Below, piece after piece: positions 1-64,000 of a DNA stretch of 64,000 nucleotides. The stretch is from Eledone cirrhosa. Taxonomy: Eukaryota. Below the pieces are notes generated by a model. It saw only the letters and a program-made list of their open reading frames with translations. It had not been told where the DNA came from and ran no database searches. The translations under genes and the position numbers were made by a program. The DNA is taken from the NCBI GenBank assembly GCA_964016885.1, contig OZ024749.1:19096001-19160000 (forward strand). Reading direction: 5' to 3'. Numbering within the stretch: the stretch's first letter is position 1; each line of letters begins with the position of its first letter.

Positions 1-230
1 GATCTATATATATATATATATATAGATCTATATATATATATATAGATCTATATATATATATAGATCTATATATATATATATATAGATCTATATATATATA
101 TATATATAGATCTATATATATATATAGATCTATATATATATATATATAGATCTATATATATATATAGATCTATATATATATATATATATATATATAGATC
201 TATATATATATATATAGATCTATATATATA

Positions 231-308
<78 letters not shown>

Positions 309-442
309 TCTATATATATATATATATAGATCTATATATATATATATATATAGATCTATATATATATAGATCTATAGATCTATAGATCTATATATATATA
401 GATCTATATATATATATATATAGATCTCTATATATATATATA
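1..442. repeat. GATC(TA)n compound microsatellite
   Basis: (TA)n runs punctuated by GATC; the same satellite resumes at 9032-9733 and 10684-11094. Confidence 0.95.
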
Positions 443-561
443 TAAATTGAAAAAAATGAAAACGAAATTTCATTTCTCACTCTTAGTATGGCACTTACTT
501 AAATGTAAGTATGTATATATACGTACATACATATATGTATACAGACGTACAGTAGCATGCA

Positions 562-620
<59 letters not shown>

Positions 621-1072
621 ACACATATGCATACAGGTACACATACATATATGCACGCATCAGTTTAGCCGACGTTTATTATAACGCCGGCCGCTTTGTT
701 CGTTTGTTTGTCAACAAAGCGAACAGCCTGAATTTATGCCATACGGTGCTAAGGCAACCACGTCACCTTTTTGTTCAACACTGACACAGGAACGATGTAC
801 TAGTTTCAAGCTTGTTAGCTATCATCAGCACTGTTTACCCATCTGCCAGATAGTTGAACGTTCGAAAGTATATACTTTCCTTATGAAAATTAACGGCTGA
901 GCAGCCTAATTTGCATATTGAGTGAGTTAAATCGGTCAGGCATACCGAAAACGATAAATTGAAAAAAATGAAAACGAAATTTCATTTCTCACTCTTAGTA
1001 TGGCACTTACTTAAATGTAAGTATGTATATATACGTACATACATATATGTATACAGACGTACAGTAGCATGC

Positions 1073-1113
<41 letters not shown>

Positions 1114-1570
1114 CATACACACATATGCATACAGGTACACATACATATATGCACGCATCAGTTTAGCCGACGTTTATTATAACGCCGGCCGCTTTGTTCG
1201 TTTGTTTGTCAACAAAGCGAACAGCCTGAATTTATGCCATACGGTGCTAAGGCAACCACGTCACCTTTTTGTTCAACACTGACACAGGAACGATGTACTA
1301 GTTTCAAGCTTGTTAGCTATCATCAGCACCGTTTACCCATCTGCCAGATAGTTGAACGTTCGAAAGTATATACTTTCCTTATGAAAATTAACGGCTGAGC
1401 AGCCTAATTTGCATATTGAGTGAGTTAAATCGGTCAGGCATACCGAAAACGATAAATTGAAAAAAATGAAAACGAAATTTCATTTCTCACTCTTAGTATG
1501 GCACTTACTTAAATGTAAGTATGTATATATACGTACATACATATATGTATACAGACGTACAGTAGCATGC

Positions 1571-1630
<60 letters not shown>

Positions 1631-2082
1631 ACACATATGCATACAGGTACACATACATATATGCACGCATCAGTTTAGCCGACGTTTATTATAACGCCGG
1701 CCGCTTTGTTCGTTTGTTTGTCAACAAAGCGAACAGCCTGAATTTATGCCATACGGTGCTAAGGCAACCACGTCACCTTTTTGTTCAACACTGACACAGG
1801 AACGATGTACTAGTTTCAAGCTTGTTAGCTATCATCAGCACCGTTTACCCATCTGCTAGATAGTTGAACGTTCGAAAGTATATACTTTCCTTATGAAAAT
1901 TAACGGCTGAGCAGCCTAATTTGCATATTGAGTGAGTTAAATCGGTCAGGCATACCGAAAACGATAAATTGAAAAAAATGAAAACGAAATTTCATTTCTC
2001 ACTCTTAGTATGGCACTTACTTAAATGTAAGTATGTATATATACGTACATACATATATGTATACAGACGTACAGTAGCATGC

Positions 2083-2140
<58 letters not shown>

Positions 2141-2592
2141 ACACATATGCATACAGGTACACATACATATATGCACGCATCAGTTTAGCCGACGTTTATT
2201 ATAACGCCGGCCGCTTTGTTCGTTTGTTTGTCAACAAAGCGAACAGCCTGAATTTATGCCATACGGTGCTAAGGCAACCACGTCACCTTTTTGTTCAACA
2301 CTGACACAGGAACGATGTACTAGTTTCAAGCTTGTTAGCTATCATCAGCACCGTTTACCCATCTGCCAGATAGTTGAACGTTCGAAAGTATATACTTTCC
2401 TTATGAAAATTAACGGCTGAGCAGCCTAATTTGCATATTGAGTGAGTTAAATCGGTCAGGCATACCGAAAACGATAAATTGAAAAAAATGAAAACGAAAT
2501 TTCATTTCTCACTCTTAGTATGGCACTAACTTAAATGTAAGTATGTATATATACGTACATACATATATGTATACAGACGTACAGTAGCATGC

Positions 2593-2652
<60 letters not shown>

Positions 2653-3104
2653 ACACATATGCATACAGGTACACATACATATATGCACGCATCAGTTTAG
2701 CCGACGTTTATTATAACGCCGGCCGCTTTGTTCGTTTGTTTGTCAACAAAGCGAACAGCCTGAATTTATGCCATACGGTGCTAAGGCAACCACGTCACCT
2801 TTTTGTTCAACACTGACACAGGAACGATGTACTAGTTTCAAGCTTGTTAGCTATCATCAGCACCGTTTACCCATCTGCCAGATAGTTGAACGTTCGAAAG
2901 TATATACTTTCCTTATGAAAATTAACGGCTGAGCAGCCTAATTTGCATATTGAGTGAGTTAAATCGGTCAGGCATACCGAAAACGATAAATTGAAAAAAA
3001 TGAAAACGAAATTTCATTTCTCACTCTTAGTATGGCACTTACTTAAATGTAAGTATGTATATATACGTACATACATATATGTATACAGACGTACAGTAGC
3101 ATGC

Positions 3105-3164
<60 letters not shown>

Positions 3165-3616
3165 ACACATATGCATACAGGTACACATACATATATGCAC
3201 GCATCAGTTTAGCCGACGTTTATTATAACGCCGGCCGCTTTGTTCGTTTGTTTGTCAACAAAGCGAACAGCCTGAATTTATGCCATACGGTGCTAAGGCA
3301 ACCACGTCACCTTTTTGTTCAACACTGACACAGGAACGATGTACTAGTTTCAAGCTTGTTAGCTATCATCAGCACCGTTTACCCATCTGCCAGATAGTTG
3401 AACGTTCGAAAGTATATACTTTCCTTATGAAAATTAACGGCTGAGCAGCCTAATTTGCATATTGAGTGAGTTAAATCGGTCAGGCATACCGAAAACGATA
3501 AATTGAAAAAAATGAAAACGAAATTTCATTTCTCACTCTTAGTATGGCACTTACTTAAATGTAAGTATGTATATATACGTACATACATATATGTATACAG
3601 ACGTACAGTAGCATGC

Positions 3617-3676
<60 letters not shown>

Positions 3677-4128
3677 ACACATATGCATACAGGTACACAT
3701 ACATATATGCACGCATCAGTTTAGCCGACGTTTATTATAACGCCGGCCGCTTTGTTCGTTTGTTTGTCAACAAAGCGAACAGCCTGAATTTATGCCATAC
3801 GGTGCTAAGGCAACCACGTCACCTTTTTGTTCAACACTGACACAGGAACGATGTACTAGTTTCAAGCTTGTTAGCTATCATCAGCACCGTTTACCCATCT
3901 GCCAGATAGTTGAACGTTCGAAAGTATATACTTTCCTTATGAAAATTAACGGCTGAGCAGCCTAATTTGCATATTGAGTGAGTTAAATCGGTCAGGCATA
4001 CCGAAAACGATAAATTGAAAAAAATGAAAACGAAATTTCATTTCTCACTCTTAGTATGGCACTTACTTAAATGTAAGTATGTATATATACGTACATACAT
4101 ATATGTATACAGACGTACAGTAGCATGC

Positions 4129-4186
<58 letters not shown>

Positions 4187-4638
4187 ACACATATGCATAC
4201 AGGTACACATACATATATGCACGCATCAGTTTAGCCGACGTTTATTATAACGCCGGCCGCTTTGTTCGTTTGTTTGTCAACAAAGCGAACAGCCTGAATT
4301 TATGCCATACGGTGCTAAGGCAACCACGTCACCTTTTTGTTCAACACTGACACAGGAACGATGTACTAGTTTCAAGCTTGTTAGCTATCATCAGCACCGT
4401 TTACCCATCTGCCAGATAGTTGAACGTTCGAAAGTATATACTTTCCTTATGAAAATTAACGGCTGAGCAGCCTAATTTGCATATTGAGTGAGTTAAATCG
4501 GTCAGGCATACCGAAAACGATAAATTGAAAAAAATGAAAACGAAATTTCATTTCTCACTCTTAGTATGGCACTTACTTAAATGTAAGTATGTATATATAC
4601 GTACATACATATATGTATACAGACGTACAGTAGCATGC

Positions 4639-4698
<60 letters not shown>

Positions 4699-5150
4699 AC
4701 ACATATGCATACAGGTACACATACATATATGCACGCATCAGTTTAGCCGACGTTTATTATAACGCCGGCCGCTTTGTTCGTTTGTTTGTCAACAAAGCGA
4801 ACAGCCTGAATTTATGCCATACGGTGCTAAGGCAACCACGTCACCTTTTTGTTCAACACTGACACAGGAACGATGTACTAGTTTCAAGCTTGTTAGCTAT
4901 CATCAGCACCGTTTACCCATCTGCCAGATAGTTGAACGTTCGAAAGTATATACTTTCCTTATGAAAATTAACGGCTGAGCAGCCTAATTTGCATATTGAG
5001 TGAGTTAAATCGGTCAGGCATACCGAAAACGATAAATTGAAAAAAATGAAAACGAAATTTCATTTCTCACTCTTAGTATGGCACTTACTTAAATGTAAGT
5101 ATGTATATATACGTACATACATATATGTATACAGACGTACAGTAGCATGC

Positions 5151-5206
<56 letters not shown>

Positions 5207-5658
5207 ACACATATGCATACAGGTACACATACATATATGCACGCATCAGTTTAGCCGACGTTTATTATAACGCCGGCCGCTTTGTTCGTTTGTTTGTCAA
5301 CAAAGCGAACAGCCTGAATTTATGCCATACGGTGCTAAGGCAACCACGTCACCTTTTTGTTCAACACTGACACAGGAACGATGTACTAGTTTCAAGCTTG
5401 TTAGCTATCATCAGCACCGTTTACCCATCTGCCAGATAGTTGAACGTTCGAAAGTATATACTTTCCTTATGAAAATTAACGGCTGAGCAGCCTAATTTGC
5501 ATATTGAGTGAGTTAAATCGGTCAGGCATACCGAAAACGATAAATTGAAAAAAATGAAAACGAAATTTCATTTCTCACTCTTAGTATGGCACTTACTTAA
5601 ATGTAAGTATGTATATATACGTACATACATATATGTATACAGACGTACAGTAGCATGC

Positions 5659-5693
<35 letters not shown>

Positions 5694-6154
5694 CACACAT
5701 ACACACATATGCATACAGGTACACATACATATATGCACGCATCAGTTTAGCCGACGTTTATTATAACGCCGGCCGCTTTGTTCGTTTGTTTGTCAACAAA
5801 GCGAACAGCCTGAATTTATGCCATACGGTGCTAAGGCAACCACGTCACCTTTTTGTTCAACACTGACACAGGAACGATGTACTAGTTTCAAGCTTGTTAG
5901 CTATCATCAGCACCGTTTACCCATCTGCCAGATAGTTGAACGTTCGAAAGTATATACTTTCCTTATGAAAATTAACGGCTGAGCAGCCTAATTTGCATAT
6001 TGAGTGAGTTAAATCGGTCAGGCATACCGAAAACGATAAATTGAAAAAAATGAAAACGAAATTTCATTTCTCACTCTTAGTATGGCACTTGCTTAAATGT
6101 AAGTATGTATATATACGTACATACATATATGTATACAGACGTACAATAGCATGC

Positions 6155-6206
<52 letters not shown>

Positions 6207-6658
6207 ACACAAATGCATACAGGTACACATACATATATGCACGCATCAGTTTAGCCGACGTTTATTATAACGCCGGCCGCTTTGTTCGTTTGTTTGTCAA
6301 CAAAGCGAACAGCCTGAATTTATGCCATACGGTGCTAAGGCAACCACGTCACCTTTTTGTTCAACACTGACACAGGAACGATGTACTAGTTTCAAGCTTG
6401 TTAGCTATCATCAGCACCGTTTACCCATCTGCCAGATAGTTGAACGTTCGAAAGTATATACTTTCCTTATGAAAATTAACGGCTGAGCAGCCTAATTTGC
6501 ATATTGAGTGAGTTAAATCGGTCAGGCATACCGAAAACGATAAATTGAAAAAAATGAAAACGAAATTTCATTTCTCACTCTTAGTATGGCACTTACTTAA
6601 ATGTAAGTATGTATATATACGTACATACATATATGTATACAGACGTACAGTAGCATGC

Positions 6659-6718
<60 letters not shown>

Positions 6719-7170
6719 ACACATATGCATACAGGTACACATACATATATGCACGCATCAGTTTAGCCGACGTTTATTATAACGCCGGCCGCTTTGTTCG
6801 TTTGTTTGTCAACAAAGCGAACAGCCTGAATTTATGCCATACGGTGCTAAGGCAACCACGTCACCTTTTTGTTCAACACTGACACAGGAACGATGTACTA
6901 GTTTCAAGCTTGTTAGCTATCATCAGCACCGTTTACCCATCTGCCAGATAGTTGAACGTTCGAAAGTATATACTTTCCTTATGAAAATTAACGGCTGAGC
7001 AGCCTAATTTGCATATTGAGTGAGTTAAATCGGTCAGGCATACCGAAAACGATAAATTGAAAAAAATGAAAACGAAATTTCATTTCTCACTCTTAGTATG
7101 GCACTTACTTAAATGTAAGTATGTATATATACGTACATACATATATGTATACAGACGTACAGTAGCATGC

Positions 7171-7234
<64 letters not shown>

Positions 7235-7687
7235 ACACATATGCATACAGGTACACATACATATATGCACGCATCAGTTTAGCCGACGTTTATTATAACG
7301 CCGGCCGCTTTGTTCGTTTGTTTGTCAACAAAGCGAACAGCCTGAATTTATGCCATACGGTGCTAAGGCAACCACGTCACCTTTTTGTTCAACACTGACA
7401 CAGGAACGATGTACTAGTTTCAAGCTTGTTAGCTATCATCAGCACCGTTTACCCATCTGCCAGATAGTTGAACGTTCGAAAGTATATACTTTCCTTATGA
7501 AAATTAACGGCTGAGCAGCCTAATTTGCATATTGAGTGAGTTAAATCGGTCAGGCATACCGAAAACGATAAATTGAAAAAAATGAAAACGAAATTTCATT
7601 TCTCACTCTTAGTATGGCACTTACTTAAATGTAAGTATGTATATATACGTACATACATATATGTATACAGACGTACAGTAGCATGCA

Positions 7688-7744
<57 letters not shown>

Positions 7745-8196
7745 ACACATATGCATACAGGTACACATACATATATGCACGCATCAGTTTAGCCGACGTT
7801 TATTATAACGCCGGCCGCTTTGTTCGTTTGTTTGTCAACAAAGCGAACAGACTGAATTTATGCCATACGGTGCTAAGGCAACCACGTCACCTTTTTGTTC
7901 AACACTGACACAGGAACGATGTACTAGTTTCAAGCTTGTTAGCTATCATCAGCACCGTTTACCCATCTGCCAGATAGTTGAACGTTCGAAAGTATATACT
8001 TTCCTTATGAAAATTAACGGCTGAGCAGCCTAATTTGCATATTGAGTGAGTTAAATCGGTCAGGCATACCGAAAACGATAAATTGAAAAAAATGAAAACG
8101 AAATTTCATTTCTCACTCTTAGTATGGCACTTACTTAAATGTAAGTATGTATATATACGTACATACATATATGTATACAGACGTACAGTAGCATGC

Positions 8197-8256
<60 letters not shown>

Positions 8257-8692
8257 ACACATATGCATACAGGTACACATACATATATGCACGCATCAGT
8301 TTAGCCGACGTTTATTATAACGCCGGCCGCTTTGTTCGTTTGTTTGTCAACAAAGCGAACAGCCTGAATTTATGCCATACGGTGCTAAGGCAACCACGTC
8401 ACCTTTTTGTTCAACACTGACACAGGAACGATGTACTAGTTTCAAGCTTGTTAGCTATCATCAGCACCGTTTACCCATCTGCCAGATAGTTGAACGTTCG
8501 AAAGTATATACTTTCCTTATGAAAATTAACGGCTGAGCAGCCTAATTTGCATATTGAGTGAGTTAAATCGGTCAGGCATACCGAAAACGATAAATTGAAA
8601 AAAATGAAAAGAAATTTCATTTCTCACTCTTAGTATGGCACTTACTTAAATGTAAGTATGTATATATACGTACATACATATATGTATACAGA
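442..8692 (-). repeat. Tandem array of ~510-bp units (16 full + partial 17th), each with a hammerhead ribozyme; retrozyme-like
   Basis: Equivalent positions at 447, 959, 1457, 1969, 2479, 2991, 3503, 4015, 4525, 5037, 5545, 6041, 6545, 7057, 7573, 8083, ~8595. Units are 496-516 bp and differ mainly in internal (TA)n length plus a few substitutions. Confidence 0.95.
791..835 (-). ncRNA. Minimal type I hammerhead ribozyme, unit 1; 45-nt copies also start at 1289, 1801, 2311, 2823, 3335, 3847, 4357, 4869, 5377, 5873, 6377, 6889, 7405, 7915, 8427
   Basis: Minus-strand consensus AACGGTG-CTGATGA-T-AGCT-AACA-AGCT-T-GAAA-CTAG-TA-CATCGTT: 7-bp stem I, CUGAUGA and GAAA core boxes, 4-bp stem II, palindromic stem III (ACTAGT), GUA cleavage triplet. 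Unit 1 has one stem I mismatch. Confidence 0.85.
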
Positions 8693-8913
8693 TGGGTAAA
8701 CGGTGCTGATGATAGCTAACAAGCTTGAAACTAGTACATCGTTCCTGTGTCAGTGTTGAACAAAAAGGTGACGTGGTTGCCTTAGCACCGTATGGCATAA
8801 ATTCAGGCTGTTCGCTTTGTTGACAAACAAACGAACAAAGCGGCCGGCGTTATAATAAACGTCGGCTAAACTGATGCGTGCATATATGTATGTGTACCTG
8901 TATGCATATGTGT

Positions 8914-8973
<60 letters not shown>

Positions 8974-9031
8974 GCATGCTACTGTACGTCTGTATACATA
9001 TATGTATGTACGTATATATACATACTTACAT
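8689..9031 (+). repeat. Inverted partial copy of the array unit
   Basis: Reverse complement of the unit, from CAGATGGGTAAAC to CATACTTACAT; 4-nt CAGA overlap at the junction. Confidence 0.95.
8699..8743 (+). ncRNA. Minimal type I hammerhead ribozyme in the inverted unit
   Basis: AACGGTG CTGATGA TAGCTAACAAGCTT GAAA CTAGTA CATCGTT read directly on the + strand. Confidence 0.85.
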
Positions 9032-9733
9032 ATATATATATAGATCTCTATATATATAGATCTATAGATCTATATATATATAGATCTATAGATCTATATA
9101 TATATAGATCTATATATATATATATATATAGATCTATATATATATATATATAGATCTATATATATATATATATAGATCTATATATATATATATAGATCTA
9201 TATATATATATATATAGATCTATATATATATATATATATAGATCTATATATATATATATATAGATCTATATATATATATATATAGATCTATATATATAGA
9301 TCTATATATATATATATAGATCTATATATATATATATATAGATCTATATATATATATATAGATCTATATATATATATATATATAGATCTATATATATATA
9401 TATATATATAGATCTCTATATATATATATATAGATCTCTATATATATATATATAGAGATCTATATATATATATATAGATCTCTATATATATATATATATA
9501 TAGAGATCTATATATATATATATATAGAGATCTATATATATATATATAGATCTCTATATATATATATATATATAGAGATCTATATATATATATATATAGA
9601 GATCTATATATATATATATATAGAGATCTATATATATATATATATAGAGATCTATATATATATATATATAGAGATCTATATATATATATATATAGAGATC
9701 TATATATATATATATATAGAGATCTATATATAT
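9032..9733. repeat. GATC/GAGATC(TA)n microsatellite
   Basis: Simple repeat. Confidence 0.95.
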
Positions 9734-10683
9734 GCCCTCTGGCAGGCGGATCCGGTTATCAGTGGAGACTCCACCGCAACATTCTATAGAGGGCTGGTAC
9801 GCAGCAGGTGTGACGACGCCCTCGGAGAAGCCCTAGACATGGAGGAGGACGAACTGGCCAGCCTGTTCGGTAGGACATTCAGCCCGGGACCTATGGACAA
9901 CTTCCAGAAGTCCCTGGCCTGGCAGTGCTACCGAGGGGCTTTACCCGTTCGAGAAAGGCTCTACAGACACGGGCGCCCGGGTAGGGACCCCGCCAAAAAG
10001 ATCTGTCCCAGATGCGTGTGCGACGAGGAAACCGTTGCACACGCATTGGTACACTGCTCGGGCGCAGCCGATCTGTGGGGCTATGTCGAACAACTGCTGT
10101 CAAGGGTGGGACCGATCCGGTTGACCACCGAGTCTATTGTAATGATCAAGCCGCCTCCCCCCTTCAAAGATGAAGCAGAGGCGGTGTTTCTGTGCGTAAT
10201 AGCCATGGCGAAAGAGGTTGTATGGTGGACGCGTCTGAAAGGACTGAGGTCAGGCACTTTTCTCTCTGGCCAACAACTGGTCCGTTTCTTCCGATATCAT
10301 TTCGGAAGAAGGATCAGGATGGAGAGAGAGGTGCTGCACCCCAGCCGTTTCTATGAAAGATGGGTGAAAGTGGCGAGAATGGCCCGTGTGAATGGGCCTT
10401 CACTCTACATCAGACTATAGGTGAGGAAGATGAAAGACCATGGGAGCACCCCTTCTCTGTGCTCCTGAGGAGAAGGGTTGCACACTTTTTTCGGGGGTGT
10501 GTGCGACCTCCCAAGGCGCCTCCTCTCTATTGAGGATTTTGTTAAAAATTTTATTTTTTGTTATATCTTATTTTATTTTTATATTTTGTTATTGCCTCCT
10601 CCTTATTGAGGACGCCTTTTTGTGTAAACTCCCCCCTTTGTACTTGTCCCACTTTTGATGCCCTAGTGGCAAATAAAAGAAAC
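9734..10683 (+). mobile_element. 5'-truncated L1/Tx1-group LINE (ORF2 C-terminal zinc-binding region + 3' UTR)
   Basis: ORF 9839-10420 has W...GALP...CPRC...[11 protein letters not shown], like the zf-RVT CCHC motif; T-rich 3' UTR with AATAAA near 10672; (TA)n on both sides. Confidence 0.8.
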
Positions 10684-10937
10684 ATATATATATATATATA
10701 TATAGATCTATATATATATATATATATAGATCTATATATATATATATATATATATATAGATCTATATATATATATATCTATATATATATATATATATATA
10801 TAGATCTATATATATATAGATCTATATATATATAGATCTATATATATATATATCTATATATATATATATATATATATAGATCTATATATATATAGATCTA
10901 TATATATATAGATCTATATATATATATATATATATAT

Positions 10938-10972
<35 letters not shown>

Positions 10973-11611
10973 TCTATATATATATAGATCTATATATATA
11001 TAGATATATATATATATATATATATAGATCTATATATATATAGATCTATATATATATAGATATATATATATATATATAGATCTATATAGATATATCATCA
11101 TCATCGTCATCGTTTTTAACGTCTATCTTCCACGATAGATAGCAGTTGAGCAGTTGAAGTATAAGGATGTGTTTTTACTTCTCTCCCCGAGTAAGCAGCA
11201 AGTCACACAGCCACAAAACAAAACCACAAAGACAAAACCAAACAAACAAAAATTGACCGGTTAATACATTTACATACATCTATATTATTATATATTTGAA
11301 AATTGACCGGTTAATACATTTACATACATCTATAATATATTATTATATATTTGAAACCACGTGTTTTCGAACTTGTGAGTACATTTTCCTTTAACTACAA
11401 ATTATTATTATATACTTTCCTCTTTTCATTAACTTAATTAATTTCAAATAACCAGAATATACATATATATATATATATACTCATATTTATATATATACTC
11501 TTCTCACTCACACACAAGAAAAACAAAAAACAAAAATAAATCAAAAATAAATTAAAAAAAAATATATATATATTGAAATACTTAACTAAAACACACACAC
11601 TCAAAACTAGA

Positions 11612-12769
11612 ATGGCTAACCAGCAAAAATCCAAACAGAACTGGTCTGATAATGAAATCGACATTCTAATAAACACATGGCATTGCCTTTCCCAAACAGA
11701 AGATATAGATGCTTCATCTCTGAACGACATTGCTAAACGTACAGTTCAATTTTTGAAAACTCGATCTGAACAACAGATTCAAAATAAATTAAAGCAAATC
11801 GAAATTGCTTTTAAATTAATCAATAAACATTTGGATAAACTACGGTGTGTTTTCTCTTCGAATGCTGTCCAGCAGCAGCAGCAACAACAACAACAGCAGC
11901 TACAACAGCAACAACAACAACAGCTACAACAACAACATCAACAACAGCAACAACAACAACAACAACAACAACAGTGTGAACCACTCCTTGATTCATCAAC
12001 AATGGCCGATCTACTAAATGAAACTATTGACCCCCCAGTAGCCTCTGTCTCACAGCATGAAACGCCACATCCTTTCTCTGGCCCAGCAGTCCAATCATCA
12101 CCACTGCCAACATCTCTGCCTACTACTACTACTACTACTACTACAACATTTTTGTCTACTGCTATGTCAAGGAATTTACCTTCTAATACCAGTACAAGAA
12201 CTCTCCCTCCCACAGTCCACAAAGGTCGTCAAATCCTACCCAAACCATCATCTACACCTCTCACAACACACACACCCACATACCCACCCACTCGAAACCC
12301 CATCATTTGCCGCTACTCTCTACGCTATAGAATATGTACGGATAGTGGCTGCAAATTCACCCATTTACCTAGGACAAAACGATCTATCCCCACAAACAGC
12401 CACCACCATAATACATACTCTAATTTAACACCAACACAACCACCAATAACTCAAACAAGGAATCCACAAATCTGCCGTTTTTCCCTGCGAGACAGATTGT
12501 GTTTAGACCGGGATTGTCCCTTTACCTATCTCCCGGGGACCCGTCGGACAAATGAAAATAAAATTAAAAATAAAAGCAAAAACAAAAACCATAACCTACA
12601 TAAAAATAACCACTACCACAGTCACCAACAGTCTTCTAAACAGGAAACTTCTTCCTCTTTTTTAGCCATAATGAATCTGGCAAAAGAACTGGAAAAAAAC
12701 ATTCGAGCTATCACCCAGCACCACCCTCCACTATCACCCCACTGCACAAACTCCCATTGCTGCCATTAA
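11612..12769 (+). CDS. LINE ORF1: Myb/SANT-like N-terminus, polyQ, Thr/Pro-rich linker, two CCCH-type fingers
   Basis: ATG at 11612; NWSDNEIDILINTW...RSEQQIQNKLKQI; CRYSLRYRICTDSGCKFTH and CRFSLRDRLCLDRDCPFTY. Confidence 0.7.
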   Translation: MANQQKSKQNWSDNEIDILINTWHCLSQTEDIDASSLNDIAKRTVQFLKTRSEQQIQNKLKQIEIAFKLINKHLDKLRCVFSSNAVQQQQQQQQQQLQQQQQQQLQQQHQQQQQQQQQQQQCEPLLDSSTMADLLNETIDPPVASVSQHETPHPFSGPAVQSSPLPTSLPTTTTTTTTTFLSTAMSRNLPSNTSTRTLPPTVHKGRQILPKPSSTPLTTHTPTYPPTRNPIICRYSLRYRICTDSGCKFTHLPRTKRSIPTNSHHHNTYSNLTPTQPPITQTRNPQICRFSLRDRLCLDRDCPFTYLPGTRRTNENKIKNKSKNKNHNLHKNNHYHSHQQSSKQETSSSFLAIMNLAKELEKNIRAITQHHPPLSPHCTNSHCCH

Positions 12770-15700
12770 CAAACAAACAAATTAACAACACACCAAAACA
12801 ATTAAAACCATCCACTCTCGCCTCTACATTTTTGCTTAACGCCCAAGGCATCAGCCCTTCCACCAATACTCAAAAATGGAAGATCAAATTCCTGGAGGAC
12901 TGGATTGATGTCCATCTAAACCACATCCCTTTCTTCGTCCTCACTGAAACCCATCTCAGTAACCTCCACTTGGAAGCCGAGGTGAAAGTGAAAAATTTCA
13001 AAGCCATCCGTGCTGATCGCGCTGGCAGAAGAAAGGGCGGAACTGCCATTTATGTCCATAATTCTTTCTCAACAGAGGCTATGAACATATTCACTAATGG
13101 ATACTGTGAAGCAGTCACTGTATTCAGTCAAACCAACAACCTATTAGTAGTTGGGCTCTATAGGCCACCCCAAACGCCTGTAGCATGCTTCAAGGAATGC
13201 CTCAACAGCATAAAGTGTTTCATCCAAGAGTGTCACCCTGACATCTTAATGATGGGGGACTTCAACCTCCCCGGAGTTGACTGGTCCACAAACAGCCTGC
13301 CACCAGGTTCTTCTGCCTCAACCTCTGACAGGGAAGCTGTGGAATCGCTTCTTGACTTCATGGATGATTTCTTCCTATCCCAACTGGTGCTCGAACCAAC
13401 GAGGTGCCACAAAAACGTCCTAGACTTAATTTTCAGCAATCACACTGACAATATCCACAATATTGCAGTGGAGAAAACTCTACTCTCTGATCATGACATG
13501 GTTCTCTGTGATCTGAGATTCCACCGTCCAATATACAAACCCAATGTCATCTCTCTTGTCCATCCGTTTGACGCTATGGATTTCCACAATGCAAACTGGG
13601 AAGCGATCAGTCATGATCTTGCACATGTCGACTGGTCCTTCACGCACACTCATACACCCACTAACATCAAAAAGTCCTGGCAGACATTTGTGGACACTGT
13701 TACAAACATATGTGCTAAACACACCCCATTAAGAACTATAAACAAATCTAAGAGCAGAATCCCTAGAAATAGAAAAACGCTCATCAGAAAAATTAAGAGA
13801 ACGAACAAAAAAAATCAACAAGCTGAAATACTGTCAGCAGCAACACATCAACTTGACTGCCATTTCATCACTAGAGATTAAAAAACATAACCTCCAAAAC
13901 AACATAATGTCCCTCATCAACAATCAGAGAAGAGCTGAAGAGGCCTGGGCCATTGAGAAGATCAAACTCAATCCCAAAGTGTTCTTTTCATTTGCAAAAA
14001 AACACAAAATCACTGGCTCTACTGTTGGCCCTCTAATTGATGAAAATGGCACTCTTCAAGACAATGCTAAAACCATGGGTGAGATACTGCAGAAACAATA
14101 CTGCTCTGTTTTCAGCAATCCTGATATGGCTGATCTGGGCTGTATCGGCGATGTTACTCCCCATTACACCTTATCGGACATAACGTTTGGCGCCCCTGAT
14201 GTCTTGGCGGCAATAAAGGAAATCAAGCATAATTCAGCAGTAGGTCCCGATAGGTTCCCTGCTTGTGTCTTGAAGGCGTGTCAACACCAACTTGCATCTC
14301 CTCTTGCCAATCTGTGGCGGAACTCACTGGATGCTGGATATGTGCCAGAAAACCTTCTATCCCAGTCTGTTGTCCCAGTTTTCAAAAAGGGAAACAAATC
14401 CCTTGCCGTGAATTACCGTCCAATCTCACTCACCTCTCATATCATTAAGGTATTTGAGCGAGTGGTGAGATCGCGAATGACCCACTTCCTTGAGAGTAAC
14501 AATATGCTGAACTCCAACCAGCATGGATTCCGTAATGGAAGGGATTGCCTGACGCAGCTACTGCATCACTTTGATGACATTTTGAGAGCCTTGGGAGAGG
14601 GTTCCAACACTGATGTTATCTACCTTGATTTCAGCAAGCCCTTTGACAGGGTTGATCATAACATTCTACTGAGAAAGCTGTCCAATATTGGTGTCACTGG
14701 AAAGCTGCTGCAGTGGATCAAGAGCTTCCTGTCAAACAGAACCCAACATGTTGTAGTTGAGGGAGTCAAATCAAGCCCAGCCAAAGTCAGTAGTGGGGTC
14801 CCACAAGGCACTGTGTTGGGCCCACTTCTCTTCATCATCTATATTAATGACATCACTGACATCATCAAACACAGCAACATTAAAATTTTCGCTGATGATT
14901 CCAAGCTCCAAAAGGTCATCAATGGCGTGGATGACCGGATAAGCCTTCAGTCAGACCTACTGGCTGTTACCCAATGGGCAGAAAAGAACAACATGTTACT
15001 GAATGAAAACAAATTCGAACTGATCCACTTTGGAAAAGAGGATGCTCTGAAACTCCCGTACTCCCTTCCCTCCGGGGAAACTCTCGTGGCATCTAACAAC
15101 ATCAGAGACTTGGGAGTAACCGTGGACAGCAACATAAGCTGGACCACGCATATAAGCAGCAAAGTTGACATGGCCCGCAGAATGTGTTCCTGGATCCTCA
15201 GAACCTTCCAGTCGAGAGATTCCCGCACCATTATCCTTCTCTTCTCTACTTTCGCCCGACCACACCTTGAATACTGTTGTCCACTGTGGTCTCCCCACAC
15301 GAAACAAAGTATCATGAAACTTGAAGCTCCTCAAAGGGCAATCACGAAAAAGATAGATGGCATGTCAGACCTTGACTACTGGGGTCGATTAGAAAACCTG
15401 AAACTTTACTCACTCCAACGTCGCCGTGAGCGTTATATTATCTGCATGATGTGGAAAATGTTCCATCATCACTGCCCAAATGATGTTGGCATCGCCTTCA
15501 AGATACACCCAAGGCTTGGGCCCCGTGCTATCCGTCCCATTCAAAAATCTAAATCGCAACTCATAACAACAATACGGCACAATTATTTCACCTCAATCGG
15601 CCCTGCTCTCTTCAACATCACACCAGGACACGTCAAAACAGAAACTGACCACACAAAATTCAAGAAGTCTTTGGACAAATTCCTCCAAGTAATCCCGGAC

Positions 15701-15775
15701 AAACCACCCACACCCGGATATGTCTCCGCAAACAGTAATTCTCTTCTCGAATGGGCCATGGTGCCCAAATCCTGA
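12640..15775 (+). pseudogene. LINE ORF2 (AP endonuclease + reverse transcriptase) with one frameshift in an A8 run at 13807-13814
   Basis: APE motifs LLNAQG, LTETH, YRPP, GDFN, LDL, SDH; RT motifs NYRPISL, QHGFR, YLDFSKPFD, GVPQGTVLGP, FADD. Removing one A joins ORFs 12757-13881 and 13853-15775. Confidence 0.9.
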
Positions 15776-15850
15776 ATTGAAAGACTTCGCCAGGTGGTGC
15801 TATTAAGTTAGACATGGCCTGGGCCAATACTGGCCAAAACATTTCAAAGT

Positions 15851-16371
15851 TATATCTATATATATATCTATATATATATATATCTATATATCTATATATA
15901 TATCTATATATATATATATCTATATATATATATCTATATCTATATATATATAGATATATAGATATAGATATAGATATATAGATATAGATATATATATAGA
16001 TATATAGATATAGATATATAGATATAGATATATATATAGATATATATAGATATATATATATATATATCTATATATATAGAGAGATATAGATATATATAGA
16101 TATATATATATATATCTATATATATATAGAGATATAGATATATATAGATATATATATATATATCTATATATATATAGAGATATAGATATATATAGATATA
16201 TATATATATATCTATATATATATAGAGATATAGATATATAGATATATATAGATATATATATATATATCTATATATATATAGAGATATAGATATATATAGA
16301 TATATATATATATATCTATATATATATAGAGATATAGATATATAGAGATATATATATATATCTATATATAT
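15851..16371. repeat. (TA)n/(GATATA)n microsatellite
   Basis: Simple repeat; a similar tract lies at 16916-17565. Confidence 0.9.
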
Positions 16372-16505
16372 GTAGATAAATCTACCAAGAGTTTACGGTA
16401 GTGTCCAATCCGTATGAAGAACTCAATGTATTCCGGATATCATGGAAAGAAGAGATGTAATGAAAATCCAATTTCGGTGAAAGATAAACGGTATACAGAG
16501 TCAAG

Positions 16506-16915
16506 ATAAAATATTAAACAAATAATGAACAAACAATTCCTTATATTAAACAAAAAAAGTTCACTATTTAACGATCGTTTCTAGGGCATATATGTGTTAT
16601 AATTGGTATGCATATTTAACAGATCTATGTACAAAATTATACAAAATTATACAAATTATCAAGATTAAATATACATACCTAACTCATATATACGCCGTCT
16701 TCAGAAATAATTATTTCTGAAGACGGCGTATATATGAGTTAGGTATGTATATTTAATCTTGATAATTTGTATAATTTTGTATAATTTTGTACATAGATCT
16801 GTTAAATATGCATACCAATTATAACACATATATGCCCTAGAAACGATCGTTAAATAGTGAACTTTTTTTGTTTAATATAAGGAATTGTTTGTTCATTATT
16901 TGTTTAATATTTTAT
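16506..16915. repeat. ~410-bp spacerless palindrome; Penelope pseudo-LTR-like foldback with hammerhead-like core
   Basis: Symmetry axis at 16710/16711 (TCAGAAATAA|TTATTTCTGA); arms appear to match end to end. Confidence 0.9.
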
Positions 16916-17565
16916 ATCTATATATATATATAGAGATATAGATATATAGAGATATATATATATATATCTATATATATAGAGAGATATAGATATATATAGA
17001 TATATATATATATATATCTATATATATAACGAAGGAAATGTGGTAAGGAACCAGGTGGACCATAACGCACCAAAGTACTCAATACTTGGGGTCTTACTGG
17101 TTCCTATTATCTATATATAGATATAGATATATATATATAGAGATATATATATATACATATATATATATATCTATATATAGATATAGATATATAGATATAT
17201 ATATAGATATATATATATATATAGATATATATATATATATAGATATAGATATATATATATAGATAGATATAGATATATATATATAGATATATATAGATAT
17301 ATATATATAGAGATATATATATATACATATATATATATATCTATATATAGATATAGATATATATATATACATATATATATATATCTATATATATATATAG
17401 ATATAGATATATATATATATATATATATAGATATAGATATATATATATAGATATATATAGATATATATATAGATAGATATATATATGTATCTATATATAG
17501 ATATATATATAGATATAGATATATATATAGATATATAGATATATATAGATATATATAGATATATA

Positions 17566-19462
17566 CAGAGGCGTGCGGTGTTCCACATTGCAAGGCAGTG
17601 TGTCAATGCAAATCAGGATGTTGTTGGAGATAAATGTGTCCGGGATGATGCCGGTGTACTTAGCGTGACGAATAACCAGAAAAAGGAGGCCTGGAAATGT
17701 CATTATGAGAGACTGATGAATGTGGAGAACGAATAGGAGAGAGAGAAATTACCCTTGGTAGATCCGACAGAGGGACCAGCTATTGAGATTGACGAATATA
17801 GGGTCCAAGAGGCGATTAGGGAAATGAAAAATGGTAAGGCGGCCGGACCATCGGGAATAGTTACTGAGATGCTGAAGGCATCAGGGGACGTAGGCACTAA
17901 ACTAGTTGCACGCATCATCAATCAGGCTATATATGGTGGTGTCATACCCAAAGACTGGTGCAGCAGTATTCTCATAAATTGCTACAAAGGTAAAGGGGAT
18001 GCTTTGGAGAGGGGCAATTATAGGGGTATAAAACTGATAGATCAGGTTATGAAAGTGGCAGAAAGGATTTTAGCACAACTAATTTGAGAAAGGGTCAAAC
18101 TAGATGAGATGCAGTTTGGTTTTGTGCCTGGGAAGAGTACAACAGATGCCCTCTTCTTGGTGAGACAATTGCAAGAGAGGTTCTTAGAGAAGAATAAGCC
18201 ACTATACTTAGCCTTTGTTGACCTAGAGAAGGCCTTTGATAGGGTACCCCGATCTGTCATCTGGTGGTCCCTAAGGAAGCTAGGTGTTGAGGAATGGCTT
18301 GTGAGGACAGTGCAAACTTTGTACAGAGGTACTCTCAGTAAAGTCAGGGTAGGAATGGAGTTTAGTGAGGAATTCCAGATACAAGTAGGAGTAGATCAGT
18401 GTTCGGTCCTTAGCCCGCTTTTGTTCATTATAGTCCTCCAAGCCATAACAGAGGAGTTTAAGACTGGCTGTCCATGGGAACTTCTCTATGCTGACGATCT
18501 GGCTCTTATAGCAGAATCAGTAGAGGAGCTAGAGAATAAATTCCGGCTATGGAAACAGCAGTTGGAAGCAAGAGGACTGAGAGTAAATCTAGCTAAGACA
18601 AAAGTGTTGATGAGTAGAAAAGAGGACAAAACCCTGATTCCGTCAGGGAAATGGCCATGTTTGATATGCAGAAAAGGAACTGGCATAAATTCTATAAAAT
18701 GCACACAATGCAGGTCCTGGGTACACAAGAGATGTAGCGGGATAGCAGGCAAACTAACAGGTCGGGAGAAATATGTATGCAGTAGATGTACAGGGAAATT
18801 AGACAGTAGAAGTCGCACTGATAGACACATTTTTCAAATGCGAGAGGGCGCTATAGAAGTGGTGGATAGCTTCCGGTACCTAGGAGATCAGATTAGCATG
18901 GGAGGAGGGTGTTCCGAGGCCATAGTATCTAGAATAAGGACGGGTTGGAAGAAGTTTAGGGAGCTGCTTCCTCTGTTGACGAAGAAGGGTTTCTCCCTGC
19001 GTACGAAAGGCCGGTTGTATGATGCTGCATGGTAGTGAGACATGGGCAGCAACCGCAGAGGATATGCGACAGCTGGAGAGAAATGAGGCAAGCATGCTCC
19101 GTTGGATGTGCAGTGTAAATGTGCGTGAATGACCCAACATAAATGTGTTGAGAGAGAAACTGCGTCTGAGAGGGATAGAATGTAGTGTAAGGGAGAGGAG
19201 ACTGAGGTGGTATGGACATGTGATGCGCATGCAGGATGACCGATGGGTGAAGAAGTGCCAGGAATTGCCAGTTGAAGGAAGACGTGGTAGAGGTAGACCA
19301 CGAAAAACATGGGCGGAGGTGGTGAGAACAGACCTCAGATCATTGAAGCTCACGGTGGAGATGACGAGGGACCGTGACAAGTGGAGAGATGCTGTGCTGA
19401 ATAAGACACGTCCCACCCTTGCAAGCAGGGAAAAGCGGATGTAAAATGATGATGATGATGAT
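17566..19462 (+). mobile_element. 5'-truncated degenerate RTE-clade LINE
   Basis: GKAAGPSG, NYRGIKL, QFGF, FVDLEKAFDRV, YADD, PHD-like insert, RLRWYGHV, RGRPRKTW; (GAT)n tail; several stops and frameshifts. Confidence 0.9.
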
Positions 19463-19494
19463 TATAGATATATATATAGATATATATATATATA

Positions 19495-22400
19495 TCATCA
19501 TCATCATCGTTTAACGTCTGTGTTCCATGCTTGCATGGGTTTGGACGGGAGTTTTCCCACTTGAGGCAAGAGTGGTTGTCTTGCTCGCATAGGACTGTCT
19601 GGCGGGTTTTCTACAGTTGGATGCCCTTCCTAACACCAGCCACATTTACAGTGTGGGGCTGGGAGGTTTTTACCGTGTTGCCTACACGGCCACATTACAG
19701 CGTGGACTGTCTGGCAGGTTTTCTACAGCTGGATGCCCTTCCAAACACCAACCACATTTACAGTGTGGGACTGGGACGTTTTTACCGTGTTGCCTACACG
19801 GTCACATTACAGCGTGGACTGTGTGTTTTTTTTGTCGTGACACCTACACGATCTCATTTGTTTCGGCCTGGATTTTGTGGCACCAACATAACTTTACATT
19901 GAAAGGGGCGGTGTGGATGAGGTGGGGGTGGTGGGACGGTGGTGTTTTTTGTTAGAGGTGCCTACTGACTGTAGTAGGTTTTACTATGTAATTAGGTAAC
20001 GCGGGTCTTCTCTATTACTGAGTACCGCAAAAGCTCTCGGTCCAGTGACATTGTCTTGGAGAGGTGTGTGTGAGGTCGGAATTTATCAGCTCGTCCCAGG
20101 TTTTTCTGGGTCTGCCTACTCCGTGGCTACCATCTATCTTTATTGCCCTGCACTTTGTTATACAGCTGTCGTCTTTCATGCGCATCACGTGATCATACCA
20201 ACGTAGCCTTCTCTCGAGTAAACAACATCTGATCCCTCTTATTTCTAATTTTTTCCTTAGTTCGATTATGCTTTGCCGTTCGCGTATATTACTATTACAC
20301 ATCCAGTGGAGCATGCAAGCTTCGTTCCTCTCTAGTCTGCGTATATCCTCTGCACACAATGCCCAGGTCTCACTGCCATGCAACATTGCTGTTCGTATGC
20401 AGGCATCATACAACCTGCCTTTCACTTTTAGGGAGAACCCTTTAGCGGCTAATAGTGGTATAAGCTCTCTGAACTTTTTCCATCCCGTTCTGACTCTAGC
20501 TACTGTACTTTCAGAGCACCCTCCCCCACTGCTGATTTTGTCACCCAGGTAACGGAAGCTGTCCACTATTTCTATAGAACCCTCTGCGCAATTGAAAGAG
20601 CTAGTATTTTGTGGGCACTTGCTGCTACTTATTGCACCAGAGCACCGGCCACATGTAAAATCTGTGTTCTTAGTTAGCTTACCTGTGATCCCACTACATC
20701 TTTTATGCACCCATACTTTGCATTTGGGACATAAAATGGAGTTTCTACCTACGCCTTTCCTACACACTGAGCATGGCCATTTCCCGGAAGGGACCGGCGC
20801 CTTATTTTCTTTCCTACAAACTAGAACTTTAGTCTTAGCCATGTTAATTTTAAGGCCTTTTGATTCTAGGCCATGCTTCCATGTTTGGAATTTCTTCTCT
20901 AGCTCGGCCATTGATTAAGCTATGAGCATTAGGTCATCTGCGTATAGGAGTTCCCATGGGCAGCCGGTCTTGAACTCCTCTGTTAGAGCCTGAAGAGCAA
21001 TAATGAATAGTAGGGGGCTAAGAACAGAGCCCTGATGGACACCAACTTTTACGCTAAACTCTTCACTATATTCGTTGTTAATTCTAACCTTGCTCACTGT
21101 TTCTTTATACATGGCTTGTATAGCTCTCACAAGCCATTCGTCAACACCTAGTTTTCTAAGAGCCCACCAGATAATGGAACGGGGGACTCTGTCGAAGGCT
21201 TTCTCCAAGTCGACAAAGGCTAAGTATAGGGGTTTACTTTTAGCTAGGTACTTCTCCTGTAGTTGTCGTACAATGAAAAGAGCGTCTGTGGTACTTTTGC
21301 CTGACACAAACCCGAACTGCATTTCATCTAGATCGATTCTCTCTCTGATTAGTTGCACTATTACTTTTTCCGTGACCTTCATGACCTGGTCGATTAATTT
21401 AATCCCTCTATAGTTACTCCTATCTAGGGCGTCTCCTTTACCCTTGTAACAATTAATGATGATGCTGCTACGCCAGTCCTTCGGAACAACCCCATTCTGT
21501 ATGACTTGGTTTACTATCCGGGTGACCATGGTGTGTCCCACCGTTCCAGAGGCCTTCAGCATCTCAGCGACTATTTCCGAAGGCCCAGCCGCCTTACCCG
21601 TCTTCATATCTTTGATTGCCTTACTTATTATACTACCTTCAACTAACACTGCTGGTCCCTCTATTGGATCGATCTGGGGGAGACTATCCTTCTCCCATTT
21701 ATTCTCCTCATTTAGTAGCCTCTCGTAGTGACACTTCCAAGCGACCTTCTTATCAGCGTCAGTGGTGGCGAGTACGCCATCATCATTTAGTACACACTTC
21801 TCCCCAACAATATCACAGTTTTCCTTGACACATTGCCTAGCAATCCTGAACACCTCACGTTTTTGGTCCTCGCGTTGTAGAACATGCTTGAACTTTCTTT
21901 CCTCTGCTTCCCTTCTTGCAAAATACACTTGTCTCCTAGCTTCCCTCCTGGCCACTTGATAGTCTTCTCTACTTCCCCCATCCCGCCATATTTTCCAAGC
22001 CTGCTTTTTGGCCTTAATCGACTCCTCCACCTTACTGTTCCACCACCATGTTACTCTCCTCCTGCCTACAGGCCTGCTCCAGCCACAGACTTCATCTGCC
22101 GCCATCAGCAGGTTTGCTTTCAGGAATTCCCACTGTTCCTCTACATTGTACGACTCTAATTGCTCTTCCTTACTGTCGAAAGCATCAAGTAATATGCTTT
22201 GAAATTTATTTCTGGCTGTGGGATCCTTTAGCTTCCATATTTTTCTCCTGAGGATAGTCCTCTTCTGCTGTCTAGTACGTCTCGTCCTGACTCTGAGGTC
22301 GCTAATTATCAGTCTACGTTGGGAGGTGCATTTTTCATGGGGGAGGGATTTAGTGTTTACAACAGACACTCTGTCACGTCTTCTGGTAAGGATATAATCT

Positions 22401-23022
22401 ACCTGGCTGGTATGTTCCCCTGATCTGTAGGTGATCAAGTGATTGTCTCGTTTTTTGAAGTTAGTGTTACAGATAGTTAGGTTATTTGCATCACAGAATT
22501 CCAGAATTCTGGAGCCGTCCTCGTTTCTAGTACAAAACCCATAGCCTCCGTGGATTCCGTCATAGCCGTCACAATGTTGTCCAACGTGGCCATTTAGGTC
22601 ACCAGCAATAATTATATAGTCACTGTCGGTTATTTGGGAGGTAGTGAGCATAAGTGTCTCATAGAATCTGTCTTTTATAGCGCCAGGCAGTCCGGATTGG
22701 GGCGCGTATGCAGATATTACTGTCACAGTAGTTCTGTTTAGAACAAGTCTTATTTTAATTATTCTGTCATTCACTCTATTTACATCTATTATCTTATCCA
22801 CCCATTTTTCTGCTAACATGATTCCTACCCCACCTATCCCATTGTCATTTCTCACCCAGAAAAGCTTATAGCAACGTTTTTTACCCACAATGAATCTAGC
22901 AGACCCGCCCCACCACCTGGTCTCTTGGATACAGCAAACATCAACCTCCTTATGTTCAAGCAATTCTACAACCTCGTTAGAGCGGCCTTTTAAGGTGCCT
23001 ACATTCATGGTACCAACTCTGG
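19495..23022 (-). mobile_element. Near full-length RTE-clade LINE (APE + RT) with one nonsense codon at 20915-20917
   Basis: ORFs 20915-23065 and 20015-20911 are in the same frame; NVGTL, IQET, SAYAPQ, GDLN, YADD motifs; 3' UTR ends in GACGTTAAAC(GAT)n. Confidence 0.92.
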
Positions 23023-23124
23023 TATATATATATATACACTTGGAGCAGTCACAAACTGAAACCACCTGAACTTGCAGTCAATGTGTGTGTATGTGTATAT
23101 ATATGTGTGTTTGTGTGTATTATC

Positions 23125-23640
23125 ATCCCGGTAAGGTTAGCTTTGCCTTTCATCCTAATGGTGGTCACTAAAATAAAGTACCAGTAATGTACTGGAGTCA
23201 ATTAACCAATTTTCCTCTTCTCCAAAATGGATGGCCTTGTGCCTAAATCAGAAGGGGAATTGGCAGCATCAGTAAAAGGTCGGACGCCATCCTTTGCAGC
23301 ATAAAGTTACGCCCCTTTATGGTGTGAATTCAAATCCCGTCGAGGTTAACTTTGCCTTTCATCCTTACGGGGTCGATAAAATAAAGTACCAGTAATGTAC
23401 TGGGATTATTGCTGGCCTTGTGCCTAAAGTAGAAACAATTATTATTGTTATCCTCCATATATCAATTGGTAGATTGGCAGTATCGGTAGAGGGTCGGATG
23501 CCATGCTTTCCAGCATTGTTACGTCCCTTTACGATCTGAGTTCAAATCCCGCCGAGGTTGACTTTGCCTTTCATCCTTACGGGATCGATAAAATAAAGTA
23601 CCAGTAATGTACTGGGTAATTGCTGGCCTTGTGCCAATTA
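23125..23640 (+). mobile_element. Three tandem copies/fragments of a tRNA-derived SINE
   Basis: A-box-like TGGCAGTATCGG, B-box-like GAGTTCAAATCC, shared GCCTTTCATCCTTACGGGGTCGATAAAATAAAGTACCAG domain, (ATT)n tail. Confidence 0.75.
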
Positions 23641-24384
23641 CCCTACATATAGCTTGCGTTGCTGCTGCAAGACATTTTTCTCGTTAACTGTCGACTGGAG
23701 ATCTCAGTACAAACACACACCACACACACACACACACATACACCACATGTATATATACACACACACCACACACCACACATACACACTTGCACTCACATAT
23801 TCACACTCATATACACACACACACCACTCAAACACACACACACACACACACACACATACACCACATGTATATATACACCACACACACACACCATACATAT
23901 ACACTTGCACTCACATATTCACACTCATATACACACTCTCAAACACACACACACCACATAGGCACATACCACACATACACACTGAGAGAAAGTGTATTGA
24001 TATTGCATGTATATACATGTTGGATAAACAAAGAAAAAATGTAGGAAATAGGAAGAAGAGAGAGAGAGAGGGTAGCATATAGAGAGGTGAGAGTATGAGG
24101 GAGAAAGAAAGCAAGAGAGAGAGGGGGGTAGAATATAGAGAGTGAAAGTATGACGGAGAGAGAGCAAGTGAGAGAAAGATATAATATAGAAAGGTAAAAG
24201 GAGATGGTGTTTGTGTGTGGGGTGTTAATTAAAGAAAGACTTGAGTAAATACTTATGGCCAGGTGGGTTGTAATTAAATAACATGTAAGTAAATAATGAA
24301 ATATGTGTACACACACACACATATATGTGTATATATATATATTAGAATTGGTGCTCTGAAATAGCGATATATATATGAATGTAT

Positions 24385-24598
24385 ATACACTGTATTAATT
24401 AAAAGCATTTTGAAAACCTTACGCTATTGTTTTAAAGTAGTGACAATGTCACCTACTTCAATTTTCAGCATACTGTTGGTATTCCTCAGAGCATAGCACT
24501 CCCCTTGTTTGTTGAAAATTGAAGTAAGTGACATTGTCACTACTTTAAAACAATAGCGTAAGGTCTTCAAAATGCTTTTAATTAAGCATACAGTGTAT
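24385..24598. repeat. Imperfect inverted repeat (~85-bp arms) with a hammerhead-like core at the arm/spacer
   Basis: AAAAGCATTTTGAA...TTCAATTTTCA is mirrored by TGAAAATTGAA...TTCAAAATGCTTTT. Confidence 0.8.
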
Positions 24599-24627
24599 TG
24601 CAAAATACACTATATATATATATATAT

Positions 24628-25045
24628 ATCATCATCATCATCATCATCACTGTTTTACATCCATTCTTCCATGCTAGCATGGGTTAGACAGGTTGTCCTG
24701 TTATGTGCAGTGCCACGTCAAGTGACCATGTCTTGCTCATACAGAACTGATTTTGGCTTGATTTCTACAGCTGGGTGCCCTTCCCAACACCAACCTCATT
24801 TACAGTGAGTACTGGGTGCTTTTTGTTATGACACCTACACGACAACTTAACAGTGGGAGGGGGTGGTGGCATACTGTCTATATGTTTCAGCTTCGGCTTG
24901 AACTCTTCTGTATTAATGCATAACGCCAGAGGTCTCAATCCTGTGTAATCACCTTTCAGAGGTGCAATTGGGCAAGATCAGCTTTTATCACCTCATCCCA
25001 GGTCTTCTTGGGTCTCCCCACTCCTAGGCTTCCATTGAATTTTAG
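24628..25045 (-). mobile_element. RTE LINE 3' end fragment
   Basis: GRPKKTWDEVIKADL on the minus strand, RTE 3' UTR and (GAT)n tail. Confidence 0.75.
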
Positions 25046-25599
25046 TGATATATATATATATATATATAAGTATATGTGTGTATATATGTACCTACATACA
25101 CACATATATGTATCTATATATAAATATGTGTGCATGTACATCAGTGTATGTGTATGTATGTGCATGTGTAAACATGTGTAGTTCTGTTTTTGGTGCCCTG
25201 ACAAAAAGCACCCAATCCACTCTATAAGGTGATCGCAATGGCACCACAAATAAACATCCTCCCAGTACACATTGTAAAGTGGTTGGTATTAGGAAGGGCA
25301 TTTAGCCATAGAAAGCCAAGCCAAAAATGGATTGTATTAGCAAAGCATACGTTCAGCCCTACTTTGATTTGTGGTCTTCCCCGTCTTGTCACTGCGTATA
25401 TGTATATCATCATCTTCGTCATCACTGTTTAGTGTTCATTTTTCCTTGCTTGCATGGGTTAGATGGGTCGTCCATGTTGGGAGATAAGTCTGGCCACGCT
25501 GTACCTTGTTCTGATGAGGACTGTAAATTTGGCCTGTGATTTTACAGCTGGATGCCGTTTCTAACACAAACCATATTTATTATTATTATTATTATTATT

Positions 25600-25905
25600 A
25601 GGGCAATAAAATAAAGTACCAGTAATGCACTGGGTAATTGTTGGCCTTGTGCCAAAAGTAGAAACAATTATTATTATTAGGGCAGTGGATTGACAGTATC
25701 GGTAGCGTGTTGGTCAACGTTTTATGGCATATAGTTATGGCCCTTTATGTTCTCAGTTCAAATCCTGCCAAGGTTAGCTTTGCCTTTCATCCTCACGGGA
25801 TTAATAAAATAAAGAACCATTAATGCACTTGGGATCGATTCAATCGACTTTTCCCTCCTCCAAAATTGTTCACCTTGTGCCTAAATCAGAAACCATTATT
25901 ATTAT
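25600..25905 (+). mobile_element. tRNA-derived SINE (one partial, one full copy)
   Basis: Same family as 23125-23640. Confidence 0.7.
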
Positions 25906-26084
25906 TAGCACAGATTAAAAGTTTAAGCAAACAATTTCTGCTTTCACCCTAAAGCAGGATCTTCAGATGACCCCGCTCAGAAATTGTTTGCTTATACTTT
26001 TAATCTGTGCTAATAATAAATACTTGCTCTACAGGTTTATATATATATATAAAAAGTAGTTCCACAACAGTTAATTCACCATTT

Positions 26085-26125
26085 CCGAGAACAATTGTTT
26101 CACCTTAATCAGATCATCAGCTTGG
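26085..26125 (-). ncRNA. Minimal hammerhead-like motif (Penelope pseudo-LTR remnant)
   Basis: Minus strand CCAAG CTGATGA TCTGATTAAGGT GAAA CAATTG TT CTCGG; palindromic stem III ACAATTGT. Confidence 0.55.
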
Positions 26126-26579
26126 TTTAAACCGTCCCTCTATATATCCATCTGTCTATATATCTATATATCCATCTGTCTGTATATCTATATATACATC
26201 CGTCTATATATCTGTATATCCAACTGTCTGTATATCTGTATATCCAACTGTCTGTATATCTATATATATATATACAACTGTTTGTCTATCTATATATCCA
26301 TCTACCAGTCTGTATATATATCCGTCTGTCTATATATCTATCTGTCTGTTTATATATCTATCTATTTATCCATTCATTTGTATTTGTCCCCTTCTTTTGT
26401 GCCCCTGTGGCTAATAAAGAAATATATCTATTTATCCATTCATCTGTCTATCTATATATCTATTTGTCTGTCTATCTATATATACATCCATCTGTCTGTC
26501 TATCTATATATCCATCTGTCTGTCTATATATCTATCTGTCTATCTATTTATTCATTTGTTTGTCTATCTATATATCTAT

Positions 26580-27340
26580 TTTCCTGGCCTGGCAGTGCTA
26601 CTGAGGAGCTCTACCCATTCGAGACAAGCTCTACAGACACGGGCACCCGGGCAGGGATCCCTCAAAAAAGATCTGTCCGAGATGCGTGCGGGACGAGGAA
26701 ACCATCGCGCATGCATTCGTACACTGCCCGGGCGTTACCAACCTGTGGAGCTACGCAGAACGACTACTGTCGTGGGTGGGACAAATCCGGTTGACCACCG
26801 AGTCCATTATTGCGATCAAACCGCCACCTTCCTTCAAAAACGAAGGAGAGGTGGTTTTCCTCTGTGTAATGGCTATGGTGGACAAGACTGAAAGGGCTGA
26901 GGTCAGACACCTTTCTCTCCGGCGAACAACTGGCTCGCTTCTTCAAATATCATTTTAGAAGAAGAATCAGAGTGGAGAGAGAGGCGCTGCACCCCAGCAA
27001 ATTTTATGAAAGGTGGGTGAATTTTACGAAAGGTGGTAAGGATGGCCCGAGTGGTTGGGCCTTCTTTTTATATAATCCTGTAGGTTGAGCAAAAAGAGGA
27101 AGAGGGGAAGGGAGTGCTCACTCTTCATGCTCCTGGAGATGAGAGTTGTACATGTTTTTGGGGTGTGTACAACCCATGTGTAACGGACCCCTCCCCCCCA
27201 TTGGGGATTTTGATTGTTAAATTTAATATTATTGTTATTAATTCTTTTTTCTTTACACGCCTCTATGTATACTCCCCACTATATGTATGCTTTTGTATTT
27301 GTCCCCATCTTTTTGCGCCCTTGTGGCAAATAAAGAAATT
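26580..27340 (+). mobile_element. Degenerate 3' fragment of the L1/Tx1-type LINE seen at 9734
   Basis: Homologous to 9910-10680 ([22 protein letters not shown]); another 3' tip lies at ~26378-26422. Confidence 0.8.
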
Positions 27341-27527
27341 TTTCTATCTATCCATCTGTCTGTCTATATATCTATCTATTTATCCATTCGTCTGTCTATC
27401 TCTATATCTATCTGTCTGTCTATCTATCTATACATCCATCTGTCTGTCTATTTATATATCTATATATCCAGCCAACCATCCAGCTAACCATCAATCTGAC
27501 CATTTCTCACTCTCCTCTATTTTACAG

Positions 27528-27783
27528 ATTCTAGAGAGAGGAGCTAACATCAACGACCGCGATGGTTTGACGGACATGACACTTCTCCACTATGCTAGTA
27601 AAGCTGGTGCCAGTGGTGTTGGGGATGCTGAAATGGCCAGCCGTGTGGTCACTATGTTGCTGAAAAAAGGGGCTGACCCTTTTATTCGGTGTCGATGGAC
27701 CAACATGACTGCTCTCCATTATGCCGCCTACTTCGACATCGCACCTGTAATCAAGATACTTCTAAAAACAACAAAGGCAGTTG
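27528..27783 (+). CDS. CLIP3/CLIP4: CAP-Gly domain-containing linker protein 3/4-like, internal exon (ankyrin repeats)
   Basis: tttacag|ILERGANINDRDGLTDMTLLHYASKAGA...RCRWTNMTALHYAAYFD...KAV|gtgagt; phase 0-1. Confidence 0.92.
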
Positions 27784-29459
27784 GTGAGTTTTGGAGTTTA
27801 TCAGGTGTGTTAGTTATACACACACACACATACACATATAGACAAACACACATAGACATACACTCACATACACTTACGTAGACACACACACACACATAGA
27901 CATATTCACACATAGACAAACACAGATAGACATACACTCACATAGACAGACATACAAATATAAACAGACACGTACATATACAGATATAAACGCACACGCA
28001 TATAGATATAAACACATACACACACTCACCACACACATACAGATATAAACACAGGCACACATACATAGAAACACATACGCAGACAGATATAAATGCATAC
28101 TCATACATATATAGACACACACTCATTTAGACACATACACACATAGATATAAACACACATAAACATACAGATATAAACACATGCAGACACACACATGCAC
28201 ACAAACACATACATAGACACACCCACACACATACAGCTATAAACACATACTCAGACAGATATAAACGCGCACATACATATTCATATGGATATAGACATAC
28301 ACATATATACATACACATACAATCACACACATATTCATGTACAAACACATATGCAGACAGATATATATATATACATGTATGTATATCTATATATATATGT
28401 ATATATATCTATATATATGTGTATATATATATATGTATATCTATCTATGTATATATCTATCTATATATCTATGTGTATATATATATATGTATATCTATCT
28501 ATGTATATATCTATCTATATATCTATATGTATATATATATCTATATATCTATATGTATATATATATCTATATATGTATCTATATGTATATATATCTATAT
28601 GTGTCATCATTCATCATTTCATTTTACGTCTGCTTTTTCCCTACTTGCAAGGGTGGGACGGGAACTGATTCTGGCTTGATTTCTACAGCTGGATGCCCTT
28701 CCTAACACCAACCTCATTTACAGTGAGTGCTGGGTGCTTTTTTGCCGTGGCACCTGCACGACCACTTTGCAGTGGAATGATATGGACCCCAGTCCCTATC
28801 ATCACATTTCTACAGCTGAGTAAACTGGAGCAATGTGAAATAAAGTTGTGTCAGGTCACCAGTTGGTGCTACTGGTAACATGTAGCCCAGTACAACCTGT
28901 CTCATGGTCGGGTCGTTGGCGACTAAACTGGCAACCCCACCAAGGTTTCTTGGTGAGGAGGGTGACTTTGGACATCCTGCAGGACTAAAAACAAAACCTG
29001 TCAAAGGGCAAAGGAGCTCTTAAGAGTCAATGGCCATTCAAAATCACCGGGAGAGATGACCCCTTAGCCTTTGTCAAGGCAGAATTCTAGGAGAAGGAAA
29101 ACTCTGATATAACACCTGCAACCCTGATGGTATCCAATGATGTTGACTTGTTCTTCTTTTTGGTAAATATCATCTTGGTTAAGAGAGTGGGACTGGCTTT
29201 GTGCAGTGCCTTTGCTCACTATAAAAGCTTCACGGCACAGGCATTGCTTTATATCTGGAGATCTCTCTGCACTTGTCGTCACATGGTACCATGGGCCCAG
29301 CACTATGTGTCAATAATTGTCACAGGTGTAGTGTTTGTACCAGAGTTTTCAAGTCACTGGCTGGACTAAAAAGTCACACTTGTTCAGGGCATCGGTAGGG
29401 GTTCTCCTACATGGATATAAAGTAGTGGCCGTACTCGAAAACGAGTTGGCAGCCACCAT

Positions 29460-30078
29460 ATATCTATGTATATATATCTATATATATGTATATACATCTA
29501 TATATATGTATATACATCTATATATATGTATATATATATATGTATATATATCTATCTATATATATGTATATTTATATCTATATGTATATATATATATATA
29601 TGTATATATATATCTATATATATATATATCTATATATATATGTATATATATATCTATATATATATGTATATATATATCTATATATATATGTATATATATA
29701 TCTATATATATGTATATATATATCTATATATATATATATATATATCTATATATATATCTATATATATATGTATATATATATCTATATATATATGTATATA
29801 TATATCTATATATATATGTATATATATATCTATATATATGTATGTATATCTATATATGTATATATATATATGTATATATATGTATGTATATCTATATATG
29901 TATATATATATGTATATATATGTATGTATATCTATATATATATATATGTATATATATATGTATATATATGTATATATATATGTATATATATGTATGTATA
30001 TCTATATATATATGTATATATATATGTATATATATGTATATATATGTATGTATATCTATATATATATATATGTATATA

Positions 30079-30111
<33 letters not shown>

Positions 30112-30112
30112 G
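29460..30112. repeat. (TA)n-rich microsatellite
   Basis: Simple repeat. Confidence 0.9.
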
Positions 30113-30479
30113 TAATAGTACTTAGTATAATCGAAGTTGCAGCTGCAAGTAGCAGATTAGCACCTGATCTTCGAAGATTGTCACTAAGTACTCAATGAGA
30201 GAGTAATTAATAACTTTCTCCTCAGAATGAACACAAGAAGTTAGGTAATAGTGACACCATGAATAATGTGACCAGAAGCATGTTGCCACATCAATATTAC
30301 ATCTTTCTCTCTCACTCCTTCACTCTCTCTCTCTATCTATCTTGAGATATATATATAAATAGTAAAAAAGGAAAAAAAAACAGTGTCACTGTTAATAATG
30401 GTAAAAGGAGCTGTCCATGAGATTACAGGGTTGAGTGACCTTAGAGTTGACTGAGGAAGTAATTGTTTCTAAAAATATC

Positions 30480-30870
30480 TATCTTGGTATTTCTGTCTGT
30501 AATGCTCGCATTCTTAAATTGACCTGCAGTGTGGGTGTTTCTAAGAGATCTTCAGTCGTCCAGGGTGCTAATTTTAAAGTGTGCCAGTTGCAGTTTCGTC
30601 CAAAGTAGATGCATTTAGAAGGGGTCCGTATTTAGCGATAAAGTGTGATTCCTTGCTAATGTGCTGGATGTAGGAAGCGTTGTCTTTAAATTTGTAGAGG
30701 GGAAAAATTCTGAAGTTGGGTTGTTCATTAGAGGTGGAGGTCACAATGTGTTCACTCAGTGCTATTTTTCTGTATTCCCGTATTTTAATTTGGGATCTAT
30801 GAACGGTCATATGTTGACAAAGACTGTTTTTAGTCTGTCCTATGTAGTGCTCTCGACAGCCTGTAGCCAC
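30480..30870 (-). mobile_element. Inverted 3' end of a Penelope-like element (GIY-YIG C-terminus + pseudo-LTR)
   Basis: Minus ORF GCREHYIGQTKNSL...HRSQI...KESHFIAKYGPLLN; homologous to 32760-32850 on +. Confidence 0.8.
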
Positions 30871-32855
30871 TAAAGAACTAACAACAGACCAAATTAACAT
30901 ACTCTCCAAAGGGCTGGAACTTACACCGACCGCCCAACATCCAAGCGAAACGAAGGAAGAAATTGCAGAATTCTGTAGAAAAATAAGACTTAGCAGGGGA
31001 CTACTCTACCAGTACACTGAGAACAAATCAATAGCTAGAAACGGAAGCAATGACACCACATTGAAAGGTAAGAATAAATTCCTCGACCAATTCTGTGAAC
31101 ACATTACAAATTACCCATATCAACACCTACACAGACAAAAACACAGGCCCAACTTCAGCAAGAAAGAATGGGATGAGCTGAACAGATTAAAGAATGATAA
31201 AACTATAACAATCAAAGAGGCAGATAAAGGGAGTGCGATAGTCCTAATGGAGACAGAATATTATACAACCCTAGTGCTCTCCACTTTAGAAGATGGAGCA
31301 TACTATGAAAAGGCTCAACACTACAGTCAACAGAAAATAATGAAAAACCTAAAAACTCAGATAACCCTTTACAGAGAAGGACTTACCGACAAGGAATACA
31401 ATTATATCAATGACTTCAAAAGCAAACCCAGCTTTTTCTTCGCTATCCTTAAGATACACAAAAGCGAAAAAATAAGTAAGGCATGCAAGGAAGCCACAGA
31501 TATATTCATCGATGTCCCCTTACCCAATGACCTCAAATTAAGGCCTATAATAGCAGGCCCCGCTTGCGAAACCCTGAAACACATTAAAGGATGACCTTGA
31601 TATGCTCAACCACCTCCCCAAAACACTTAATAATGAACATACTCTACTAGTGTCTTTTGATGTAGCCAACCTATATTCCAATATCCCACACAACCTAGGA
31701 AGAGAGGCAATCCAGTTCTAGTTAGAAAATTACCCCCAATGAACTCCCACACCGCATCATAAAAAGAATTTGTAATAGAAGGGCTCAAATTTATCTTTGG
31801 GAATAACTACTTCGAATTCGATGCCACATTCTACAGACAGAAATCTGGGACTGCCATGGGCACGAAAATGGCCTCCTCTTATACCAACCTTGTTATGGGA
31901 TACCTGGAAATCACCCTCTACCGAAAAGTACTAGATAAATATGGAAACTCCTACCTCCACATAGAAAATAACTGGATGATTGTTTCATCTTCTGGCATGA
32001 AAGACTTATTGAATTTAAAGCACTTCTAAATGGACTTAGCACAAACATTCAATTTACAATGGAATACAGCCACGGGCAACTTCCTTTCTTCAACATCCTT
32101 ATAAAGAAAACTAACAAGAAAATAGAAACAGACATAAGCCCACAGACTCCAAACAGTATCTTCCATTCAACCCATGCCACCCGAGAGACACCAAAATGAA
32201 CATCCCTTACAACATAGCCAAAAGAATCTGTACAATAGTATCTGATAGAAACACCTGTTACATACGACTAGAAGAATTAAAGGACTCGCTCATTGGCAGG
32301 AATTATCCACCATCCCTAATTAACAATGGATTCCAATGTGCCCTAAAACTCAGTATCCAGGAACTTAGATACCCCAAACTAAAGAATGAATTGAAACTAA
32401 AAGCTCTACCATACTTCTCCACACACAAGCTCCTTGACACTGGGGCTTTCGACACCATCCTCCAGAATATACCTTTACTAAAAAGAGACTTAAGAATGAA
32501 TCAAATCCTTCAAACACAAACACAACATTATAAAGAGCAAAAGACAACCCAGATCAATGAAAAACATCCTTACACAGGCCAAAGTCCAGTCGACTTTAAC
32601 AATGAAACCTACAGTAAAAAAATGTAGAAGACCCAACTGTGGTATATGTGTCAACCTAATAGAGGTATCGGAGTTCCACTTCAAACAAGGGTAACACTTT
32701 ACAGTGAAATACAATTTCACATGCGCATCAGAAAACCTGATATGTGTGTTGACTTGCTCAGGTTGACGAGAGTACTACATAGGACAGACTAAAAATGTAT
32801 GACTGTTCATAGATCCCAAATTAAAATACTGGAATGCAGAAAAATAGCACTTCCT
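30871..32855 (+). mobile_element. Degenerate Penelope-like element (RT + GIY-YIG)
   Basis: LSKGL, IKEADKGSAIV, KIHK, LRPII, SFDVANLYSNIPH, GTAMGTKMA, CRRPNCGIC, YIGQT; many frameshifts. Confidence 0.88.
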
Positions 32856-33013
32856 TTTTTTTTTTATATATATCAACTCGTGTGTCTCTTCTCTACATTC
32901 CATATATATACATATATATATGTGTGAGTGTGTATGTATATATACACACACACTCACACATACACACAGTTTTACACACTTAACTGTATTTCTCTTTATA
33001 TATATATTTTCAG

Positions 33014-33157
33014 ATATTGACCACACCTGTTCAGAGTTTGACCATGGCTCAGCGCTGCACATTGCTGCAAGTAACGTTGCATGTAATGCTGTTAAAGTGC
33101 TGCAACAGAACGGTGCAAATGCATGCATGAAGGATGACTTGGGACGACAGCCAATAG
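33014..33157 (+). CDS. CLIP3/CLIP4: CLIP3/4-like exon (ankyrin repeat)
   Basis: ttttcag|(D)IDHTCSEFDHGSALHIAASN...LLQQNGANA...GRQPI|gtgtgt; 144 nt, phase 1-1. Confidence 0.9.
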
Positions 33158-33179
33158 GTGTGTACACACACATATATAT

Positions 33180-33960
33180 ATCATCATCATCATCATCATC
33201 ATCATTTTACGTCTGCTTTTCCCTGCTTGCAAGGGTGGGACAGGAACTGATTCTGGTTTGATTTCTACAGCTGGATGCCCTTCCTAACACCAACCTCATT
33301 TACAGTGAGTGCTGGGTGCTTTTTTGCCGTGGCACCTCCACGACCACTTTACAGTGGGGTCCCTATCATCTCATTTCTACAGTTGAGTAAACTGGAGCAA
33401 TGTGAAATAAAGTGTCTTGCTCAAGGAAACAACACATCACCCGGTCTGAGAATTGAACTCACAACCTTTCGATTGCAAGGCCAATGCTCTAACCGCTAAG
33501 CCATATGCCTCCTATATATATATAATCATTGTTAGGTTGTGAGTTCGATTCCTGGACCGGGTGATGGATTGTTACTGAGCAAGACACTTTATTTCACGTT
33601 GCTCCAGTTTACTCAGCTGGAAAACATGAGTTGCAACGTCACTGGTACCGAGCTGTATTGGCCTTTGCCTTTCCCTTGGACAACATCAGTGGTGGGGAGA
33701 TTGAAGGGGAGACTGGTATGCATGGGTGACTGCTGGTCTTCCACAAACATTATTTCATGCGGTGGATTGGCAGTATCGGTAGAGGGTCGGACGCCATGCT
33801 TTGACGCATAGAGTTACGGTCCTTGCCATTCTGACTTCAAATCCAGCCGAGGTTAACTTTGCCTTTCATCCTTACGGCGTCGATAAAATAAAGTACCAGT
33901 AATGCACTGGGTAATTGCTGGCCTTGTGCCAAAGGTAGAAGCAATTATTTCATGTTGCTT
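33180..33960. mobile_element. Cluster of SINEs and RTE-tail fragments on both strands
   Basis: Minus-strand tRNA-headed SINE ~33180-33512; plus-strand SINE with GAGTTCGATTCC B-box ~33535-33745; third family ~33760-33950. Confidence 0.7.
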
Positions 33961-34981
33961 CAGTTCACTCAACTGGAAAAAATGAGTTATGATGCCACTG
34001 GTGCCAAGCTGTATCAGCCTTTGCCTTTCTCTTGGACTACAGCATATATAATGTATATATAGTGTGTATATAGAATATATATAGTGTATATATGAGTTGT
34101 GACATCACTGGTGCCAAGCTATTCAACCAATCGTGCTAGATGGAAGTGAAACATGGATGCTTTCATCCAAATAACAAAAGCGCTTTGATGGCATTTACAC
34201 TCGCCTGCTTGAACGTATTCAGAACATAAGTTGGCGACATTTGACTTTGAAAGAGATATATGCTGGCCTCCCACATATATGTCATTGTGTGTAAAAAGAG
34301 AGTAAGATTTGCTGGTCACTGCCATCATGCCACCTATGAGGCTGTGTCCCCATTAGTGCTTAGGAAACCATAAGCAGTCACTAATAACAAGGGACGCAAG
34401 CTTTCCTATCCTAATGTCATCTCCAGAGATTCTGGTATTGAAATCCAGGATTTGGCAGTGGCAAACCCACGTGGAGATCAATTGTTGAGTCGGTTTTGGC
34501 TGAGGATGATGATGATGATATTAGCCATTGCCTTTCCCTTGGACAACATCGGTGGTGTGGCATGGAGTGGGGAGACTAGTATGTATGAGCGTGAGCGACT
34601 GCTGATCTTCCACAAACAACCTTGCCCAGACTTGTGTCTCAGATGGGAACTTTCTAGGTGCAAAACCCATGGTCATCTGTGACCGAAGAAGGTCTTTATA
34701 ATCATCATTGTATTTAATATGTGTGTGTGTGCGTGTATGTGTGTGAATTTGTGTGCATGATGCATGTATCTGTGTATATCATGACTCATACACTGTTCAC
34801 TTTCCTAACATTTGTACATCATTTTTTGTACCATACATCACCTTTGATGAGTTGTAGTGCACCTGAGCACTGTACACAATAATTTTCATTATTATTCATT
34901 ATTATACATACAAACACACGTATACTGCTGTGTTGTTTATTGTTGTCTTTGACTATATACACTCCATCCATTGTTGCCTAG

Positions 34982-35181
34982 ATTGTGTTCCTGACCCCAA
35001 GAACTTTCCAGAAGACTCTGAAATGGGTAAATTAGCCGTCAAAATTCGCAAGATGATGCCAGAGGCTGGACCTGTCAGCCCAAACACTTGTTCGCCGATA
35101 TTTGATCCAACTCAAAGCCGAGTGACGCTTCAGGCTATGGGCTTGAGATTGGGTGATAAAGTGGTGATCAATGGTACTAAG
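34982..35181 (+). CDS. CLIP3/CLIP4: CLIP3/4-like exon (linker and start of CAP-Gly)
   Basis: cctag|(D)CVPDP...VTLQAMGLRLGDKVVINGTK|gtgggt; 200 nt, phase 1-0. Confidence 0.9.
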
Positions 35182-35237
35182 GTGGGTTTATCATGAGGGC
35201 TACAACACCACTCTCACATTCCTAACTACACCATTAA

Positions 35238-35458
35238 CCCTTTAGCATTTACATTACTCTATATTTACTATTGTATTTTCATGGTAAAGGCTTTACCTCA
35301 CATGATTGTCTTACATAATATCGAATCTATGAGATTTTGATATTATTTATTTTGAGAACAATACCTTAACATCAGTATGAGCGACTGGATACTGCCAGTT
35401 TGAACAGAAAGAGGTGAGAAAATTCTGGCCAGATACGACCGGTTTAAATGCTAAAGAG
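35238..35458. mobile_element. piggyBac-type MITE
   Basis: TTAA|CCCTTTAGCATTTA ... TAAATGCTAAAGAG|TTAA: terminal inverted repeats with TTAA target duplication. Confidence 0.8.
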
Positions 35459-35896
35459 TTAAGTCTTTTTATTTACAGTTGCTGTTGTTATTGTGGTTGA
35501 GTTTCTTTACTTACATACCTACACTCATACACACACATTCACTCACACTGAAACACACACTTAACACACGCATGCACACATTCATAAACATAAGGCTACA
35601 TTCAGATACTCTCTCACACACACACACGTATGTACAGATACACATGTGCACATTCACACACATACAGATACACACTGAAACTCACACATGGCTACACTCA
35701 GATATACAGACACACACACGCATATAAAGATACACACTCACACACAAACATGCACGCATTTATAAACACACATGGCTACAGTCAGACACACACACTCATA
35801 CACACACACGCAGTAAAGAATACACATACTTCAATACAAAACAATTCCCTAACTTAGGCAGACATAGGTGCATACATACACATTTTCTGGCTATGT

Positions 35897-35973
<77 letters not shown>

Positions 35974-36165
35974 ATGTGAATGTGTGTATGTGCCTCTTTC
36001 TGAGTTTGTGTGTGTACTTGTATGTGTGTGTTGTGGCGTTCCAAGTTGCGTTTTAGTATATTTAGGGCTATATTGTGTGTGTGTGTTTGTGTGCTTGCAT
36101 GTTTGGGCGAGTGTGTTTACATGTTTGTGTGAATGTGTATGTCTAGATAGACCTATGATTTAAGG

Positions 36166-36333
36166 TGGTGGCTCCCAAAGTGGGTTCCACAAAGGAGTGT
36201 CTAGGGTTCTGTGAAAAAAGGTAGAGGAGTATATTTATTATTACAATCATATAAGAGTATTAGACTTCGGGATTCCACCAAAAGTTTCTGAACAAAAAAG
36301 GGTTCTGCATTTGAAAAAGTTTAGGAAACTCTG
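36166..36333. mobile_element. hAT (Charlie-like) MITE
   Basis: 8-bp direct repeat ATTTAAGG at 36158-36165 and 36334-36341; degenerate TIRs TGGTGGCTCCCAAA / TTTAGGAAACTCTG. Confidence 0.7.
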
Positions 36334-36450
36334 ATTTAAGGTGTTCCAACTTTGGCCATCTTGTCTTTTAGTATATTTAGGGCTATATTTATCCTCTATA
36401 TCCTTGTTATAACCATTATTATTATTATTATTATTTATTTATTACCACAG

Positions 36451-36586
36451 ACTGGTACTCTTCGGTACTGTGGCCCCACAGAATTTGCTGCTGGGATTTG
36501 GGCCGGAATTGAACTCGATGAAGGTATTGGTAAAAACGACGGCAGCGTTGGTGGCATCATGTATTTCCGCTGTGCTCCTAACCATG
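36451..36586 (+). CDS. CLIP3/CLIP4: CLIP3/4-like exon (CAP-Gly core)
   Basis: ccacag|TGTLRYCGPTEFAAGIWAGIELDEGIGKNDGSVGGIMYFRCAPNH|gtatgt; GKNDG motif; phase 0-1. Confidence 0.95.
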
Positions 36587-36591
36587 GTATG

Positions 36592-39070
36592 TACATATGT
36601 CTGTTGAAAGACTGGGAGACAGTGGGTGTTTTGTCATGGCACATATGTTTGTTGAGACACTGGGAGACAATGTGTGTTTTGTCATGGCACATATGTCTGT
36701 TGAGACACTGGGAGACAGTGTGTGTTTTGTCATGGCACATATGTCTGTTGAGATGCTGGGAGACAGTGTGTGTTTTGTCATGGCACATATGTCTGTTGAA
36801 AGACTGGGAGACAGTGGGTGTTTTGTCATGGCACATATGTCTGTTGAGATGCTGGGAGACAGTGGGTGTTTGTCATGGCACATTTGTTTGTTGAGACGCT
36901 GGGAGACAGTGGGTGTTTTGTCATGGCACATATGTTTGTTGAGACACTGAGAGTCAGTGGGTGTTTTGTCATGGCACATATGTCTGTTGAGATGTTGGGA
37001 GACAGTGGGTGTTTTGTCATGGCACATATGTCTGTTGAGATGTTGGGAGACAGTGGGTGTTTTGTCATGGCACATATGTCTGTTGAGACACTGGGAGACA
37101 GTGGGTGTTTTGTCATGGCACATATATCTGTTGGGAGACAGTGGGTGTTTTGTCATGCCACATATGTTTGTTGAGATGCTGGGAGACAGTGGGTGTTTTG
37201 CCATGGCACATGTTTGTTGAGATGCTGGGAGACAGTGAGTGTTTTGTCATGGCACATATGTCTGATGAGATGTTGGGAGACAGTGGGTGTTTTGTCATGG
37301 CACATATGTTTGTTGAGATGCTGGGAGACAGTGGGTGTTTTGTCATGGCACATATGTCTGTTGAGACACTGGGAGACAGTGGGTGTTTTGTCATGGCACA
37401 TATGTCTGTTGAGACACTGGGAGACTGGGTGTTTTGTCATGGCACATATGTCTGTTGAAACACTGGGAGACAGTGGGTGTTTTGTCATGGCACATATGTC
37501 TGTTGAGACACTGGGAGTCAGTGGGTGTTTTGTCATGGCACATATGTTTGTTGGGATGCTGGGAGACAGTGGGTGTTTTGTCATGGCACATATGTCTGTT
37601 GAGACACTGGGAGACAGTGGGTGTTTTGTCATGGCACATATGTCTGTTGAGATGTTGGGAGACAGTGGGTGTTTTGTCATGGCACATATGTCTGTTGAGA
37701 TGTTGGGAGACACTGGGTGTTTTGTCATGGCACATATGTCTGATGAGATGTTGGGAGACAGTGGGTGTTTTGTCATGGCACATATGTCTGATGAGATGTT
37801 GGGAGACAGTGGGTGTTTTGTCATGGCACATATGTTTGTTGGGATGCTGGGAGACAGTGGGTGTTTTGTCATGGCACATATGTCTGTTGAGATGTTGGGA
37901 GACAGTGGGTGTTTTGTCATGGCACATTTGTTTGTTGAGACGCTGGGAGACAGTGGGTGTTTTGTCATGGCACATATGTCTGTTGAGACACTGGGAGACA
38001 GTGGGTGTTTTGTCATTCCACATATGTCTGTAGAGACACTGGGAGACAGTGGGTGTTTTGTCATGGCACATGTTTGTTGAGATGCTGGGAGACAGTGGTT
38101 GTTTTGTCATGGCACAATTGTTTGTTGAGATGCTGGGAGACTGGGTGTTTTGTCATGGCACATGTTTGTTGAGATGCTGGGAGACAGTGGGTGTTTTGTC
38201 ATGGCACATGTCTGATGAGATGTTGGGAGACAGTGGGTGTTTTGTCATGGCACATATGTCTGATGAGATGTTGGGAGACAGTGGGTGTTTTGTCATGGCA
38301 CATATGTTTGTTGAGATGCTGGGAGACTGGGTGTTTTGTCATGGCACATATGTCTGTTGAGACTCTGGGAGACAGTGGGTGTTTTGTCATGGCACATATA
38401 TCTGTAGAGACACTGGGAGACAGTGGGTGTTTTGTCATGGCACATATGTTTGTTGAGATGCTGGGAGACAGTGGGTGTTTTGTCATGGCACATATGTCTG
38501 ATGGATGTTGGGAGACAGTGGGTGTTTTGTCATGGCACATATGTCTGTTGAAACACTGGGAGACTGGGTGTTTTGTCATGGCACATATGTCTGTTGGGAG
38601 ACAGTGGGTGTTTTGTCATGGCACATATGTTTGTTGAGATGCTGGGAGACAGTGGGTGTTTTGTCATGGCACATATGTCTGTTGAGACTCTGGGAGACAG
38701 TGGGTGTTTTGTCATGGCACATATATCTGTAGAGACACTGGGAGACAGTGGGTGTTTTGTCATGGCACATATGTTTGTTGAGATGCTGGGAGACAGTGGG
38801 TGTTTTGTCATGGCACATATGTCTGATGGATGTTGGGAGACAGTGGGTGTTTTGTCATGGCACATATGTCTGTTGAGACACTGGGAGACAGTGGGTGTTT
38901 TGTCATGGCACATATGTTTATTGAGACACTGGGAGACAGTGGGTGTTTTGTCATGGCACATATGTCTGTTGAAACACTGGGAGACAGTGGGTGTTTTGTC
39001 ATGGCACATATGTCTGTTGAAACACTGGGAGACTGGGTGTTTTGTCATGGCACATATGTCTGTTGAGATG
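36592..39070. repeat. 48-bp minisatellite, ~52 copies
   Basis: Consensus GGGAGACAGTGGGTGTTTTGTCATGGCACATATGTCTGTTGAGACACT; spurious ORFs show 16-aa periodicity. Confidence 0.95.
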
Positions 39071-39240
39071 TGGTGATGATGAAGATGATATGATGATACG
39101 GTAATGATGATATGGTGATGTGGTGATGATGATGATGTAAGGATGATGTGGTGATGATGATGATAATGATTGGACAATATCTACTGTATGACTATCTCTC
39201 ATTGTCACTCTCTCTCTCCTTCTTTTCTCTACCTATACAG

Positions 39241-39384
39241 GAGTATTTGCTCCGGTCAGTAAGATCGCTAAACTTGGTTCGTCCCCTGTACGAGTGTGCA
39301 CCAGTGGCTGTAATAGCAGTCCTCTGAAAACACCTCGCCCTCTTTCTGTTGACATATCTCATGTCTCTGCCAAAGTTGATACAG
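39241..39384 (+). CDS. CLIP3/CLIP4: CLIP3/4-like exon (end of CAP-Gly and linker)
   Basis: atacag|(G)VFAPVSKIAKLG...VDISHVSAKVDT|gtaagt; 144 nt, phase 1-1; not in the ORF track. Confidence 0.9.
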
Positions 39385-39580
39385 GTAAGTCTCTGATGCT
39401 ACACCACACCTGTGGCTTTATCATGACAGCAGCATGACATCATTACTTGAGAGAGTCAATAAGAGAGAGAGAGAGAGAGACTCTCAATGTGGTTGTTTTA
39501 ACATGCTAGAAATAGCAGCTAAATCACTCTATCTCTCTCTGACTATTTCTCACTCTCACTGTCTCTTTCTCACTCTACTG

Positions 39581-39612
<32 letters not shown>

Positions 39613-39854
39613 TATATGTTTCTATCTCAGTCTCCCACTCTCTCTACTCTCTCTCTCTCTCTATCTTTCACTATCTATTACCCTCTATCTCTGTTTCTAT
39701 CTCACTCCTCTCCTCATACTCCCAATATCTTTAAAACAAAACAATGACCCTTTCTTAATGTAGTCCTAGATATACTATGGCTTTCATCATAGTTCTGTTG
39801 GTTTCAACCTGAGCTGACCTAAACAACAACAACAACACCAAGACATATCCACAT

Positions 39855-39968
39855 GTTGCTGCTGCTGCTGTCATTACTCCTGTTGCTGCTGCTGCTGCTG
39901 TCATTACTCCTGTTGCTGCTGTTGTCATTACCCCTGTTGTTGTTGTTGTTGCTGCTGTCATTACCCCT

Positions 39969-39999
<31 letters not shown>

Positions 40000-40114
40000 T
40001 TGTGGTCGTTGTTGCTGTGGTCGTTGTTGTTGCTGCTGCCATTACTCTTGTTGTCGTTTTCGTTGTTGCTGCTGCTGCTGCCATTACTCCTGTTGCTGTT
40101 GTTGTTGTTGTTGT
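39855..40114. repeat. (GTT/GCT)n trinucleotide-based repeat
   Basis: Simple repeat. Confidence 0.85.
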
Positions 40115-42826
40115 TTGATCACGTATAGATCAGGGGAGCACACCAGCCAGATAGACTTTATCCTTACTAGGAAATTAGACACGGTGTCTGTTTTGAACAC
40201 TAAGTCCCTCCCTCATGAAGAATGCGCCTCTCAACATAATTTATTAGTAAGTGACCTCATAGTCAGGGCCAGACGTAATTGCCAGCAGAGGAATACCTTA
40301 AGGAGAAGATTATGGAAGTTGAAGAACCCCGCAGCCAGTAACAAATTCAAAGGCATATTACTTGATGCTTTTGATAGTAAGGAAGAGCAATTAGTCATAC
40401 AATATAAAGGAACAGTGGGAATTCCTGAAAGTTAACCTGTTGAAGGCGACTGATGAAATCTGTGGCTGGAGCAGACCATCAGGCAGGAGGAGAGTGACAT
40501 GGTGGTGGAGGAGTCCATCAAGTGCAAAAAGCAGGCGTGGAAAGAATGGCAGGACGGGAGTAGTAGAGAATACTATCAGGTAGCTCGGAAAGAAGCTAAA
40601 CAACAAGTATACCTTGCAAAGAGGGAAGCAGAGGATAGTATGTTCAAGCATATTCTACAACAAGAGGACGAAAGACGTGAGATATTCAGGATTGCGAGGC
40701 AATGTGTCAAGGAGAACTGTGATATTGTCAGGGAGACGTGTGTCTGTAATGACGATGGTGTACTTGCCCTCACTGATAATGATAAGAAGGTAGCTTGGAA
40801 GTGTCACTATGAGAGACTACTGAATGTGGAGAATGAATGGAATAAAGATAGTCTGCCCCACATCAATCCAATAAAAGGACCAGCTGTGCAAGTTAATGGT
40901 AGTGTAGTAAGGCAATCAAAAATATGAAGACAGGCAAGGCAGCTGGGCCTTCGGGGATAGTTGTTGAAGGTATCTGGAATGGTGGGACATACTATGGTCA
41001 CCTGGATAGTAAACTAAGTAATACAGAATGGGGTCATACCAAATGACTGGCGTAGCAGCAGCATCATCAACTGTTACAAGGGCAAAGGAGACGCCCTTGG
41101 ATAGAGGAAACTATAGGGGTATTAAATTAGTTGACCAAATCATGAAAGTCACTGAGGGAGTTATTACTCAACTGATCAGAGACCAAATTGATCTAAATGA
41201 AATGCAGTTTGGGTTTGTGCCAGGTAAAAGTACCACGGATGCTCTTTTCCTTGTACAGCAATTGCAGGAGAAATACCTGGCTAACAGTAAACCCCTCTAC
41301 TTAGCTTTTGTTGACCTGGAGAAGGCCTTTGACGCAACTTAATCTGGTGGGCTCTTAGAAAACTAGGAGTGGAAGAATGGCTTGGGAGAGCTATACAAGC
41401 CATGTATAGAGGAACAGTCAGCAAGGTTAGAATTAACAAAGAATATAGTGATGAATTTAGTGTAATGGTAGGGGCACACCAGGGCTCCATTCTTAACCCC
41501 CTCCTGTCCTACAGGCTATAACAGAGGGGTTTAAGACTGGTTGCCCATGGGAACTTCGATATGCAGATGATCTAACTCTCATAGCTATGGCTGAACTAGA
41601 GAGGAAGTTCCAAACATGGAAGCATGGCCTCGAATAAAAAAACCTTAGTGTCAACTTGTCTAAGACTAGGGTTCTAGTATGCAGAAAGAAGAATAGGGCA
41701 CAGGTACCCTCTGGGAAATAGCCATGCTCAGTGTGTAAGAAAGGAGTACGCAGAAACTCCATTCTATGTCCCAAATTCAAAATATGGGTACATAAAAGAT
41801 GTAGTGGGATCAGAGGTAAGCTATCTCAAAATGTAGATTTTATATGCGGTCGATGCTCAGGTGCAGTAAGTAGCAAGGACCCACTGGATGATATCTCCTT
41901 CAACTGCCCAGATGGTTCTATAGAAATAGTAGACACCTTCTGTTACTTGGGTGACAAAATCAGCAGTGGAGGAGCGTGCTCTGAAAGTGTAGTAGCTAGA
42001 GTTAGAATGGGATGGAAAAAGTTCAGAGAGCTAATACTGCTGTTGGCCACAAAGGGTTTTTCTCTAAAAATGAAAGGCAGATTTTATGATGCATGTATAC
42101 GAACGGTGATATTACATGGTAGTGAGACTTGGGCATTGTGTGCTGAAGACCTGCATAGATTAGAAAGAAATGAAGCTTGCATGTTCCGATGGATGTGTAA
42201 TAGTAATGTGCGCGAAAGGCGAAGCATAAACAAACTAAGAGGGAGATTAAGCATAAGAGGTATCAAATGTTGTGTTCTGGAGAGGAGATTGCGTTGGTAT
42301 GGACATGTGATGCATATGAAGGATGACAGCTGTATAAAAAAGTGCAGGGCAATGAAAATTGATGGAAGCTGTGAGTGGGTAGACCAAGAAAAATCAGGGA
42401 CGAGGTGATAAAAATTGACCATGCCCACCTAGACATCTCTAAGACAATGACACTGGATCGAGACCTTTGGCGCCATGCAGTTGAACAGAAGACCTGACTA
42501 CCATTGCATACAAACCTACAGTCAGTAGCACGTCTTAACTCAATGTACACCCTACCCCACGCTCCCTCTCCCGTTCCGTCCACTATGTCGATGACACAAC
42601 AGTCCACACAGTAAGGTGGCCGTGTAGGAGACATGGTGAAATGGCTCCCAGTCCACACTGTTAATGTGGTTGGTGTTAGAAAGGGCATCCAGCTGTAAAA
42701 AGAAACCTGCCAGAGACGCTTCCGTGCGAGCAAGACATGGTCTCCCGACCATTCCCGCATCAAATGGAACAAAACCGTCTAACCCATGCTAGCATGGAAG
42801 ATGGACGTTAAACGATGATGATGATG
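40115..42826 (+). mobile_element. Degenerate 5'-truncated RTE LINE
   Basis: ITYRSGEHTSQIDF, FVDLEKAFD, PHD-like insert, RLRWYGHV; 3' UTR ends GGACGTTAAAC(GAT)n. Confidence 0.9.
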
Positions 42827-42836
42827 ATATATATAT

Positions 42837-43202
42837 CTTCTATGAGGTCACTAAACCTGCTAGAAACAGCAGCTAACTCTCCCCCATATCACACCACTCC
42901 CTACTGTCTTAAATTTAGAAAACACATATCCTCTATGAGGTTACTAAACCTGCTAGAAACGGCAGCTAACTCTCCCCCATAACACACCCATCCCTACTGT
43001 CTTAAATTTAGAAAACATATCTTCTATGAGGTCACTAAACCTGCTAGAAACAGCAGCTAATCTCCTCCATATCACACCACTCCCTACTGTCTTAAATTTA
43101 GAAAACACATATCCTCTATGAGGTTACTAAACCTGCTAGAAACAGCAGCTAACTCTCCCTCATATCATAACCATCCCTACTGTCTTAAATTTAGAAAACA
43201 CA
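42837..43202. repeat. ~92-bp tandem repeat, 4 copies
   Basis: CTATGAGGT(C/T)ACTAAACCTGCTAGAAAC... recurs at ~42837, 42930, 43021, 43113. Confidence 0.9.
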
Positions 43203-43488
43203 CAGACAACCATGCAGAACAACTCCATCGCAGCTCTGTTGTTCGGCTGGCATCGTCTACGCGCATGTTGCGCAAGTACTGTGAAACAATAAATTTCAAC
43301 ACTTTTTTGCACAGAGATAATATCCATAGGCGAAACTACAATTGTCAATGCTGGCGCAGCTCCTGCTTCCAGGTCTGCAAGTCATTCACCCAATGCCTGG
43401 CAGACAAAAAAGTGCTGCCATAAAATGGGTGGTGCAACCTAACTTTGGTAACTTAATGACCCCGAGCATCGCCGGGCTTTAATGCTAG
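43203..43488 (+). mobile_element. Non-autonomous Helitron 3' end
   Basis: GC hairpin CCCGAGCATCGCCGGG (43461-43476) followed 8 nt later by CTAG|T; 5' boundary uncertain. Confidence 0.65.
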
Positions 43489-43494
43489 TGTATA

Positions 43495-43985
43495 TCATCA
43501 TCATCATCATCATCAACGTTTAACGTCCGTGTTCCACGCTTGCATGGGTTTGGACGGGGGTTTTCCCACTTGAGGCAAGAGTGATTGTCTTGCTCGCATA
43601 GGACTGTCTGGCGGGTTTTCTACAGCTGGATGCCCTTCCTAACACCAACCACATTTACAGTGTGGGGCTGGGAGGTTTTTACCGTGTTGCCTACACAGCC
43701 ACATTACAGCGTGGACTGTCTGGCGGGTTTTCTACAGCTGGATGCCCTTCCTAACACCAACCACATTTACAGTGTGGGACTGGGAGGTTTTTACCGTGTT
43801 GCCTACACGGCCACATTACAGCGTGGACTGTGTGTTTTTTGTCGTGACACCTACACGATCTCATTTGTTTCGGCCTGGATGTTGTGGCACCAACATAACT
43901 TTACATTGAAAGGGGCGGTGGGGGTGGTGGGACGGGGGTGTGTTTTGTTAGAGATGCCTACTGACTGTAGTAGGTTTTACTTTGT
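43495..43985 (-). mobile_element. RTE LINE 3' UTR fragment
   Basis: Near-identical to 19495-19985. Confidence 0.85.
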
Positions 43986-44191
43986 ATATATATGTATATA
44001 TATATGTGTATATGTATATATATATGTGTATATATATATATATGTGTATATATATATATATGTGTATATATATATATATGTGTATATATATATATATGTG
44101 TATATGTATATATATATATGTGTAAATGTATATATATGTATATATATATATATATGTGTATGTGTATATATATATATATATCTGTGTATAT

Positions 44192-46397
44192 ATCATCATC
44201 ATCATCGTTTAACGTCCATATTCCATGCTTGCATGGGTTTGGACGGGAGTTTTCCCACTTGAGGCAAGAGTGGTTGTCTTGCTCGCATAGGACTGGATTG
44301 TCTGGCGGGTTTTCTACAGCTGGATGCCCTTCCTAACACTAACCACATTTACAGTGTGGAACTGGGAGGTTTTTACCGTGTTATCTACAGCGTGGACTGT
44401 GTGTTTTTTTGTCGTGACACCTACACGACCTCATTTGTTTCGGGCTGGATGTTGTGACACCAACATAACTTTACATTGAAAGGGGTGGTGTGGATGGGGT
44501 GGGGGTAGTGGGACGGTGGTGGTTTTGTTAGAGGTGCCTACTGACTGTAGTAGGTTTCACTTTGTACTTAGGTAAGGCGGGTCTTCTTTATTACTGTGTA
44601 GCGCCAAAGTTCTCGGTCCAGTGACATTGTCTTGGAAAGGTGTAAGTGTGTGAGGTCGGAATTTATCAAGTCGTCCCAGGTTTTTCTGGGTCTGCCTGCT
44701 CCGTGGCTACCGTCTATTTTTATTGCCCTGCACTTTTTTATACCGCTGTCGTCTTTCATGCGCATCACGTGACCATACCAACGTAGTCTTCTCTCGAGTA
44801 AACAACATCTGATCCCTCTTATTTCTAATTTCTCCCTTAGTACGTTTATGCTTTGCCGTTCACGTATATTACTATTATACATCCAGCGGAGCATGCAAGC
44901 TTCGTTTCTTTCCAGTCTGCGTATATCCTCTGCACACAATGCTCAGGTCTCACTGCCATGTAACATTGCTGTTCGTATGCAGGCATCATACAGCCTGCCT
45001 TTCATTTTTAGAGAGAACACTTTAGTGGCCAATAGTGGTATAAGCTCTCTGAACTTTTTCCATCCCGTTCTGACTCTAGCTACTGTACTTTCCGAGCACC
45101 CTTCCCCACTGCTGATTTTATCACCCAGGTAACGGAAGCTGTCCACTATTTCTATAGAACCATCTGTGCAATGGAATGAGTTAGTATTCTGTGGGCACTT
45201 GCTGCTACTTATTGCACCAGAGCACCGGCCACATATAAAATCTATATTCTTAGATAGTTTACCTGTGATCCCACTACATCTTTTATGTACCCATACTTTG
45301 CATTTGGGACATAAAATGGAGTTTCTACCTACTCCCTTCCTACACACTGAGCATGGCCATTTCCTAGATGGGGCCGGTGCCCTATTTTCCTTCCTACAAA
45401 CTAGAACTTTAGTCTTAGACAAGTTAACTTTAAGGCATTTTGATTCTAGGCCATGCTTCCATGTTTGGAATTTCTTCTCTAGTTCAGCCATTGATTCAGC
45501 TATGAGCGTTAGATCATCTGCATATAGGAGTTCCCATGGGCAGCCGGTCTTGAACTCCTCTGTTATAGCCTGAAGGGCAATAATAAATAGTAGGGGGCTA
45601 AGGACGGAGCCCTGATGAACACCAACTTTTATGCTAAACTCTTCACTATATTCGTTGTTAATTCTAACCTTGCTGACTGTTTCTTTATACATGGCTTGTA
45701 TAGCTCTCACAAGCCATTCATCAACACCTAGTTTTCTAAGAGACCACCAGATAATCGAGCGGGGTACTCTGTCAAAGGCTTTCTCCAAGTCAACAAAAGC
45801 TAAGTATAGGGGTTTACTTTTAGCTAGGTACTTCTCCTGTAGTTGTTGTACAATGAAAAGAGCGTCTGTTGTACTTTTACCTGACACAAACCCGAACTGC
45901 ATTTCGTCTAGATCAATTCGCTCTCTGATTAGTTGTGCTATTACTTTTTCTGTGACCTTCATGACCTGGTCAATTAATTTAATGTCTCTATAGTTTCCCC
46001 TATCTAGGGCATCACCTTACCCTTGTAGCAGTTAATGATGCTGCTGCTGCGCCAGTCCTTCGGAATGACCCCATTCTGTATGACTTGGTTTACTATCCGG
46101 GTGACGATAGTGTGTCCCACCGTTCCAGATGCTTTCAGCATTTCGGCAACTATTTCCGAAGGCCCGGCCGCCTTGCCCGTCTTCATGTCTTTGATCGCCT
46201 TACTTATTATACTACCTTCAACTTGCACTGCTGGTCCCTCTATTGGGTCGATGTGGGGGAGACTGTCTTTCTCCCAATTATTCTCCTCATTTAGTAGCCT
46301 TTCGTAGTGACACTTCCAAGCTACCTTTTTATCAGCATCAGTGATGGCAAGTACACCATCATTTAGGACACACTTCTCCCCGACAATATCACTGTTT
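44192..46397 (-). mobile_element. 5'-truncated RTE LINE (RT + 3' UTR)
   Basis: ORFs 44943-45962, 44568-44939 and 46004-46228; same family as 19495-23022. Confidence 0.92.
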
Positions 46398-46426
46398 TAT
46401 GTATATATATAATATATATATATATG

Positions 46427-46457
<31 letters not shown>

Positions 46458-46900
46458 GTATATATATATGTATATATATGTATATATATATATGTATATA
46501 TATATGTATATATATATGTATATATATATGTGTATATATATATGTATATATATATGTGTATATATATATGTATATATATATATGTATATATATATATGTA
46601 TATATATATATGTATATATATATGTATATATGTATATATATATATGTATATATATGTATATATATATGTATATATATATGTGTATATATATGTGTATATA
46701 TATATGTGCATATATATATATTTATATATATATGTATATATATATATGTATATATATATGTATATATATATATGTGTATATATATGTGTATATATATATG
46801 TGTATATATATGTGTATATATATATGTGCATATATATATATGTATATATATATATGTGTATATATATATATGTATATATATATATAGGTGTATATATATG

Positions 46901-46931
<31 letters not shown>

Positions 46932-47114
46932 GTATATATATGTATATATATATATGTGTATATATATATTTGTATATATATATGTGTGTATATATGTGTG
47001 TATATATATATATATGTGTATATATATATGTGTATATATATGCGTATATATATATGTGTATATATATAGATGTGTATATATATATATGTGTGTATATATA
47101 TATATATGTGTGTA

Positions 47115-47212
47115 TTATGCCCTTGAGAAGCCCAACTGGGCGAAACGTACGTAGGTGATATTTTAAATAAACATGTTTTAACGGTCTATTCTCCGATTTT
47201 TCACTTTCCCAC
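47115..47212 (+). ncRNA. Solo pseudo-LTR fragment with a variant hammerhead motif
   Basis: TATGCC CTTGAGAA GCCC AACT GGGC GAAA CGTACG TA GGTGATA, then AATAAA; inside (TA)n. Confidence 0.55.
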
Positions 47213-47757
47213 GTGTGTGTATATATATATATATATATGTGTATATATATGTGTGTATATATATATATATATATGTGTATATATATATATGTGTATATAT
47301 ATGTGTATATATATATGTATATATATGTGTATATATGTATATATATGTGTATATATGTATATATATGTGTATATATATGTATATATATATGTGTATATAT
47401 GTATATATATGTGTATATGTGTATATATATGTGTATATATGTGTATATATGTATATATATGTATGTATATGTGTATATATGTATATATATGTGTATATAT
47501 GTGTATATATGTATATATATATATGTGTATATATGTATATATATATGTGTATATATGTATATATATGTATATATATATGTGTATATATGTATATATATAT
47601 GTGTATATATGTATATATATATATGTGTATATATGTATATATATATGTGTATATATGTATATATGTGTATATATGTATATATGTATATATATATATGTAT
47701 ATATGTATATATATATATGTATATATATATGTATATATATATATATGTATATATATG

Positions 47758-47801
<44 letters not shown>

Positions 47802-47837
47802 CATATATATATATACATATATATATATACATATATA

Positions 47838-49789
47838 TGGTGGATTGGGTGGACCAAAGCTATACGGACCCCCCAAAACACTGATCAGGTAAGAAAAATG
47901 GTCGCACATGCAATAGGGGCTAGTATCAAAACTACCCTAAAGGGCCACATATTTAAGTTCAATGAGAAAATCTACACCCAAAATGAGGGAGCAGCCATCG
48001 GCGTCAGCATAGCTGGCGATGTTGCCAACCTTTTCATGGTATGGTGGGAAAGGAGACTTAAAGATCTCCTTAATGAAAGCTCCATAGACCTCATCATGTA
48101 CTCTCGTTATGTAGACGATATCAATATAGTTATAAGAACACCCCCACTAGAGAGCACTAACAAGTTTGATTTAGAACGTAGCACGATGGAAAGCATCCAG
48201 CAGATAGCTAATTCCATACACCAGAGTATAACTGTAACTATAGACTTCCCTTCCAAACACCCTAACAATAGACTACCTGTATTAGACACAGAACTCTGGA
48301 TCAACACTATAGACGAGAGAGCCCAAATTCTCCACTCACACTATGCTAAACCCATGGCCTCCAAATACCTGATACTCAAAAACTCAGCAATGTCCAGTAG
48401 TGCTAAGTTTAATATTCTGATCGCAGATTTGGTACGAGTGATGAAGAATGTGTCCAGCATGTGCGACCCAACAGAAATGGAAGGACACATCCAACACTTC
48501 ATCAACCGCATGCAGTTCTCTGGCTACAACCAAAGAGACAGAGTCAGAGTATACGAAGGAGCCATGGAAAAGTATAAGACCCTCATAGAACTGGACATGA
48601 AAGGAATTTGCCCACTATACAGGAGCAAATCATGGAATAGCTTAGATAGGGCTAGACATAAGATAGGGAAGGCCACATCATGGTACGACAACCAGAGATA
48701 TCAGAGTGTCATGTTTGTGGACGCCACCCCTGGAGGGAAATTAGCTAACCAGTGTAGAAAGGCCCTGAGAAAGACCCACTTAAAAATAAAGGTGGTAGAA
48801 AAGCCAGGAACCACCATAAAATCCCTGATCAGCAAAACCTACCCTTTTAAGAAAACCCACTGTACCAATAGGAAATGTATCATATGTAAGGTGAACCCCC
48901 GGATAAACTGTAAAACTAGAAACGTAGTCTATAGCATAAGATGTACAGAGGGTACTTGCAGAAACACGACAACAACATACATAGGTGAGACAGCTCGTAG
49001 CATAGGTGAAAGGATAGACCAACACTGGGGGGAACTAAAAGGACGAAAAAACGGGTCAGTACTATACGAACATGCTAGACAACATCATGACGGTAACATA
49101 GACAACATAGAAATTAGAATAATATCTAAACATAGGAATGACCCAGCAGATAGGCAAATCAGAGAGGCCAGTGAAATAGAAATTAGAAGACCAAAGCTAA
49201 ACAGAAAGAATGAGTGGAACAACAACAACACCCAAACAAACAACACTGACCTAAGAGAAGTATAAATAAATAAGTAAATTAAATTAAATAAAATAAGATA
49301 AATAAATACATACACAAGCACATAAACACACACTAGTCACCCAGCAGACACAACACTATACACACTAGTCACACATCACACATAACACTATACACACACG
49401 CAAACGCATGCGCAAAGAAGACAAAATAAAATAAGATAAACAAACAAGCAAATAAATAAATAAATATATAGACAGACTGAACAAAAAAAATGGCGTAGAC
49501 ATACAACACAACAGGAGGAACAATGAATATAACACCACTGACGATGTTGCAGATGTGCAACGAAAGATTTATGTAAACTATATATATATGTGTTTGTCTA
49601 TATTGTATCTGTATTATTTTTGACCGCCGGTCAGTCAATGGCAACATTGAGGACCGAGTAAGTTAGATCGCAGATATATGTATATAAAAGACAGCGAGAA
49701 GCGAAAACCAACCAAACAGTGAGTGTGTTCTGTTATTAATTCTGGCAATATTACGCAAATATGACCCTCCCCAAATATAACAATATATG

Positions 49790-49790
<1 letters not shown>
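47838..49790 (+). mobile_element. 5'-truncated Penelope-like element: open RT C-terminal half + GIY-YIG (to 49265) and 3' pseudo-LTR
   Basis: [51 protein letters not shown]...YIGETARS...REA...LN. Confidence 0.93.
49538..49580 (+). ncRNA. Hammerhead-like core in Penelope pseudo-LTR
   Basis: CTGACGA T GTTGCA GATG TGCAAC GAAAG...CTA; stem I poorly defined. Confidence 0.6.
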
Positions 49791-56436
<6,646 letters not shown>

Positions 56437-56812
56437 TGTATATAATATAAGATCAAAAGATGGTTAAAGGAGTTCCATGTATTTTATTATGCGCATTTCT
56501 AAAACAAACATCATCATGCAATAATATTTGTGTTTTCATCAGATAAAACAGGAGAACATAATATGAAGGCTAAAAACACTTGTGGATAGTGCAGTTTTTA
56601 ATCAACATATGTTCTCCTGTTTTATCTGATGAAAACACAAATATTATTGCACGATGATGTTTGTTTTTGAAATGCACATATTAAAATACATGGAACTCCT
56701 TTAACCATCTTTTGATCTTATATTATGTATACTCCAGTCCTACAAACTGTAGAGTGCTTCTTATCCGATATCTGCATTGCTTTATTGTACTAACAATAAA
56801 ATTCACCTCCTA
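56437..56812. mobile_element. Foldback pseudo-LTR with back-to-back hammerhead motifs
   Basis: Arms ~56437-56560 and ~56609-56731; CTGATGA...GAAATGC(G/A)CATA in each; homologous to 63226-63485. Confidence 0.75.
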
Positions 56813-57010
56813 CATATATATATGTATATATATATATGTATGTATATATATATATATGTATGTACTATATTATATTTTGAGAATAAACTCTGTCGTTTTC
56901 AATAATTCAGCTCCAAGAAAAGGGGCATTTCCGAGCAGTTAAATACATTAATATATATGATAAACACAAAACGTGTTTGCATTGTAACAGACAAAGTTAG
57001 CCATTAATGA

Positions 57011-60000
57011 AATAAACTAATTAAAGTGAATACAATTTGTCTGTCTCGATATAAGTCAATAAAGACAAGCTTATATTGGCAAAGGCCGTGATTCCTGGAC
57101 AAATCTAAATTCCAAAATCCAAACCCGCTCCAAATCACAGAAATAAGGGAAAGTAATAGGATTAAAAAGAGAAGGGAGACTAAGGACAAAGAGAATAACC
57201 AAGACGAACACACAGACACACAAAATAGGGTAGATAACAACAATGAGCCAGTGGAAAGAGACAGGAGTAATTGTGAGAGACATAGAAACAACCATGAGGC
57301 TGTTGGTGGAAATAGAAATAGAAACAACACAGCTAACAATAGCACTAGTACACATAAAGCAGCAGCCTGGAACTCTACGTTTTATAATCCCTCTGATAAA
57401 TCATTCAACCTGCGATGAGTCCACTCCACGACTTTACCATTTAACAAACGCACGCAATTGCCGTCGCAGGTCGATGAACAAACAGAAGCACAATTTAGTA
57501 TAGCTAGATCCGAACTTAGAAATATTATAGAACAGTATAGCAAGAAGCATAATAGAATGGAGGCCCAGCAACTGGGAGAAAAATCTGCAAATGGCTTGCG
57601 TAAGCTCATGCAGCGCTCACGTAATGGAGAGATAGCATGCTTTCCAACAGACAAGTCTGGCAGAATGTCGGTTGACAGCCTGCCAAACTACATCCCGGCA
57701 ATGCAACCCCACATCACTAACACAAGAGAGGTAACACCACAGGAGCATGAGGATAGAGAAAAAGCCCTCAATGCCCATATGGTGATGTGGACGAATATAA
57801 TGCAGCCCAACAAAAGGACTGCCAACAACTTCCAGGCCTGGAACAATGACGTGCGGGCGTTGTATGGGCTTCGAAAAGACCATAAAACGGGCTGTGACCC
57901 TGTTGCGGGACCACCAACACGGCCAGTCTGTGGAGCTAACATTGCTAGTAACTGCAGACTGTCCTACTTCCTCTCCCTGATCATACGCCCCATCATTGAA
58001 ATGTCCCCAGATGTATGTGACAGCACGGAGGACCTCCTCAGCAGAATCGGCGTGGGTAACCGATCTGGGGACCTAACAAACTGTATAATAGGCAGTATGG
58101 ATGTTGTGTCCCTGTATCCATCTATTGACGTGGATTTTGCTGTGGAGAAATGCGTAGAAATGATCAGTGAGAGCAAGGTTGAGTTCCGTGGGATTGATAC
58201 CAGTGAGCTGGGACTCCTACTTAGGCTTACCTATAGTAATAATTACCTAGACACATATGACCTTAGCAACCTGTGCCCTACAAGACCAGCAAGAGGCAGA
58301 CCACCTACCATTACCTCAATGGCCAAGAAAACCCACACAGATAGATGGAACGGGTGGACCAGAGCCATACGGACACCCAAAAACCACGATGAACTGAAGA
58401 AAATGATTGCTCATGCGGTAGGGGCCAGCATAAAACTAACCCTTAAGGAACATATGTTCAAATTTAATGGAAAAACATATGCCCAAGAGGAAGGAGCAGC
58501 CATTGGTGTTAGCATTGCAGGCGACATAGCTAACTTATTCATGGTATGGTGGGACAGTAGACTTAAACTTAAAGAACAATTAGAAGACCCCTTAACCCTG
58601 ATAATGTACTCCCGCTACGTAGATGATATAAACATCGTAGTTAAGACACCCCCACTAGAGAACAGTCAGGAACTAGAGAAAAACACAATGGAAAGCATCC
58701 AGCAAATAGCAAACTCCATCCACCAGAGCATTAGAGTTACTATAGACTACCCAAGTAAACACCCCAACCATCGATTACCTGTACTAGACACAGAGCTCTG
58801 GGTAGATACCATTAACAACAAAAAACAAATCCTCCATTCCCATTATGCCAAACCCATGACTTCCAAACATCTGATCCACCGAAACTCGGCCGTTTCGGAC
58901 CATACCAAAATCAACATACTGATTGCGGATTTGGTACGAGTGATGAGAAATGTGTCCCGCATGTGCAACCCCGAAGAACTAGAGAGACACATACAACACT
59001 TCATCCACCGTATGCAGTTCTCTGGCTACAATCAGAGAGATAAAATCAGAGTGTATAGAGGAGCCAGAACCAAATGGGAAAAAATGGTAAATAATGACAT
59101 AAATGGGACCTGCCCCTTGTATAGGAGCAAATTTTGGAATAGAATAGAAAGAACTAGGAACAAGGCTAATAGAATAAACTCATGGTATGATGGCAATAAA
59201 TACCAGAGTGTAATGTTCATCGATACAACCCCTAGAGGTGAATTAGCTTACAAATTTAGAAGGGCCCTAAATAAACATAAACTCAATATTAAGATAGTAG
59301 AAAGACCAGGTACCCCCGTAAAAACACTTATTAGCAAGACATACCCTTTTCAAAGACCCTCATGTATAGATAAGAAATAGCCCCCATATTAACTGTAAAA
59401 CTAGAAATGTAGTGTATAGCATATGTACTGAAGGACAATGTAGAAACAAAAATATAGTGGCGAGACCTTCAAGATAATAAAGAATCATCTGTACTCTACC
59501 AACATGCTAAAATAGAACACAAGGGTAAATTAGAGAACATAGAAATAAAAATAGAATCTACACACAGAAAAGACGCAATGTTTAGACAAATTACAGAGGC
59601 AATAAACATAAAAGAATTACAACCAAAATTAAATAGAAAATATGAGTGGAACAGCAACATCACAACTTACAATTAAGGACAAAATGAAAACACACACACA
59701 CATAGAACAAACAACCAACCAGTAACATGTAAATAAACAAATAAATAAATGAACATAAACACAAACAGACACCCGGATGTGGCGCATGCGCAGACTGGGC
59801 ACACAACACACACACACAGAAACAAAATGGCGTAGGACAAAACAAAGGAGAGGCACAGAAACAATGAAAGGAATCCAGTCACTGAAGAGGTCACAGAGTG
59901 TGTGACGAAAGAACTATGACTATATATAAACAACTATCTGGTTGTGGAACCAACCAACCAACCATAAATTTATAAATTTATTATAATAAATTGAAGTGAA

Positions 60001-60112
60001 AGCAACTGGTGCGTGTGTTTCTTATTGGCAACATGACCCTCCCAAAGTATAACAATATCGGTTTCAACACACGATTTCAGATAAAGAATCTTGCTAAACA
60101 AATTCAGAAACG
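57011..60112 (+). mobile_element. Penelope-like element: long RT ORF 57458-59380, decayed N-terminus and GIY-YIG, 3' pseudo-LTR
   Basis: [40 protein letters not shown]; [11 protein letters not shown] after the stop; the same frame extends upstream with stops. Confidence 0.92.
59882..59922 (+). ncRNA. Hammerhead-like core in Penelope pseudo-LTR
   Basis: CTGAAGA G GTCACA GAGTG TGTGAC GAAAG...CTA. Confidence 0.6.
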
Positions 60113-60153
60113 ATATATATATATACATATATATATATATATGTTTATTTATA

Positions 60154-60186
<33 letters not shown>

Positions 60187-60189
60187 GTG

Positions 60190-60230
<41 letters not shown>

Positions 60231-60269
60231 ATTTATATATATACATATATATATAAATATATATGTGTG

Positions 60270-60310
<41 letters not shown>

Positions 60311-60313
60311 ATT

Positions 60314-60347
<34 letters not shown>

Positions 60348-60369
60348 TATGTATTTATATATATATATA

Positions 60370-60412
<43 letters not shown>

Positions 60413-60494
60413 ATATATATGTATATATATACGGATTGGACACTACCGTAAACTCTTGGTAGATTTATCTACATATACACATATATATATATAT

Positions 60495-60533
<39 letters not shown>

Positions 60534-60551
60534 TATATATATGTGTATATA

Positions 60552-60610
<59 letters not shown>

Positions 60611-60647
60611 GTGTGTATATATATATATGTGTATATATATATATATA

Positions 60648-60678
<31 letters not shown>

Positions 60679-60729
60679 GTGTGTATATATATATATGTGT
60701 ATATATATATATATATACATACATATATA

Positions 60730-60780
<51 letters not shown>

Positions 60781-60804
60781 GTGTATATATATATATATAT
60801 ACAT

Positions 60805-61905
60805 ATGGGAAATGGCCTTGCTCAGTATGTAGGAAAGGTGTAGGTAGGAACTCCATTCTCTGCCCCAAATGCAAACAATGGGTACACAAGAGATGTAGCG
60901 GGATCTCAGGAAGCTTAATTAAGAATGTAGGATTCACATGCAGCAGCTGTGCTGAGACAGCAAACAGCCACAGGAAACAAGTACCACCAATCTCTGGGAG
61001 GGCCCTGTAGAAACAGTTGACAGCTTCTGCTACCTAGGTGACCGAATTACGAACGGAGGTGGGTGTTCAGAAAGTGCAATAACTAGGGTAAGAACGGGAT
61101 GGAAGAAGTTTAGGGAACTACTACCACTGCTAGCTGCAAAAGGCTTCTCCCTCAGAATGAAAGGCAGACTGTATGATGCGTGTATCCGAACAGCAATGTT
61201 GCATGGTAGCGAGACCTGGGCGCTGAAGGTGGAAGACTTACGTAGATTAGAGAGAAACGAAGCCTGCATGCTCCGATGGATGTGTAACAATAATATACGT
61301 GAACGACAAAGCATAAATGAATTGAGAGAGAGACTGAGCATAAGAGGAATCAAATGCTGTGTGCAGGAGAGGCGGTTGCGCTGGTATGGACATGTGATGC
61401 GTATGAAGGATGATAGCTGCATAAAAAGGTGCAGAGCACTAGAAGTTGATGGAAACTGCGGAGTGGGGGAGACCCAAGATGACCTGGGATGAGGTGATAA
61501 AAGCCGACCTTACCCAATTACACCTCTCAAAGACAATGACACACGACCGTGACTTCTGGCGTCACGCAGTAATACAGAGTACCTGACCTCCCATGGGTAC
61601 AAGCTGAAGCATATAGCCAATATGCCCCCACACCCCCCACCACAAGGTGGTCGTGGAGGTGCCACAGAAAAAAAGCACCCAGCCCACACTGTAAAGTGGA
61701 CGTGTAGGCGCACGGAAAAAAGTACCCAGCACTCACTGTAAATGAGGTTGGTGTTAGGAAGGGCATCCAGCTGTAGAAATCAAGCCAAATCAGTTCCTGT
61801 ATGAGCAAGGCATGGTCAGCCGACCAGACACTGCCCACAACAGGACAACCCGTCTAACCCATGCTAGTGTGGAAGAACGGACGTAAAACGGTGATGATGA
61901 TGATG
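60805..61905 (+). mobile_element. 5'-truncated RTE LINE
   Basis: [12 protein letters not shown]..., MLHGSETW, RLRWYGHV, 3' UTR and (GAT)n tail. Confidence 0.88.
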
Positions 61906-63225
<1,320 letters not shown>

Positions 63226-63351
63226 GTAGGAGATGAGTTTTATTGTAGTACAATAAAGCAATGCAGATATCGGATAAGAAGCACTCTACAGTTTGTAGGA
63301 CTGGAGTATACATAATATATAAGATCAAAAGATGGTTAAAAGAGTTCCATG

Positions 63352-63422
63352 TATTTTATTATGCGCATTTCGAAAACAAATATCATCATGCAATAACATT
63401 TGTGTTTTCATCAGATAAAATA
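63352..63422 (-). ncRNA. Type I hammerhead ribozyme in a pseudo-LTR-like element (~63226-63485)
   Basis: Minus strand TATTTTAT CTGATGA AAACACAAATGTTATTGCATGATGATATTTGTTTTC GAAA TGCGCA TA ATAAAATA: 8-bp stem I, long stem II, palindromic stem III ATGCGCAT. Confidence 0.75.
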
Positions 63423-64000
63423 GGAAGACATGATATGAAGGTTAAAAAACACTTGTGGATAGTGCAGTTTTAAATCAACATATGAAAAGTAGTTTTAGAT
63501 TGATGTGTGATATTGGGAAAAAAAATGTTGAGGGGGGGGGGGGGATGAAAAAGAGGAGGAGATGAAAGTAAAAAGTGGAGGGGGAGGAGTATAATGAGAT
63601 AGGCGGAGAGATGGGTGATAGAGAGAGAGATAGCTTTTATAACTGAGAAAAATATATTGTTTTACATAGAGAGGTTGAAAAACCGTTGGAAGATAATGTA
63701 TAAATTATATGTGCGATGAAAAGAAATTGTTAATATGTATTAAGAATAATATTTAGGGGTTTAATAATATGTGCGATGGAAAGAAAATGTTGATATGTAT
63801 TATTAAAAATACCAAAGGTAATGTGAGTAAGGATATATTGTGAAAAAAGTAGAAGATAGGATGAAATAGATGAGCATGAAAGTGAGAAAAAAATAATGAA
63901 TTGAGGATGAATATTCTAACATCAAAACAATGTTTATGTTTACGAAGGATTTTTTCAAGGTGATATAAAGTAAGAATATATTGTATTGTGTAATAATTGT

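Follow-up and report, generated by a model that had tools for sequence, protein, structure and literature searches.

The window, the 64,000-nt stretch of Eledone cirrhosa DNA analyzed here, raises the question of how a long tandem array that ends in an inverted partial unit came to lie within a TA-rich satellite, and whether it arrived there in one event. The 8.6-kb stretch in question is one copy of an abundant hammerhead repeat of this 3.0-Gb genome, with two arms placed back to back. Its features are as follows, with unit positions numbered along the ribozyme strand of 8080-8591.

1..443, no strand: left GATC(TA)n target satellite, which extends upstream beyond the window
405..443, plus strand: possible target-site duplication of ~30 nt, weak and a single case
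444..8692, minus strand: long arm of 16 full units (496-516 bp each) and a 101-bp partial unit
444..502, minus strand: tail of ~59 nt between fixed sites A and B, at only one of the insertion's ends
8689..8692, no strand: CAGA microhomology, a 4-nt overlap fitting both arms at their head-to-head join
8689..9031, plus strand: short inverted arm of 343 bp, unit positions 111-453, with its outer end at fixed site A (..CTTAC, then AT)
8700..8742, plus strand: predicted type I hammerhead of the inverted arm, read from the sequence and with a motif script
9032..9733, no strand: right GATC(TA)n target satellite

Two arms and a hammerhead at the window locus

The long arm ends outward at fixed site B (..CAATTT, then AT) and inward at unit position 411, and the length differences among its units are confined to an internal TA microsatellite. 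The original prediction held that the array breaks off mid-unit and switches through CAGA to an inverted partial unit. This is borne out: the reverse complement of 8689-9031 is 100% identical to the last full unit over 343 nt, with zero mismatches, and the two arms overlap by the 4 nt named. The same GATC(TA)n satellite is indeed present on both outer flanks. It was also predicted that the inverted arm begins just upstream of the ribozyme; this is true here, where it begins 17 nt before the core, but it looks like chance because inner ends are scattered over the whole unit among 105 arms.

The sole GATCTC of the left satellite (423) reappears as the first interruption on the right (9043), and the TA runs around this possible target-site duplication are unequal in length (15 vs 10). 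A duplicated-looking target is found only at the window locus and at locus L185; pure TA makes a target-site duplication unreadable. The tail folds into hairpins, and the same stretch in the last unit gives a fold z of -3.7.

Each unit contains one hammerhead, which lies on the minus strand throughout the long arm. In the inverted arm, stem I is formed by 8700-8705 with 8737-8742, CUGAUGA occupies 8706-8712, and the core spans 8706-8736. Helix II comprises 4 bp with U-U as its basal pair, GAAA and a palindromic CUAG helix III are also present, and stem I of the unit hammerhead measures 6-7 bp. Cleavage is predicted after GUA, at 8736. Searching the window with Rfam returned nothing at gathering score; at low stringency there is a weak match to Hammerhead_HH9 (18.5 bits, E 0.19), in a list made up mostly of miRNA models that match TA/CA microsatellite. 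Because this signal is weak, the hammerhead was identified by hand and with the motif script. Folding of the ribozyme alone gave a z of -0.04 without the catalytic fold and was excluded from the evidence.

Short palindromic helices III permit hammerheads to act as dimers (PMC4209133). The axolotl ribozyme HHR_Amex2 resembles the unit hammerhead in its U-U at the base of helix II and its short helix III, and its cleavage is weak when it acts alone and improves in the dimer (PMC7229834). The repeat has the sequence features that characterize non-LTR retrozymes, and it is assigned to that class here from its sequence. Judged by eye, the unit also seems to lack any open reading frame, PBS, or PPT.

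Several other repeats lie in the neighborhood. Just to the right of the inverted arm, at 9734-10684, another LINE-like element is represented by a 3' fragment, which includes a Cys/His motif and is set within the same GATC(TA)n satellite. It is followed at 11540-15775 by a near-intact LINE-like element with a 409-aa Q-rich frame; beyond it come endonuclease-like and RT-like frames whose overlap is out of phase, with the domains recognized by eye. A perfect 205-nt inverted repeat with no spacer lies between TA satellites at 16506-16915 and is possibly a small two-armed insertion. At 36593-39070 there is a 48-bp minisatellite of 52 copies.

Fixed ends and their pairing across the family

Exact copies of the 40-nt ribozyme core number 10,122 genome-wide, against none for its reversed control. 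The family is dispersed as monomers to multimers with a unit length of 466-538 bp. Its arms terminate at two fixed sites ~60 nt apart, each followed by TA: site A (..CTTAC, then AT) at about unit 450-457, and site B (..CAA[C/T]TT, then AT) at unit 512.

The pairing of these ends was read in two samples. The first 100 core matches on C1 form 50 clusters with 1 to 8 listed matches each (the C1 sample), and 28 of the 50 are head to head. By the motif script, 21 of these 28 pair one A end with one B end (A+B), 7 have one unreadable end, and neither A+A nor B+B occurs (0 each). Three top-hit arrays, including the window locus, and 10 extra loci are likewise all A+B. These counts cover loci with readable opposed arms, and they omit the 22 of 50 clusters that have no head-to-head arms, 2 of 12 extra loci without an inverted arm that could be read, and three very long arrays (C239, C4b, and C4c). 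The second sample comprises 60 of 874 B+(TA) junctions of the young 466-bp subfamily (numbers 13-72 of 100 listed), with arms delimited by BLAST-anchored extension. An inverted arm is present in 46 of these 60 loci, and its end is A in 43, interrupted or unreadable in 3, and B in 0. The outer flank of the inverted arm is a TA run in 44/46; the B side, preselected for TA, is uncounted.

The long arm may be either the A or the B arm, and the lengths of the two are uncorrelated (rho -0.03). Inversion is a rule of this family rather than a 5' accident. The expectation that other loci vary in copy number, carry inversions, and have TA targets holds for the loci checked, which are variable in copy number, mostly inverted, situated in (TA)n, and bounded by the two fixed ends. 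The inverted piece had been taken for a truncated 5' pseudo-LTR, an account that gives way to a better one in which it is a second cDNA arm, primed from the opposite DNA end at a fixed site of its own, with either arm able to be the long one. In the first sample, inner ends seemed to gather immediately ahead of site B, which had hinted at a transcription start, and this candidate was set aside.

Arms are joined with an excess of 1-6 nt overlaps across the family. Among 33 direct joins of the B-end sample, 2 of which fall in microsatellite, the overlap is at least 1 nt in 30 and at least 2 nt in 20, whereas random joins reach these overlaps in 46% and 18% of cases. Extra letters occur in 13 of 46 joins, and some of them equal short pieces of the unit. 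These microhomology counts are taken from the B-end sample; in the first sample, divergence left 12/31 junctions unresolved. Beside site A, at the inner end of an arm, a 12-nt piece of the tail is reiterated at L175:4600-4668 and L167:6424-6435. The former has about six copies. Both cases look as though a stalled RT had copied a short template over and over.

Other hammerhead families were seen alongside this one. At L044:5400-7572, the TA sequence flanking one of the family's B ends contains a two-armed array whose 310-bp hammerhead unit is unrelated; the ribozyme of that unit also has U-U as the basal pair of helix II, and its helix III is palindromic. At L132:1332, a chimera passes from another hammerhead family into that of the window with the switch at the ribozyme, which suggests template switching between families. 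A further family of short hammerhead elements occurs in (TA)n at L197:219-235, L176:444, and L080:1639, with a head-to-head pair in L197.

The enzyme, the template, and rival explanations

The window locus is very probably a single two-ended Penelope-type insertion. The original prediction of one insertion by Penelope-type machinery in trans is supported, with the fixed A and B ends, the inversion, the (TA)n target, and the private variants all in its favor. Penelope-like insertions are described with microsatellite targets, an inverted copy adjoining the 5' end, and a tail of 30-40 bp that is often confined to a single end (PMC8557442). Purified Penelope protein, a predicted dimer, cuts and extends both strands, and its RT has two start sites on the RNA in vitro, with the tail between them (PMC11167929). 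The repeat appears to insert like an autonomous Penelope-like element but is not one, as the RT and GIY-YIG open reading frame is absent; a tblastn search with Penelope proteins found no match inside the arrays.

The genome contains a young and highly abundant RT/GIY-YIG family (L083:3500-5040; L255-L274) whose copies are 94-100% identical among 150 scored of 35,848 candidates. Its members have a hammerhead-like motif, (TA)n ends, and two sites 60 nt apart. Head-to-head pairs of this family are A+B in 9/10 by script; the tenth, A+B when judged by eye, ends at B with a tail that is internally deleted. Six of the regions were selected because opposed copies were visible in the match list. A copy at L257 retains an open frame of 1,167 residues. 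Pfam gave no match for this frame and a sub-threshold RT match for a second copy, so the identity of the frame depends on a BLASTP match to the protein P0003 (E 4e-12). The tail of this family is no more like the unit tail than shuffles are (65 of 500 score as high), and across 50 loci the unit is not its pseudo-LTR. The young RT/GIY-YIG family is a candidate for the enzyme only.

The unit is likewise not the pseudo-LTR of the window's own Penelope family across 50 loci. An element of that family at 30480-32855 had been cited as a local example of a Penelope insertion with an inverted, truncated end. Its inverted GIY-YIG end is present (tblastn 30607-30888, minus strand; 82% over 106 nt to the forward arm), but the element is old, broken, and of a family other than the young RT/GIY-YIG one, and it matches the unit only in microsatellite.

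Evidence on the template begins with the short arms. B arms made up of the tail only, 55-63 nt long and stopping at site A, account for 8/60 loci in the B-end sample. Such stops occur in 8/57 first passes and 0/69 later passes (Fisher p 0.0013). If the sequence itself caused the pause, later laps should show it as well, while a block by an A-primed complex would not recur, which suggests that both priming complexes occupy the same RNA molecule.

A locus-fixed variant is common to both arms at 7 loci. The window locus differs from the closest arrays (C3, C4, and C239) at two positions, and both differences are present in all units compared and in the inverted arm. A 45-nt haplotype that contains one of them has 16 copies in the genome, all at the window locus (15 units and the inverted arm). 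Seven substitutions and one 1-nt deletion in the window array are each private to one unit, and the array shows no shared substitution and no periodicity in unit length. Since the 45-nt haplotype is found only here and in both arms, the simplest reading of the window locus is one monomer copied about 17 times in a single event. Changes fixed at a locus are A>G on the RNA strand in 4/10 cases vs 6/81 for unit-private changes (p 0.012, a small and post hoc comparison), a bias that would fit A-to-I editing of the template.

The predicted cut site is crossed unchanged in 330/335 units, with an indel in 1, which favors a closed circle over jumping across a nick. A circular monomer RNA is a probable template for the window locus. 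In the proposed mechanism, the unit would be transcribed, cut by dimeric hammerheads, and ligated into a circle of ~510 nt. The enzyme would bind the 59-nt tail and nick both strands of (TA)n, and one DNA end would then prime at site A and the other at site B of the same RNA. Each RT would continue by strand displacement, here covering 343 nt from site A and, from site B, about 16.2 laps, and the two cDNA ends would be joined via a few matching bases (CAGA) and then filled in.

The reading preferred on balance is that the 8.6 kb is one non-LTR retrozyme insertion, made by a Penelope-type RT/GIY-YIG dimer in trans that would have copied a single circular monomer from both ends of the break. A fuller version is offered tentatively, as one that may well prove too specific. 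It is hypothesized that an RT dimer on one ribozyme-made circle primes 60 nt apart from one break and yields the tail, the inverted copy, and the arrays in a single event, with some templates A-to-I edited and the edits fixed in every unit.

The rival that survives best, although it is unlikely, retains the two-ended Penelope insertion and replaces the circle with a long linear RNA, read through from a homogeneous donor array and either left uncut or cleaved at its 5' end alone. In L090, 138T followed by a 458-bp unit recurs as an ordered pair of variants in both arms, a pattern better explained by a multimer template or by gene conversion between arms than by a monomer circle. Among arms longer than one lap, 9/51 end within 32 nt 3' of the predicted cut, three of them at position 162, against 3.5 expected (p 0.007, and p 0.40 once all windows are scanned); ends just 3' of the cut are a hint of linear RNA with a cut 5' end. 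Ribozyme cleavage is dispensable for Penelope insertion in vitro (PMC11167929), and multimeric RNAs are present in axolotl (PMC7229834), both of which a linear template would accommodate. Two other locus-fixed haplotypes are shared (43 matches in 14 places and 21 matches in 5 places), so homogeneous donors are possible for those loci, and privacy is established for the window locus only.

The haplotype of the window locus itself is found nowhere else in the assembly, which counts against a linear donor, although its donor could be absent from the assembly. Moreover, a linear template would need a one-unit bottleneck for a new variant to be fixed in all units. The two arms share heterogeneity in only 1 of the compared loci with multiple units in each arm (C3, L090, L166, L182, L203, L217, and L218), a comparison in which young loci have little power.

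It is less probable still that a short two-armed Penelope-type insertion came first and that its long arm grew later at the DNA level by unequal exchange or slippage. Such growth does occur in the family. The prediction that unit variants are private rather than periodic stands for the window array and fails elsewhere, with variants of period 4 in C3, period 3 in C4, scattered and shared in C239 (about 100 units), and also shared in L044 and L090. Long arrays therefore grow after insertion too. However, the window array has none of these shared substitutions or periods, and several near-identical units are present in both arms of the young loci L166, L182, L203, L217, and L218. The arrays at G000:C239:91051-141055 (about 100 units) and G000:C4:305623000-305658000 (>65 units) each open with a short inverted arm and contain shared variants, and they show retrozyme insertions growing into satellites.

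Return to a monomer template leaves the choice between the preferred circle and a ribozyme-cut linear monomer with paired ends, whose nick the RT would have jumped on each lap. Such jumping would account for each locus having a single haplotype and for stops being slightly too frequent close to the cut, but the near-constant crossings of the cut site would make the jumps nearly error-free, and this alternative is quite improbable.

Last, there is a negligible likelihood that the inversion reflects misassembly, fold-back repair, or ordinary twin priming of the L1 type: assembly of TA-rich repeats is difficult, but dozens of independent loci show this layout, with ends that are fixed and complementary. 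In L1-type twin priming, the outer end of the inverted piece is variable and abuts the inner end of the main piece, whereas here it has a fixed position that does not depend on the main piece's inner end.

Meaning and comparison with known systems

These insertions bear on how retrozymes return to DNA and on the origin of the inverted copies and one-sided tail of Penelope insertions. In the passages compared, earlier papers propose Penelope enzymes and a circular template without insertion-level evidence (PMC7229834; 10.64898/2026.07.22.740005). The insertions described here supply a strict rule of one A arm, one B arm, and one haplotype. This A+B rule and the sign of a single RNA allow the model to be tested directly in the in vitro Penelope assay that already exists, and the 1,167-residue frame in this genome represents a young candidate enzyme. 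The window locus suggests that a satellite-like array can arise at full length in one step.

Metazoan non-LTR retrozymes are non-coding, as the repeat appears to be, and resemble it in having an AT-rich tandem unit with one type I hammerhead that occurs as monomers to multimers (PMC7229834; 10.64898/2026.07.22.740005). The unit is longer here, at 466-538 bp vs RNAs of about 170-400 nt, and circles have been demonstrated for the published metazoan retrozymes, whereas the Eledone cirrhosa unit is described here from DNA (PMC7229834; 10.64898/2026.07.22.740005). The 2026 preprint leans to local amplification after insertion (10.64898/2026.07.22.740005).

The autonomous Penelope-like elements with an endonuclease, known as EN+ elements (Craig et al. 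2021, PMC8557442; Frangieh et al. 2024, PMC11167929), differ from the unit, which appears to be without an open reading frame. The tail is about 60 nt here vs 30-40 in EN+ elements, and the arms here reach up to 17 or more units, unlike those of EN+ elements (PMC8557442). Strict A+B pairing and first-pass stops at A are seen here and go unstated in the passages on EN+ elements in PMC8557442 and PMC11167929. In the in vitro Penelope reaction, the two strands showed no start-site difference (PMC11167929).

The Chlamys elements, such as MRC1, come close in another respect, as non-autonomous Penelope derivatives with multicopy head-to-tail insertions (PMC8557442). They differ in resembling their autonomous partner at the 3' end and in belonging to a clade without canonical hammerheads (PMC8557442). 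No partner of that kind was found for the unit in 50 + 50 loci of two Penelope families.

Inverted arms, fixed ends, and (TA)n targets are not described in the passages compared from PMC7229834 and 10.64898/2026.07.22.740005, and the words "inverted," "microsatellite," and "rolling" have 0 occurrences in PMC7229834. Titles and abstract openings of the papers that searches listed, subscription journals lying outside their coverage, yielded no description of two-armed retrozyme insertions. Penelope mobilization, with tandem cDNA made from circular RNA, was proposed by Cervera and de la Pena in 2020 (PMC7229834), and the mobilization of retrozymes by Penelope is backed by phylogeny in Li, Clavereau, and Pollet 2026 (10.64898/2026.07.22.740005). 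Penelope mobilization of retrozymes has already been put forward in print, and the two-armed layout of the insertions described here appears to be an addition to it.
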